Below, piece after piece: positions 1-64,000 of a stretch of 64,000 bases of DNA (positions within the stretch are counted from its first letter, which is position 1; each line of letters opens with the position of its first letter). A program made the translations under genes and the position numbers. This DNA comes from Promethearchaeota archaeon (GTDB taxonomy: Archaea; Asgardarchaeota; Lokiarchaeia; Sigyniarchaeales; SOKP01): positions 1-64,000 of the forward strand of contig JBHLOI010000007.1 of the NCBI GenBank assembly GCA_048940645.1, given 5' to 3'. The notes below the pieces were generated by a model. That model was not told the DNA's origin, did not search any database, and saw nothing but the letters and a program-made list of their open reading frames with translations.

Positions 1-691
1 TCGTACAGAAATCGACTCCGGGGGGTACTTTAGCTCCACAATTAGTGCAAAAATCAGTTCCATCTAACGTAGGTTCAACTTCTGTTTTTACTTCTTTTTT
101 CTTAACTTTTGCTTTTCCTCCTGCAGGTTTATATTTTAAGCTTCCAATAAATGCTCCAAATACAGCACCAACCAAACTTCCTTCCAGGACTGCTGTAAAA
201 ACTGCTAACAGATACGGTAGATCAGTTAAGCCCTGAGAAAGACCATCTATTATTGCAGAAGCAAAACCAGGAGGTAATAATGCACCAAATATCAAGGGTA
301 AAATAAAGTAGAAGGCAAACCCTACTATGATATAACCGATACCGATTGCTAAACTTGTATGAATTCCTCCTCTAGGAGAATGCGCAGAAATCGCACTGGT
401 AATCGTACAAGTCAAAACCCATGGTAAAATGACTGATATTATTAAAAGGACATCATCTGGACGATAGGTTAAGCACCAGTGAATCGGAAATAATAAAATC
501 ATTACTAATCCTGCAAGGAACGATAAAAATCCTCCTCCTGCTCCTAATGAAGCGAGTGCCAAATTTAAATCGTCGACCAATCCCCCAGTTATACTATTAG
601 TTAAATCTAAAAGTCTAAAGGAGATCCAAGATAAAGGAACTAAAAAAAGCATTCCAACGATCCCACTCCAAATAACACGTTTAATACCGAT
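1..691 (-). CDS. Multi-pass membrane protein with C-terminal zinc ribbon (runs off window start; probable ATC start)
   Basis: Not in ORF track. Open frame from 691 to the window edge: (M)GIKRVIWSGIVGMLFLVPLSW...hydrophobic helices...DFCTNCGAKVPPGVDFCT. SD-like GGAGTTGA lies 6 nt before ATC(691); the first ATG (652) lies inside the first hydrophobic helix. Confidence 0.8.
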   Translation of the reverse strand, partial: MGIKRVIWSGIVGMLFLVPLSWISFRLLDLTNSITGGLVDDLNLALASLGAGGGFLSFLAGLVMILLFPIHWCLTYRPDDVLLIISVILPWVLTCTITSAISAHSPRGGIHTSLAIGIGYIIVGFAFYFILPLIFGALLPPGFASAIIDGLSQGLTDLPYLLAVFTAVLEGSLVGAVFGAFIGSLKYKPAGGKAKVKKKEVKTEVEPTLDGTDFCTNCGAKVPPGVDFCT

Positions 692-945
692 TGTAACTCA
701 ACTCCTTAAGATAAAGAATTTTTATTTTGAATCCCATGAGAATTTCCTCAATAAATAGTCATGTTGAAAACATTTGATATTTACTTACTAAATCAAACAC
801 GATTGTTATATTTATAATTTTGTTTTAGTCCAATCTTTATATGTTGATATTTTGAGTTAAAATTGAAATTTATGAAATAGATAATTTTAATAAGTTAAAA
901 AAGAGAAAAATTTGAAAATAATCTAAATTTTGAATCTGTTAGATT

Positions 946-1638
946 CTATTGAACCTTAATTATTGCGCCTTTCTCCATTTGTATTACTTTATCTGCGTAT
1001 GAGTTTAATGATGCGCGATGTGTAACCACTATTACTGTTGTCTCCATATCTTTGTTAATCTGCTTCAGTAAATCCATAACTTGCTTTTCCGACTCTGGAT
1101 CTAGATTACCTGTTGGTTCATCTGCAAGTATGACTCTTGGGCGGTGTACAATAGCTCGAGCAAGTCCGCATCTTTGCTTTTCACCACCTGATAATTGAAC
1201 GGGGTAATGATCCTTCCTTTCGAGTAAATGTACATCTCTAAGAGCAGTTATGGCACGGTTTTCAATTTCTTTTTCACGTAAAACAGTAGGCCATAAAAGC
1301 GCCATAACATTTTCTACAGCGGTTAATGTAGGTACAAGATTGAAATCTTGAAAAACAAAACCAATCTTTTGTCTTCTTATTTTACTAAGTCTGTCTTCGG
1401 TTGCGCGTGCAATATTTTCACCATCAAAAATAATTCTTCCACTATCGGGGAGATCTAAACCTGAAAGAACGTTTAAAAGTGTAGATTTTCCACATCCAGT
1501 TGGACCTTGCACAATTACAAACTCTCCTGATTTAATTGTCAAATTGACATCTGCCAGTGCTCGAATAATAGCACCTGCTCTACGATATTCTTTATTTACA
1601 TCAATAGCCTCAATCATGGTATCTTTATCTACTGGAAT
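946..1638 (-). CDS. ABC transporter ATP-binding protein (LolD/MacB-type); ATG at 1617, possible ATT start at 1638
   Basis: Walker A GPTGCGKS, signature LSGGEKQR, Walker B ILADEPTGNLD, H-loop VTH. Confidence 0.92.
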   Translation of the reverse strand: MPVDKDTMIEAIDVNKEYRRAGAIIRALADVNLTIKSGEFVIVQGPTGCGKSTLLNVLSGLDLPDSGRIIFDGENIARATEDRLSKIRRQKIGFVFQDFNLVPTLTAVENVMALLWPTVLREKEIENRAITALRDVHLLERKDHYPVQLSGGEKQRCGLARAIVHRPRVILADEPTGNLDPESEKQVMDLLKQINKDMETTVIVVTHRASLNSYADKVIQMEKGAIIKVQ

Positions 1639-1652
1639 TTTTTATCACCTCA

Positions 1653-2216
1653 TTATTCACCTACTCTTTTTAATGCGATTATAGGTCTAACTTTCAATAT
1701 CTTCCTATTAGCTAATAATATCGCAATAATTTGGAATGATAAGAATATAACAAATGTGACTACAACTGGTAGTAAACTGACCAAAGGTAATTCTGCTATA
1801 TCATATGTACTTCCATTTAACGCTGCTGCTGCTGCTTCTAAATATCCTACAATAGCGGCATAATGAAATAAAACTTCAATAACTAAGATAAAACCTAAAA
1901 TTGTGGTAAATAAAATAAATCCTGAAACAAGAGAATTTATATCTCCATTCGTCCAACCTATGCACTTAAGGGTAGCTATTATCTTTGAGTTTCTTCTCAC
2001 TATTATCCACGCATAGAGGAGGGATAAGAATATTCCCACTCCTAAAGCTATAAAAAAGGATGCTGAAGCCATCCCTAAGCCACCACTTTCAATTATTAAT
2101 TCAATTGAAAAACTTGTCCAAAAGATTAAAATAGTGTACATCAGACAAAATACGGTAAATTGCCTTTTTTCTCGTAAAACCATTACAACTGCTTTTTTAA
2201 ACAATCTGAATGCCAA
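1653..2216 (-). CDS. FtsX-like ABC permease subunit
   Basis: Four hydrophobic segments, IATLKCIGW motif typical of FtsX-family permeases, directly upstream of the ATPase. Confidence 0.75.
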   Translation of the reverse strand: MAFRLFKKAVVMVLREKRQFTVFCLMYTILIFWTSFSIELIIESGGLGMASASFFIALGVGIFLSLLYAWIIVRRNSKIIATLKCIGWTNGDINSLVSGFILFTTILGFILVIEVLFHYAAIVGYLEAAAAALNGSTYDIAELPLVSLLPVVVTFVIFLSFQIIAILLANRKILKVRPIIALKRVGE

Positions 2217-2304
2217 TTAATTCACCGATTTATAAAAATTAATTTTTTATATGAATTGTTTGTATAGTTATATAATAAAATTATAATTAAAAGTTTAGTG
2301 AAAA

Positions 2305-2709
2305 ATGTCATCTGAAATAGAATCGATTATAGACGATTTATTAAATGAAGAACAGAACGTTTTTGGGGTAGCAGTTGTTGGTAAATTAGGAAATTTAATC
2401 ACTCAGACTCAAAATTGGGATATAACTCAAGATCTTGGCAAAATAAATGAATTACTTCAAACTAAATTAGAATTGGGTCAAAAGGGTATGACAAGTATCT
2501 CAATACAAGGTATTAAATATATGATTGTCGAAAATACTGAAGAACGTAAAATTGGTACTAATATCAAGGGTCAGGGGCATATAATTATTGCACCTATTCC
2601 TATAGGTGGCACCGGAGCATTAATTTGTTATATAAATCCCCAAATTACGCCTAGAGATGCTCTTTTCTCTATTCAGAGCTTTGCTCTAAAACTTCAAGAT
2701 TTAGTTTAA
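2305..2709 (+). CDS. Asgard (Loki-type) profilin
   Basis: 134 aa; ITQTQNW, SIQGIKYMIVENTEERKIGTNI, PIPIGGTGAL closely match my recollection of Lokiarchaeum profilin-1. Confidence 0.9.
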   Translation: MSSEIESIIDDLLNEEQNVFGVAVVGKLGNLITQTQNWDITQDLGKINELLQTKLELGQKGMTSISIQGIKYMIVENTEERKIGTNIKGQGHIIIAPIPIGGTGALICYINPQITPRDALFSIQSFALKLQDLV

Positions 2710-2742
2710 ATTTTTAAAATTTTTTCTAATAAGAAAAAAGTC

Positions 2743-3852
2743 TTATCTTTTTAGGCAATTCCAAAATGGGCTCAGTTGCAATTTCAATGCTTCAATAATT
2801 CTACTAAATTGTTCACTATTTACTCCATTCGATAATACATTTTGTTCAAATTCAGGAGCTTCAAAATCTTTATCCAAAAGCGCTGACAATACCGCATAGG
2901 CACAGAATTGTAAACCTATTATACTATAACCTCCTTCCAATATGAAAGATATTTTTCCATCACAAATTTCTTCTGCTACATTCATAAGATTCTTTGTGAA
3001 ATTATAGTATCCAGTAGTAGTTAAGCAACAATTTCCTATAGGGTCAGCAAAATACATATCAAATCCAGTGGCAACTATAATTAAATCTGGATTATATTCT
3101 TTCAAAATAGGAATAAGAAAGCCTAAAATTTCCAAAAATTGATCATCATTCAAATTTTCAGGAATAGGAAAGTTAATATTTTTACCCAATCCTTTTCCAT
3201 TACCAACTTCATCTAAAAATCCTAAATCTGCTTGAGAAAAATCAAATTCATGGATTGAAAAATAAAGAACTGTGGGGTCATCATAAAAGTATTGGGCTAA
3301 ACCGTCCCCAAAATGAATATCAATGTCAATAATAGCTATTTTTCTATCATAATTCAATCTTTTTCTTAAATATAGAATTGAAGTTGCAATGTTATTAAAA
3401 ATGCATAACCCAGATGCTTTTTCTCTGAATGCATGATGTCCTGGTGGTCTTATGAAAGCAAATGAATAATTAACTTGTTGATTAATAACACTCTTAAGTG
3501 CTTGGATAGCTCCACCTACTGCTTTTTTGGCTAATGCAAAGGTATCATCACAGACAAAAACATCTTCATCTAATAAACCACCACCCATATTTGAAATTTT
3601 TTTTATGGAATTAATATGGTATTGTGAGTGTGCTAAAAGAAGGATATCTTCATCAGTAGATTCTGCTACTAGCTTGGTGATACGATTATCCTCAAAAATT
3701 TTCTTTTTAGTTAAATATTCAATTATAAATTTAATTCTTAATGGACTTTCAAAGGATATAAATGCAGGTTTTGGATAGGGTGGTATATGGTTTAACGCGA
3801 AATCATTATGAACGACAATCCCTAATTTGTTATTCATCTTCATAATATTCAA
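2743..3852 (-). CDS. Histone deacetylase family (Zn-dependent HDAC/AcuC/APAH) protein
   Basis: RPPGHHA, GLCIFNN, IDIDIHFGDG, SIHE, GFD, LEGGY motifs. Confidence 0.92.
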   Translation of the reverse strand: MNIMKMNNKLGIVVHNDFALNHIPPYPKPAFISFESPLRIKFIIEYLTKKKIFEDNRITKLVAESTDEDILLLAHSQYHINSIKKISNMGGGLLDEDVFVCDDTFALAKKAVGGAIQALKSVINQQVNYSFAFIRPPGHHAFREKASGLCIFNNIATSILYLRKRLNYDRKIAIIDIDIHFGDGLAQYFYDDPTVLYFSIHEFDFSQADLGFLDEVGNGKGLGKNINFPIPENLNDDQFLEILGFLIPILKEYNPDLIIVATGFDMYFADPIGNCCLTTTGYYNFTKNLMNVAEEICDGKISFILEGGYSIIGLQFCAYAVLSALLDKDFEAPEFEQNVLSNGVNSEQFSRIIEALKLQLSPFWNCLKR

Positions 3853-3950
3853 TCTTAGATTTTCAAAAATACCTAAAATAATATATGAAAAATTGCTTAA
3901 ATTAATTTAAAAATAACTTAATTTTAATTAAAAAAACTAGAGTATTTAAG

Positions 3951-6191
3951 ATGAGTGCCATTGAAATAGTTCTTACAATTTTATTGAATATCATTCCTAT
4001 CCTTGTAATATCTATCCCTTACTTCTTTATAAAAAAAAAGATAATAGGGAAATTATATGGTCGAATTTTGCTTGGAATTATTGTATTCTATATTGTCTAC
4101 TGGGTGTTACCTATAGTCTTTCAATTAGCAACAGCACCAATAGAACTTGAACTCCAATCCGGAGAAGAAGGAAACACTGCTTTAGGAGTAGGTTATATAA
4201 TTTCTCATTTTCTATCATTAATATCATTGTTTGGCTCGTACCCTCTGGTTACATTACCTTTTATATTTCTTGTAGCTCCGTTTATTTCTATTGTTTTGGT
4301 TTGGAATCGTTTAAGAAAAGAGAAATCACCCACAAAGGAATCTTTGGAAGCATTAACTTATCAATTAGCGGAGAGCCCTTATAACCGAATTAGAGATGAG
4401 TTAAAGAAGAGTGATTGGAGCAGAGAAAAAGAAATTTTAAAATTACTCATTGTTTTATTACCGATATCTTTATTTCTTCTACAATTAGTACTTAGTATAA
4501 CAAATCTAGAAACTGTTTCGTTAACTGGTGGCGAGACTGCTCTTGGTTGGTTTCTTGAAATCTTATTTGTATATCTTGCTACTTTTATTTTTAGTATAGA
4601 ACTATTATTTAGTTCACAAATTGCATTAAAAGGAAGATACTTCGGAGAATCTATAAGAACTCAAACATATAAAAGTTTATATACAGTAGGTGCTCCAATC
4701 TCAATCCTATCAATCATTTTATTCATAGTTGATGCGATTCAAAAAGGATCCACAGAATCTATAACGATAATCATTTACTTTTTCGCATATTTTATTATGG
4801 CGTCTGTTATTTTCGTTCTGTTTTTAAAGATTTTTGAGCCGATATCCATACTTATATTTATAAAAATAATTGATTGGTGGAAACATAGGAAACAGAAAAA
4901 AAAAGCTTTTGATACAAAAAATTTCTATTATGGAATCGTATTTGCATGTTTAGCTTTTTTCATATACTTTGTACTAAATTATGTATTATTTAGTCCTGTT
5001 TATGGTTTTATCTTTCCAAATGACCAGATTATACAAGAATCCGCTAAATTTAACGCGCCAGGTCCATACTTTCTGGGAGATTCTCTTGGATTTGATGTTA
5101 TGAATATATTTTCATTTATTGCTTTAGTCATTACATCTCTAGCTCTAGCTGCCTTCTTTTTAGTTTTAGGCCTTAAGTATATGAGAAGTATATTAACAGC
5201 AATCGCCTCTTATCTTCCCGTCTTAATATTTCTTTCAGCTTTATTTGTTAGTTTAGAATTATCTGCTTTAATTTATTTGGGTCCAGACACGTATTGGATA
5301 ACTGGACAAACTAGTTATACAACAATATTTGGCTTTAATTTTTATACCTTAAGAACTGCAGGCTTAGAGGCAGATTTACGTGGGGTTCTAGGAATTTTAG
5401 CGATTCCATATACATATACGCGATATATCTTTAATATTATCATTTGGGGTCTAATTATACATTATCTACGGAAAGAATTCAAAACTAAAAACTTAAAAGT
5501 TGATGAGAAACATTTGGAGAAACTCATATTTTCTTCAATTACTGATTTCATCACAATAGATGACTATAAGAAAGGAGATATTCAATATTTAATAAGTAAA
5601 AGTGAAAAGGTAGCTCCGGATGTCGTTACGTCAGAAAGGGAGGAAGTACAGACTTTACTCAATTCTCTTGAACATGATCGGCTTCTTAAGGAACTTATTC
5701 CATTTGAAGAAAAAGAAAAACAAAGGTTTTATTTTACACTTAAGTATCTTTTTAACAATGATTTTATTGATATTTTAAAACCTGAATTTAGTTATATATT
5801 TGAAAGAGTTGAAAAACAAGGATTATATATAATTTACGATGATGGAAGAGGTATCTTTGATTATACTTTTGTAAGAGAAGTTGTTCACGACCCAGGCTTA
5901 GTTTCAGGTATGGTTTCAGCAATTACCTCGTTCATTAAAGAGACCACTAAATCCCAAGATTTACTTAAAACAATTGACCATGGAGACATTACCATAATGC
6001 TTGAATATGGTAAACGAATATTTGGAGCATTATTTATTAAAGGGAAACAAACTTCTGAAATAAGAGCAAAATTGAAAGAATTCGTTGAAAAATTTGAATC
6101 CAAGTATAGAACCGTTCTAGAAGACTGGAGTGGAGCGCTAGTCCATTTCAAAGAAGACCATTTAATGGTCGAAAAAATCTTTCAAGAATAA
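3951..6191 (+). CDS. Polytopic membrane protein with C-terminal longin-like domain
   Basis: About 12-14 hydrophobic segments, then a soluble tail GLYIIYDDGRGIF...DPGLVSGMVSAITSFIKET...IDHGDITIMLEYGKRIFGALF...LKEFVEKFE, a typical Asgard longin pattern. Confidence 0.72.
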   Translation: MSAIEIVLTILLNIIPILVISIPYFFIKKKIIGKLYGRILLGIIVFYIVYWVLPIVFQLATAPIELELQSGEEGNTALGVGYIISHFLSLISLFGSYPLVTLPFIFLVAPFISIVLVWNRLRKEKSPTKESLEALTYQLAESPYNRIRDELKKSDWSREKEILKLLIVLLPISLFLLQLVLSITNLETVSLTGGETALGWFLEILFVYLATFIFSIELLFSSQIALKGRYFGESIRTQTYKSLYTVGAPISILSIILFIVDAIQKGSTESITIIIYFFAYFIMASVIFVLFLKIFEPISILIFIKIIDWWKHRKQKKKAFDTKNFYYGIVFACLAFFIYFVLNYVLFSPVYGFIFPNDQIIQESAKFNAPGPYFLGDSLGFDVMNIFSFIALVITSLALAAFFLVLGLKYMRSILTAIASYLPVLIFLSALFVSLELSALIYLGPDTYWITGQTSYTTIFGFNFYTLRTAGLEADLRGVLGILAIPYTYTRYIFNIIIWGLIIHYLRKEFKTKNLKVDEKHLEKLIFSSITDFITIDDYKKGDIQYLISKSEKVAPDVVTSEREEVQTLLNSLEHDRLLKELIPFEEKEKQRFYFTLKYLFNNDFIDILKPEFSYIFERVEKQGLYIIYDDGRGIFDYTFVREVVHDPGLVSGMVSAITSFIKETTKSQDLLKTIDHGDITIMLEYGKRIFGALFIKGKQTSEIRAKLKEFVEKFESKYRTVLEDWSGALVHFKEDHLMVEKIFQE

Positions 6192-6220
6192 TAAAAAAAT
6201 ATATTTTTATTTTTCTTATT

Positions 6221-7024
6221 TTATTCTGGTACTGTTGCCACTGCTCGAACCCAAGCAGCACTTGCTCTGGCAATTTTTACTGGAAAGCAATAAATCGTCG
6301 CACCAACAGCAGGAACTTTATCTAAATTCCATAATTTCTCCATTTGAAAGTACCCTAATTCCCTTCCAGCAAAATGGCCTTCCCATATAATTGACGGATT
6401 TGGATCTTTTGCTTTCACTGAAGCCTTCCATCTTTGAGCAGTATAAATGAAGGGAGCATCCCACGTCCAAGAATCTGTCCCAACCACATGGACACCCTGC
6501 CTAATTACATGAAGCGTTGCTTCTCTTCCCACTCCAACACCATGCTGATAATAATCATTAGTGCCAGCAAAATTAGGCGCCGTAGTATGAATGCATAAAA
6601 TATCACCTTCCTTTAATTTATGACCGATTTCTTCTAAATTTTTGTCAATGTCATCAGGTTTCATTATATACCCTTCTTCTAAATCAGTAACATCTAACAC
6701 TATTAAGGGACCAATACCCCACTCTAATGGAAATTCATCAATTGTCATTGCTTTTTTTTCCCCAATTTCCTTATCCTGAGTCGGCGCATAATGCCAAGGT
6801 GCATCCATATGTGTTCCACTATGCGTGGATAGAGTAATATCTTCAGCTGCCCAAGCTCCACCGTCAGGAAGATATTTTTGAGGTTTCAATCTAGGATATA
6901 ATATTCCTATTTCCAAACCCCCCCTTTTATGATCCTTATACGTAATATGTGGAGCGTAAGGAGCAGGATCATATATTGCTTCGTCATAATCCATAATCGG
7001 AATTGATAAATCTATAAATTTCAT
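6221..7024 (-). CDS. Cyclase family (kynurenine formamidase-like) metal hydrolase
   Basis: HSGTHMDAPWH motif; VGTD; MEKL..LDKV; C-terminal VRAVA. Confidence 0.88.
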   Translation of the reverse strand: MKFIDLSIPIMDYDEAIYDPAPYAPHITYKDHKRGGLEIGILYPRLKPQKYLPDGGAWAAEDITLSTHSGTHMDAPWHYAPTQDKEIGEKKAMTIDEFPLEWGIGPLIVLDVTDLEEGYIMKPDDIDKNLEEIGHKLKEGDILCIHTTAPNFAGTNDYYQHGVGVGREATLHVIRQGVHVVGTDSWTWDAPFIYTAQRWKASVKAKDPNPSIIWEGHFAGRELGYFQMEKLWNLDKVPAVGATIYCFPVKIARASAAWVRAVATVPE

Positions 7025-7217
7025 GTTATCTTCTCAAAATTTCCTTTAAATCTTATTTTTAAAGTTAAACGCTTAATAGAATAAATACAAATAAAATTAA
7101 AAAAAATTTGAAAAAAAGAATTTTAAAAAAGAATAAAAGAAAGATAACAGAGTGATTAATAACCACTTAGAGTGATAATCTTGAGTTTCATTTAAGGAGC
7201 ATAAAAAATAAAAATTT

Positions 7218-7279
7218 CCATTGAATATTTTTAAAATAGATAGCAAAAATCTTAAAATATGTAAGCCTTAGGAGTTGAC
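7218..7279. repeat. 62-bp direct repeat, copy 1
   Basis: ccattgaatatttttaaaatagatagcaaaaatcttaaaatatgtaagccttaggagttgac; 60/62 identical to 8192-8253. Confidence 0.95.
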
Positions 7280-7300
7280 ACATTTATTTTACTTAGTCTA

Positions 7301-7840
7301 TTGATATGTATGATAATTTGGTGGATATACAAGGCGAAAGTAAAACCACATAAAATAAAGTTATTTTTCGTATATCTAATTTTTGCTCTAGTTACTTTTG
7401 GAATCTCTTTTATATCTTCTAGTCTTTTGTGGATTACTGTTTATATAGAAACTGAAGGGGGATACCCCTCTTTTCTAGTAAAAAGATACTTTTTACTTTT
7501 ATCTTTCCCTCTAGAATTAAGCGTTCATCTTCCAACTTTTATTACGAATCCCCCCATATGGACATTGAATATTTTCGGAATTGAAGTAATGAATATTACT
7601 GGGCAATTTACCCACTATAACTTGTTTACAGAAACACGATTTGTGGTTGACTCAATAACATTAATGTTTACATGGGTAATATTTTCGATCAATCTAGGTT
7701 TTGTATTAACTTGGATTATGATATTATACGCAATTGACAAGAAGAGAATAAAAAAACATAAGAAGAAGTTCGCATTATTTCATGAATATGTGAAAAGTAA
7801 AAAAAGAAAGACGCTAATTCGGAGGATTTTCCGGTTTTAA
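7301..7840 (+). CDS. Hypothetical membrane protein (start uncertain; in-frame ATT at 7286)
   Basis: ORF track; 2-3 hydrophobic segments and a basic C-terminus. Confidence 0.55.
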   Translation: MICMIIWWIYKAKVKPHKIKLFFVYLIFALVTFGISFISSSLLWITVYIETEGGYPSFLVKRYFLLLSFPLELSVHLPTFITNPPIWTLNIFGIEVMNITGQFTHYNLFTETRFVVDSITLMFTWVIFSINLGFVLTWIMILYAIDKKRIKKHKKKFALFHEYVKSKKRKTLIRRIFRF

Positions 7841-7935
7841 AACAACTAATTATTCAAACTCAAAGATTTAAATGAAAATAAATGAACTAATTAATACTAA
7901 TATGATAAGCTATTTGGTAACAGATAAAAATAATC

Positions 7936-8220
7936 TTAATAGTACATAAGGTTTTTAATTTCTGCTTCTAATAAGTTCAAAATTTTTATCGTCTTATCAT
8001 TCGATCCACTAGCGATATATTTACAATCGGGAGAGATGGAAATTGAATTTACTTCTCTTCTATGCTCTGCGAGTGTTCTGATGATTTCACCAGTTTTTAA
8101 ATCCCATATTATAATTTTTCCATCAAATGAACCACTGATTACATAATTACTATCAGGAGATATAGCTACTGATAAAACCCACCAATTATTCCCATTGAAT
8201 ATTTTTAAAATAGATAGCAA
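7936..8220 (-). pseudogene. Truncated WD40 gene fragment (two repeats), paralogous to the 3' end of 9965..11518
   Basis: GNNWWVLSVAISPDS...HRREVNSISISPDCKYIASGSNDKTIKI matches the last two repeats of the full gene. Its apparent 5' end is formed by the 62-bp repeat. Confidence 0.75.
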
Positions 8221-8253
8221 AAATCTTAAAATATGTAACCTTTAGGAGTTGAC
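8192..8253. repeat. 62-bp direct repeat, copy 2
   Basis: Near-identical to 7218-7279 (2 mismatches). Confidence 0.95.
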
Positions 8254-8388
8254 TTATCTTCACGATGGTGATAGATTATGATCAAAAGCTTTTTTTTATA
8301 AAAACTTTTAAGAATTAGGAGATGTATTTAAAAATTCGATTGTAATCTTGTTTTATTAAAATATTTTACATTATTTATTGAGATTAAC

Positions 8389-9906
8389 ATGAATAAAAAA
8401 AGAGTTATTCCTGTTATAGTAGTAGTTTTTAGCGTAATCTTGATTATTACTTTATTTATAGTTTTCTTTCCAACACAACCACCTGTAGCACCAGGCTCTC
8501 GGAAAGCAATCGTACTTAGCAGTGCAAATAACTATCATAGAAAAGATGGGGAACCTGATTTTAATGATGGAGAAGATTCAAAATTCGATATTGAAGCTTT
8601 TCCTCCTACGTGGACGCAAGATTTTGTTAATGCGTCTGGAGGAATTGAGAGCTCACTCCCCGGTCATGATACTCCTGGATTTATATTTTTATATGCATTA
8701 ACTAATCCTCCCCAACCCAAATATGTTAATACGGAGTTCGTATACAATTGGACAAACTATTATGAGTTACTTAAATTTGCGGCCTACAGAATTTCTGCTT
8801 GGGTTAATATTTCAACTAATATATACTCTCCACCCATTACACCTGCTACCATAACACCTCCCGGTGCAGGTGCAAGAATAGGATTACGGTGGTTAAATTC
8901 TAGCAATGATATAGTGAGAGAAGATTGGTCGACGGGATTATATGGAGGTTTTTGGGGATGGACATTTTTGAATGTTACTGGTATTGCTGATAATTCAACT
9001 CTAAATGAAATAACTCAATTACATTTAGTTCTAGCAGTTGGGGGTTATATGAATGGTGGTGACATGGTACTTTTTGACGACGTTAAAGTTGAATATTGGT
9101 TTCCTCCCCCAATTCCAATCCCAATTCCAAGCAATGTAAATACAGATGGTTTTCCTGCTCAGGCACTCCAAGTTTACTGGATTTTAAAGAATCATGGATA
9201 TACTGATGACAATATATTCTTAATGCTTTATCATACGGGGGATGACATCATAGATATATATGCATCTGACGGTATCCCTAATGACTTAAATAGATCTGGT
9301 ATTCTTGCATCGATAGATGTTGAGAATGATGACGTGAATGCCAGTAGATTTAAAAAAGAACTAGATATCTCAATTCCAGGTTCATTTGCTTCTGGTATAA
9401 AACCCAATGATCAATTGATTATCTATATGGTAGATCATGGTTCAAATAAAGTACTCGGTAATGGAAACGCAACATTTCATTTCGAGGCAGACGATAGTTA
9501 TATAACTGAAATGGAATTTTTTAATCTCGTTAAACTGATTAATTGTGAACGAATGTTGATAAATATCGATATTTGTTTTAGCGGTAATTTTTTAAATCAT
9601 GATATAAACATAGGCTCTGATTGGTATAATATACCCAATTCTATATTAATTACCTCAACAACAGATATCCTTTCATGGTATTGGCGTGATAATAATAATG
9701 CTGATGGATTTGCGGGCTCATGGTTTTTCCATCAATTCTGGGAACAATTAAATCAAAGTATGACAATTGGAGATGCTTTCAATAATGCTAGAAATTTCAT
9801 TCCCTCAGGATATGTGAAAACTATAAATGAAATTCAATCCCCACTAATTCAAGACAATTTAGGAATTAAAGATCTTTGGGGTTTTAACGGTAATCCTCAA
9901 CTATAA
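8389..9906 (+). CDS. Membrane-anchored clan CD peptidase (C13 legumain/GPI8-like) with inserted beta-rich domain
   Basis: N-terminal signal anchor; KAIVLSS...QALQVYWILKNHGYTDDNIFLMLY; catalytic-type IYMVDHG and IDICFSG. Confidence 0.7.
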   Translation: MNKKRVIPVIVVVFSVILIITLFIVFFPTQPPVAPGSRKAIVLSSANNYHRKDGEPDFNDGEDSKFDIEAFPPTWTQDFVNASGGIESSLPGHDTPGFIFLYALTNPPQPKYVNTEFVYNWTNYYELLKFAAYRISAWVNISTNIYSPPITPATITPPGAGARIGLRWLNSSNDIVREDWSTGLYGGFWGWTFLNVTGIADNSTLNEITQLHLVLAVGGYMNGGDMVLFDDVKVEYWFPPPIPIPIPSNVNTDGFPAQALQVYWILKNHGYTDDNIFLMLYHTGDDIIDIYASDGIPNDLNRSGILASIDVENDDVNASRFKKELDISIPGSFASGIKPNDQLIIYMVDHGSNKVLGNGNATFHFEADDSYITEMEFFNLVKLINCERMLINIDICFSGNFLNHDINIGSDWYNIPNSILITSTTDILSWYWRDNNNADGFAGSWFFHQFWEQLNQSMTIGDAFNNARNFIPSGYVKTINEIQSPLIQDNLGIKDLWGFNGNPQL

Positions 9907-9964
9907 TTAAATCTATTTTTACTTTTTTTAATTTTCTGCCTTGATAATTATAGCTAATTAGGTT

Positions 9965-11518
9965 TTAATATTGCTCCCAGATTTTTATCGTCCTATCGTC
10001 CGATCCACTAGCAACATATTTACAATCGGGAGAGATAGTAATTGAATTTACTTCTCTTCTATGCCCCTCGATTGTTCTTACGATTTCACCACTTTCTAAA
10101 TCCCACATTTTAACTTTTCCATCCAATGAACCACTGACAACATATTTACTATCAGGAGAAACAGCTACAGAAAGTACCCACCAAGTATTCCCTTTGAGCA
10201 ACCTAACGTATCTTCCGGTATTTATATCCCACATCTTCACGGATTTATCATTTGAACTACTAACTATATATTCTCCATCAGAAGACACCACGACTGAAGT
10301 AATATGCTTTTTATGAGCATCTATCGTTCTAATTATTTCACCGGTATTTAATTCCCAGATTATTATAGTTTTGTCATTCGATCCGCTTATCAAATACTTA
10401 CCACTGGGAGAAATGGCAATGGAACTCACTTCCTTTCTATGCCCCTTAAGCGTATTCAACAGATCACCGGTTTTTAAATCCCATATCATAATATTTTTAT
10501 CAAATGAACCACTGATAACATATTTACCATCAGGAGAAACAGCTACTGATGAAACATACCATGAATGCCCTTTAAGATTTTGAATTAGCTCACCTGTGGA
10601 AAAATTCCATATTTTCACAGTATTATCGTTCGAACCACTAACTATATATTTTCCATCATAAGAGAAGGCAACAGAGTTTATATCCTTTTCATGTCCTTCA
10701 AGCGTTCTTACGAGTTTACCGGTGGAGAATTCCCATATTTTTATGGTCCTATCTTTCGAACCACTTACAATATATTCACCATTAGGAGAGAACGCCACCG
10801 ACGCCACACCCTTTCTATGTCCTTTAAAAGGTTGAATACTAATAATTTTCTCTTCCATAATTACTTCTTCTGGTAAAAATTCTTCCTTGATTGGCTCTTC
10901 GATAACTATTTCTTCCCTTGGTAAAGCTTCTTCTTTAATTGACTCTTCGATAACTAATTCTTCCTCAACTAATCTATGACCACAATGGGTACACACTTTC
11001 CAATGAGATTTAATATCGCTGCCACAGGAAGGACAATTATATATATCTACTTCTTCCTTCGGTAAAACTTCTTCCTTGATTGGCTCCTCCATAACTACCT
11101 CTTCCTTTGGTAAAATTTCTTCCTTGATTGGCTCCTCCATAACTACTTCTTCCGTTGGTAAACCTTCTCCTTTGATTGACTCCTCAATAACTATTTCTTC
11201 CTTTGATAAAGGTTCTTCCTTGATTGGATATAATTCTATTTCTCTAATTCTTTGACCACAATAGGCACACACTTTCCAATTCGATTTTACATGCTTACCA
11301 CAGTAACGACAATAAGGTGAATAAATCGTCTCTATTGGTTCTTCGATAAGAAGATCGTCTAGCTCTAGTTTGTCGAGCCATTTTCTGATTCTTATCATAC
11401 TTACCTTTTGATCATCTGCAATATCTTGAATTGTTCTCCCTAAAACATAATACTGATGCTTTAACCAGTCTAAATTCATATAATCTTCCTTTTCTCCTGT
11501 ATCGTTCTTTTTGGACAT
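9965..11518 (-). CDS. WD40 beta-propeller protein with N-terminal HTH-like segment, two double-CxxC zinc ribbons and acidic repeats
   Basis: Seven GH...VSGS.D..(I/V)KIW(D/E) repeats; CRYCG..CAYCG and CPSCG..CTHCG; PIKEE repeats. Confidence 0.92.
   Translation of the reverse strand: MSKKNDTGEKEDYMNLDWLKHQYYVLGRTIQDIADDQKVSMIRIRKWLDKLELDDLLIEEPIETIYSPYCRYCGKHVKSNWKVCAYCGQRIREIELYPIKEEPLSKEEIVIEESIKGEGLPTEEVVMEEPIKEEILPKEEVVMEEPIKEEVLPKEEVDIYNCPSCGSDIKSHWKVCTHCGHRLVEEELVIEESIKEEALPREEIVIEEPIKEEFLPEEVIMEEKIISIQPFKGHRKGVASVAFSPNGEYIVSGSKDRTIKIWEFSTGKLVRTLEGHEKDINSVAFSYDGKYIVSGSNDNTVKIWNFSTGELIQNLKGHSWYVSSVAVSPDGKYVISGSFDKNIMIWDLKTGDLLNTLKGHRKEVSSIAISPSGKYLISGSNDKTIIIWELNTGEIIRTIDAHKKHITSVVVSSDGEYIVSSSNDKSVKMWDINTGRYVRLLKGNTWWVLSVAVSPDSKYVVSGSLDGKVKMWDLESGEIVRTIEGHRREVNSITISPDCKYVASGSDDRTIKIWEQY
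11048..11227 (-). repeat. 48-bp (16-aa) tandem coding repeat, ~3.7 units; two further units at about 10850-10945
   Basis: PIKEEPLSKEEIVIEE / SIKGEGLPTEEVVMEE / PIKEEILPKEEVVMEE / PIKEEVLPKEEV. Confidence 0.85.
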
Positions 11519-12103
11519 ATTATTAACCTCCTTATATTATTAGTAATTACACCTTAAAATAATCAATCCAATAACATATAAAGAAATACCGCTTTTTTTC
11601 AATCCCATATTTCTAATTCAACTTACTAATTTAATTTAGAACATAAATCGTTATTGAACGATCCCCTCAAGTTCTAACTCGTCTTTTTCCTCTCTTTTCC
11701 TTTTCTCATTTAATTTATTTCGCCAAAAATGTATAGACTATAATGTAAAAAGAACCCAAATTTTTTTCTGAAATATCTTTATTTATTTCATTTAAAGATT
11801 ATATTTTAAATAGATAAAAGTGAATTTAAAGCTTCAATCGAAATTTGCCAGTAAAAATACCTAATTACAACTAAATAATGATTTTTACCGGTAAAATTTT
11901 GACTAATTTTCACTGAATGAGCAATTTGATCCTAACTTTCCTTAGCTTCAGATTAAAATCCTTACTAAAAAGAAATAAAAGAACAACTTAAATGGGCAAT
12001 TAACGGAATTGATATCGTTGGATGCGAGCTATGCCAAAATATAGCTAAAAAGTTACAAGAAAAATAGAAATTAAAAATAAATTAAAAAAAATAATTGAAT
12101 TGC

Positions 12104-13801
12104 TTAATACATATCTCCAGGGGGCATACCCATTCCGCCCATACCACCCATGCCTCCCATTCCACCCATACCTCCAGGGGGCATCCCTCCAGGGGGCATC
12201 CCAGGTGGGCCAGCAGTTTTCGCACTGGCGATGACATCGTCAATTCTTAGCAGCATTGATGCGGCTTCGGCGGAACTTTTAATAGCTTGAATTTTGACAA
12301 TAGTAGGTTCTATGACTCCTACTTTTACCATATCATCGATTATATCTCCCGTGTCTAAATCAATAGCTGCAAATTTATTACCTGCTTGATGTGAGGCTCT
12401 TAATTTCATGAGGACTTCAATCTGATCTAAACCTGCGTTTTCCGCTAAAGTTTTTGGTACAATATCTAAACTATCGGCAAAAACTTCTACTGCTAATTGC
12501 TCACGCCCACCTAAAGTTTGAGCATATTTACGTAATTGAATTGCAGTTTCCAACTCTGGTGCTCCACCGCCTCCAACGACTTTTTCATCTTCTACAATGT
12601 CTCTAGTAACACATAAAGCATCATGAATTGCTCTATCTACCTCATCAACGATTAACTCGGTTCCACCTCTAATTAATATTACAACTGACTTTGGATCTTT
12701 GCATTCTTCGATAAAAATCCAGCTATCATTCATAACTTTGCGTTCTTCTACTAAACCAGCAAAACCTAGTTTTTCTGGTGTAACATCGTCTAGGTTGGTA
12801 AAAATCATACCTCCAGTGGCTTTTGAGAGCTTTTCAATATCAGATTTCTTAACTCTTCTTACAGTTAGAATCCCTGCTTTTGTTAAGAAGTGTTGAGCCA
12901 TATCATCGATTCCTTTTTGACATATTAAAACGTTAGCGCCTGAATTTTCGATTTTTTGCACCATTTTTCTTAGCATGTGTTCCTCTTCATCTAAAAATTG
13001 TTGGATTTGTTCTGGACTTGTAATCTGAAGTTTGCTATCGAACTCAGTCTTTTCAATTTCCACAGCGCTTTGTAATAAGAGAATTTTAGCATCTTTTACA
13101 CTTCTTGGCATACCTGGGCTTACAACTTCCTTATCTAATATAATCCCCTTAATCAATGTAGTATCATCAATGCTTTCTCCTTCTTTTTTCTGAATTTGTA
13201 CTTTCTCAATATCAGCTATCCATTTACCATTTTCATCTTTTTCAGCAATAGCTTTAATAGCGTCAATACATAATCCTGCAAGCATTTCTCTTGATTCAGA
13301 TACGATTTTACTTGACATACAAGTCATTGCGGCATTTTTAAGACCATCATAGTCATCAATTCCACTTTTAATTGACATTCCTTCTAAAATTTTAATTGAT
13401 TTTTCAGCAGCTCTTCGAAAACCTTCAGTAATTACTGTAGGGTGAATTTTTTGTTGTAAAAGTTTTTCTGCTCGTTTTAATAGCTCACCAGCAAGAATAA
13501 CACTCGTAGTTGTACCATCACCCACTTCTGAATCTTGAGTTTTGGCGACTTCTACCATCATTTTTGCCGCAGGATGTTGTACATCAATTTCCTTTAATAT
13601 TGTAGCTCCATCATTCGTTATTACAACATCACCAAACTGATCAACGAGCATTTTATCCATACCTCGTGGTCCAAGTGAGGTTCTGACTGCTTCAGCAATT
13701 ACTTTAGCCGCAGCAATATTATTTTCCATAGCGTCTTTTCCGCGTTGTCTTTCAGTACCTTCCTTTAAAAGGATGATAGGTTGACCTCCTAATTGTGCCA
13801 T
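12104..13801 (-). CDS. ths: Thermosome (group II chaperonin) subunit
   Basis: [30 protein letters not shown]; GGM-rich C-terminal tail. Confidence 0.97.
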
Positions 13802-14279
13802 ATTTTTTCACTTTCACTAAATTTAAATTTGAATTGTATCAATAATTAATTGTTATATAATGATCTCTAAGTCATAAAATTAAAAAAGTTTACGAAAATT
13901 TATTATAAGAGAAAAAGAAGCTCAAGGTATAAAAAATTAAATTTTATTTTGTTAAAATTAGTATCCAGCTCTACTTTGTTAAAACGACAAAATTTTAATT
14001 ATCAAATTATAAACCTCTCATATAAAAGTCTCCCGAATTACCCTTTCATTTTCTTAAGGTTTATTTGTTTTCTCATTCTTTTTTTGTTAAAATATGTCGA
14101 ATAAATCTTAATACTATAGGAATTATCAATTTCTTTCCCTTTGCATTTTGGTTTATTTGATTTTAAATTATAGAAATTAATCCTTATATATTCACTCAAC
14201 TTATTTATAAATTAAAGAAATCATATAAAAAATCCATTTAGCTAAAATATTAATCAAAAAATTAGTCTGAGGAAGAGAA

Positions 14280-14960
14280 ATGACAATTATATTTCATTTT
14301 TGGTTCAATTCCTTTGCATATTTTTTACCATTAGGTATGTATAGCGCTTATATGATCGCATTTAGTGTTTTTCTAATCATTGCCAGTAAAGAGAAAGATA
14401 GAACCACTATTTTTAAAAATCATTTAAAGTATGCAGCAATTGTTAACTTTATCAGCATCATTCTCCTATTTTTCTTTCCTAGCGGGGCCTATATTTGGAG
14501 TCCAACTAATGAGGAAATGATGGCAGTGATTCTGTTTTTAGATATTTTACCTTCTTTGCTTACGTATATTCCAAGAATTTATTCTTTTGGAATCGTATTT
14601 TTTGCTTATGGCTATAAAAATCGAAGTGTAATTAAAAATTATCTAATGTACACAGGTATTTTTTGGCTCATATTTACAATCTGGGCTTCTATTACTCTTT
14701 TCTCGCCATTTTTCAGGATCTCTCAGCTAGTATATATCTTACATCAGGTTTTTAATTTTCCCAGTTTCGAGCTTATTGCAATTCTTATTCAGGTTTTTTC
14801 ATTTGGAGGAATTTTTGACGCGTTCGCAAGCATTTTTCTATTGATTCATGCGTTCGTTAATAACGATTCTTCATTAAAAATAGCAGGATTTATCTATTTC
14901 ATCGGAACAGCAACAATAGGACTTAGTCAAATCGCATATTATATTCAAATGATGTCATAG
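14280..14960 (+). CDS. Hypothetical integral membrane protein
   Basis: ORF track; about 6 hydrophobic segments; purine-rich SD-like GAGGAAG upstream. Confidence 0.7.
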   Translation: MTIIFHFWFNSFAYFLPLGMYSAYMIAFSVFLIIASKEKDRTTIFKNHLKYAAIVNFISIILLFFFPSGAYIWSPTNEEMMAVILFLDILPSLLTYIPRIYSFGIVFFAYGYKNRSVIKNYLMYTGIFWLIFTIWASITLFSPFFRISQLVYILHQVFNFPSFELIAILIQVFSFGGIFDAFASIFLLIHAFVNNDSSLKIAGFIYFIGTATIGLSQIAYYIQMMS

Positions 14961-15145
14961 AACACAGGTTATTAATTTAATAAATTAAATTGATTTAATA
15001 AATTTGAGATAAATCGTAATTTAGGGAAAGATAGAGCTGCAAAATACTGGGAAAAAATAATTGCGCAGATGTAAATACTGGCAATCCTATAAGCATTAAT
15101 TTAGGAAGAATCAAGGCATTTTAGTGTTAAAAACACGAAAAAGCT

Positions 15146-15310
15146 CTATTTTGTTAATTCTCTTCTTTTTAGCCGAAGATCTTTTCCTCTACAACGACGA
15201 CATTTCCTGGCTCTAATTGGATTGAGTGCACCACAGCGTCTACATACACTTTTTTCTAATAAATGATATCTAGCTATTTTTCTTTTGTAAGGGTCATCAA
15301 TAGGTGCCAA
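15146..15310 (-). CDS. rpl40e: 50S ribosomal protein L40e
   Basis: Below the ORF-track cutoff; TTG start; MAPIDDPYKRKIARYHLLEKSVCRRCGALNPIRARKCRRCRGKDLRLKRRELTK (54 aa); GGAGG upstream. Confidence 0.95.
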   Translation of the reverse strand: MAPIDDPYKRKIARYHLLEKSVCRRCGALNPIRARKCRRCRGKDLRLKRRELTK

Positions 15311-15513
15311 AGCGATTTCCTCCGTTTTTTTTTTTAGTTACTTAGAAAATTAAATGTTTTAATTCTATAATCTTTAGATAACAAGATAAAGATGTATGGA
15401 AGAATAGTAAAAAGAATTAAAATTTTTGTATCTGAATGAAAAAATTCAAATTTTATAATTAATTAGAATTCAAATAATTGAATTCTAAGCATTTAAATAT
15501 CGGATGATATATC

Positions 15514-15708
15514 ATGCCTAAGGAAATTTTCGATGAAAATGAATTTTTAGAATTGGCTGAATTCGCAATTCATTGTAGAGTAAAAAGAATTAAGGATGTT
15601 GTAAAATTAAAGCTCAGAACAAAGAAATACTTATATACATACAAAACTGATCCTAATACAGCAAATAGACTGCTAAATACTTTAAAGTGCGATGTTATTG
15701 AATTATAA
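15514..15708 (+). CDS. rpl38e: Ribosomal protein L38e
   Basis: MPKEI...VKLKLRTKKYLYTY pattern matches eL38 (MP.. VKFKVRCSRYLYTL). Confidence 0.88.
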   Translation: MPKEIFDENEFLELAEFAIHCRVKRIKDVVKLKLRTKKYLYTYKTDPNTANRLLNTLKCDVIEL

Positions 15709-15750
15709 GAGAAATGTATTGTTTAAATAATATATAATTAAGCTTAAATA

Positions 15751-16260
15751 ATGAAAAATCTTCCAGCGTGTCAAACATGTGTAAATTCAGGCTTTTTATG
15801 TAATAGTTGTGAACAGAAGCTAGATGCTGGCGAACTGACTGAGTTTGAGTTAGATTTAGCAAAAGGATTGTTAACACTGGAAGAACAAGAAAAGTTTAAT
15901 TTTTTGAAAGATATTTCTTTTTATAAAGCTATAGATTTTGAAGATGTAGTAATACTGGTTCTAGGAAGAAAAGATAAGCTCAGAATCACTCAAGATTTGA
16001 TTAATTGGATAAAAGAAACATATGAAATAGATGAATTGATTTTTATTGAAAAAACAAATAAGCCAAGACCCGTAATAGAAGCTTTAATTGCTCCAAGTAA
16101 ATTGATTTCCTTAAACGAGATCTTCTTAGCTACTGGAGATATTGAATTTAAGGCTGTTGTTAGATCTCAAGATAAAGAAGAAATCTTATTTACTAAAGAA
16201 GAATTAGAAGATTTAGTATTAGAATTAATTGGGAAAGTAACGCGGATAGAATTTGAGTAA
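15751..16260 (+). CDS. Archaeal NusA-related protein with N-terminal zinc finger
   Basis: CQTC..SGFLCNSC N-terminus followed by a KH-like region; usual neighbour of pth2/truD in archaea. Confidence 0.65.
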   Translation: MKNLPACQTCVNSGFLCNSCEQKLDAGELTEFELDLAKGLLTLEEQEKFNFLKDISFYKAIDFEDVVILVLGRKDKLRITQDLINWIKETYEIDELIFIEKTNKPRPVIEALIAPSKLISLNEIFLATGDIEFKAVVRSQDKEEILFTKEELEDLVLELIGKVTRIEFE

Positions 16261-16298
16261 TTCATCTAGTTTCTTAAAAACTAATAGGTTTAGTAACC

Positions 16299-16655
16299 GT
16301 GGAAGAATATAAACAAGTCATTTTAATAAGAATAGATTTAAAAATGGGTACTGGTAAAAAGTGTGCTCAATCATGTCATGCTTCAGTTTCAGCGGCAGAT
16401 TTAGTTAGGAGAAAAAATAAGTCAGTTTGGAAACATTGGATTAATTCAGGACAAAAAAAAGTAGTTCTTAAGATTGATAATTTGATATATTTAAACGAAA
16501 TTTTAAATAAACTTGATAAAAAAGAAATCCCATATTTTTTAGTTCAGGATGCTGGATTAACTCAATTACCTCCAGGTACTACAACAGCTTTGGGTATTGG
16601 TCCAGCAAGGTCAAAAGAAATTGATGATATCACTGGAAATCTAAAACTGTTATAA
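16299..16655 (+). CDS. pth2: Peptidyl-tRNA hydrolase Pth2
   Basis: [49 protein letters not shown]. Confidence 0.96.
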
Positions 16656-16677
16656 AAAAATATGAAGGCTACATACT

Positions 16678-18063
16678 TTGGATGAAAGTGGTAAAAATAA
16701 TCTAATTTTTATTGCCAATGGGGAAAAAAGACTTGAGAGATTTGTAAATATTAATATTTATTCTTCTTCGAATGTAGAAGGAATAGGAGGGCTTTACAAA
16801 TATGATTTTAAAGATTTTATAGTAAAGGAAATTATCAAAGGGCGGTATACGCTTGAAATAAAGGAAGATAATCCTAGCTCTTCTTTCTCTAAAGAATCAA
16901 AAGATCGATTCACAACCTTTAATCTGATTAAAATAAATAAAGAAACATTTGAAGTAATTAAAATCCTAAGCAAAACTCTAAAGATTCCTATAGATTCAAT
17001 TTATTATTCTGGTTTAAAAGATAAATGTTCAATTAGCGTGCAAAAAATGTCTATTAGGGGAAATTTTATTGAAATACTGAGAGATTTAAAACTTAAAGAT
17101 ATCTTCATAAGAAATATTTACCCTTCAAAGAAATCTGTAAAGTTAGGAAGTAATTGGGGTAATCAATTTATAATTACAGTAAGAAATATAGAAAAATTCA
17201 AAAATACATTAACAAAAATTAACAAAATTTTTAAAATTCTTAAAAATCAAGGATTTCCAAATTATTTTGGACTTCAAAGATTTGGTACATTTAGACCAAA
17301 TTCGCATCTTATTGGAAGGTTTATATTAGAAGGCAAATTTAAGGAAGCTTTTGATGAATATGTTGTCAATTCATATGCCACAGAATCAATGCGATCTCAA
17401 AAAATTCGTAATGAATTAAGAAAAAGCGGTGATCTTGAAAAAGCCTACAATCAATTTCCTAATAGTTTGAATTATGAAAAGATTATGATTAAGTATCTAA
17501 TTGAAAATCCTGATGATTACAAAGGGGCTGTATATAAGCTACCTAATTATCTAATAAAATTATTACTTAGCTCTTTTCAATCTTACTTATTTAACAGCAT
17601 GTTAACTATGAGGATTATGAAGGGTTTCCCATTATTTAAACCAATAAATGGTGATGTAATTAGCATTTTAGATGATATTGATGGGCAGTGTACACAAATT
17701 ATTTACAAATATGGAGGAAATTATGATAAATTTTTAAAGGAGGCTTTAAAGCTAAAGCGTGCTTCTATAATATTCCCTATAATTGGTTATGATACGGATT
17801 TAGATGAATTTCCATTAGCGAAAGCTTTAAGCAAAGAAATATTTTCAAAGGAAAATCTTAATAAAGACATTTTTAATAGGGAACTATTGAGAGATCATGA
17901 ATTTAAAGGAGCTTTTCGAGCGATAACAGCCAAACCAATTGGTCTAAACTTATTAGAATTTACTGAAGACGATATATTTCAAGAAAAATTTAAATTAAAA
18001 CTAGAATTTTCGCTCCAGAAGGGATCTTATGCTACGATGCTATTAAGAGAACTTATAAAATAA
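16678..18063 (+). CDS. truD: tRNA pseudouridine(13) synthase TruD
   Basis: DFIVKEI, SGLKDK, GFPNYFGLQRFG, FSLQKGSYATMLLRE. Confidence 0.95.
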   Translation: MDESGKNNLIFIANGEKRLERFVNINIYSSSNVEGIGGLYKYDFKDFIVKEIIKGRYTLEIKEDNPSSSFSKESKDRFTTFNLIKINKETFEVIKILSKTLKIPIDSIYYSGLKDKCSISVQKMSIRGNFIEILRDLKLKDIFIRNIYPSKKSVKLGSNWGNQFIITVRNIEKFKNTLTKINKIFKILKNQGFPNYFGLQRFGTFRPNSHLIGRFILEGKFKEAFDEYVVNSYATESMRSQKIRNELRKSGDLEKAYNQFPNSLNYEKIMIKYLIENPDDYKGAVYKLPNYLIKLLLSSFQSYLFNSMLTMRIMKGFPLFKPINGDVISILDDIDGQCTQIIYKYGGNYDKFLKEALKLKRASIIFPIIGYDTDLDEFPLAKALSKEIFSKENLNKDIFNRELLRDHEFKGAFRAITAKPIGLNLLEFTEDDIFQEKFKLKLEFSLQKGSYATMLLRELIK

Positions 18064-19620
18064 TTAATTTATTTTAACGGAGTATTTCTGAATACTTTCT
18101 TGCCCAAAAATGTTAATAACTTTTACTTGAATGTGGTATTGATTTGATTCTTTATAAAAGTATGGAGTAGATGTTAATTGTATTTTTCGGTTTTTAGCTG
18201 TTTTATATGAAAACCATACATTGTTAAAGCAATCATCTTTATGATTAAAATCAACAGCCCAATAATCAACCAAGTCATGAAATGAGACGATTTTGTGTTT
18301 AATCTTATCATTTATTAAATTTATAAAAGGTAATTCATAACTTTTTAATTCAATCCACACCTTTTTTCCATCTTTACAAATCTCTAATTCAAATCTAGGA
18401 GGGCCGTTCATATTGATATTTTCATCTTCTTTCTTTAGAAAGTTTTCAGGAATATTAACAGTATTAAATTCTGCATTCATGTTGATAATTTCAAATGGTT
18501 GAAAAGAACGATCATAAGTTTCCTTCCAATTAAAAAGATTATTACTATTAGAAATATCCAGAATTCTTTTCCTAGTAATATGAATTGCATGGTTTGCTAA
18601 ATCACACCCTATCCAACGTCTATTAAGTTTCTCAGCAACAATAAGGCTGGTACCACTTCCACAAAAGAAATCTGCTATAAGATCACCCTCATTTGAAGAT
18701 GCTAAAATAATACGTTTTAATAGTCTCTCTGGTTTTTGAGTCGAAAAACCTTGATATTCAAGTGTATTAGCTCTAATATAAGGTATATCATTCCAAACAT
18801 CTCTGGGAAAAATCCCGTCTTCTTTAACATAGACTTTGCGAGATAATTTTTTTCCATTATGACTTCCTCCCCGGTAATAAAATATTCCATGATTATCTTT
18901 CTTTAATGCATTTTTAACTCTATTTGAGTATTTCATATAGATATTTGGATCATCATTAAAAATGTAATCATCAGATTTTGTATAAAATAAGATAACATCA
19001 TAAGATCTGATGAAAAATCTTCTTGTTTGAGCTGAAGCTGCTGGATATGACCATATTATTTCATTTCTAAAATTTCCACTTCCAAATATTTCATCCAAAA
19101 TAACTTTTATGTAATGGCTAACATGCCAATCTAAATGAACATAAATACTTCCATTTTCAGAAAGTAAATGTTTCATTAACATCAAACGTTCATATAAAAA
19201 AGATAAATAAGCCTCTAAACCTTCTTTCCACGTATCTGAATATGCTATTGCAGATTCACTAAAATCATTTTCTCCAATATGGATTTTATAATTAAAATTT
19301 CCCCCAGTTGCGAATGGAGGGTCAATATAGATAAGATTGATTTTACTCGAAAAATCCTTTAATAACAAATTTAAAATATTTTTATTTTCTCCCCAAATAA
19401 GAAGATTATGCCAATCTTTCTCAGGTGTATTATCTATTATTTTATGTTGGTATTTTTCAAACAAAACTCCTAGATTTTGCTTTCTATTTTGCAAATTTTC
19501 TTTATTTTTGAGATTTAATCTAGAGAAATTATATTGATCTTTTTTTCCACTCCAAATTAGATTTGGCATAATTAATCCTTTATAAGATAGCAAAAAATTT
19601 ATTGTTAATTTCCTTTTCAA
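18064..19620 (-). CDS. Orphan site-specific DNA methyltransferase (N4/N6, beta class, Mod-like); likely start at ATG 19569
   Basis: IYIDPPF catalytic motif precedes TQKPE and DFFCGSGT SAM-binding motif; no restriction subunit adjacent. Confidence 0.9.
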   Translation of the reverse strand: MKRKLTINFLLSYKGLIMPNLIWSGKKDQYNFSRLNLKNKENLQNRKQNLGVLFEKYQHKIIDNTPEKDWHNLLIWGENKNILNLLLKDFSSKINLIYIDPPFATGGNFNYKIHIGENDFSESAIAYSDTWKEGLEAYLSFLYERLMLMKHLLSENGSIYVHLDWHVSHYIKVILDEIFGSGNFRNEIIWSYPAASAQTRRFFIRSYDVILFYTKSDDYIFNDDPNIYMKYSNRVKNALKKDNHGIFYYRGGSHNGKKLSRKVYVKEDGIFPRDVWNDIPYIRANTLEYQGFSTQKPERLLKRIILASSNEGDLIADFFCGSGTSLIVAEKLNRRWIGCDLANHAIHITRKRILDISNSNNLFNWKETYDRSFQPFEIINMNAEFNTVNIPENFLKKEDENINMNGPPRFELEICKDGKKVWIELKSYELPFINLINDKIKHKIVSFHDLVDYWAVDFNHKDDCFNNVWFSYKTAKNRKIQLTSTPYFYKESNQYHIQVKVINIFGQESIQKYSVKIN

Positions 19621-19659
19621 TTTTTAATCTAGGTAATAATAATCAAAAAAATTAAAAAT

Positions 19660-20982
19660 ATGGCACTTGAAGAATTAGAAGATTGGAGAAAATCCCATTA
19701 TACTAAAGATATAACTCAAGATTTAATAGATAAAGAGGTAATCCTTGGAGGTTGGGTGAGAAATTTTAGAGATCTTGGTGGTTTAAAATTTATTAATCTT
19801 CAAGATAAGTATGGAGAACGGCAAATAACTTTAAAAAAAGGAGTGGTTTCTGATGATATTTTCGATAAGGCTAAGTTGGGGTATCAGTATTGTATAATGG
19901 TAAAAGGAAATGTAAAGAGATTTGATAAAGCTCCTGGAGGAATTGAGATTATTCCATCAGAAATTAAAATATTAAATAAAACTCCTGAAAAGCTTCCCAT
20001 AGATATGACAGGAGAAACTAATTCTGAATTAGATCTACGGTTGAATAACAGGGCTTTAGATTTAAGATCTTTAAGAAATCAAGCGATTTTTGAAATAAGA
20101 GCAGAAGTTTTAAAATCTATTAGAAATTTTTTACTAGAAAGAGATTTTACAGAGATTACAACCCCAAAAATAATTGGATCGGCTACTGAAGGTGGTACAG
20201 AATTATTTCCCATCATGTATTTTGATAAAGAGGCATTTTTAACACAATCAGCTCAACTATATAAAGAACAACTTAGTGGAGTATATGAAAGAGTATTTGA
20301 AGTAAGTCCGTGTTTCAGAGCTGAAAAAAGTCGTACTAAAAGACACTTATGTGAGATTTTTACATTAGATCTAGAAATGGCTTTTGCAGATATGAACGAT
20401 GTCATCAAGATCTTAGAAGAGATGGTCCACAATGTCATTAAGGATATAAGAGAAAACAAAATGCCGGCTTTAAAAACTCTAAAAATGGAAAATAAGACTA
20501 CTGTTCCAGAAGTACCACTTCCAAGATATAGCTATGATGAAATCCTCGAGTTAATAAATAAAAAATTTAAAATTAGCGTAGAATGGGGTGAAGATATTTC
20601 TACAGAAGCTTACCGTAAATTAGGAGAAGAGATCACAGGTTATTACTACATTACTCATTGGCCAATGGCTATAAAACCATTTTACATTCAGCCATCAAAC
20701 GATCCAAAATATAGCGAATCATTCGATTTACAAATGGGATGGCTTGAATTAACTTCAGGTGGAACCAGAATACATAAAAAAGAAGAACTTATTGAAGCAC
20801 TTGAGGAAAAAGGATTAAATCACATTTCCTTTGAATCTCATCTTAATGTTTTTGGTTTTGGTATGCCTCCTCATGCAGGATTTGGATTAGGTATAGCACG
20901 CTGGATTACATTTTTATGTGGTTTGGATGATATTAGAGAATCTGTTATGTATCCTAGAACACCTGATAGATTAACACCTTAA
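19660..20982 (+). CDS. aspS: Aspartyl-tRNA synthetase, archaeal type, probably non-discriminating
   Basis: OB-fold [40 protein letters not shown]; KAPGG (Pro) loop typical of non-discriminating AspRS. Confidence 0.95.
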
Positions 20983-20992
20983 TTAAATTTCA

Positions 20993-21931
20993 ATGATAGA
21001 ATTTTTTTTAATTATGACTGAAGAATGGATAGATTCATATAAAAAAGCCGGTAAAGCTGTAATTTATGCTCAAAAATTGGTTAAAAAGATTATTAAACCA
21101 GGAGCATTATTTTTAGAAATTGCAAATAAATGTGAGGATGAGATATTTAATCAAGGATGTGAATTAGCTTTTCCAATAAATATTTCCTTGGACAACATTG
21201 CTGCTCATTATAGCCCTTCCATTGATGATGAAACAAGTGTACCAGATAAGGGATTATTAAAGATTGATTTGGGAGCTCATTATAAAGGGTATATCGCAGA
21301 CTCTGCCATTACTTTCAACCTTAATAATGACAAAGCCCTTCAAAATTATATTGATGCCGCAAATGATGGTCTTGAAGCTGCTATTGCCATTTTCAAACCA
21401 GGAACTAAATTATATGAGTTAGGAGAAGCTATTGCTGAAAAAATTATTAATTGTGGTTTAAGACCAATTACTAATCTTGGAGGCCATGAATTAAAAAGAT
21501 TTAATTTGCATGCTGGTCCATTTATTCCAAATTTTAAAGATACTAGTCATAATCAAGTTTTAAAACCGGGCGATGCTTATGCTTGTGAACCCTTTACCAC
21601 ATCAGGAGTTGGGAAAGTTGTAAATGGAACACAATCTTATATTTTTCGCTTTGTTAAAAAGATTAAAAAAGGCCTCTCCTATAAAGATCTAGATCTAATG
21701 AATAAAATTGAAAAATTAACTAATCGCCTTCCATTTTCACCTCGATTACTGGAGAAAAACGGCATTTTAAAAAATGAAATCAAAGGAATAATTGATAGAT
21801 TTTTACGAAAGAAGATTCTGGATCATTATCCAATATTACTTGAAAGGACTGGTGCCCCTGTAGCCCAGCAAGAACATACAATTATAATTGATATGGATGG
21901 AAATCCAATTGTCACTACAAAAGAAAAATAA
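20993..21931 (+). CDS. map: Methionine aminopeptidase type II
   Basis: AAHYSP, KIDLGAH..GYIADSA, LGGH, CEPF, QQEHT. Confidence 0.95.
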   Translation: MIEFFLIMTEEWIDSYKKAGKAVIYAQKLVKKIIKPGALFLEIANKCEDEIFNQGCELAFPINISLDNIAAHYSPSIDDETSVPDKGLLKIDLGAHYKGYIADSAITFNLNNDKALQNYIDAANDGLEAAIAIFKPGTKLYELGEAIAEKIINCGLRPITNLGGHELKRFNLHAGPFIPNFKDTSHNQVLKPGDAYACEPFTTSGVGKVVNGTQSYIFRFVKKIKKGLSYKDLDLMNKIEKLTNRLPFSPRLLEKNGILKNEIKGIIDRFLRKKILDHYPILLERTGAPVAQQEHTIIIDMDGNPIVTTKEK

Positions 21932-22775
21932 AGAAAAAAATCTAATAGCTATCATTTTATGTGCTGGTAAAGGAACTCGATATGGAAAATTTACTCGAAA
22001 AATTCCTAAACCATTAATTAAAATAAAGGCTCTTAATAATATTACCATTCTTCATCATTTAATTAGAGATCTTGATAATTTAAAAGTATTTAAAATTGCT
22101 GTGGTTACTGGATATCTAAGCGAAAGAATACAAGCTTCTTTAGAGATACTAATAAAGGAGCATTGGAATTTAAAAAATAAATTAATTATAGTTAATTCAG
22201 GTGAAGATTATAAGAGAGGCCCAATATTTTCTCTACTTTCCATATTAAAGAACAAGAATATTTATAAGAAAGATAATGTGTTCATTGTTTTTCCTGGGGA
22301 TACAATTTTCAATATCGAGTTATTAAAAGAAATTTTTAGTTTTATTTATGAAAATTATGTATTAATTCAAAAGAGTCCTTATATTTTTTACCAAGAAATT
22401 CAAGCTAAAAATTTATATAAACCTGATAAAGAAAGAGTTAATTTTATATCCATTCTAGAATCTGATGAAACTAAACCAAAAATTAAGATTGAAGAAATTA
22501 AAAAGATAGATATAAACTCACTTCCCAAAGAAATATGGCTAAAAAAAATTATCCCTATATTAGTATTAAACTACTCTGTTTTAGAAATTTTAAATAAACT
22601 TTCTAAAAATAATCCCGTAGAGGAAATTAGAGAGTTATTGAACATATATTTAAAGCAAAATCAGAAGTTAATTCCATTTAAAATAGAATCAAAAAAACAG
22701 TTTTACGATATTGATACTTTTGAAGATTTAAATTATTTCAATCAGCTTGAAAGAGAAAAAAAAGGTGGACAATAG
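21888..22775 (+). CDS. Sugar/phosphocholine nucleotidyltransferase family protein (true start probably slightly downstream)
   Basis: ILCAGKGTRY...PKPL; PGD; FYDIDTFEDL. Confidence 0.82.
   Translation: MIWMEIQLSLQKKNKEKNLIAIILCAGKGTRYGKFTRKIPKPLIKIKALNNITILHHLIRDLDNLKVFKIAVVTGYLSERIQASLEILIKEHWNLKNKLIIVNSGEDYKRGPIFSLLSILKNKNIYKKDNVFIVFPGDTIFNIELLKEIFSFIYENYVLIQKSPYIFYQEIQAKNLYKPDKERVNFISILESDETKPKIKIEEIKKIDINSLPKEIWLKKIIPILVLNYSVLEILNKLSKNNPVEEIRELLNIYLKQNQKLIPFKIESKKQFYDIDTFEDLNYFNQLEREKKGGQ
22756..22763 (-). terminator. Oligo-T terminator (T8) of the candidate ncRNA
   Basis: A8 on the + strand directly abutting the terminal helix (...GUCCACC-UUUUUUUU). Confidence 0.45.
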
Positions 22776-23269
22776 TAGCTCCAATAACCTCAGAAGAGTT
22801 GTATCAAAGGAAAAATGTACTATTTCTTCCTATGAATGGTCTCCTGAATCAAAGCTTCTATTGGGAAATTAGGAAATTTTTCTAAAGAGCCATTTTTGAT
22901 TTATTGTCTCGAGTATCAAAAAATTTACTCAATCCGACAAGAATTCATATTATTATCGCTCCTAAGTATAACCTACCTTTCCTTTTATAGCTATTATTTG
23001 TATAATATAATTATTTGCTCCAAAATGCTGATTTATTTAAACGCTTTTGTGAATTGATGTAAATATTAAAACTTATGAAATTTTCTATAGAGCACTATAG
23101 GAACAAATGTAAATCAATAATAAAAAACAATTGGATTCAATGTTATCATTAAATCCTTAGTCACCAAAAATAAAAAATCTTTAAGTTATTTCAACTTATT
23201 AAATAGTCGCAATTTACTCTACAGTGGACTGTAATAATTGTATTCAATTCCAATGCAATACTATTGTCC
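22764..23269 (-). ncRNA. Candidate ~505-nt structured non-coding RNA of unknown family
   Basis: 12-bp terminal inverted repeat (TGGACAATAGTA 22766-22777 / TACTATTGTCCA 23259-23270); several internal stems; TTTAAATA at -31..-24; T8 tract immediately after the 3' end; no ORF of 60 aa or more. Confidence 0.55.
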
Positions 23270-23292
23270 AATAAATAAGATGGTGAAATGAG

Positions 23293-23300
23293 TATTTAAA
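23293..23300 (-). promoter_or_regulatory. Archaeal TATA box (TTTAAATA) for the candidate ncRNA
   Basis: Ends 24 nt upstream of the G at 23269 that opens the terminal helix; A-rich BRE-like sequence upstream. Confidence 0.55.
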
Positions 23301-23392
23301 TCTTATTATTAAATCCAATAATCATGGGACAATATTTTTTAAATATAAATTTGAAATAATATAAATATCAAAATTGATTCTATAAATAAATA

Positions 23393-23806
23393 ATGCCTGA
23401 AAGTGGAGACATTCCAATAAATATTACTCTTTTTGGAATCTGTGAATTAAAAGGAAATATCATTCGACATTTTGCGCCTTTATCTGCTGATGCAATTTTA
23501 GATAAATTACCTCTTGTTTTAAGAGGTAGATATAGTTTTGGAGGGAAAAAGTATTGGACCCTTCCAGGAGTTGAAATTTTTAAAGGCACTAATCCAAAAT
23601 CCAAAAAAGAAGTAGAGAAAGGTGACATCATTTATAATCCAAAAACAGATGAACTAATTTTAGTTATTGAGAATATGCTCATGCCTAATAAAGTAAACAA
23701 GATTGGGAAGATAGAAAGTACTCTTGAATTATTACTAAAAGCAACAAATGGATTAAATACAAGAATTTCTAAATCTCCTGGATCAAAACGAGAACAAAAG
23801 TTATGA
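23393..23806 (+). CDS. Cyclophilin-like fold protein (DUF369/DUF3830-like)
   Basis: APLSADAILDKLPL..RG...VEKGDIIYNP...VNKIGKI pattern. Confidence 0.65.
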   Translation: MPESGDIPINITLFGICELKGNIIRHFAPLSADAILDKLPLVLRGRYSFGGKKYWTLPGVEIFKGTNPKSKKEVEKGDIIYNPKTDELILVIENMLMPNKVNKIGKIESTLELLLKATNGLNTRISKSPGSKREQKL

Positions 23807-24615
23807 CAGTACCAAAAAAGTTATCAATTGTCTTCATATTTTTTTATTTAGCTATAATCCTCTATCTTGTCTTATTTTTAACAATCCCAGCGATAGAAAA
23901 TCTTGTTTATCAAGCAAGAAGGAATATTGCGATTTTAACAGAAGGAACTAATTACTTTTTAGCTATTATAATTTCGTTTTTTATTTGTATAATTGGAAAT
24001 GCTAGTGTAGGTTTTCCTGTACCCTATCCTTTTATACTTTTTTCATTCTCAAATTCAATTTACACAAATTATTTAAATCAAGGATTAGTAATGGGACAGA
24101 TTTTATTCAATGGATATTTTTGGTTGGAAATCTTAGGAATTACTCTTGTTGGGGGATTAGGGAGTGCTTTAGGAGAATTAGTCAGTCTCTTAATTGGAAA
24201 AGGTGCAAAGAAAGTTGCAGCAAATAATACTCTTGAAAATGTTCAAGGGTTTGGCAAAATAGTGGTAGAACATCCAAAAAGTATGTATATGTATATATTT
24301 ATTGCTGCTGCATTACCTATTCCCGATGATCCTCTATGGATTGCTTTAGGTATGTCAGAAAAGCCCATAAACTTTCGTAAATGTCTTATTTGGGCCTGGT
24401 TAGGAAAAAATATAACAACTCTCTTCTATGCACTTCTTCCTATCTTAATTTTATTTGGAGTCAATGCATCTGGTATAAGTTTAGAAGATAAAGTAAGCGT
24501 AATAACAGAAGCAATAATGTTATTGGTTACAATAACTCTGATGTTCTTCATTATGACATTTAATTGGAATAAACTTATTGAAAAAAGACAAAAAAAAAAG
24601 CAGAAAAGCAATTAG
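23803..24615 (+). CDS. DedA/VTT-domain membrane protein
   Basis: FPVPYP, GLGSALGELVSLLIGKG, ALPIPDDPL, GK motifs; ATGA overlap with the upstream gene. Confidence 0.78.
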   Translation: MTVPKKLSIVFIFFYLAIILYLVLFLTIPAIENLVYQARRNIAILTEGTNYFLAIIISFFICIIGNASVGFPVPYPFILFSFSNSIYTNYLNQGLVMGQILFNGYFWLEILGITLVGGLGSALGELVSLLIGKGAKKVAANNTLENVQGFGKIVVEHPKSMYMYIFIAAALPIPDDPLWIALGMSEKPINFRKCLIWAWLGKNITTLFYALLPILILFGVNASGISLEDKVSVITEAIMLLVTITLMFFIMTFNWNKLIEKRQKKKQKSN

Positions 24616-24625
24616 ATCCTAATAA

Positions 24626-24790
24626 TTATTTATTATTATTCAAACAATTTTTACAGACAAAAATTACTTTTTGTTTTTTTTCTGAACTCTCGTCATAATA
24701 AACTCTTTTATAAATGAAATTCTTGCAGATTTCACATATAGCAGAAGTTCTATTTTCCCCCAATAATGGGCCTAATTTTTCAAATGACAT
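24626..24790 (-). CDS. Small zinc-finger microprotein (54 aa)
   Basis: Below the ORF-track cutoff: MSFEKLGPLLGENRTSAICEICKNFIYKRVYYDESSEKKQKVIFVCKNCLNNNK; two CxxC; starts 8 nt after the Alba-like stop. Confidence 0.75.
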   Translation of the reverse strand: MSFEKLGPLLGENRTSAICEICKNFIYKRVYYDESSEKKQKVIFVCKNCLNNNK

Positions 24791-24798
24791 TTAAACAA

Positions 24799-25116
24799 CT
24801 ATGGTATCGATTTTGAAAGTGTTATTTCTATCTTTGAGATTAAATCTTTTTTTTGCTTCTCTCTCTTTTTAACTTTATAAGTTTGTCGATTATCATAATA
24901 ATATGGACGGCTTCCCAATGAAATATTCGCTATTTCTACACCTGGGTACATCCGATGTTTTAAAATTTCAGCAACTTCCACTGCAGTTGAAATTTCATCA
25001 CCTTCACCTTTTATCATTAGTGATTTAGTCCCTCCAGAAAATGCAAAAATAGCATCTTTAATAGTTCTATCTTTATCAGAACGGTTTTTTATTATTAGTG
25101 TGGTATCATTAACCAT
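24799..25116 (-). CDS. Divergent Alba-family nucleic-acid-binding protein
   Basis: IKGEGDEISTAVEVAEILKHR...ISLGS...ISKIEITLSK parallels Alba IKARGRAISKAVDVAEIV...VSTIEIVL. Confidence 0.72.
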   Translation of the reverse strand: MVNDTTLIIKNRSDKDRTIKDAIFAFSGGTKSLMIKGEGDEISTAVEVAEILKHRMYPGVEIANISLGSRPYYYDNRQTYKVKKREKQKKDLISKIEITLSKSIP

Positions 25117-25290
25117 GAAAGAACCTCGTTAATAAAAACTTACTATGATTGAATCAAAAAAAGTTTAGTAGTAAATAGTAAGTATACTTCAATGAATATA
25201 AAATTTTTTTAAATTATATATATTACAATTATTTTTTTAACTATTAATACACCCTTTCAATTAAAATATCTTAAAAGGTTGAAAATTTAA

Positions 25291-26544
25291 TTAAAGATTA
25301 AATTCTGAACGTGAATTTAAATAATCTAAAATTTTATAATAATCAGAGCTTCTAGACTCAAAATGTTCGATTATCTTACGTTCATTCGTGTCTAAATAAT
25401 CATAATAAGGAAAGATTATTTCAATGCGTTTAGTGAAATCTTCAATTAATTTATTATACCAATCATTTGGTTTTGCTAAAAGTGTCTGAATTTTTTTCTT
25501 AAATTTTTCTCTTTTTCCTTTAAATTTTGCATCATCATTGCTTTTCTTGATTTCTAATAAAAATTTTTCATATTTTTTAATATCTTCTTCTACCTTTTCT
25601 CTAAACTTAGGAATCCTAAAGCTTTTTTTAAAAAAATCAGGATCCCACTCATATAAATATCTCTCATCTTCCTCGGCTTCCTCTTCATCAGCAGTTACTA
25701 TAATGTCACTTTTAGGGACTAAAATTAATCCATAATTTCTCTGTAATTGGGCTAAATACCTCTTACGTAAAATTTGATCAATATATTTTATTTCTTTCAA
25801 GACTTTTGTAATATTTTTATCTAAATCTTTTATGATTGGAGTGGCTTCTTTAATCATTTCTTTTTGAGGGAATTCATATTCCAAATCTGTAAAATCGTAT
25901 GTAGAAAGCATTTCTTGTTCTGGATTTAACATGCGTAGTGCAGCAACTCCTAGATAATAATCTGTAGATTTTAATTCACAATGATTAAAAATTAGGCCCA
26001 CCGCAAATGGATTTGGAATTTGATAACCTAATTGAGTTAGACAATCTACAGAACTAAAAAAAAACTTAAATCCAGGATGTGTATGCCACCATCCTATTAT
26101 AAAATCGTCCTTTTTATCTTGAACAGACTTTTGATATACAGATTCATCAATTTGAGCCATATCAACATATTGTTTGTTTTCATATGCTACACCCGCTCGA
26201 TCTCCTACAATCATTGGGATGGCATCTTTTATAATCACTTCTTTGTTGTTTTCTATAGATCCAATTAGGATTCCATAAACTTCACGCCAGTTTTTTGACG
26301 ATAATTCATTATTAGCATATCTCATCGCATATCCAACCATTCTTCGATAGGCATTAAACTTCAATAAAACGGGTGTTTTCGCAGGATTTATTCCATATTT
26401 TTCTATTAGTTTATCAGTTGGAGATAATTCTGTCAACCTTATAGATCTTAAATTGCCATTATCCTCTCCTGAATCTTCAAATTTGTTTTGATTGAGTGAT
26501 TTCTTTTTTGTATCTTGATCCTTGTTGCTTCTATCATTCATCAT
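25291..26544 (-). CDS. JAMM/MPN+ metalloprotease with long helical C-terminal extension
   Basis: EVYGILIG and GWWHTHPGFKFFFSSVD (E..HxH..S..D). Confidence 0.88.
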   Translation of the reverse strand: MMNDRSNKDQDTKKKSLNQNKFEDSGEDNGNLRSIRLTELSPTDKLIEKYGINPAKTPVLLKFNAYRRMVGYAMRYANNELSSKNWREVYGILIGSIENNKEVIIKDAIPMIVGDRAGVAYENKQYVDMAQIDESVYQKSVQDKKDDFIIGWWHTHPGFKFFFSSVDCLTQLGYQIPNPFAVGLIFNHCELKSTDYYLGVAALRMLNPEQEMLSTYDFTDLEYEFPQKEMIKEATPIIKDLDKNITKVLKEIKYIDQILRKRYLAQLQRNYGLILVPKSDIIVTADEEEAEEDERYLYEWDPDFFKKSFRIPKFREKVEEDIKKYEKFLLEIKKSNDDAKFKGKREKFKKKIQTLLAKPNDWYNKLIEDFTKRIEIIFPYYDYLDTNERKIIEHFESRSSDYYKILDYLNSRSEFNL

Positions 26545-26647
26545 TTAATCAGTGAAATAAATTTTTTAACAAATTAATTATAGTTTAAAGATTTTTATTC
26601 TTTTATAATGATTTAATTATATTTTGAATTATATTTTAATCTAAGCA

Positions 26648-27190
26648 ATGAAGGTTATTGGATTTTGTGGGCTTCCTGGTTCAGGTAAATCAACAGCAAT
26701 AAACTCTATTAAAGATTTAGGAAAAGTCATTAATATGGGGGATGTAGTAAGAATTGAAGCTAAGGCTAGAAATCTTGAACCAACTGATGAGATTTTAGGA
26801 AAAATTGCAAAAGATTTAAGAGAAAAGGGAGGTGAAGGGATCATTGCGCAAAAATGTGTTGAATTAATTCAAAATTTGGAAGATAATATTGTTTTTATCG
26901 ACGGTATCAGGTCTATAACTGAAGTTGAAATATTTAGAAAATATTGGAAATTCCCCTTAATCGAAATTGCAGCTAAAGATAAATTAAGATATAAAAGAAT
27001 TGCTCAAAGGGATAGAAGCGATGATTCAAAAGATTTTATCGAAATATTGGAAAGAGATAAAAGAGAAATTGGATTTGGTATTATTAACGTATTGAAAAAA
27101 GCTAATTTTAAGATAACAAATAATTTAACAATAAAAAGATTAGAAAAAAAAACCAGAGAAATCGTCAAGTGGATAATTAATAACTATTAA
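26648..27190 (+). CDS. P-loop nucleoside/nucleotide kinase (UPF0200, dephospho-CoA-kinase-like)
   Basis: GLPGSGKS, MGDVVR, IDGIRS..EV, RDRSDD, ERDKRE..FG. Confidence 0.85.
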   Translation: MKVIGFCGLPGSGKSTAINSIKDLGKVINMGDVVRIEAKARNLEPTDEILGKIAKDLREKGGEGIIAQKCVELIQNLEDNIVFIDGIRSITEVEIFRKYWKFPLIEIAAKDKLRYKRIAQRDRSDDSKDFIEILERDKREIGFGIINVLKKANFKITNNLTIKRLEKKTREIVKWIINNY

Positions 27191-27196
27191 TTCCTT

Positions 27197-28105
27197 TTAA
27201 TCAAATTTTAAATAATCTGCTATTGTTTTAGCCAATGAAACTTTAGCTAATTCATTATCGATTGAATCTGTGCCAATTATTTCATCAGCTCCTGCTTTTA
27301 GAATTCTATATTTTGCTTGTTGAAGCATTAAGGCATGGGTAGCTACAGCATATACTCTATTTGCACCACTTTCTTTTGATAACTTAATTGCTGTAGCCAT
27401 TGTACCTCCTGTTGCTATGATATCATCGGCAATTACTACATCTTTATTTTTTAAACTTAACTTGCCTGACATCACGATATCTCCTGTTTTAACGTCTCTT
27501 ACTTTTTCAAAATAATCGACGAGTATATCATCTCCAAAATATTTGGCAAAAGCCTTAGATCTCTCAACAGCTCCTTTGTCAGGAGAAACAACTACAATGT
27601 CCTTAGCTCCTAATTTTTTAATGTAATCCGCTAAAAGTTTCATAGAATCAACGTTAATTGCCTTACAAGAAAAATCTACTAAAATTTTAGGTTCATGGAG
27701 GTCTACCGTGTAAAATTCATCAATATTAAAGGAATTTATCATTCTAATAATTGTAGTAGCAAATGGGCACTCACCTGGTCTAAATATCTTATCTTGACGT
27801 GCATAAGCAAGATAAGGAACTACAACTATGATCTTTTTAGAACCTATCCTTTTAACGGAATCAATCATCATCGCAAGCTCAAATAATCTCTTATTTTGAT
27901 CTGCATTTGAACTTGGGCCAGTAGATTGTACAATTATTACTTCCTTCCCTTGAATAATTGTCTCATCTTCAATATTTAAGCGTAGATAATTCTCTCCATC
28001 GGGAAAGCTTTTAGACTCAGTATCTACAGTCTCAATTCCTAATTCTTCAGCTATTTTTACTCCAAGAATTTGACTTCCTGGTCCCACTATTAAGATTTTT
28101 TCCAT
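27197..28105 (-). CDS. prs: Ribose-phosphate pyrophosphokinase
   Basis: FPDGE, PYLAYARQDK, VDLH, SPDKGA, DDIIATGGT. Confidence 0.96.
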   Translation of the reverse strand: MEKILIVGPGSQILGVKIAEELGIETVDTESKSFPDGENYLRLNIEDETIIQGKEVIIVQSTGPSSNADQNKRLFELAMMIDSVKRIGSKKIIVVVPYLAYARQDKIFRPGECPFATTIIRMINSFNIDEFYTVDLHEPKILVDFSCKAINVDSMKLLADYIKKLGAKDIVVVSPDKGAVERSKAFAKYFGDDILVDYFEKVRDVKTGDIVMSGKLSLKNKDVVIADDIIATGGTMATAIKLSKESGANRVYAVATHALMLQQAKYRILKAGADEIIGTDSIDNELAKVSLAKTIADYLKFD

Positions 28106-28158
28106 ATAAATTTCACATTTAAATTTAACTCTCTAATTTAATTAATTACCAATTTTCC

Positions 28159-28881
28159 TTATAACTTTTTTATAAATTCAAGACATGATTCAAAAATTTC
28201 CTCTCTATGTCCTTTAAACGAATGACCTCCATTTTCATAAATAACGACATTCTTATCATTCAAATTCAAATGATTTTTAATATAATAAACATTTTCAAAT
28301 GGAATTCTTTTATCATCTTTACAATGAGCAATTAAAATTCTATCAATATTCTTATCATCTTTCTTTAGAAAATATCTTGGACTGATTTTCTTTACAATTT
28401 CTTCTGAAAATTTGACATTAGTTGTATGATAATCATAACGCGTGCAGAGAGCTATTAGTTTCTTAACACGTACATCATTAAACCCATAAGTTAAAATTAT
28501 TGCCCCACCTATGCTTCTTCCAAAGAGGATGATATTTTGATCGGATAGTCTTTTGGATTGACTTTGAATGAGCCAATCTAACACAATTTGTATATCTTTA
28601 AAAATTTTAATTACCATTCTGTACCATGATCTATGCCCTGTTTGTTTTTTGGTCTCACCGTGAGCTCTATAATCGTATGATAAAACATAATAACCTGCTT
28701 TTGCGAATTTCTCAGAAAAAAATCGTACAAAATAGCTTTCCCTATGATCTAATAAACCTGCAAGATTAATGATAAAGGGAGCTTTTGGTGGAGTCTTTTC
28801 AGTAGAGTATATAGATGCTTTTAATTTAATATTATCGGATATTATCGGTATATCAATATTTTCAATCTTTAATGCACTCAT
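28159..28881 (-). CDS. Alpha/beta hydrolase
   Basis: DYRAHGE, nucleophile GRSIGG, DD..IP, GGH. Confidence 0.88.
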   Translation of the reverse strand: MSALKIENIDIPIISDNIKLKASIYSTEKTPPKAPFIINLAGLLDHRESYFVRFFSEKFAKAGYYVLSYDYRAHGETKKQTGHRSWYRMVIKIFKDIQIVLDWLIQSQSKRLSDQNIILFGRSIGGAIILTYGFNDVRVKKLIALCTRYDYHTTNVKFSEEIVKKISPRYFLKKDDKNIDRILIAHCKDDKRIPFENVYYIKNHLNLNDKNVVIYENGGHSFKGHREEIFESCLEFIKKL

Positions 28882-28891
28882 AATACTTAAC

Positions 28892-29338
28892 CTACCCCTC
28901 TTTTTCTCTATATTTTTTTATTAATCCTTTTAGCGTTTTTACGGCTAATTCAGCACAATGCTTATGATCCTCGGGTAATCCATGTAAAGCTTTATCTAAA
29001 TCTTCAGGAGTTAAATCTTCAGCGAATTTTAATGTATTTCCTTCTATTAGTAAGGTGGTTTGACTGCCAGCCGCTACAGATGCTCCACATCCATCAGTAA
29101 TGAAATTAGCCTTCAGTATTTTACCATCTTCAACTTTTAAAAAGAATTGCATTAAATCACCACAGGATCCTCGAAAAGAGTTGGATAGGGTAATTTTCTC
29201 ATTTGATGGTTTACCCCAATTAGGAGGATTATGAAATAATTTGACAATATACGGATTAAAATCTTCAAGTTCCTTTTCTATTATCTCTTGTTGAAGTTTA
29301 TCAACAAAATCATCAAATTCATCTTTCTCATCGGTCAT
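28892..29338 (-). CDS. iscU: Fe-S cluster scaffold, IscU/NifU-N family
   Basis: SCGD, GCGASVA, LP..HKHCA (three conserved Cys). Confidence 0.9.
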   Translation of the reverse strand: MTDEKDEFDDFVDKLQQEIIEKELEDFNPYIVKLFHNPPNWGKPSNEKITLSNSFRGSCGDLMQFFLKVEDGKILKANFITDGCGASVAAGSQTTLLIEGNTLKFAEDLTPEDLDKALHGLPEDHKHCAELAVKTLKGLIKKYREKEG

Positions 29339-29339
29339 T

Positions 29340-29624
29340 TTATTGTTTCTCTTTAAGATGATTTAAAACGTGGTCTTTTAATTTTTCCATTTTTTCACTA
29401 TCTTCTGGTGTTTTATAATATTTATTTAAAACATTAAGGATATTTTCATTTATATCGTTATGCTCGGATATACAATCAGTTTGTTTCAAAAAATCTTCTC
29501 CATGTCTTTGAGCAGCAGTATTTTCAGTTACTTTAATTAGTTCTGTCGCGATAACACAGTTTAAATAGATAAGATCTGATAGCATGTTCTTTATATACAA
29601 TAATAATTTAATCTGGTCGGACAT
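29340..29624 (-). CDS. Hypothetical protein
   Basis: ORF track; first gene of a tight minus-strand run with iscU. Confidence 0.7.
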   Translation of the reverse strand: MSDQIKLLLYIKNMLSDLIYLNCVIATELIKVTENTAAQRHGEDFLKQTDCISEHNDINENILNVLNKYYKTPEDSEKMEKLKDHVLNHLKEKQ

Positions 29625-30057
29625 AATAACTAAAATATAATTCTTCTTTAATCTTTTTTTAAAAATCTATATAAAAATACTAGATTCAACAAAAATTTCA
29701 GAAAATAAAAATAATAAAAATTATAAAATAGAATAAAGTACCAATAATCAAAGCTCCAATAAGTCCTATTCTGATTGAAAATGTTCTTTTTGCGTCTTTT
29801 GTGGTAATATCTTTCGGGAAGTTTTTTAAATTCTACAGATATTTAAATGTTAATTTCTTTTTCTTGTTTTTAGTAGTTACGTTAACTCTTTATGCTACAT
29901 TTAATACCATATGGCTCATTTAAGCGAAAAAGATACTAATTAAGAGAATTTATGTCAAACAATAATGATTAATATAATTTTTACTTTTAAATTTAATAAA
30001 GCTTTAATTTTTACACTATTTAAGTTCGAGAAAAAAATGTTAAATTTTTGAAGTGAG

Positions 30058-30531
30058 ATGGATTATAAAGATTTTCATGATGGACTATTGTCATTATCTT
30101 TAATCTTATTTATTTTTTCAATTACATTTCTAATTGGTTCAATTGTTTTAAAACCCTTCATTGGATTAGAGCCATCCGATAGGGATTTCATTATAATTAT
30201 CAGTATTGTAAATATAATATTTAGCATCTATTACATGATAGAGGCTCTAAGGTTAAATAAAATTTTCAAATTAGATAATGGATATATTATTAAATTTGGA
30301 AAAAGAATTGGAATTGTCTCTTTAATTTATATACCACAGATTTTTTTAATAAGTTCCTTACTCATCAGAAATTTACATAATTTACAAATTATGATGATAG
30401 GTCTTATTATTTTTATAGAAACTTTATTGCTGGGTGTGGTTTTTAAAGAAGTGTATGACCTCATCTTTAAAGAGGAAGCTGAAAGAAAATTTGAATTAAA
30501 AAAAAATCGCAAATTATATTTTGAGAGATAA
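30058..30531 (+). CDS. Hypothetical four-TM membrane protein
   Basis: ORF track; four hydrophobic segments. Confidence 0.7.
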   Translation: MDYKDFHDGLLSLSLILFIFSITFLIGSIVLKPFIGLEPSDRDFIIIISIVNIIFSIYYMIEALRLNKIFKLDNGYIIKFGKRIGIVSLIYIPQIFLISSLLIRNLHNLQIMMIGLIIFIETLLLGVVFKEVYDLIFKEEAERKFELKKNRKLYFER

Positions 30532-30541
30532 AAAAAATTCC

Positions 30542-31783
30542 TTATTGTTTTGCTAATTTTTCAATTGCTGTATCAATCATTTTAAGTTTAGTAGAATATT
30601 TCTCCATAATTTCTGCAAATTTCTCAATATCAATCTCATTATTTTCTCTTAAAGATTTTAATTCATTAATCGTTCTTATTATTCCTGCTTTTTTATCATT
30701 TAATTTTTCTCGTTTACTATAAGGAATTTTCTGTTCTAATTTCTTCTTTTGAAATGATTTAAATCTTTTAATGTTTAAATCTTTGGGCACAAATTTGGTC
30801 AAATATACAATATTTTTGGGAACAAATGGAGCTAAATTTTCAGGGATAATTACTATAGGTTCTGGATCCTGTATTTTTTTAATCTCCTCATAATCTAAAG
30901 ATTCCACATTATTATTTTCCAGTAAATCCTTGACAATAGATAAATTTAGCTGAATACTATCCTGTTCTTCTTCTGATAAATAAGGTAAATCATTATACAT
31001 GGCCTCCCAGATTTCTTCAGCCTTCTCATAATAAAAGTTAGCTTTTTGTTGCAGTTTTTGGACTTTTTCTTTATTTATTGTCGTGATTGATGATTCTAAT
31101 GAAGCAATAGCCTTTAAATGGCATGCTTTCCCCATATCAAAATGAAATTGAGCTCTTAACTGATGTCGTTTCTTTTCATCATGCTTCTTTAAATAAAAGA
31201 TTCTCTTAGATAAAGCACTTAGACCTGCATAGAGTTTTGAGGCAAAATAAACGTTATTTTTGTTTTCTTCTCTTAAAGCAGCGATGCTTTGCGCTAATAC
31301 ACGCGTTTCTTCCGAATTTAATTCAAGATGTTCGGGGCTTAGTGATTTACCGAGATCACTCTGTAGGACTACTGCTGTGCTGAAATAAGCCGCTGTTTTA
31401 TAAATCTTACTGCTTTCAGACATAGCAACAACTGAATTCTCCCAATCTTCCTCATCCTCAAATCTTTCAGATAATTGAGAATAAGCTTTTGCTAAAACCG
31501 ATAAAACACGAGCACATTCAAACATCAAATCTTTAATCTCAATTTCGCGCTTATTTTCAAGAGGATCTAAATAATAAGGAGTAATATCTAATTTTTTTAT
31601 AATTTCAGATTGATTGTGATTTTGATAGTTAATATTTAATATTTTAGTATATTCTAATATCAGGTTCAAATCGTCCAAGCTAAAATGTTCTTCCTCTTTT
31701 TCTAAGGCATCTTCTAATTTTTTAATTTTAAAATGCAGATAACGTATTCTCTGCAATGACTCTTCTGTAAAAAAAGTAGACAT
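30542..31783 (-). CDS. Helical-repeat protein, probable BRO1-like domain
   Basis: DLMFECARVLSVLAKAYSQLS, SLSPEHLELNSEETRVLAQS, FASKLYAG, FDMGKACHLKA align in order with remembered Alix/Bro1 motifs. Confidence 0.55.
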   Translation of the reverse strand: MSTFFTEESLQRIRYLHFKIKKLEDALEKEEEHFSLDDLNLILEYTKILNINYQNHNQSEIIKKLDITPYYLDPLENKREIEIKDLMFECARVLSVLAKAYSQLSERFEDEEDWENSVVAMSESSKIYKTAAYFSTAVVLQSDLGKSLSPEHLELNSEETRVLAQSIAALREENKNNVYFASKLYAGLSALSKRIFYLKKHDEKKRHQLRAQFHFDMGKACHLKAIASLESSITTINKEKVQKLQQKANFYYEKAEEIWEAMYNDLPYLSEEEQDSIQLNLSIVKDLLENNNVESLDYEEIKKIQDPEPIVIIPENLAPFVPKNIVYLTKFVPKDLNIKRFKSFQKKKLEQKIPYSKREKLNDKKAGIIRTINELKSLRENNEIDIEKFAEIMEKYSTKLKMIDTAIEKLAKQ

Positions 31784-31919
31784 AATCTTTTTCAGTAGTT
31801 TTTTTGTTAAATTTGAGTTAATTAAGATTATTAAATCATCATTTTAAAACTAATCTATAAAAACTTTTTAATTACAGCTAAATTTATAAAATTCTGAGTT
31901 AAAATTTTATAAATAAATA

Positions 31920-33239
31920 ATGAATAAAAATACAATTTTTATCATTGAATTTGTTTCTGGAGGGGGATTCAATCAAGTTGAGATTCCTGCCTCTCTCTTT
32001 GCTGAAGGATTTGGCATGCTAAGATCTATTATTGCTGATTTTAAGAATTTAGATTATGAAATTGAAACTCTTTTAGATTTTAGAATCCATTTTTTATCAA
32101 GGTATTTAAACGCTGACTTCATTAACATTATCCAAAATTCAGATAATTTTTGTGCTAAATTTAAGGAATGTATTAAAAAAAGTAAATTTTGCTTTATTAT
32201 TGCTCCAGAATTCTTAAATATTCTTTTTAACCTTACAAAAATTGCATTAGATAACGATAGGATTGTTTTAAGTGTTGGTTTAAAAGGGATTATATTGGGT
32301 TCTTCAAAATTAAAAACCTATAATTTTTTAAAAGAGAAGAAAATTTGCACTCCAATAACTTTTTTAGTACCTTATAAACAAGGTAGATTTGATATTGAGT
32401 TCATAATTAGAAAACTGAATGAATTTGATGCCCCAATCATAATAAAGCCTGAAGATGGAGTTGGAGCAGAATCAATCTACTATTTTGAGAATGAAAGTCA
32501 AATTATAAAGTTTTTCAATCAATCTACAGATCTTTTTGACTATTCCAGAAGATATATCCTACAAGAATTCATTGAAGGTGTTGACTTGAGTGTTTCAGTA
32601 ATAGGAAATAACAATCCAAATAAATTATCTAAGAGCTCTCCAATCATAATAGGTATTAATCATCAACATATTGTCATAAAGGATTCCCATCACGAGTCAA
32701 AATATTTGGGAGGTTATACACCCGTAGAGAATTGGGAAGATATAGCGCTCTCTTTAAAAAAGAATTTCGAAAAGCTGAATTTTTCATACTTTAATGGATA
32801 TTTTGGTATAGATTTTATCCAAAAACAGGAGAAATTATTAAGTTTCGTCGAGATCAATCCAAGATTAACCACTTCATATATAGGAATTAGAAATGTTGTT
32901 AGACAAAACTTAATGGAAATTATCTTAAATTTTGATGAAAATGATTTTGATTTATACAAAAATAAATTCCGTAAATTTTCAAAATTTGGTCCTTTAAATC
33001 TAGAATATACTGGAATAGATTCTTTTGAAAATGTGAGTAAAATTATCATTCCTAAAATGATAAATGATCTTCCTGAAATAGTTACACCCCCAATAAAGCT
33101 TAATAGTGATGATAAAACTCAAAAAGATTATTATATTTGTTTTATTGCTACAAAAACTAAAGATCTTCCCTCATCTGAAAGGAGAATTAACAAGATTAAA
33201 AAGGTATTAAAAAAGAATGAATTTAATATTATTAAATAG
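31920..33239 (+). CDS. ATP-grasp ligase, MfnD (tyramine-glutamate ligase)-like
   Basis: FIIEFVSGGG...AEGFGML, IAPE, IIKPEDGVGA, QEFIEG, GYFGIDF, EINPRLTTSY. Confidence 0.75.
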   Translation: MNKNTIFIIEFVSGGGFNQVEIPASLFAEGFGMLRSIIADFKNLDYEIETLLDFRIHFLSRYLNADFINIIQNSDNFCAKFKECIKKSKFCFIIAPEFLNILFNLTKIALDNDRIVLSVGLKGIILGSSKLKTYNFLKEKKICTPITFLVPYKQGRFDIEFIIRKLNEFDAPIIIKPEDGVGAESIYYFENESQIIKFFNQSTDLFDYSRRYILQEFIEGVDLSVSVIGNNNPNKLSKSSPIIIGINHQHIVIKDSHHESKYLGGYTPVENWEDIALSLKKNFEKLNFSYFNGYFGIDFIQKQEKLLSFVEINPRLTTSYIGIRNVVRQNLMEIILNFDENDFDLYKNKFRKFSKFGPLNLEYTGIDSFENVSKIIIPKMINDLPEIVTPPIKLNSDDKTQKDYYICFIATKTKDLPSSERRINKIKKVLKKNEFNIIK

Positions 33240-34080
33240 ATAAAGCTAATATAATTGAAAATCCACCGTAATGTATCAGTAAAGAGATAATCAATGCATT
33301 CTCAACTTTTAAATGCTTATTTATGATTAAATTATATGTTAGAAGCCATAATGCCCATACTTGAAATATGATCATTAATACATTATCCAAAATACTTATA
33401 ACCGAATAATCTAATAGATCTAATTCCTTAAATATGTAATGAATTGCTAAATATATTATGGTTGGATAAAATATAAGACTAAAAGACAATAACAATTTAA
33501 TAGAATTCTCACTTTTCTTATAAAAGAGACGACAGATTAATTCATTTATACAATAATATAGTAGAAAGTTTATAATAAAAAACATATTAAAAAATATCTG
33601 TAAACTTAAATTACTTGTTTGAAAAGATTGGAATAGATTGGTAAAAAATAATAAGATTGGAAATAAGTCATTTAAGTTACAAAAAATTAACCCCAAAATT
33701 AAAAGGCCTATCGAAAAAATAACCGTATAGATTTTATAACCTTTCTCATAGTTAATAATTTTTTTTGGAGTTAAAAACATTAAACTTTTTAATATAGGAG
33801 AATTGAATTCTTTTTTTGAGAAATCGGGAGAAATAATGCTTTCAATACTATCTTGTAATGAATCATAAGCATGCTGCCCTAATTCTGTTAAATAATACTT
33901 CTTATCTTTTCTTTGTTCAATTAATTGAGACAATGCATCTAAATGATGATAAATTGTACCAGTGCTGACTTTTAATTGTTTTTTAAGTGTAGTAAAAGAA
34001 GAAAATCCATTGTCCCCAATAATTTTTATAATTCTTCTTCTAAGATCATGTCCTAATGCGTAATAAAAGTTGGATTCCAA
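33232..34080 (-). CDS. ArsR-like winged-HTH fused to multi-TM domain (possible ATT start at 34128)
   Basis: ALGHDLRRRII...SFTTLKKQLKVSTGTIYHHL...YYLTELG followed by about 5 hydrophobic segments. Confidence 0.8.
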   Translation of the reverse strand: MESNFYYALGHDLRRRIIKIIGDNGFSSFTTLKKQLKVSTGTIYHHLDALSQLIEQRKDKKYYLTELGQHAYDSLQDSIESIISPDFSKKEFNSPILKSLMFLTPKKIINYEKGYKIYTVIFSIGLLILGLIFCNLNDLFPILLFFTNLFQSFQTSNLSLQIFFNMFFIINFLLYYCINELICRLFYKKSENSIKLLLSFSLIFYPTIIYLAIHYIFKELDLLDYSVISILDNVLMIIFQVWALWLLTYNLIINKHLKVENALIISLLIHYGGFSIILALSI

Positions 34081-34130
34081 ATTTCCAGAATCATTGTTAT
34101 CTAAATTTTCTTTTTCGTTTTCTTTAATTT

Positions 34131-34553
34131 TTAACTCCCTTCTTTGGATTTTTCTTTTGTTAAAAGGATATTTAAATTATGAAAAAAGATAAGAATAGCA
34201 CCTGCTATAGACATATAAAAACCAATACCTGCGCTCTGGATATAAGCTATCTCTTGAGGAATTAATTCAAAAATAAAAATCAAAAAGAAACCAAATCCCA
34301 CAAAATTAATGATTACCGAATTTATTCGATATTCTAATTTAAAATATATTAATAAAGTAGCTATTAAACATATACTACCACTGATTAAAGGAAATAGATA
34401 TAAAAATGCATTTGAAATATCCACAGATATAGCTATTAAATATCTCTCCATTAATGAGTATCCAGAAAACCACGAAAAAAACTGAGATATAATCAATAAA
34501 ATTGACCCTGTTAGCCCTAACAACCTATAATCAAAATTAGATTTGATGTTCAT
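34131..34553 (-). CDS. Hypothetical membrane protein
   Basis: ORF track; four hydrophobic segments; GIGFY motif. Confidence 0.7.
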   Translation of the reverse strand: MNIKSNFDYRLLGLTGSILLIISQFFSWFSGYSLMERYLIAISVDISNAFLYLFPLISGSICLIATLLIYFKLEYRINSVIINFVGFGFFLIFIFELIPQEIAYIQSAGIGFYMSIAGAILIFFHNLNILLTKEKSKEGS

Positions 34554-34673
34554 ATACCATTCTCGATATTTGATTTTTCATACATAAACATTCAAATAGT
34601 ATAAAAATAAATATTAATATTAATTTATTTCTTAATTCTCAACTCAAAATTAATTGCTGTTTTTTGAAAAATC

Positions 34674-35999
34674 ATGTCTGTTCAAGAAGAACAAGTAGAT
34701 ATGGATTCAGTCGCATTGTTCGATTACTTAAAACAAGAAATCCCAGTCGATGATTTGAAGAATTATGCCTCCCCAAAACGGATTCGAAGCATAGATTTCG
34801 TAAAAGGATTAGCTATAGTCATGATACTCATGGCTCACACAAGCAGTGCCTGGTTAGATAGCCAATGGATATATCTTTATGGGATGATGTACGCTCTACT
34901 TGATTTTCTCGGACCCTCCCTGTTTGTGTTTCTTTCAGCTCTTAGTGTTATCTTTAGCGTCAAAAGAAAGCAAGGCGTTGTACCAGATAAAGTTATTAGA
35001 AATGGGATTGTTACCCGAGGTATCGTCATAATGGTGATAGGGATATTGTTTAATCTTCCAACGGTTTTCCTTTTTAACAAACCAGACTGGATTTGGAACT
35101 GGAATATCTTGGTATTCATTGGTTTTTCACAGATTGTCTCACTTTACGCTTTAAAGTTAGGTAAAGCGACAAGAGGAATTATCGGGACCTTCATTATTTT
35201 TACATCGGATGCAATAAGACAATACCTTTTTGATGGAAAAGTAGCTGGGAATACATTCCTCTCAATTATTCATTATATTGTAGTTTCACCAGCTCCAATG
35301 ACGCCTTTAATTCCGTTCTTATCCATATGCTTTATTTCAACTATTTTTGGTGAATATCTCTATGCTGCAATGATTGACGGAACTAAACAAGCCTATACAG
35401 TTCTTTTTAGAATATTTCTTTTCTGGGGTATTTGTCTTATTGGTTTGGGTATGATCTATCCTTTTATTCTTGGAACCCCCTTACAAACAACTGCAACTTT
35501 ATCTGCTGTAGATTATCCCTTTTTAGACTTGCTTAGATTAGCAAACTCTCAAACATTTACGAGTTTTAAATTTCCTGGAATGCCTGATTTCTTAATTAGA
35601 GGCAGATCCTCAAACATGTGCTATAATTTAGGATGGGCTTTACTTATAATTGCAATCTTTTTTTACTATATCGATATTAAAGATAAAGATAATAGTTTTA
35701 TTAGGATGCTTGTATATTATGGTAAAGTTTCTCTAAGTCTATTTCTTGTACATTGGGCATTTATTAGCCTTTTCGTAGGTTATTTTAATATCTTGTTCTT
35801 TATATTTATATGGCTTGGTTTCACTGGTTTAATGGGCTTTTTGATGTACATTTGGATAGAGTTTGCAAATGGGGTTGGAAGTCCTGAATGGATAATGGTA
35901 CAAATCAGTAGAATAGGGCAAAAAACAACACATGCAGTAAAAAAAGAAACACATCTCATTGTAGAGAAAATTAAGAAAGAACATGAGGATAAATCCTAA
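34674..35999 (+). CDS. DUF1624/HGSNAT-like membrane acyltransferase
   Basis: RIRSIDFVKGLAIVMILMAH; LFVFLS; GKVSLSLFLVH. Confidence 0.8.
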   Translation: MSVQEEQVDMDSVALFDYLKQEIPVDDLKNYASPKRIRSIDFVKGLAIVMILMAHTSSAWLDSQWIYLYGMMYALLDFLGPSLFVFLSALSVIFSVKRKQGVVPDKVIRNGIVTRGIVIMVIGILFNLPTVFLFNKPDWIWNWNILVFIGFSQIVSLYALKLGKATRGIIGTFIIFTSDAIRQYLFDGKVAGNTFLSIIHYIVVSPAPMTPLIPFLSICFISTIFGEYLYAAMIDGTKQAYTVLFRIFLFWGICLIGLGMIYPFILGTPLQTTATLSAVDYPFLDLLRLANSQTFTSFKFPGMPDFLIRGRSSNMCYNLGWALLIIAIFFYYIDIKDKDNSFIRMLVYYGKVSLSLFLVHWAFISLFVGYFNILFFIFIWLGFTGLMGFLMYIWIEFANGVGSPEWIMVQISRIGQKTTHAVKKETHLIVEKIKKEHEDKS

Positions 36000-36227
36000 T
36001 TAACTATAACTCTTTTTTCTTATAAGTAAGAGTAATAATGTATAGAAATTTTAAACAAAATACATACAACTAATATTCGATATCGGATTAAATGCTTTCT
36101 AGTCGCATTTAATGCTAAACATATAAATACCTATAATATAATATATCAAATATACAAAGGCATTTTTGTATTTAATAAAAATATAAGGCCTAGAAGTAAC
36201 CATTTTTATAACTTAACTTTAAAAATA

Positions 36228-36761
36228 TTGATTAAAATGGAAAAGGATACATTTAAATTTAAGATTACTCTTTTTGGGGCGGGTGGAGTTGGTAAAACCT
36301 CCCTATTGATTAGATATATAAAGGATTATTTTAATCCAGAATTGAAACAAACAATCGGTTCAAATTTTTTAATAAAAGATGTAGAAATTGAAAATACAAA
36401 TGTTAGATTACTCCTTTGGGATATTGGTGGTCAGGAACAATTTAGTAAGCTTCGACAAATCTATTTCAAGGGGAGTAATGGGGCTTTCGGCGTATATGAC
36501 GTTACAAGTCAACCTTCCTTATTAAAACTTCCTGGTTGGATAAGTAGTATTAAAAAGTCAGTAAAAAAGTCAATTCCAATGATAATAGTTGGTAATAAAA
36601 CCGATTTAGAACGCCAAGTAGAGAGATCAGAGGCAGAAGATTTGGTAAAAAGACTTAATTGCTGTGATTATTTAGAAACTTCTGCTAAAACAGGAGAAAA
36701 TGTAGAACCAGCTTTTAAAAGGATTGCACAAGCATGTTTAGAAAGTGTGAAAGAAGAGTAA
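36228..36761 (+). CDS. Rab/Ras-like small GTPase (likely start ATG 36237)
   Basis: GAGGVGKT, TIG, WDIGGQE, NKTD, ETSAK; no C-terminal prenylation motif. Confidence 0.93.
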   Translation: MIKMEKDTFKFKITLFGAGGVGKTSLLIRYIKDYFNPELKQTIGSNFLIKDVEIENTNVRLLLWDIGGQEQFSKLRQIYFKGSNGAFGVYDVTSQPSLLKLPGWISSIKKSVKKSIPMIIVGNKTDLERQVERSEAEDLVKRLNCCDYLETSAKTGENVEPAFKRIAQACLESVKEE

Positions 36762-36788
36762 TAATTATGCTGTAGTTAATAATGATGC

Positions 36789-37412
36789 CTATTTTAATTT
36801 GATACTATAAATTTGAAGATCTTTTTTTAATTTTTCAATATTGCTAAATCTGAGTGCTTTTATTCCAGCTTCCTCAGCAGCTTTGACATTATTTAAACCA
36901 TCATCAATGAATAGAATTTCTTTTGATTTACATTTTGCTTTTGCAATAGCTAATTGAAATATCGCAGGATCTGGTTTAGTCATTTGAATTTCATGCGATA
37001 GGATAAAATCATCAAATAAATTCCATATATCCCAGTTTTGTTTTTTTAAATATTTCCAATGACTCACATTAATATTTGACATACACATTAATTTTACGTG
37101 ATTAACTTTCTTAATAGTTTTTATTAAATCCAGCATTTCCAAATTGATGTCTGCTATAATACTGTTAAAAGCATTATAGAAGGCTTTTTGATCCAATGAA
37201 CATACTTGAAGTAACTCACATGCTAATTGATAAAATTCCTCTTTAGTTATTTTACCCTGATGAAATGTATCAGATTGACGGAAAAATTCCAACATTATGG
37301 GAGTGCTTGTTTTATTTAATGGAGATGGAGTGATAACTTCATTAAAAAACCGACTGAAATCAAGCTCTACAATAACTCCTCCTAGATCAAAAATTATACA
37401 TTTAATTGCCAT
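36789..37412 (-). CDS. HAD-family phosphatase (YihX-like)
   Basis: FDLGGV, SN, KPDP, FIDD. Confidence 0.9.
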   Translation of the reverse strand: MAIKCIIFDLGGVIVELDFSRFFNEVITPSPLNKTSTPIMLEFFRQSDTFHQGKITKEEFYQLACELLQVCSLDQKAFYNAFNSIIADINLEMLDLIKTIKKVNHVKLMCMSNINVSHWKYLKKQNWDIWNLFDDFILSHEIQMTKPDPAIFQLAIAKAKCKSKEILFIDDGLNNVKAAEEAGIKALRFSNIEKLKKDLQIYSIKLK

Positions 37413-37435
37413 AATATTCTCAATTTAGATAAAAA

Positions 37436-39496
37436 TTATTTTCTAAAAGATACTTTTGTTGAAAATCTGCGAAATGGTCTAGGAAGTTTGTATTTCGGAG
37501 CCCCCTTCGTTTCCTCTTCAAGTATTTCTATTAATTCACTTACCTTTATATTATTTATTTGCTCTGAAGTTGCTTTTTTTGGTCCAAAAGGCTTACCAAT
37601 TAATCTCTTTCTTATTGAAATTGTTTTATTTGCTTGTTCTTTTTTACCTACTATAATTGTATATGGAATCCATTCTACTTCTGCTTGTCTTATCTTTTTA
37701 CCAACAGTTTCTTCGCGATCATCAAAATCTACGCGAAATGATTTTTCACTTATAAGATTTAATAGCTTTTCAGCATAATCATTTTGTTCATTACTTACAG
37801 TAATAATTCTTATTTGAATAGGCGATAACCATGTTTTAAAACCTGGAACTAATTTGTCTTTATTTCGAACTGCAGATTCAATAAGCCCCCATAAAACTCT
37901 TTCTATACCTCCCGTCGGAGAATTATGTAATATCATAGGATGCTTAACTTTACCATCGGCATCTATAAACGAGATATTATATTTTTGTCTCTTTTTTCCA
38001 TCTGTATCTATCATATAGTCTAAACAACTTTCCACGTCTATCTGATTTGTAGCTAATGTTGCATCTTTATTTTCAGCAGAAAGGACATTTCTCTCAAGTT
38101 TTAATATATAATAATAATACCTTTCGTCCCATAATTCTAATAAAGCTGGAGCATCTTCTGATTTTATTAAATTCATTATCCAGTCTTTATTCTCTCTATA
38201 AAAATCTTTTGTAGCTCTAAATATCACATAAGTTTTCACTCCTAAGTCTTTTTCAAGACCCTTTATTAAAAAATATTGTTTTTTAAATTCCTCTATTGCA
38301 GAATCTAAATCTTTGCATAAACTATGCATATCCGGCATTATAAAAGCACGTAACCTCCGCAACCCAGTGAGTTCTCCTTCTAATTCCCGTCTAAAAGCAT
38401 ATTGTTCCCATTCATAAACCCTTAGAGGAAAGTATTGAGGTCTTAAGTTCATTGATGAGAATAAATCAAATAAAAGAAAATCCGAAGCATATCGTAGTAA
38501 ATATCTATCACTTCCAGACTCAAGCCAATAGCTTCTAGCTGGAAATCTTGCTGTTTGAGCAGTTAACTTTTTATTTTTAACTGTGTACATTATTGGAGTA
38601 TCAATAAGTATCGCTCCATAATCGATTAGCCTATCCTCAACGAAATTCTTTATCAAATTTTTCATTATAACTCCTTTCGTATACCATCTTAAATTTCCAG
38701 CATCGGTATTTGGGTCAAAATCAACTAATTCAAATTCTTTCATCACTTTGATGTGAGCAGGTTCTATTGATTCATCCACCCTCCTGGATCCAAGTTCAGA
38801 TCTTAGAAACATATAGAAATCTTGATCTTCAACTTCCTTAAACGGAAGAACATTATGTTCATGATCAAATTTTATATCTAATTCATTACCTGTAGGGGTG
38901 ATTACTTTGAAGATGGAATTTTTTATTTGTTCTTCAGGGGTAATCGCCAATTTTACATCTCTATACATTTCAGCTACTTCATGTCCAATGCAGGAAATTT
39001 CGAAAGATTTATACCATCCAAAAGGCGAGAATTTTGCTTTAATGCCTTTTTCACCTAAGAAATCAGCTATTTTTGGGCATACTTCCATAGCAGCTGCTTC
39101 ATTACTAAGAAATTTGCTTAAATGAGCCCAAGGATAAACTAATACCTTATCAACTTGGTACATTTTTCTATCCTTAATTAGTTCGACAAGTTTTCTTTTT
39201 TTTCCTTTAATCTTTCCTTGTTCGATCTTTTTATTGTGCTCTCGTATCTCTTCATTCTTTTCTCTAATTTTCTCTGGAAAATTTGTTATTTGGATTATAG
39301 CTTCTTCAATTACCTCAGCTCCCTGCTTTGAAATCAAATCTGTATCATAAGTATCCTGATCTTCAACTGAAACATAAGCAACAAGAATTAAACCCTTCAT
39401 CTCAATTAAATCTTCTGGAAAATCTTGTGGTTCACTTGTGGCAGGTTTGTTCTTAACAACTTTTACGCCATCTGAATGAATTAATAAAATTTTCAT
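37436..39496 (-). CDS. thrS: Threonyl-tRNA synthetase, archaeal type with N-terminal editing domain
   Basis: MKILLIHSD, YPWAHLS, SPFGWYK, FRRE..GEL.GLRRLRAF.MPDMH, ILHNSPTGGIER. Confidence 0.96.
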   Translation of the reverse strand: MKILLIHSDGVKVVKNKPATSEPQDFPEDLIEMKGLILVAYVSVEDQDTYDTDLISKQGAEVIEEAIIQITNFPEKIREKNEEIREHNKKIEQGKIKGKKRKLVELIKDRKMYQVDKVLVYPWAHLSKFLSNEAAAMEVCPKIADFLGEKGIKAKFSPFGWYKSFEISCIGHEVAEMYRDVKLAITPEEQIKNSIFKVITPTGNELDIKFDHEHNVLPFKEVEDQDFYMFLRSELGSRRVDESIEPAHIKVMKEFELVDFDPNTDAGNLRWYTKGVIMKNLIKNFVEDRLIDYGAILIDTPIMYTVKNKKLTAQTARFPARSYWLESGSDRYLLRYASDFLLFDLFSSMNLRPQYFPLRVYEWEQYAFRRELEGELTGLRRLRAFIMPDMHSLCKDLDSAIEEFKKQYFLIKGLEKDLGVKTYVIFRATKDFYRENKDWIMNLIKSEDAPALLELWDERYYYYILKLERNVLSAENKDATLATNQIDVESCLDYMIDTDGKKRQKYNISFIDADGKVKHPMILHNSPTGGIERVLWGLIESAVRNKDKLVPGFKTWLSPIQIRIITVSNEQNDYAEKLLNLISEKSFRVDFDDREETVGKKIRQAEVEWIPYTIIVGKKEQANKTISIRKRLIGKPFGPKKATSEQINNIKVSELIEILEEETKGAPKYKLPRPFRRFSTKVSFRK

Positions 39497-39611
39497 TATT
39501 ATCTTGATTATTTAATTAATTATGAAATCCCTAACAAAAAATTCTAAATATTTGATAATTTATTATATTTAAAATTCAAATTAATTATTACTAAAATAGT
39601 TATCTATTAGA

Positions 39612-40235
39612 ATGAATCTTAAAAATATTTTTTCAGAACTCATACTAGCATTAGATAAATTAGATCTAGACCGTGAAGAAATATTAAAAATTTCTCGAAC
39701 AATTATTCGCGATTGTAGTATTGCAATTAAAAATATTCATAGAAAAGAATATGAACAATATCATGAGAAATTAACTAATATTAAACTTGTTCATGAAAAA
39801 CTCGTTTCAATTGTAAAAAATAATCCTGGAGCATTTTTTAAGTACTTAAAAACTCCTGAACAAGAATATGCTGAAGCAATAACCTTCTATTCAATTATAG
39901 CTAATAAAGAATTACCCAACCCTAGCGAATTGAATATCAATCCATTGAATTATGCATTCGGTTTAGCCGATGTTATTGGAGAATTAAGAAGATATGCATT
40001 AGATAATATAAGAAATTCACAGATTCAAGATTTGAACAAAATTTTAGAAATAATGGATGAAATTTATTCTTATTTATTTGCAATAGATTATCCTTCTGGA
40101 TTAACTCAGGATCTAAGACAGAAAACCGATAGAGCAAGAAGCATAATCGAAAAAACGCGAGGAGATATTTCGATTGCTCTACAAATGAATGAATTAAAAA
40201 TATGCATAGAAAAGAATGTCAAATTTAATAAATAA
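39612..40235 (+). CDS. Translin/TRAX family protein
   Basis: REEILKISR, QEYAEA, GLADVIGELRR, LRQKTD..R..IEKTRGD. Confidence 0.9.
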   Translation: MNLKNIFSELILALDKLDLDREEILKISRTIIRDCSIAIKNIHRKEYEQYHEKLTNIKLVHEKLVSIVKNNPGAFFKYLKTPEQEYAEAITFYSIIANKELPNPSELNINPLNYAFGLADVIGELRRYALDNIRNSQIQDLNKILEIMDEIYSYLFAIDYPSGLTQDLRQKTDRARSIIEKTRGDISIALQMNELKICIEKNVKFNK

Positions 40236-40262
40236 AATAGAAAAATCTCTATAACGATACCA

Positions 40263-41822
40263 ATGCCATTTGAAACTGAAAAAATAAAACATGAAAGCAA
40301 GATAAATTATGAGAAAGCATGGCTTGAGACTAAAAACCTTTTGAAGTTAAAAGGCAAATATTTTAATTTAGTGAAAAAGGGGAAAAGCCACATTGTAAAT
40401 GACTTTATCTTTGATGTCAGGAAAAAAATTCTCTCTCTAGGATTTGAAGAATTAGTTTTACCAATGTTTGTCGAGGAAAGTGAAATTTATAAGCAATATG
40501 GCCCAGAAGCTGCTTTAATTCTCGATAGATTATTTTATTTAGCGGGTTTACCTCGCCCAGATATTGGAATTTCAAATAAAAAAATTAATTTTTTATTGAA
40601 AATAATTCCAAATTTTAACAAAATTGATGAACTAAAGAATATCTTTAGAGCATATAAAAAAGGAGAAATTGAGGCTGATGATTTAATTGAAATTTTTATT
40701 GAAAGGTTGAATGTTGAAGAGACTGAAGCCACCGAAATTATTGATAAAGTTTTTCCAGAATTGAAAAATTTAAAACCAATACCTACAAAAACTACTCTCA
40801 GAAGTCATACTACGGCTCTATGGTTTTTAGTATTAAATGAATTGCAGAAAAAAAAGCCCCTTCCACTTCAATATTTTTCAATTTGCCCTAAATTTCGTCG
40901 AGAACAAAAAATTGATGCAACTCATCTATACTGTTCTAATACTTTATCTTTAGTTATCATGGCAGAAGAAATCTCCTTGGAAGATTGTCAGAATATAGCA
41001 TCTGATATATGTGAAAAAATGGGGTTTAAAAATAATAAATCAGATATTAAGAAAGCTACATCAAAGTATTATGCTCCTCAAACTGAGTTTGAAATATTTG
41101 TAGAACATCCTAAAACTAAAGAATGGATTGAGATTGGAGACGGAGGATTTTATTCTCCTGTAAGTTTAGCACAATATAATATTCAGTACCCTGTTTTTAA
41201 TATTGGTTTTGGTGTTGAAAGAATTTGTATGATAAAAACTGAAATTGAAGACATTAGAAAATTAGTATATCCTTACTTTTATGAAGATATTGCATTTTCA
41301 GATGAAGAAATCAGTAGATCTATTAACTATAAATATATACCATTGACTGAAAAAGGGATTGAAATCAAAAATGCAATTTTACAAACGGCATTGAATAGCA
41401 AGGATGAGAAATCTCCTATAGAAATTAAGGTTTGGGAAGGAACCATAAAAAATAAGAGGATTGCTGTATTTATATGGGAAAAAGATAAAAATGTAAAATT
41501 GTTAGGCCCTGCCTCCCTTAATAAGATATGGGTACAAGATGGAAATATTATTGGATTACCTCCAAATGAAATTCCTGAAAATGCAATCAACACAAATAAA
41601 AATTATCTTGAAGCTATCGCTTCAGAAATGGCTTATAATATAGAAATTTTACTAGATCAAAATAAAACTTCTTATGAACATAGAATAAAAATGTGTTATC
41701 GTGCTTCTGAAGTGAATTTAGAGGTAAATGATGTTGTACTAGAATATATTCACTCTAGACAAAAAAAAATTGATATTAGAGGCCCCGTTTTCATCGGTCT
41801 TTCATTTAATGTAATTGAATGA
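40263..41822 (+). CDS. sepS: O-phosphoseryl-tRNA synthetase (SepRS)
   Basis: YEKAW, KQYGPEA..ILDRLFYLAGLPRPDIG, LRSHTT, FRREQ..DATHL, SKYY.P.TE.E, YSPVSL, GFGVER, IDIRGPVF. Confidence 0.93.
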   Translation: MPFETEKIKHESKINYEKAWLETKNLLKLKGKYFNLVKKGKSHIVNDFIFDVRKKILSLGFEELVLPMFVEESEIYKQYGPEAALILDRLFYLAGLPRPDIGISNKKINFLLKIIPNFNKIDELKNIFRAYKKGEIEADDLIEIFIERLNVEETEATEIIDKVFPELKNLKPIPTKTTLRSHTTALWFLVLNELQKKKPLPLQYFSICPKFRREQKIDATHLYCSNTLSLVIMAEEISLEDCQNIASDICEKMGFKNNKSDIKKATSKYYAPQTEFEIFVEHPKTKEWIEIGDGGFYSPVSLAQYNIQYPVFNIGFGVERICMIKTEIEDIRKLVYPYFYEDIAFSDEEISRSINYKYIPLTEKGIEIKNAILQTALNSKDEKSPIEIKVWEGTIKNKRIAVFIWEKDKNVKLLGPASLNKIWVQDGNIIGLPPNEIPENAINTNKNYLEAIASEMAYNIEILLDQNKTSYEHRIKMCYRASEVNLEVNDVVLEYIHSRQKKIDIRGPVFIGLSFNVIE

Positions 41823-41844
41823 ATATTAGAAAATAGGTTTTAAA

Positions 41845-42288
41845 ATGAAAAAAAAGGTATTGATTGCTGGAACATTCGATATTATTCATGCAGGTCATAT
41901 CTACTTGATTAATGAAGCTGCTAAATTAGGAGACGTTTATGTTATTGTAGCTACAGATAAAAATAGAGCATTATATTCGGGAGTTGCCCCGATTGTTTCA
42001 CAGGAGCAAAGACTTGAAGTTGTAAAAGGTATAAAAAATGTAAAAGAAGCTAGATTAGGAAGAAGCGATAATGATACTCTTAAGACAGTTGAAGAGATTA
42101 ATCCAGATATTATTTTATTAGGTCCAGATCAAAAGTATGATCTTAATACTTTAAAAGAAGGATTAAAAAGAAAAGGATTAAGCCATATAGAAGTAAAAAG
42201 AATGAAATCATATTATGATAAATATGCATTGCATTCTTCTAGTTTAATAAAAAGGAAAATTATTAAGACTCACAAAGAAAATAAATAG
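41845..42288 (+). CDS. ribL: Archaeal FAD synthase (cytidylyltransferase family)
   Basis: GTFDIIHAGH, PDIILLGPDQ, SSS..K; adjacent to riboflavin kinase. Confidence 0.85.
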   Translation: MKKKVLIAGTFDIIHAGHIYLINEAAKLGDVYVIVATDKNRALYSGVAPIVSQEQRLEVVKGIKNVKEARLGRSDNDTLKTVEEINPDIILLGPDQKYDLNTLKEGLKRKGLSHIEVKRMKSYYDKYALHSSSLIKRKIIKTHKENK

Positions 42289-42296
42289 TTGCATAT

Positions 42297-43007
42297 TTGA
42301 TGAAAGAAAGTGAAGAAATCACCCCTGAAAATTATGCTAATTGGTTTGCTCTTTTTGAACTTTGTCGACTAACAAAAAATAGAAGATCTATTAATATTAG
42401 TAGCGTAGAATTTGGAGAACTATTAGGTTTAAGTCAACAAACTGGAAGTCGAAGAATTAAAGATTTAGTAGATTTAGGCTGGATAAAAAGAAGAAGTGAA
42501 GGTAAAACACAGAAAATTTCGATTACAAAAGAGGGAGCAAGCGTAATGCTTAATATATATAAAAATCTGAAGGATCTTCTCGAATCAATATTAATTGTCG
42601 GGGAAGTAGTTGAAGGAATGCATGAGGGAGGCTATTATGTGGCTATTAAAAGCTATTTTGATCAATTTAAAAATAGATTGGGTTTTGAACCTTATAAGGG
42701 CACACTCAATTTGAAGTTAAGTGATACAGATAATTCAATTTTAAGAGAAAAACTGCAATATATTAGACCTGTGATTATTAATGGATTTAAAAATCAAGAA
42801 AGAGAATACGGTCCCGTAAAATGTTATGACGTATACATTTACAGGTTGGATAACAAAAATAATCGTCGTAAAGCAGCAATACTCGATATAAAACGAACCC
42901 ATCATAAAAAGAATGTAGTAGAAATTTTAGCTAAACCTTATTTGAGAGACTATTTCAACTTGAAAGATGGAGACAAACTTATTATTGAAGTAATTAAAAA
43001 AGAATAA
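42297..43007 (+). CDS. ribK: CTP-dependent riboflavin kinase with N-terminal HTH (RbkR-type)
   Basis: LGLSQQTGSRRI HTH; GMHEGGYYV, LGFEPYKGTLN, RTHH...VEILA..LR...LKDGD. Confidence 0.92.
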   Translation: MMKESEEITPENYANWFALFELCRLTKNRRSINISSVEFGELLGLSQQTGSRRIKDLVDLGWIKRRSEGKTQKISITKEGASVMLNIYKNLKDLLESILIVGEVVEGMHEGGYYVAIKSYFDQFKNRLGFEPYKGTLNLKLSDTDNSILREKLQYIRPVIINGFKNQEREYGPVKCYDVYIYRLDNKNNRRKAAILDIKRTHHKKNVVEILAKPYLRDYFNLKDGDKLIIEVIKKE

Positions 43008-43023
43008 AGGTTCCATAGTTATA

Positions 43024-43710
43024 TCAATTTTTTTCACTTATATAATTGGTTATTGATTTATTAATTTTGAAATACCTATAAAAACTCGTTGCTAAGACCA
43101 AGATCATAAAAACAAAAAGTAATTCATCTATATATCCTAAAAAAGACGTTAATAACATAGATATGAATATATAAAATAATCTTTCCGATCTTGCCATTAA
43201 TCCAAAATCAAAATCTCCCTTATATATTCCCTCTGCTTTAGCTCGTAAATAGCTAATCATAAGAGAGGCTATAAAGGAAATAAGTATAACTATTTTTACA
43301 TCTATAAAATTCCAGAGAATATTATCCCAACAATAAATTAATAGGGCTAAAAAAATTATAAACTCACTAATCCTATCCATTAATGAATCAAAAAAACCCC
43401 CAAAAGTAGAAGTTTTATCTGTTAATCTGGCAATTTCTCCATCTACTCCATCAAAAATCCCAGTAATAAAGACAAAGATTGAAAATAGAAAGAGATTAGA
43501 TAAAATCACCAGAAAAAAAAAACTTAGAAAGGAGAACGCTAACATTAAACAAGTAGCAATATTTGGAGTAACCCCAATCTTACTTAAAGCTTTGGCTAGA
43601 ATTTTTATCAAAGGACGGAATATTCTGCGTAATCGGAATTTTGAGGGCATAATTATTAAGTTAAAGAATTTTATGAAAGATTTTGAGCTTATCCTTTTGA
43701 AATTAACCAA
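43024..43710 (-). CDS. CDP-alcohol phosphatidyltransferase (archaeal phospholipid synthase); likely start ATG 43650
   Basis: TPN; DGVDGEIAR...FGGFFDSLMDR; SYLRAKAE; RSER. Confidence 0.92.
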   Translation of the reverse strand: MVNFKRISSKSFIKFFNLIIMPSKFRLRRIFRPLIKILAKALSKIGVTPNIATCLMLAFSFLSFFFLVILSNLFLFSIFVFITGIFDGVDGEIARLTDKTSTFGGFFDSLMDRISEFIIFLALLIYCWDNILWNFIDVKIVILISFIASLMISYLRAKAEGIYKGDFDFGLMARSERLFYIFISMLLTSFLGYIDELLFVFMILVLATSFYRYFKINKSITNYISEKN

Positions 43711-43828
43711 TTCTACGGTAAGTTCATTTTTATATAATATTTAATTATTACAATAATATAATTTTTTTAATTTCATAGTTTAAATTAAATAATAAATTCG
43801 AATAAAACATAAGAGAATGTGAATACTA

Positions 43829-44128
43829 TTGAAATTGCGATTGATACTAAAAGTAAAAACCAAAAAAAACAAAGAAGTATCTATAAAATTTAATGTTGCT
43901 CCAAAAAAGCATATTGGATTTATTAATTTTATAAATCTAGTCTTAAATCAAGATTTACCAATCACCCTCTCTTTTGAAAAAGTAAGTAAATCAGGTGATA
44001 AAGAAGAAAGTAAGATTGCAGGAGTTTTTAAATTCCAAGGGAAAGATACGTTAGCTTTACACCAATTGAATGAGGAAATCCAAGAAGAACAACGTAAACG
44101 TAAAAAACAACATCAAAAACGTTTATAA
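43829..44128 (+). CDS. Hypothetical basic protein
   Basis: ORF track; GTGA 6-7 nt upstream of the TTG. Confidence 0.65.
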   Translation: MKLRLILKVKTKKNKEVSIKFNVAPKKHIGFINFINLVLNQDLPITLSFEKVSKSGDKEESKIAGVFKFQGKDTLALHQLNEEIQEEQRKRKKQHQKRL

Positions 44129-44146
44129 TAATAAAGTTCTTACCCT

Positions 44147-44914
44147 TTAAGATAAACTAATAAACCCTAATTTAATTAAGTTCTTACATATATTATAAAC
44201 TTTTTCATGTCCCAAATTTAATTTATTTGTAATTAATTTAATTGATTTTTTCCCATCTATTTCATAGTAAATTTTACAAGCAGTATCTCCTGTTAAATAA
44301 TATTTAGGATTAATTTTGTTAGAACTTATAAGCTTCGGAATTTCTCTACAGTATTCCGGTAAGTCTTCTATGGTTTCATTTTCTGTTTTTAATGCTAATA
44401 GACACGACTCCTCGTTGATTTTTTCCTCAACACTTTTAAAAAGTTCAGTAACTTTTTCTTTGAATTCTTCTTCTTTTTCTTCCTGCTCTTCAGTGACATA
44501 GATATTTAAGATGTGTTCAAATGATTTAAATGCATTAATTTTTCCATTCCAATTTAAAATTTGATTAATATTATATTTATTTAAAAAAGCAAAAGAAATT
44601 TTCCTTAAAACTCTTTGAACATCTACAGCTTTAGAGTCATCGTCATATGTAGCTAGATATATTAAATTAGGAATACTAGATTCTTTAAGAAATGATAATT
44701 TGAGATCGTTATTAGAAAGTTTTAATTCACTAATAGTTCCAAGATCTTCAAATGAGTCAGAAAATGAATTTAATGCAGTAAAAAAACCAGAAACCATAAT
44801 TAAGTTATCTTCATGTGAAAAAAGTTTTCCTGATTTAGAAATTTCAGCTGAATTAAAAAAACTTCTATTTAATAGTGGTAATCCATCTTTGATGATGATA
44901 ATATCTCTGATCAT
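44147..44914 (-). CDS. Longin-like domain protein with C-terminal winged helix
   Basis: IIIIKDGLPLL...MVSGFFTALNSFS...; C-terminal IDGKKSIKLITNKLNL..EKVYNICKNLIKLGFI. Confidence 0.7.
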   Translation of the reverse strand: MIRDIIIIKDGLPLLNRSFFNSAEISKSGKLFSHEDNLIMVSGFFTALNSFSDSFEDLGTISELKLSNNDLKLSFLKESSIPNLIYLATYDDDSKAVDVQRVLRKISFAFLNKYNINQILNWNGKINAFKSFEHILNIYVTEEQEEKEEEFKEKVTELFKSVEEKINEESCLLALKTENETIEDLPEYCREIPKLISSNKINPKYYLTGDTACKIYYEIDGKKSIKLITNKLNLGHEKVYNICKNLIKLGFISLS

Positions 44915-45101
44915 TTGAAACTCAATAATTAATGTATAGAAAATTATAAAAATTAAATTCTTATATTCAACGAATATATCAATAAAAATCTAAGTGCCTA
45001 AAAAGAAAAAAAAATGTAATATCTAAATGATATTGAAATAATATCATTTATAATTAGAAAATTCATCACTCACCTAAATATTATAAAGGTTAGTAATAGA
45101 G

Positions 45102-45848
45102 TTGAAACCTCTGAAAGCTGTGATCTTGTGTGCAGGTTATGGAAAGCGATTGCGCCCATATACTAATATCTATCAAAAATCTATGTTACCCGTTCATGGT
45201 AAACCCCTATTAGAATATTTAGTTGAAGGTTTAATCCATGCTGGTTTCAGAGATTTAATAATTGTAGTAGGATTTAGAAAAGAACAAATTATACGCCATT
45301 TTCAAGATGGAAAAAACTGGGGACTAAATATTGAATATGTTATTCAAAAAAATTTAAATGGGACAGGTGGAGCTCTATTACTCTGTGAGAATTTAATCCA
45401 AGACCAACATTTTTTTCTAATTTGGGGAGATATTTTAGTTCCTTATCAAATATATGTAGAAGTTTACGATTTATATAAAAAAGAAAATCAAGATTTCATA
45501 CTAGTTGCTAATTATATGAAGGATACCCATAAAGGAGCTACTATTTATTATGATGGCCTCTATTGTGTAAATATAATTGAAAAACCAAAAAAGAAAAAAT
45601 CAAAATCAAATTATAATAATTGTGGAATTTTTATTCTATCAACAGAGATATTCGAAGTGTTAAAATCTTTAAAATCCTCTAAAAGAGGTGAAATAGAACT
45701 ACCGCAAGCAATAAATATGGGAATAAAAGAAAGAAATTGGAAAGTCCGAATAGTCAAAATGGAAAAAAAGCAATTTAGAGGGGATTTTGGTGATAAAAAT
45801 GTCTATAAGCAACTAAAATCCGATTCAACTTGGCTTAATAAAATATAA
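45102..45848 (+). CDS. Sugar-phosphate nucleotidyltransferase (RmlA/GlmU-N-like)
   Basis: ILCAGYGKRLRP.T...KSMLPV.GKP, GTGGAL, WGD, EKP, RGEIEL. Confidence 0.9.
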   Translation: MKPLKAVILCAGYGKRLRPYTNIYQKSMLPVHGKPLLEYLVEGLIHAGFRDLIIVVGFRKEQIIRHFQDGKNWGLNIEYVIQKNLNGTGGALLLCENLIQDQHFFLIWGDILVPYQIYVEVYDLYKKENQDFILVANYMKDTHKGATIYYDGLYCVNIIEKPKKKKSKSNYNNCGIFILSTEIFEVLKSLKSSKRGEIELPQAINMGIKERNWKVRIVKMEKKQFRGDFGDKNVYKQLKSDSTWLNKI

Positions 45849-45865
45849 TATTAAACAAAATTATT

Positions 45866-46840
45866 TTAATCCTCTTCAAGTTCAGGAGGCTCAGGAAGAT
45901 CAACTTGCTCCGTAGCTGCGGGAGGTTCATCAGGCTCAGGAAATTCGGGGGGCTCTGGATGTTTAAGTTCTTTTGTTCTTCGATATCTGCGATATAAAAC
46001 AACACCAATGATAGCAACTGCTCCTATTGCTACAGCTAAAATTATATAAAACCATGGGATTTCTGGTGGAGCAATTTCGCGATACCTAAAAAGATTACCT
46101 TCTAATACAGTACCAATACAGTCTGTATCGATGTCAATTTGATCAATACCAGTATAGCCACCATTATTGTAAATATAATTTTCAATTATTCGAGTATTAT
46201 TACTTTCAGAATGTATTTTTATCCCATAATCTCCAGAATCATAAATTTCATTTGCAATAATTGTATTATTATTTGAATATACAAATCTGATTCCATGTGT
46301 GCTATTTTGAATATAGTTATTTCTAAGTTCGTTCTTATCAGAATTCAAGAAATAAATTTCTCTACAATTCAGTATTTGGTTATCTGAAATAGTAATATTA
46401 TTGGAATAAAATAATTGAATTGCGCCTAAGTTTATATCATTGTCAAATATCAAACCATTAGTAACATTATTTAATCTAATAGTTGTACCAATTGTGTCTG
46501 AATTTTCTAAAGTACAATTTTGTATCTTAAAATAAGCATCAGTATTATTTATAAAGATACAGTTTGTAGGTCCATCTATATCTATAGTAAAATCTTCTAT
46601 TACATAAGGATTCCCATAAGTACCATCTCCCCCGGGAGTAACTCCATTAGCAAGAGTAAAATTACCATTTCCATTTATAATGATAGGATAATGATCTATA
46701 TTCGGTTTAATTTTACTATTATCGTTTTCTATTGGGTTTACTTTAGTAAGACTGTTGTATTCAGTATGCAAAATCGAACTTATAAAGATCAAAAATAATG
46801 TAAAAAACATTAAATATTTTATTACTCTTATCTTCTTCAT
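45866..46840 (-). CDS. Cell-surface right-handed beta-helix (NosD/CASH-type) protein
   Basis: Signal peptide, GDGTYGNPYVIE, Asn-rich ladder repeats, C-terminal TM then RRYRR and a Pro/Glu tail. Confidence 0.85.
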   Translation of the reverse strand: MKKIRVIKYLMFFTLFLIFISSILHTEYNSLTKVNPIENDNSKIKPNIDHYPIIINGNGNFTLANGVTPGGDGTYGNPYVIEDFTIDIDGPTNCIFINNTDAYFKIQNCTLENSDTIGTTIRLNNVTNGLIFDNDINLGAIQLFYSNNITISDNQILNCREIYFLNSDKNELRNNYIQNSTHGIRFVYSNNNTIIANEIYDSGDYGIKIHSESNNTRIIENYIYNNGGYTGIDQIDIDTDCIGTVLEGNLFRYREIAPPEIPWFYIILAVAIGAVAIIGVVLYRRYRRTKELKHPEPPEFPEPDEPPAATEQVDLPEPPELEED

Positions 46841-47000
46841 TTTTTGGAATTCAACTTAAAATTTTTTTAATCAATTGAACATAATTACGAACTTATTAAA
46901 AAAATTTTTGGCTAACAACGTAAAAATAACAAATCATTTATAGAAAAAAAATAAATATAAAAGATCATAAAACAAAATTTAATATAATTATAGGTATAAG

Positions 47001-48956
47001 GTGAAATTCTTTATGGGGAGAAAAATATATAGAAAAATATATAGATTAATTTTAGTAATTTCCTTAATCATAATAAATACTACTCTTATTGGAACATTGA
47101 AAGAAACAACTCCGAAAGGAGTTAATGCTTTTAATGTTTTTGAAGAACTGAATAATTTAAATAAGAGAGACACAGAATTCATTTATTCCTTAAGCGAGCA
47201 AATAAATACTCCCCTTATTAGATATCTTGGACCTGACAACCACCCAATAGAAGGATTAGATCTAAAAAGTCATAGCGATGAATTATTCGAGATTGATTTT
47301 AGATTAGATGATAATACACCTGATGAGTGGGTAATCAGAGTCTATAGTTATCTTGATTATAATGTTGATGATACATCTTTAACCGATAGCGAAAAATTTG
47401 AAGATGGAAGTGATTTTAAGCAGTATCAATCTGGTACTCCTCCCATTTTGGAGGAACTTAATCCTGATGAGAGTTTTATGGGTGTTAGATATAGTAAAAT
47501 TTTAGAAGATCATGTAGAATGGACTACCTCAGAAAAAGATTATACAGCAATAAAACAGAACGTTGACATGATTAGCGATGAATTATACTTTCACGTAAAA
47601 GTTCTATACAAATTAGATTTTGAAGGAGATGATTATTATTATTATCGAACCTTCTACATCTCAAATTATTGGACACCAAATTTTAAATTTAAACCTTTAA
47701 ATATTTATGATGATGATACCTCCCCTCCAAGTTTTATTAGTATTGGAATTCAAAATCCTCCAATCTACGATAATAATGAAACTATTGATTTTGAAATAGT
47801 AGTTGAGGACGATAGTGGAATTGCAGAGTTATCTATTGATTTTCTAGGAAATCTGTATGTTGATGAAGATAAAGATAATCATATATCTATACCCAATCCT
47901 GCTATTCCAGGAGAGTATAGCTTCAATGTTATGGCTGAAGATGCAGATAATGATCGAGAAGGGGATCAACTATATTCTAATTTGTATTCAAGCTTCAAAA
48001 TTTTTGATGACGATGTTAATTGTCCCATTTTTTCAGATATATCTATCATAAATGCGCCAATATATGATAGTTATGATTATATAATTTTCGAAGTTATGGC
48101 TGAAGATGAATCTGGTATTGCAGAGTTATTTATTGATTTTATAGATACCAGATATTATTATGACGATGAAAGTATCCAAATAAAAATTCCAAATCCGAGA
48201 GTTCCTGGAATATATGAATTTACTGCCATTGCTATTGATAATGATTCTGAATATGGACAAGATCAGTTAAATATCACGGTAACTTCCTGTTTTGAGATCT
48301 TTGATGATGATATTACTCCTCCTGAAATTATAATTTCTGAAAATGAAGATTATTTCGATTTAGAAGTCATAGATAATGATGGTATAATTGATAGCGAAGC
48401 AACCGGAACCTATATAATTATCTCCCAATATGGAGAAGAAATAGCAACAGGCACATTAGATCAAGAGCAAATTAAATATCGACTTTGTAAAAATATCTTT
48501 TATTCAGGCGGCATAGGGGTTCATACATTAATCGTTCAAGCAACAAATAATGATCGAGAATGGGAAGGCGATGAAGAAACCTCAGCTATTGAAAACCAGA
48601 TTATCATAACTCCAGACGACTATTTCAAATATATAAACAAACAAATTGAAGAAATTAAAAATTATATTTGCAATATCGTAAATCCATGTATTTGTAGTTT
48701 TGTGATATGTTTTTTAAATACTATTCAAGAAGATTTAAAAGAAGCTTATAATTACTTTATGGTTGATAATATTATTGAATCTCTAGATTATGTAGGAGAC
48801 GCAAGATCAAAACTTTTGGTTAGCATAGATTTAATAGATGGTATTTATAATATTGGATGTCTATGTATTGAAGATAGAGACTTTTTATTGGCATCATTAC
48901 AGAAAATCCTTGATACTGTTGATAACTTAATAGATTGTTTAATTGACTCTATGTGA
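47001..48956 (+). CDS. Secreted acidic protein with 99-aa Ig-like repeats
   Basis: Signal peptide; DDDTSPP/DDDVNCP/DDDITPP at 47709, 48006 and 48303 (exactly 297 nt apart); Cys-rich helical C-terminus. Confidence 0.78.
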   Translation: MKFFMGRKIYRKIYRLILVISLIIINTTLIGTLKETTPKGVNAFNVFEELNNLNKRDTEFIYSLSEQINTPLIRYLGPDNHPIEGLDLKSHSDELFEIDFRLDDNTPDEWVIRVYSYLDYNVDDTSLTDSEKFEDGSDFKQYQSGTPPILEELNPDESFMGVRYSKILEDHVEWTTSEKDYTAIKQNVDMISDELYFHVKVLYKLDFEGDDYYYYRTFYISNYWTPNFKFKPLNIYDDDTSPPSFISIGIQNPPIYDNNETIDFEIVVEDDSGIAELSIDFLGNLYVDEDKDNHISIPNPAIPGEYSFNVMAEDADNDREGDQLYSNLYSSFKIFDDDVNCPIFSDISIINAPIYDSYDYIIFEVMAEDESGIAELFIDFIDTRYYYDDESIQIKIPNPRVPGIYEFTAIAIDNDSEYGQDQLNITVTSCFEIFDDDITPPEIIISENEDYFDLEVIDNDGIIDSEATGTYIIISQYGEEIATGTLDQEQIKYRLCKNIFYSGGIGVHTLIVQATNNDREWEGDEETSAIENQIIITPDDYFKYINKQIEEIKNYICNIVNPCICSFVICFLNTIQEDLKEAYNYFMVDNIIESLDYVGDARSKLLVSIDLIDGIYNIGCLCIEDRDFLLASLQKILDTVDNLIDCLIDSM

Positions 48957-49159
48957 TTTTTTCGAAAGGAATTTTGAATTTCTTTTTTTTAAAATTTTAA
49001 ATAATAACAAATTCCAACCTATATTTTATGTAATTATGGATTAATCACCACAAGAATGGTGATAATAGTGACCAAATCTATGAAAATGGTTTGAAGGAGG
49101 CAGTACCTATATCTTTTCTTATAGTTTATTGGATGGGTCGTGCTTTTAATATTTTTTAA

Positions 49160-50773
49160 TCATTCCATGTTATTCAATTTTTTAAGACCTATTAAAAGTA
49201 ATGGAATAGCGAATAAAGTGCCAAAAATTATTAAAGGAAGGCTAAAAACCACTTTTATTAATTCTGGTGGAGGATTTAAATTCCCTAATAATTGAAATCC
49301 TAAGAAAAGGCTTCCAAAGATCGTTACCATGTTAATAATAACTAAAATCCCTATAGTAAGTTGCATATCACCCCCTTTTTCTTCAAATGCAGGGTTAATA
49401 CACTGAAGTCCTATAGCTTGAGATACAGTTATTAAGCTATATATGATAAGAAACAGAAAAAAGAAAATTATAGTAAAGATATCATATTGAAAAAATAAAC
49501 TAAAAAAAATTGTCAAGCCAATTCCTATAAAGAAGATTATAATAAAAATCATTTGCAGATATGAAAAGATTAACGCTTTAATATTTCTGGGGGATTTCTT
49601 GTATACCCATATTAGTTCTTTTGAACCAACAAAAATATAATTCCCTAAAAATAAACTAAATAGCATACCAGCAATCATCACACTCATCATCATATACAAG
49701 CTGATGTCTTGATTATCTAAATTTGGATAATCTCCTCCTAAAAAGGCAAAAATAACTCCTTCAAATAGAGTTAATCCTATTGTATATACAATTTTCATTA
49801 GGTTTTCTCTTTTTCTAAAAAATTCTTTTAATTGAGTTATAATTAGACCTTTCCATTTTACTCCTGTAATTTTTTTTATAAATGTATAGAACTTATTTTC
49901 TTTTTCAATAGTAGTGGTAACTTTTTCAATGCTAGTTTCTAGAGAGAAAAAAATATGAGCCTTTTTGAAACTTATATAGAGAATAATAAGAGGAATAAAT
50001 ACAGCAAGAGAAATACTTGCCCAGATATTAAGAATATACGAGCTTATTAATATTGGTTGAATAGTGTATAATATAATATTTGAAAACCATAAAGAAGGGT
50101 AAAAACTTAAATAATTTTTAATTTGGGGATTAGATTTTATATAATTAAACAAGTATGTAAATGTATACATAATTACTACCATTGCAATAGCTAAAAGAAA
50201 TAGAATTAATTTACCTAAATCACGTGCTTTTTCACTTCTTACTATTTTATGTTCGAGCCAAGAGACTAAAATAGATCCTAATAAAGCAGCAAAAATAACA
50301 TGTCCAATAACACATGAATAAATAACAACATAATGAAGAATGTTTAAATCGATAATAGGGTTTATTAAACCAGTTATAACTGGCGCCAATGCCAAAATAA
50401 ATATTAGATATATTGGTATCTTTCCTAAAAATTCTCCAATAAAAATATCACCTGGTTTAGCTGGTGATGCTAATACCATTTCTTTATAGCCAACTTCCGT
50501 CTTTCGATAAATATTTTGCATTGGATACATTATAATTATCAGGAATAGCATCATTAGTATAAATTCTATAAGATATCCAACAATCGTTATAATAGTACTT
50601 GGGAAACTTGTGGCTAACGTAGGCATGAATAAGTCAAAAATTAAAGGCGCAATAAAAAACGCCCATATACAGAGTATCGTATAAATAACCATAAATAACA
50701 AAAATCTATGGTTACGAAAACTACTTGTTTTCCTTCTTAATTCTGTTTTAGCAATCGCTTTCCAAGCTCTCAT
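49160..50773 (-). CDS. ABC-2-type exporter permease (duplicated, ~12 TM)
   Basis: AIAKTELRR / QLKEFFRKR internal duplication; 1 nt from the ATPase stop. Confidence 0.8.
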   Translation of the reverse strand: MRAWKAIAKTELRRKTSSFRNHRFLLFMVIYTILCIWAFFIAPLIFDLFMPTLATSFPSTIITIVGYLIEFILMMLFLIIIMYPMQNIYRKTEVGYKEMVLASPAKPGDIFIGEFLGKIPIYLIFILALAPVITGLINPIIDLNILHYVVIYSCVIGHVIFAALLGSILVSWLEHKIVRSEKARDLGKLILFLLAIAMVVIMYTFTYLFNYIKSNPQIKNYLSFYPSLWFSNIILYTIQPILISSYILNIWASISLAVFIPLIILYISFKKAHIFFSLETSIEKVTTTIEKENKFYTFIKKITGVKWKGLIITQLKEFFRKRENLMKIVYTIGLTLFEGVIFAFLGGDYPNLDNQDISLYMMMSVMIAGMLFSLFLGNYIFVGSKELIWVYKKSPRNIKALIFSYLQMIFIIIFFIGIGLTIFFSLFFQYDIFTIIFFFLFLIIYSLITVSQAIGLQCINPAFEEKGGDMQLTIGILVIINMVTIFGSLFLGFQLLGNLNPPPELIKVVFSLPLIIFGTLFAIPLLLIGLKKLNNME

Positions 50774-50774
50774 T

Positions 50775-51608
50775 TTATTTCTTTTTTCTACCTTTCCTTC
50801 TTTTTTTCTCTTTAGTTTTTTCGGGTAATTCTTCTCTCCAAGCTAATAAGTCCTCAATTTTAGTAACACCCATTATTTTTAGATAAGCATCTTCCAAATC
50901 TTTAGCATCAACAGAATCAATAATTTTTCGTGGTGTTCCCTCCACTTTCAAAGAACCCTTATCAATAATACCGATTAAGTCACACAATTCTTCAGCTGTA
51001 TCTAAGAGATGAGTACAAATAAAAATAGTCTTATCTGCTTTCTTAGTTAATTCAAAAATCAGGTCTTTCACCATTCTAGTAGCAGCAGGATCTAAATTAG
51101 AAGTTGGTTCATCTAAGAAAATTATTTTAGGATCTTGTATCAATGCAGCACATAAACAAACTTTTTGTTTCATGCCTCTTGAAAAACCTTCTAGAAGATC
51201 ATTTTCTCTCCCCTCTAAGTTAAAAATCTCTAGTAATTCATCTATACGAGTAATTATTACTTCTTTTGGTAAATAATATAATTCACCTATAAACTCTAAA
51301 AATTCTCGAGGGGTTAATTTTTGATATAAACCAGGAGATTCAGGAAGAAATCCACAAATTTTTTTCACCTCTTTACTTTGGGTAAGTATATCATAGCCAC
51401 CAACTAAAGCTGTGCCAGAAGTAGGTGAAATAATAGAATTTAACATACGAACTGTCGTAGTCTTTCCAGCTCCATTAGGTCCTAAGAGAGCATAAGTTTT
51501 ACCGTAAGCAATCTCTATATTTAAATTATTTACCGCGAATATTTTACCAAAATGTTTAGTCAAACCTTTTGTTCTAATAGCAATATTATCTATCGTTAAT
51601 TCACCCAT
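50775..51608 (-). CDS. ABC transporter ATP-binding protein (CcmA/DrrA-like)
   Basis: GPNGAGKTT, FSRGMKQK, FLDEPTSNLD, TH. Confidence 0.94.
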   Translation of the reverse strand: MGELTIDNIAIRTKGLTKHFGKIFAVNNLNIEIAYGKTYALLGPNGAGKTTTVRMLNSIISPTSGTALVGGYDILTQSKEVKKICGFLPESPGLYQKLTPREFLEFIGELYYLPKEVIITRIDELLEIFNLEGRENDLLEGFSRGMKQKVCLCAALIQDPKIIFLDEPTSNLDPAATRMVKDLIFELTKKADKTIFICTHLLDTAEELCDLIGIIDKGSLKVEGTPRKIIDSVDAKDLEDAYLKIMGVTKIEDLLAWREELPEKTKEKKRRKGRKKK

Positions 51609-51673
51609 TTAATCATTCAAGAATAAAAAGAAAAGATGCTTTTTAATGTTTCATAAATTCTCTTAATTATTAG

Positions 51674-52120
51674 TTAAATATCAGCATCAATAAAAAGATC
51701 ATCAAATTTATATCCCAAAAATTTAGCTAATTCTTCTAAAAATTCTTTACTAAAACTTTTTGATAATTCCTTCTCATCTATTTCTCCTATTTGAAATAAT
51801 GTGTTATGATCAATACCCTGAGCATTAACAAAATCCTCTACTTCTTTGTAGGGCTTCTTATATTTAATCTCTTTTAGTTGATCTTTTATTATAGGTTCTT
51901 GATAAAAGATTTCATTTAAAGGTTTGTCTAGAACTTCGGCAATCTTAAAAGAAATTGTGAGAGATGGATTATATTTTCCTTTTTCTAAGAAGTAGATCGT
52001 TTGGCGAGAAACCCCGATACTATCTGCTAAATCTTGTTGACTTAGACATAATTTATTTCTAATTTCCTTGATCCTTGTCTTTATCTTCGTTCTAAATTTC
52101 ACAGATTTCTCACCAATCAA
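51674..52120 (-). CDS. Xre/HTH_3 transcriptional regulator (likely GTG start ~52102)
   Basis: IKEIR..LSQQDLADSIGVSRQTIYFLEKGKYNPSL; a second degenerate HTH-like region at the C-terminus. Confidence 0.88.
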   Translation of the reverse strand: MIGEKSVKFRTKIKTRIKEIRNKLCLSQQDLADSIGVSRQTIYFLEKGKYNPSLTISFKIAEVLDKPLNEIFYQEPIIKDQLKEIKYKKPYKEVEDFVNAQGIDHNTLFQIGEIDEKELSKSFSKEFLEELAKFLGYKFDDLFIDADI

Positions 52121-52170
52121 TCAAATAGCAAATCAACTAATTTTTTAATTTATAAAAAACAAATTTGTTT

Positions 52171-52995
52171 TCATGCTAGCTCAAATAAATCCTCTATTTT
52201 ACAATTTAGAACCTCAGCAATTTTGGAAGCCAATAGTAGACTTGGATTATACTTTCCTTCTTCTAAATAGTTTATTGTTTCTATAGGAACTCCTACCTTC
52301 TCTGCTAACATCATAGCAGTTAATTTTGCTTTTTCTCTTAGTTGTTTTATTGAAGTCTTTAACCTCTCTCCCTCTCGCATTTTAGAAAGAATATAGCTAA
52401 TGAAGTTATCAAATGCCAATTGTTCAGGTCTAAAAATTTTATCCTCTAAACCGCTCGGGGTTGTAGAAATTTTTGCGATTATTTCCTTAATCTTATTTTC
52501 AATTATATGGGGGTCCTTTAAACCTGGAATGTATCCTTCAGGACCTATTCCTTTACGTGTCGTGCCTGAACTAACAGCACTATGACCAGCGGTTTCAATC
52601 TTTATTGTAAAGGTCTTAAACATCCTATCAAATATTCCAGTAGTTATATTGATGTTTTGGATTCTTTTATAAGGAATTGTAGCCCTCGTTCTTGTAAATA
52701 CTCCATGGTTAATCACAATGCTGTCTTTTTGCACCTTATATGTAAAATTTCGAACATAAGCCGAAAAATATAAGGCAGACGTTAGTGTTATAATTACATA
52801 TGGAGCTATTGTGGATGCAAGAATTAAAATTAGAAATAATTCAAAAGTGAAATCAGGATTAAAAAAATAAACAAAGTAATATGTAATTGATAAAATCGCA
52901 GCATAGAATAGAAGAATTAAGTTATTTTTTAATACTTCTTTCTTTACGTAATCACGTGAAATTGTGCCTATATAGATGAATTCTTCCTCGTTCAT
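52171..52995 (-). CDS. Membrane bPH_2 (YdbS-like) domain fused to C-terminal Xre HTH
   Basis: Two TM; HGVFTRTRATIPYKRIQNINITTGIFDRMF..IKIETAG; LAEKVGVPIETINYLEEGKYNPSL. Confidence 0.85.
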   Translation of the reverse strand: MNEEEFIYIGTISRDYVKKEVLKNNLILLFYAAILSITYYFVYFFNPDFTFELFLILILASTIAPYVIITLTSALYFSAYVRNFTYKVQKDSIVINHGVFTRTRATIPYKRIQNINITTGIFDRMFKTFTIKIETAGHSAVSSGTTRKGIGPEGYIPGLKDPHIIENKIKEIIAKISTTPSGLEDKIFRPEQLAFDNFISYILSKMREGERLKTSIKQLREKAKLTAMMLAEKVGVPIETINYLEEGKYNPSLLLASKIAEVLNCKIEDLFELA

Positions 52996-53022
52996 GATAT
53001 TCCCTCCCTATTTTTTATATTT

Positions 53023-53045
53023 AATTTACTAGTCATTTTATTTAA
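53023..53045 (-). promoter_or_regulatory. TATA-like TTAAATA plus operator-like ATGACTAGTAAATT (leftward promoter)
   Basis: Exact inverted copy of 53211-53224 with the same 2-nt spacing from TTAAATA. Confidence 0.65.
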
Positions 53046-53201
53046 TTATTAATAGTAATATAGAAATATATATTTTTCTAAATCTTATACTCAACACTCT
53101 TATGATTTATTGAGTAATTATAGACTTTAAATAAAAAATGCTAAATAATTTTAACTTACATTTATAGAAATAGAAAAATCTTTTTTAAATTATAGAAAAA
53201 T

Positions 53202-53224
53202 TTAAATATGATGACTAGTAAATT
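53202..53224 (+). promoter_or_regulatory. TATA-like TTAAATA plus operator-like ATGACTAGTAAATT (rightward promoter)
   Basis: TTAAATA-tg-ATGACTAGTAAATT; a weaker third site (11/14) at 53243-53256. Confidence 0.65.
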
Positions 53225-53295
53225 TAACATGGGTATAATAAAAAATCATTAGTCATACCTAAAGAAATGTAATAATAACCCTTTAAAAGTAGGAT

Positions 53296-53538
53296 GTGAT
53301 TAAAAGAATGTTGGAAAATGAATCCGAAATAATAGAACGGATTTATCGGATCAACATACTAGAGGAAGATGACATAATCCTTTTAAAGAAAAAAAGGAAA
53401 TTGAGGGAAGTTATTGAAAATATAAATATAAGTGATCATCTCTCTGCTAAAGCAAAACAATACATCATATTAGGACTTGAATCATTTATTATCGCTGCCC
53501 ATATTGCGTTTTTTGTCCTTAGAATATTTAATTTTTAA
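53296..53538 (+). CDS. Small C-terminally anchored membrane protein
   Basis: ORF track; acidic N-terminus, basic KKKRK, C-terminal TM. Confidence 0.6.
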   Translation: MIKRMLENESEIIERIYRINILEEDDIILLKKKRKLREVIENINISDHLSAKAKQYIILGLESFIIAAHIAFFVLRIFNF

Positions 53539-53553
53539 AGTGGTGTTTAAAAG

Positions 53554-53700
53554 GTGGAAGAAGAAATAGGGGAACAACAAGATTTAATTTTCTTAAAGAA
53601 ACACAGGCGGATTAAAAAGATTTTAATAATAATTGTTAAGATCCTCTTACTTTTTTTCTTCCCGATAATCGTAGCTCTTTTAGACCATTTTATATTTTGA
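53554..53700 (+). CDS. 48-aa membrane microprotein, apparent paralog of the preceding gene
   Basis: Not in track: MEEEIGEQQDLIFLKKHRRIKKILIIIVKILLLFFFPIIVALLDHFIF; GGTG SD upstream of the GTG. Confidence 0.62.
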   Translation: MEEEIGEQQDLIFLKKHRRIKKILIIIVKILLLFFFPIIVALLDHFIF

Positions 53701-53817
53701 AGATTAGCTATTTTTTAAAGATTATTAAACATTGGTCTAATCTAGTTTAAAATAAAATAAATAATCTGATTAATTAACAATCTTACCAATCAAAAAAATA
53801 TTAATTGTGTAAAAAAA

Positions 53818-54384
53818 ATGTCTATAGAAAGAAAAGATCGGTATTATTCAAAAGAAAAATATGAAAGCACTTACACATCTTTTTTCTGTGGTGGAGCCTT
53901 TTTATTTGTAGCAATTTTATCATTGGTCCTTTTATCAACCAATAATAATTTCTTAGGACTTTCTGGCTGGGGATATTGGATGTTTATTCCCGCGTTCTTC
54001 ATAATATTTTTTGGTGGATTTCAACAAATTTATACAAATATGAAGTTCAAAAACGCAGTTAAAAATGCAATCGCAGATCACGGAGTTCAAGGATCAGTCA
54101 AGCTTGAGGACCTCGCACTTCAGGTTGGGATAAAGCCACGCGACGTATTAAGGGTTCTTGTTGATTTAAGAGCAAAAGGATTGATCGCTTATAAATTTAA
54201 TCAAGAGACAGGAGAAATTATTCTAGGAGAAAAAGTGCAATATACTCCTCATGAAAGCTATGTGGCTCCACCAAAGCAACTTCAAGAACCTTTGTCCACA
54301 GTAGGTAAAAATTTTTGTGTTTACTGTGGCCAAAAATTACGTGAAGGAGCTCGATATTGTGAGAATTGTGGATCAGAATTATAG
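53818..54384 (+). CDS. Two-TM protein with winged-helix-like region and C-terminal zinc ribbon
   Basis: Two TMs; LEDLALQVGIKPRDVLRVLVDLRAKGLI; CVYCG..CENCG. Confidence 0.78.
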   Translation: MSIERKDRYYSKEKYESTYTSFFCGGAFLFVAILSLVLLSTNNNFLGLSGWGYWMFIPAFFIIFFGGFQQIYTNMKFKNAVKNAIADHGVQGSVKLEDLALQVGIKPRDVLRVLVDLRAKGLIAYKFNQETGEIILGEKVQYTPHESYVAPPKQLQEPLSTVGKNFCVYCGQKLREGARYCENCGSEL

Positions 54385-54505
54385 ACTAAAAGTAGTTTAT
54401 TAAACTTCAATAATCAAAATTTTTCTTTTTTCTTATTTTTAAATTTATTTATAAAAAGTTAAAATTTAACAAACTATTAGATAATTTTAATGAAATCTAT
54501 TTTTA

Positions 54506-55327
54506 TTGAAGAGAGATAAATGTATGAAAGAGATTGATAAATTAATAATTACAGTAACAACAGCGAATTCTTGGATTTATCCTGACTTAAAAAATTGGGC
54601 ACAAACAACTGATGAATTAATAGATGATGTACTGAAATGTTACGAAGCTGGAGCTGCTATTGCACATATTCATTTACCTAGAGGAGAAGAAATTGAAACT
54701 GTGGAAAGAATAAGAGAGCAATGTGATATTATAATACAAGCAGGAATGTCAAGTTATCCAATTGAAGATAGAGCCCCAGATTTTCAAGCAAGACCAGATA
54801 TGCTCTCTGTTATTTCCAATCATCATGCTGAACACTTTCCAGAAGCAAATGTAGATGTTATCCATGATATTGATGAGTTGGAGCAGTATTGCATCTCATG
54901 TAAGAAATTTAACATAAAAATAGAATGGGAAGTTTGGCATACAGGGTCATATTGGAATCTGAATTATTTAATCAAAAAAGGATTATTAGACTCTCCGTAT
55001 GTGTTGACTCTCTTTTTTAATTGGCCTGGAGGGACATGGTCTCCACCGACTGCAGATGAATATTTACACAGAGTTAAATATATGCCGTCTAATAGTGTGT
55101 ATACAATTAGCGTTATGGGAAAGGAACAAACAAAGATTGCTACTTTAGCAATCACATATGGAGGCCATGTTCGAGTAGGTACCGAAGATTATCCTTACAT
55201 AAATAAGGGAATACCTGCTAAAGATAATGCAGAATTGGTCTCTCGTATGATTAAAATTGGCGAAGAAAGGGGACGTAAAGCTTCAGATCCATCTGAAGCA
55301 AGAAAGATTTTAGGAATAACTAATTAA
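54506..55327 (+). CDS. Beta-keto acid cleavage enzyme (BKACE/Kce family)
   Basis: AGAAIAHIH, PDMLS, GGHVRVGTED, NAELV, EARKILG. Confidence 0.9.
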   Translation: MKRDKCMKEIDKLIITVTTANSWIYPDLKNWAQTTDELIDDVLKCYEAGAAIAHIHLPRGEEIETVERIREQCDIIIQAGMSSYPIEDRAPDFQARPDMLSVISNHHAEHFPEANVDVIHDIDELEQYCISCKKFNIKIEWEVWHTGSYWNLNYLIKKGLLDSPYVLTLFFNWPGGTWSPPTADEYLHRVKYMPSNSVYTISVMGKEQTKIATLAITYGGHVRVGTEDYPYINKGIPAKDNAELVSRMIKIGEERGRKASDPSEARKILGITN

Positions 55328-55365
55328 CTGTGTAATTCGAAACAAGAAAAAGTTTTTAAAAAATG

Positions 55366-56142
55366 CTATCTTGTTGTCCAACCACCATCTAACCTTAAAT
55401 CTGCTCCTGTCATATAAGAAGATTCTTTACTAGCTAAAAATAAAATTCCAGTAGCTATTTCTTCTGGTTTTGCCCAACGTCCCATAACCCCTTCTTCTTC
55501 GAATTCATTTTTAACTTCCTCATAAGAAACGCCCCTGTCTTTAGCTTGTTTAGCAACATCACTTTGCAACATTGGTGTATCTGTTGCACCAGGACTTACA
55601 CTATTAACTCTCACATTATAAGGTGCTAAATCTAAAGCTAAAGCTCTTGTATATCCTAGCACTCCTGCTTTTGTTGAACAGTAATTAGCATGGGCTACTT
55701 GCCCAATATGAGCTGCCACTGAAGCTAAAGTAATAATAGAACCCGATCTCTGCTTTTTAAAGTACGGTACAGCATATTTACAAGTATAATGAGTTCCTTT
55801 GAGATTCACATCAATTAACAGATCATAATCTTCATCTGGAAAGTCCTCAATAGGACCTACTCGTACTACTCCAGCATTAACGATTAATACATCTATTCGA
55901 CCATGCATTTCTATTGTTTTATCAATCATTTTTTTTACATCTTCTGGTTTTCTTACATCCACCTTCATAATTGTGATTCTTTCTTGTGCTTCACCTAAAG
56001 CTTCATTTGTTTTTTTAAGACCATCTTCATCAATATCCGATAAAACTTGAATTGCTCCTTCTTTTGCAAATAATTCAGCTGTGGCGCGTCCAATTCCAGA
56101 AGCTGCACCTGTCAACACTACTATTTTATCTTTTACTCTCAT
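55366..56142 (-). CDS. Short-chain dehydrogenase/reductase
   Basis: TGAASGIG, VNAG, YCSTK, PG..DT. Confidence 0.93.
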   Translation of the reverse strand: MRVKDKIVVLTGAASGIGRATAELFAKEGAIQVLSDIDEDGLKKTNEALGEAQERITIMKVDVRKPEDVKKMIDKTIEMHGRIDVLIVNAGVVRVGPIEDFPDEDYDLLIDVNLKGTHYTCKYAVPYFKKQRSGSIITLASVAAHIGQVAHANYCSTKAGVLGYTRALALDLAPYNVRVNSVSPGATDTPMLQSDVAKQAKDRGVSYEEVKNEFEEEGVMGRWAKPEEIATGILFLASKESSYMTGADLRLDGGWTTR

Positions 56143-56155
56143 AAATTTTACACCA

Positions 56156-57289
56156 TCATTTTATTACAATTTCTTTATTAAGGCTTGAAAGCCTTTCAGT
56201 GCCGTTATCTGTAATTCGGTAACAATCTTCTATGCCCACTAATCCTTGACCTCTTACGTTAAGCCAAACTTCTAGATCAAGCACCATATTTTTCTCAAAT
56301 AAAATGTCCATAGCACCTGTAGGACCAAATAAATGTGCTTCTTCACATTCTACTCCAATACTATGTCCAGTAATTAAATAAAAACCTCTCTTTGTGAGGG
56401 ATTTCAAGAAGTCCTGAGCTTCTCCTCGAAAATCTTTAGCATTAACTCCGGGATTGATATTTTCAGCACAATAGTCTTGAACTTGTATCATATATTCAAT
56501 TGCTTCTTTAGCTTTTTTAGGAATCTCTCCGATAACAACTCCTCTACTTACATCTGAGATATAACCTCCCCAAACTGCACCAAAATCAAAACGTACAATA
56601 TCATTTGCTGTTACTGGGATTCCTAAACCAGGAGCTTCTGGATCTGATGAGCCTATATTCATCGTAAGATGATCCCAACCCCAAGCACCTTCATTCACAA
56701 TTGTCCTTCTCGCAATTTGTAATAGTTCAGTATCTAGCACATTTAATTCAGTTGCTTCAATACAAGCTTGAATTGCCTTTTCAGCAACTTCAGTAGATTT
56801 TTTAATTCGCCTAACCTCCTCTTCTGTTTTAATTAATCTCATATCAATAAATGCTTTATCACCATTTACAAATTTAGCATTGGGAAATTTCTTTTGTAGA
56901 GCCTCAGATTGATATCGAGGCATAAAAGACTCAAGTGCTATAGTTTTATTTCCTAATTCCCATTCATCAACTTTTTTTAATAGTAACTTCACTGCAGCAT
57001 CCACAGATCCAATTCTTATCACCTCACTTGGATCAAGCCAAGAATATTCTTCTATACTATCATATAAAGACCAAACTAATGCACTTTCCTCTCCATCCCT
57101 TCTAACCATTGATAGAAATGGGTATTGATTTGATAATACATATAGGATAGGATTTGGAGCAACGTGAGTTACTGGTAATCCAGTTGTATAAAATACGTTT
57201 ACTGGTGTAGAAGCAATTAAAAGATCAATATCATGCTTATTTAGAACTTGTTTTGTCCTATTTTTACTATAACCTATTGGACCAACCAT
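56156..57289 (-). CDS. M24-family (Xaa-Pro peptidase/creatinase-like) hydrolase
   Basis: Creatinase-type N domain; RLIKTEEE; DFG..GYISD, GHSIG, DLE, GIED metal ligands. Confidence 0.88.
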   Translation of the reverse strand: MVGPIGYSKNRTKQVLNKHDIDLLIASTPVNVFYTTGLPVTHVAPNPILYVLSNQYPFLSMVRRDGEESALVWSLYDSIEEYSWLDPSEVIRIGSVDAAVKLLLKKVDEWELGNKTIALESFMPRYQSEALQKKFPNAKFVNGDKAFIDMRLIKTEEEVRRIKKSTEVAEKAIQACIEATELNVLDTELLQIARRTIVNEGAWGWDHLTMNIGSSDPEAPGLGIPVTANDIVRFDFGAVWGGYISDVSRGVVIGEIPKKAKEAIEYMIQVQDYCAENINPGVNAKDFRGEAQDFLKSLTKRGFYLITGHSIGVECEEAHLFGPTGAMDILFEKNMVLDLEVWLNVRGQGLVGIEDCYRITDNGTERLSSLNKEIVIK

Positions 57290-57430
57290 TGAAACTTACT
57301 GATTTTTAGTTTATAATCATTAAAATATAATTTGAGTTAAAAACTTTTAATAAAATATTCCTATGGTTATAGTGTAAAAACCAAGAGATTAAGGGCAAAT
57401 CTTTAAAAATTTTAATTTAATTTCTTAATT

Positions 57431-57610
57431 ATGGATTTTGTGAAATATGGAATAATTGGCTCTGGTTCAGTTTGGCGTTTTCATAGAATTGGAAGCAAAA
57501 CTAATCCAAAAATTAAATTTAGAGATGGGATTAGAGATATATTATTACTTAAAATAATGGTTTATGAATTAAAAAAAAAAAGGGGTAGCAGTAATTATGA
57601 ATCAAGTTAA
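57431..57610 (+). pseudogene. 5' remnant of a Gfo/Idh/MocA paralog
   Basis: MDFVKYGIIGSGSVWRFHRIGSKTNPKIKF mirrors MNQVKFGLVGAGVVYIYHERAIRNNSKIKF of the next gene, then degenerates (59-aa ORF). Confidence 0.7.
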
Positions 57611-58721
57611 ATTCGGCTTAGTTGGCGCGGGAGTTGTTTACATTTACCATGAAAGAGCTATAAGAAATAATTCTAAGATAAAATTTTCTTCTATATATGA
57701 TATAAATTTGAAGGGAGCAAGGAGGACTGCTAAAAAGAAAGGTATGGACTACTATAAGAATTATGATGAGCTTCTAAACAGTGACATCGATGCTGTTTTA
57801 ATAATGACGCCTCATTATTTACATATTGAGCACGTTGTTGCTGCTGCTGAGGCTCAAAAGCACATTTTATGTGAAAAACCTATGGCAACAACTCTCGAGG
57901 GCTGTGATGAGATGATAAAAGCAACTAAAAAAGCTGGTGTCAAATTTATGATTGCAGAAAATCATAGATTTTTACCTGCACATGAATATATAATGAAGAC
58001 AGTACAATCTGGTCTAATTGGAAGACCCTTTCTGATTCGCTCATATGAAGGTGTCAATGAGATAGAAGGTCTTATGAAAGAAGGCTTTTGGAAAGGACAT
58101 CCAATTTTAGCTGGAGGTGGAGCATTAATTGATATGGGAGCTCATAAATTTGCTACCCTCAATTGGATTTTAGATGATGAAATAGAATCTACATATAGTT
58201 ATCTCTCTAAACAATGTACAAATTTAGAAGAAAAGGCTGAAGATAATGCTATTACGATATTTAAATATAAAAATGGAACTATCGCAGAAACAGCGGTAAG
58301 TTTTACAGTTGTTTCGCCATTAACGAACAGTTTAGAGATATATGGAACTCAAGGCAGTATTATAGAGAATCATGCTTGGCAAAATCCTATTAAGATTTTT
58401 TCAAAGCATCCAGATTTGGGAAAGTATAAAGGAAAATGGTATGAACCGAAAATTGAACATGGACCGTATCCTAAATATTATGAGATTTCTATGAGAAATG
58501 AAGATTTGCATTTTTCTGATTGCATTATAAATGATACTGAACCTGAATTTACTCCTGAGCAAGCTAAAGAAGCTATTTTTGATGTGTTAATGTCATATCT
58601 ATCAGCAAAGAATGGAAAAATGGCAACTCGTAAAGACTTAAATGACATATACGAGACAATTGGTACACATACAATTTTAGAAGGATTAGAAAAAACTGTC
58701 CATAATAATTATTGTATTTAA
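57597..58721 (+). CDS. Gfo/Idh/MocA family oxidoreductase
   Basis: GLVGAG, TPH..H, CEKPMA, GGGALIDMGAH. Confidence 0.93.
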   Translation: MNQVKFGLVGAGVVYIYHERAIRNNSKIKFSSIYDINLKGARRTAKKKGMDYYKNYDELLNSDIDAVLIMTPHYLHIEHVVAAAEAQKHILCEKPMATTLEGCDEMIKATKKAGVKFMIAENHRFLPAHEYIMKTVQSGLIGRPFLIRSYEGVNEIEGLMKEGFWKGHPILAGGGALIDMGAHKFATLNWILDDEIESTYSYLSKQCTNLEEKAEDNAITIFKYKNGTIAETAVSFTVVSPLTNSLEIYGTQGSIIENHAWQNPIKIFSKHPDLGKYKGKWYEPKIEHGPYPKYYEISMRNEDLHFSDCIINDTEPEFTPEQAKEAIFDVLMSYLSAKNGKMATRKDLNDIYETIGTHTILEGLEKTVHNNYCI

Positions 58722-58826
58722 TAATTATCACATAAGCTTATTCTACTAAACTTACCGGCTCTTCTTTTTTAAATACCACTTTTATCATATTTTCATTAAT
58801 TTGAAAATTCCCCGAGATGAATATTC

Positions 58827-59156
58827 ATTTCAAAAGGTTTTATTAATAATTCTGGAGTAGATAATCTACTAAAAAGAAATGAATCCTTTGAAAATACTTC
58901 TTTTGTTGAAAATGGAGAATTTCAAATAGAAAATTTAGATTTTTCCCCCTTATTAAATGATGAAAATTTAGTTCAGAAGTGTGATTTAGCAAAAAAAGAA
59001 TATCTTACTATGGCAAATGATATCCATATACTTCTAAAAAAGTGTGATAATTTAAATAATAATCAGAAATTAGATTATTGTAATAACGAAAGATATTACA
59101 TGAAACAATATTTAAAATACACGTTATTAAAAGTTAATAAATGTGTTCCTGAATAA
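58827..59156 (+). CDS. Hypothetical 109-aa protein with probable ATT start
   Basis: Not in track. 110-codon frame (M)SKGFINNSGVDNLLKRNESFENTSFVENGEFQIENLDFSPLL...KYTLLKVNKCVPE; GAGATGA 6 nt upstream of the ATT. Confidence 0.6.
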   Translation: MSKGFINNSGVDNLLKRNESFENTSFVENGEFQIENLDFSPLLNDENLVQKCDLAKKEYLTMANDIHILLKKCDNLNNNQKLDYCNNERYYMKQYLKYTLLKVNKCVPE

Positions 59157-59233
59157 TTTAAAAATATAAAAATTAAAGTTATTAAATTCCAATCCTTAGG
59201 AAAACTAACTTTATTAGTATTAAATTTAAAATT

Positions 59234-60097
59234 ATGCAATTTTCAAAATCAATAGTTGAAATAATAAAAGAACGTACTTCCTGGAGAACATATTTAAAAA
59301 AACTCATAGAAAATGAACCAAGGAGCCAAATTGATAAACTTTTAAAATTAGAAGAAATTGATAGTCCTTTTAAAAATGTATCTGGGAGTTCTCGATTTCA
59401 TTTAATAAGTGTGCCAGAATTCGATCCCGAAGAGAATATTAAGATCGGAACTTACGGTATGATAAAAGGTGCTCAGGAATTTATAGCTGGAGTCACTGAG
59501 AAATCTAAGTACGATCTCGAGAATTACGGTTATATATTTGAAGCTATTATATTAGCAGCCACTGATATGAATTTAAAAACCTGCTGGCTGGGGGGTACGT
59601 TTCATCGTTCACAAATTTCTAAAATGATTCAACTTGAAGATAATGAGATAATTCCTGCTATAACTCCCATTGGATATCCTGCTACAAGAAGATTGAAAGA
59701 AAGATTCATTAGGTCTATGGCTAAAGCAAAAGTGAGAAAATCTTGGGATGAAATCTTTTTTATCGGAGATTTTAACACTCCAATTAATCAAAAAAATATT
59801 GGAGAATATAAAACAATTCTTGAAATGGTTAGGATTGCCCCATCAGCAGGGAATAACCAACCATGGAGGATATTAAAAGATAATAATCAAGATATTTATC
59901 ACTTTTTTGTAAAGTACTCGGATTCCAAAAGAGGTTCAATTTATAATGCGTTTGTGCGACTTGATATAGGAATTGCGGTGTGTCATTTTGATCTTACTGC
60001 TAAAGAATTAGGATTAAATGGAAGATGGGAATTTTTAAGTCCAGAAATTGACAAAGCAGAAAGCCTAAAATACATAATCTCTTGGAATTCAACTTAA
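59234..60097 (+). CDS. Nitroreductase family protein (duplicated-domain type)
   Basis: ERTSWRTY; GTYGMIKGA; TCWLGGTF; RIAPSAGNNQPWR; DIGIAVCHF. Confidence 0.9.
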   Translation: MQFSKSIVEIIKERTSWRTYLKKLIENEPRSQIDKLLKLEEIDSPFKNVSGSSRFHLISVPEFDPEENIKIGTYGMIKGAQEFIAGVTEKSKYDLENYGYIFEAIILAATDMNLKTCWLGGTFHRSQISKMIQLEDNEIIPAITPIGYPATRRLKERFIRSMAKAKVRKSWDEIFFIGDFNTPINQKNIGEYKTILEMVRIAPSAGNNQPWRILKDNNQDIYHFFVKYSDSKRGSIYNAFVRLDIGIAVCHFDLTAKELGLNGRWEFLSPEIDKAESLKYIISWNST

Positions 60098-60111
60098 TTT
60101 ATTAATCATTT

Positions 60112-60139
60112 CGTGAAACACTCATTTCACGTAATTTTT
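60112..60139 (+). terminator. Possible hairpin terminator after nitroreductase
   Basis: CGTGAAA-cactca-TTTCACG followed by a T-rich run. Confidence 0.35.
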
Positions 60140-60271
60140 ATTAAACAAAAAATAGAGTTTGTAGAGAGCAGCACTAAGTAAAATAAAAAAAAGTTATTGA
60201 TTTTTTCCAATTATTTCTTTTGCGAAACTTCGAGCTTCTTCCAGCTCTAAAGTTTTAACTATAGAGCTTAT

Positions 60272-60895
60272 TTATAAAAATTTTTTATTAAAACCAATAT
60301 ATAGGCTACCCAAAGCTAAACCTACTCCAACTAAGAAAGTAATACTTACTATATAAAATAGACCGAGTCTGCTGATATCTAAAAAGGTATATAAGTAATC
60401 ACCAGTGAAAATCCCGTGCATAAAAGAAAAAACTAAATAACCTATTGGATATATCGTCCAGTATGGAAGGTAGTTCCACTTATATTTCTTAGTTTCAGTG
60501 AATATCCAATCTACTATGAATGCGATTGGAGTAAGATAGTGTAAAATAATATTACTAAAAGCTGCCCATCCAGTAGGTTGGTAAAAGATCTGTAGTAAAA
60601 TAGCAAAGAAAATAAAAGTTGTTGTTATATAAAGAGTTAAAGCTCCTTTAAGAGGCCCCTTAATTTTCTCAAGAGATTCTGGTTTATTATACCAAAAAAT
60701 AGCTAGTGTAAACCATATGGTAACCATTAAGTTTGTTTGCATGGTGTAATATTTAAAACCGACTAACCAAATCAGAGGGTTTCCAGAAGCAATTGAACTA
60801 ATAAACCAACCAGTTATAATAGTAAACCAACTTAGCCCAGCAAAAATTATACGGTAAATTAAAACTGTTTTAATTGAAAGATTTATGTTTTTCAT
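60272..60895 (-). CDS. Pr6Pr-family membrane protein
   Basis: YYTMQTN, ILHYLTP..DW, YPIGYL...YLYTFLD. Confidence 0.78.
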   Translation of the reverse strand: MKNINLSIKTVLIYRIIFAGLSWFTIITGWFISSIASGNPLIWLVGFKYYTMQTNLMVTIWFTLAIFWYNKPESLEKIKGPLKGALTLYITTTFIFFAILLQIFYQPTGWAAFSNIILHYLTPIAFIVDWIFTETKKYKWNYLPYWTIYPIGYLVFSFMHGIFTGDYLYTFLDISRLGLFYIVSITFLVGVGLALGSLYIGFNKKFL

Positions 60896-61026
60896 TCTTA
60901 AAATAACCTATTTAAAATATAGTTGTATTGGTAAGTTGAATTATTGAATTAAAACCATTCCTTTTTATCCTTTTATTATATCATCAAAACCTATTTTATC
61001 AATAATACTCTCATTTAGCGTAATTT

Positions 61027-61578
61027 TTATCCAAATTTGTCATAATAAAATGTTGAAATTATCTGATCTTTAGTTTCAGATTTTAGCTCGTATTCAAGTT
61101 TTAAAAAGTTATCAAACCCATTTAAGGGATATTTATGAGATATTATAATAGCTTTATTTTTTGCTGTTAAAAATACATGGTATAAATATTTCTGCATTGT
61201 TGGTAATGAATATATGTAAATAAAATCAAAATCTATCAAGTCGATTTCATAGAAATCTCCATGGATAACCTTAATTTTCCTAAATAGTTTTCGGTGATAT
61301 AGCTTTTCCTTCTTTAATAATTTAATATGTCTTTTTGCTTCTTTTATTAAATTGTGATTAATTTCAATCCCTATGGATTTAATTCCGTAATTTAAAGCTG
61401 AATAAGCAATTATTTGGCCATTTCCAGAACCTAAATCAACTAATTTCTGATTTGAATTTTTAATTAATCTAAACCTAAGCCTTAAAGTTTCGAATATTTT
61501 CTGAATTAACTCTCCATTTGTTTCTAGAAATGGTAAATCTATTTGTGAACTGATTTCTAAAAAGCGAGATCTCTTCAT
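61027..61578 (-). CDS. Class I SAM-dependent methyltransferase
   Basis: LVDLGSGNG, GIEIN, GDF, FIYIY, ISHKYPL. Confidence 0.85.
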   Translation of the reverse strand: MKRSRFLEISSQIDLPFLETNGELIQKIFETLRLRFRLIKNSNQKLVDLGSGNGQIIAYSALNYGIKSIGIEINHNLIKEAKRHIKLLKKEKLYHRKLFRKIKVIHGDFYEIDLIDFDFIYIYSLPTMQKYLYHVFLTAKNKAIIISHKYPLNGFDNFLKLEYELKSETKDQIISTFYYDKFG

Positions 61579-61745
61579 CGGAAATATCTATTTTATTATA
61601 TTACACAATAATGTAAACTTTTTCTTTTCTTTCCATATTTTTAAGATTCTTAACCATTACAATTGTTAATAGTATTATTAAACTTTTAAAAGGAAAAAAA
61701 TTTCTAATATTAAAATTTTAAAACCTCTCAATTCCTTCTTACAAA

Positions 61746-62744
61746 ATGGCTAAAATATTAGTGACTGGTGGAACTGGTTTTATTGGTATTCCATTAGTAA
61801 AGAAATTAAACGAGTTGGGCCATGAGATTAAGCTTTTAGTACGAGAATCAAGTGATACTTCTCCTTTTCAAAACCTTGACAATATTGAATATGTTAATGG
61901 TGATGTTCGAGATATAGATAGCTTATATAAAGCAGTAGATAATATTGAAATGATCTATCATCTTGCAGCTTACACTGGAATATGGGCGCGAAAGAAATCA
62001 ATTTATTATGACGTTAATGTGAAGGGAATAGAAAACGTTGCTAATGTTGCTCTTGAAAAGAATCTTAAATTATTTTATGTTAGTTCTTTTACTGCCTTAG
62101 GTCCTACTCCTCCTGAACCTGTTGACGAAACCCATGAAAATCAAAATTTTTGTATGGAATATGAGAAATCAAAATTTCAGGCAAAAAAGTTGATTAAAAG
62201 TTTAATACCAAAAGGATTGAAAGTAATAATATTTTATCCAGGAATCGTATATGGTCCAAGAGATTTTAATGTTTTTGGTAGAATGCTATATGATGTCATG
62301 AGAGGAAAAATTCTTCCCTTAGGAGTATGTCCTGGAGAGGGAGGTTCTATGACTTGTCTATCTTATGTATATGATTTATCAAATGCATTTGTAAGTGTAG
62401 TCAATAGAGAAGACCTTTTTGGGGAAGATTTTATTCTAGGTGGAGAAAATGTTAAATTTAGAGAATATTTAGATTTAATTGCTGAAATTGGAAGAGATAA
62501 AAAAGCAAAAAAGCTTCCATTCTGGGTTACGATAGTTTATGCATGGTTATTGGAAGTAAAAGCTTTCTTCAATAAAAAAGTGCCTTATTTGACTCGACCT
62601 ACACTTAGAGCAATTAGATATCACAGAGCATATTCTTCAAAAAAAGCCATTGAAAAACTCAATTACAAAATTACACCCTTAAGAGAAGGATTAGAAAAAA
62701 CAATTAAATGGTACAAGGAATTTAATGAAAAAGAAAAAAGTTAA
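61746..62744 (+). CDS. NAD-dependent epimerase/dehydratase (HpnA/3-beta-HSD-like extended SDR)
   Basis: TGGTGFIG, HLAA, YEKSK, PGIVYGP. Confidence 0.9.
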   Translation: MAKILVTGGTGFIGIPLVKKLNELGHEIKLLVRESSDTSPFQNLDNIEYVNGDVRDIDSLYKAVDNIEMIYHLAAYTGIWARKKSIYYDVNVKGIENVANVALEKNLKLFYVSSFTALGPTPPEPVDETHENQNFCMEYEKSKFQAKKLIKSLIPKGLKVIIFYPGIVYGPRDFNVFGRMLYDVMRGKILPLGVCPGEGGSMTCLSYVYDLSNAFVSVVNREDLFGEDFILGGENVKFREYLDLIAEIGRDKKAKKLPFWVTIVYAWLLEVKAFFNKKVPYLTRPTLRAIRYHRAYSSKKAIEKLNYKITPLREGLEKTIKWYKEFNEKEKS

Positions 62745-62762
62745 GAAGGGGATTTTAAAACA

Positions 62763-63242
62763 ATGTTGGAAGAAGAGTTAACAAGTCAAATTATAGATCA
62801 ACAGAAATATAAGACAGAATTAGCAAAGAAATATACTACATTTCTATCAAAATATCCTGAAATCTTTTCTGATTTAATTTCTGGTTCAGATTTTGATTTT
62901 GCACTTTATGATACGATTGAAGATTATGATAATAGAGCCCCTGTAGATGTATTTAATGTATATTGCAATGGCCATGGAATAGAAATTAGACCAGGGCGAG
63001 CAGATGATTCTGATTTAGAACTAGCACTTTCAATAAAAGCTGTTAAAAAATTAATCCAAACAACAACTAAGGTGGAATATGCACAGCTTCTGGGCTATTT
63101 CTTTAATAACCCCGACGAGGAAAAAGGCTGGATCGATTTTATCTTGCATAAAAGGACTCAGATTTTAATTAATATGGGCTATGGAAGATTTGCTCGAACC
63201 GCTGGTATTCTCGAAGAGGATGATAATGTTTATAGTATTTAA
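62763..63242 (+). CDS. Hypothetical protein, possibly SCP2-like lipid-binding fold
   Basis: FNVYCNGHGIEIRPGRADDSDLELALS..AVKKL resembles SCP2 strand/turn pattern; weak. Confidence 0.45.
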   Translation: MLEEELTSQIIDQQKYKTELAKKYTTFLSKYPEIFSDLISGSDFDFALYDTIEDYDNRAPVDVFNVYCNGHGIEIRPGRADDSDLELALSIKAVKKLIQTTTKVEYAQLLGYFFNNPDEEKGWIDFILHKRTQILINMGYGRFARTAGILEEDDNVYSI

Positions 63243-63301
63243 AACTCTTTTTTAAATTAAATTTGAAATTATATTGAAATTCATAAAGGTAAATAGGATA
63301 A

Positions 63302-64000
63302 ATGTCAAAAGTTAAAGAATTAGAAATAAAAAATAAATATACAGGTGAAGTTTTAAGAACTATACCAGCAGACACTCCAGAGACGGTTCAAGAAAAAATA
63401 AAAGAAGTACATGCAAGTCAAAATCTCTTAAAAGAAATGGATTTTTTTGAGAGAGCTCAACTTCTTTCTAATTATGCAAGCAAATTGCGATTTAAAAAGA
63501 AGCAACTAAAAGATTTAATTGTAGCAGAAGGGGGTCTACCTATCAAATATTCAGAATGGGAATTGAATATTGTAATGACGGGATTTAGATTTTGTGACTG
63601 GTATTATCAATTCATAGAAGAGAAACCATTAACAAGCATAGAAGGAGAGCAATTTGTCAAAATAAGATATATTCCTCATGGATTAGCAGCATGCATTTCT
63701 CCTCGTAATACCCCTATAAGTCTTCCTCTTTATCAATGGGGGGCAAATTATTTAGTAGGTAATGCAGCCATCGTTAAACCTTCCACAGCTTGTCCACTAA
63801 CTATGATAGAAGCCCAATCCATGATGGAAGAAATGAATTTACCTGCTCTTGAAGCTCTTAATTTAGTAATTGCCCCTGGAAATTGGGCTGTTGATGAATT
63901 TCTTAAATCTCCATTGGTTAAAACTCTAATGACGATTACTTCCTCTCACACTGCTAAGGATATCTTAGTACGTTATGCCAATATCTTAAAAAAAACCGTT
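63302..64000 (+). CDS. Aldehyde dehydrogenase superfamily protein (partial, runs off window end)
   Basis: Not in track. NKYTGEVL, FERAQLL, AEGGLP, RYIPHGLAACISPRNTP, GNAAIVKPS. Confidence 0.85.
   Translation, partial: MSKVKELEIKNKYTGEVLRTIPADTPETVQEKIKEVHASQNLLKEMDFFERAQLLSNYASKLRFKKKQLKDLIVAEGGLPIKYSEWELNIVMTGFRFCDWYYQFIEEKPLTSIEGEQFVKIRYIPHGLAACISPRNTPISLPLYQWGANYLVGNAAIVKPSTACPLTMIEAQSMMEEMNLPALEALNLVIAPGNWAVDEFLKSPLVKTLMTITSSHTAKDILVRYANILKKTV

Follow-up and report, generated by a model that had tools for sequence, protein, structure and literature searches.

A single-copy RNA gene of about 500 nucleotides, without a catalogued relative, in one Promethearchaeota (Loki) family

To our knowledge, the large stand-alone RNAs of archaea beyond rRNA are mainly RNase P and SRP RNA, and the non-coding RNAs of Asgard archaea are almost unstudied. 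In bacteria, OLE, ROOL, GOLLD and the raiA motif are large, stand-alone orphan RNAs of unresolved mechanism. The Loki RNA considered here resembles them in size class and in being a stand-alone gene whose mechanism is unresolved, whereas their interiors are ornate and covarying and that of the Loki RNA, which is archaeal, chromosomal and without an Rfam match, cannot be aligned across genera. Y RNAs, or stem-bulge RNAs, the partners of Ro60, combine a conserved end-to-end stem and fixed bases with a variable interior, an organization that the Loki RNA shares, although it is three to eight times longer, has no Rfam match and comes from a lineage in which no TROVE domain was found (0/5 genomes, three of these in the family). 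The 7SK snRNA, for which circular and linear forms have been described, is a stand-alone RNA with an end-to-end long-range helix, a 3' hairpin, a U-rich end and alternative folds (PMC10083321). The Loki RNA has counterparts to these features, that to the alternative folds being no more than a prediction for about half of its genera. However, 7SK is about 330 nt long, is made by Pol III and acts on P-TEFb, whereas the Loki RNA has no sequence match to it and no La-family protein was found alongside it (the La motif was not found in three family genomes). 7SK may be regarded as the closest functional analogy, by analogy only and with no family membership implied.

In the window, that is, the whole 64,000-nt stretch of DNA analysed, the single-copy gene for this RNA occupies positions 22767-23269 of the minus strand, a length of 503 nt when counted from the initial G of its terminal helix P1 to the final C. 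The 5' strand of P1 (RNA nt 1-11) lies at 23259-23269 and its 3' strand (nt 493-503) at 22767-22777. A TATA box at 23300-23293, corresponding to -31 to -24 relative to G23269, is preceded immediately upstream by a purine-rich BRE-like stretch (promoter 23293-23304), and P1 is followed by a 3-nt tail and a U8 terminator tract at 22756-22763 (tail and tract together, 22756-22766). The preliminary description had placed a minus-strand TATA element at archaeal distance from G23269 and a terminator at U8, and both were confirmed, almost every homologue having the TATA box at a similar spacing and most having the U-tract; the tail varies, and reads ACC in 20 of 92 sequences and in this genome. The perfect 12-bp terminal inverted repeat reported to bracket a gap without an open reading frame of at least 60 aa was likewise verified: no such frame starts in the gap, and the RNA strand has no stop-free stretch longer than 27 codons. 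Taken alone, the repeat is only modestly unusual, as a 12-bp repeat whose arms are separated by 400 nt or more arose in 10 of 500 dinucleotide shuffles, and one in any position in 53 of the 500. The folding z-score is -4.6 for the minus strand and -2.7 for the plus strand.

The RNA is flanked by a convergent NTP-transferase gene (21888-22775, plus strand; PF12804/PF00483) and a divergent cyclophilin-like gene (23393-23806, plus strand; PF18050). The former ends in a stop codon (22773-22775) that falls within the P1 3' strand, giving an overlap of 9 nt between RNA and gene, and its last three codons including the stop (22767-22775) complement that strand in 26 of the 28 members of the genus. 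The NTP-transferase is itself fast-diverging, with 32-43% identity in most of the genus against 57-80% for its neighbours. Nearby genes encode ribosomal L38e (15514-15708), Alba (24799-25116) and a JAB/MPN-domain protein (25291-26544), and a 518-aa gene at 18064-19620, whose DPPF motif (recognized by eye) recalls DNA adenine methyltransferases, lies on the opposite (minus) strand within a run of translation genes. Elsewhere in this genome, ARAGORN calls a selenocysteine tRNA (G000:C101:14409-14501).

Homologues were collected by BLAST, by walking upstream of the cyclophilin-like gene and with a promoter-plus-motif pattern. The resulting set counts 92 distinct sequences, 343-790 nt long with a median of 485, and each of the 13 genera of one Promethearchaeota (Loki) family is represented in it. 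BLAST recovered 28 full-length copies in the genus, this genome's counted in, all between the same two genes. The NTP-transferase is convergent with the RNA 3' end at 28/28 genus loci and at three of four loci in genus g21, the fourth g21 contig ending first. In g21 the cyclophilin-like operon has moved away from the RNA, which remains convergent with the NTP-transferase; since the RNA persists where the divergent operon has gone, it is not a leader of that operon. The 3.8-Mb assembly holds one copy of the element, and one copy per genome at a fixed locus excludes the MITE that the preliminary description had kept as an alternative. The longest member, L096 (G003:C5), at 790 nt, exceeds the median by about 300 nt. 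A second cyclophilin-like locus in genome G080 (L058, G080:C87) carries the RNA promoter and 5' end with no 3' end within 800 nt, and in genome G014 (9% contamination) two contigs carry a copy each; mixed bins or broken duplicates may account for these cases.

The RNA appears restricted to this family as far as the searches reach. In the sister families f2 and f4 the aminopeptidase-transferase pair is kept and no such RNA stands at the syntenic site behind it. One f2 genome (G053; L276, L081) shows tandem repeats, one of 18-nt units on the downstream side of the NTP-transferase and another of 12-nt units on the upstream side of the cyclophilin-like gene. Outside the family, the strict-pattern matches that were checked all fell in open reading frames and lacked the P1 closing helix, matches to a relaxed pattern in five more complete genomes were mostly due to chance, and none of 66 viral pattern matches, themselves attributable to chance, contained a complete copy. 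The RNA was thus not found outside the family, cultured Promethearchaeum lineages included, but these were short-motif searches of low sensitivity and do not prove absence.

Family-wide, the only fixed elements are the promoter, P1, a CAUUGG motif and the U-tract. Pairs 1-10 of P1 are each paired in 89-92 of the 92 sequences (about 99%), with two-sided changes at six positions (1, 2, 4, 6, 9 and 10), and positions 3, 5 and 8 are invariant in 92/92. The identity of P1 is conserved far beyond pairing needs, and part of the invariance may come from the overlapping convergent stop codon (26/28 genus members). In a 60-sequence alignment, P1 pair 10 was the sole column pair above a tree-aware null, exceeding every null value. 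The compensatory changes are those of P1; no interior helix showed covariation above the null, probably owing to the poor alignment of the interior. Read on the minus strand, pairs 1-10 include 17 G-U pairs against 4 A-C mismatches, an excess that supports the minus strand independently of the promoter. The CAUUGG motif (RNA nt 15-20, 23250-23255) is exact in 84/92 sequences, with its C, A and first G invariant and its start between nt 11 and 23, and is fixed although its predicted intramolecular partner differs between genera.

The interior cannot be aligned across genera, and whole hairpins are missing in some members. All seven stem pairs listed in the preliminary description are present where it had placed them, but two of them (23182-23198 and 23085-23100) do not survive even in close relatives, and the CCAATA/TATTGG stem (22781/22864) is not the conserved register. 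The 10-bp hairpin at 23133-23156, which has one A-C mismatch on the plus strand that becomes a U-G pair on the minus strand, is retained in the closest clade only (8 close relatives), and comparison of homologues around the central hairpin at 22904-22940 revealed flanking motifs common to genera g1, g19, g27 and g28. At the 3' end, a hairpin stacked on P1 (22777-22856) is composed of an outer helix (22848-22856/22777-22785) and inner stems (22803-22836), with 96.6% of cells paired in the genus alignment and consistent one-sided changes. The GGAGCUA strand just before the P1 3' strand had been likened to P/MRP CR-V; in g1, g27 and g28 it instead pairs about 70 nt upstream, within this nested hairpin, and its changes follow the local partner in L011, L012 and L065. 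The motif reads GGGGCUA in one clade and is replaced in g18, g20, g21, g23 and g29. In g29 and g21 a hairpin at the same place is built from different sequences, and in g18 the strand before the P1 3' strand pairs with the CAUUGG segment instead. Several other candidate structures were tried and rejected. In g27 and g28, CCGAC could form a P4-like helix with the 3' strand over a long range, but covariation does not support it; a P4 pseudoknot of the RNase P/MRP type is not what the 3' strand forms, since this strand lies in the nested hairpin and is not conserved family-wide; and a resume codon after a conserved GGAGCA would open frames of 2 to more than 20 codons, the motif being the 3' strand of a helix in g28.

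In many members a copy of the P1 5' strand lies just 5' of the 3' hairpin (CAAUAG, 22858-22863 in this genome) and offers an alternative partner for the P1 3' strand, with 94.6% of cells paired in the genus alignment and no two-sided changes. Such a copy could let the 3' end pair locally and release the 5' end. The local alternative duplex beats shuffles (≤2/40) in 13/14 g1, 4/4 g27 and 6/7 g28 members and in g19. The outcome is mixed in g21, g23 and g29; in g18, g20, g22, g25 and g26 the duplex is missing or does no better than chance. P1 has a probability of at least 0.96 in the predicted ensemble of 23 of 26 representatives, and the alternative pairing costs 3-17 kcal/mol against it. An open/closed switch of the 3' strand in about half the genera is therefore no more than a possible behaviour suggested by folding models, a lead rather than a finding.

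Words of the stretch occur in 22 RNA-recorded runs. Contigs from three studies, mapped on 20000-26000, begin at 22766-22774 and end at 23248-23253, and one spans 480 nt unbroken; a contig from a fourth metatranscriptome study covers the middle of the RNA. The flanking genes are represented in the same runs only by short scattered pieces. These contigs derive from relatives and reveal neither strand nor exact ends, and the runs were selected for holding the element, so that their depth cannot rank genes. The contigs of the three studies support a discrete transcript at an unproven level. Several lines of evidence support the earlier proposal of an independently transcribed, large minus-strand RNA of unrecognised family: the RNA is conserved, P1 shows compensatory changes, the promoter and terminator are kept in relatives, and there are RNA contigs.

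Comparison with known families gave no assignment. Rfam scans returned no credible match at the window or at 14 diverse homologous loci, and the suggestion that the RNA might be a very divergent RNase P/MRP or SRP RNA found no support, canonical forms of RNase P and SRP RNA being encoded elsewhere in the genome. The RNase P RNA (RF00373) scores 123.7 bits on contig C74 and its model has no match at 22767-23269; the RNase MRP model (RF00030) has no match at E ≤ 1 in the genome. The RNase P RNA of this genome (L001:1501-1825) has a variant P4, with GAGGAACCUCACC as CR-I in place of the usual consensus, so a search by eye for the standard motif would miss that RNA. The SRP RNA (RF01857) scores 72.7 bits on contig C97, and the Loki RNA has neither the helix 8 motif that binds SRP54 nor a match to the SRP model. 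Paralogy with it, suggested by a 5' start shared in this genome, was rejected on finding that the start is not conserved among 31 SRP RNAs. The SRP RNAs are unusual in their own right (L002:652-960 on G000:C97; L290-L319): in most family genera they start at helix 3, end with helix 5 and have no visible helix 1, of which a 4-bp remnant exists in genus g18 and family f2 and the full form in f5-f7, and they score below the Rfam cut-off in all family members tested. Eukaryotic SRP RNA likewise has no helix 1. A retron is not indicated either, as neither this genome nor G123 gave an RVT_1 match and no reverse transcriptase is present among the neighbours.

The organization of the RNA is best accommodated, in our view, by a stand-alone, stable, housekeeping-type RNA that serves as a protein-binding scaffold or sponge, a tentative preference held with a little less than even confidence; protein binding has not been shown. 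The locus has its own promoter and U-tract, is present once per genome, is retained throughout the family, yields RNA contigs reaching near its ends and places P1 beside CAUUGG. The fixity of P1, CAUUGG, promoter and U-tract in an RNA whose length ranges over 343-790 nt and whose hairpins can be lost fits a docking site on a flexible scaffold rather than a catalytic core. It is inferred that P1 would join and protect both ends of the RNA, that P1 and CAUUGG would form a sequence-specific docking site for one core protein or complex, and that the 300-750 nt interior would consist of exchangeable hairpins that provide either spacing or binding arms particular to a lineage. A weaker inference is that the 3' strand, in about half the genera, might leave P1 for a longer local hairpin and free the 5' end; the particle could in this way alternate between a bound and a released state, as described for the circular and linear forms of 7SK (PMC10083321). 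No protein partner has been identified, Ro60/TROVE and La not having been found in the family genomes tested.

The fixity of CAUUGG beside a variable intramolecular partner is also what would be expected of a base-pairing guide or chaperone like U3 or snR30, in which the freed motif, together with the bases around it, would base-pair in trans with pre-rRNA, tRNA or mRNA; the variable linker before the motif, which starts anywhere from nt 11 to 23, would suit a tethered seed. Six bases are short, however, no box C/D or H/ACA signature was seen, no perfect CCAAUG target exists in the family 23S, partial 16S, RNase P and SRP sequences examined, and CCA is depleted before start codons (0.4% vs 1.1%), which leaves this reading unlikely without dismissing it. 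Slightly weaker grounds remain for a tRNA- or tmRNA-like ribosome ligand in which P1 is the acceptor stem, CAUUGG a D-loop mimic and the 3' hairpin occupies the T-arm position. The size is similar, this genome has an ACC tail, and the elements follow one another around the terminal helix much as in the tRNA-like domain of tmRNA, with an acceptor, a GG loop left unpaired, a large insert and a helix stacked on the acceptor. Yet SmpB was found in 0/61 relatives, with controls positive in all 10 bacteria; the tmRNA model (RF00023) has no match at the locus and ARAGORN lists no tmRNA in the genome; position 3 is A-U in 92/92, which rules out a G3-U70 pair; the ACC tail is limited to 20/92 and no CCA end is present; the apparent T-arm of 5 bp and 7 nt is broken in L008, L011 and L013; and no conserved tag frame was seen. 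Taken together, a ribosome ligand of this kind is quite improbable.

Archaeal RNA polymerase is recruited to DNA by TBP and TFB, a circumstance that speaks against a 6S-like regulator which would bind the enzyme, template a short product against its 5' end and refold its 3' strand for release. The end-to-end closing stem and alternative local fold recall such an RNA, and 6S release does work by product-induced refolding (PMC8876501), but the Loki RNA is not shaped as a rod opened by a central bubble, is between two and four times as large as 6S and has no Rfam 6S match, and its alternative fold is not family-wide; we consider this reading doubtful. A catalytic RNase P paralogue or a forerunner of RNase MRP would explain the terminal helix, on whose 3' strand a second helix stacks, the GGAGCUA (GGGGCUA in one clade) directly before that strand and, in several genera, a CCGAC near nt 90 that could pair with it. 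Here the stacked helix is a nested hairpin rather than a P4 pseudoknot, no consensus from CR-I (GAA) to CR-V (ACAGAA) is present, GGAGCUA varies with its local partner and is replaced in five genera, and the genome has its canonical RNase P and no match to the MRP model. The paralogue is largely refuted, and very little weight is left to it. Equally little can be given to a mobile element, whether MITE or transposon-end RNA, that survives as a relic or has been domesticated and has no present job. Terminal inverted repeats, a fast-evolving AT-rich interior and absence from the syntenic site in sister families would fit such an origin, but there is no target-site duplication, the flanks are asymmetric (promoter on one side, U-tract on the other), changes in P1 tolerate G-U pairs, which is a signature at the RNA level, all 13 genera retain the element, and the single copy per genome and the lack of a complete viral copy offer no sign of mobility.

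No description of a Loki RNA of about 500 nt was found in the literature, and the lineage is not mentioned in the main text of a recent atlas of prokaryotic intergenic RNAs (bioRxiv 10.64898/2026.10.21.760802). This is a real RNA family without a catalogued relative, restricted as far as seen to one Loki family and of unproven function. It adds another large stand-alone RNA to the archaeal inventory, one with its own promoter, in single copy across a large Asgard family and present in sediment metatranscriptomes. Since searches beyond the family did not find it, the RNA may have arisen as an innovation of this lineage instead of being ancestral to a eukaryotic RNA. Returning to the protein-binding scaffold or sponge, a binding partner, whatever its nature, would indicate an unknown archaeal RNP. 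In its boldest and so far unlikely form, that scaffold would be a new archaeal housekeeping RNP whose RNA toggles between end-paired and open states to hold and release a core transcription or translation factor; if true, this would amount to a 7SK- or 6S-like layer of control undescribed in archaea, in a lineage near the origin of eukaryotes.
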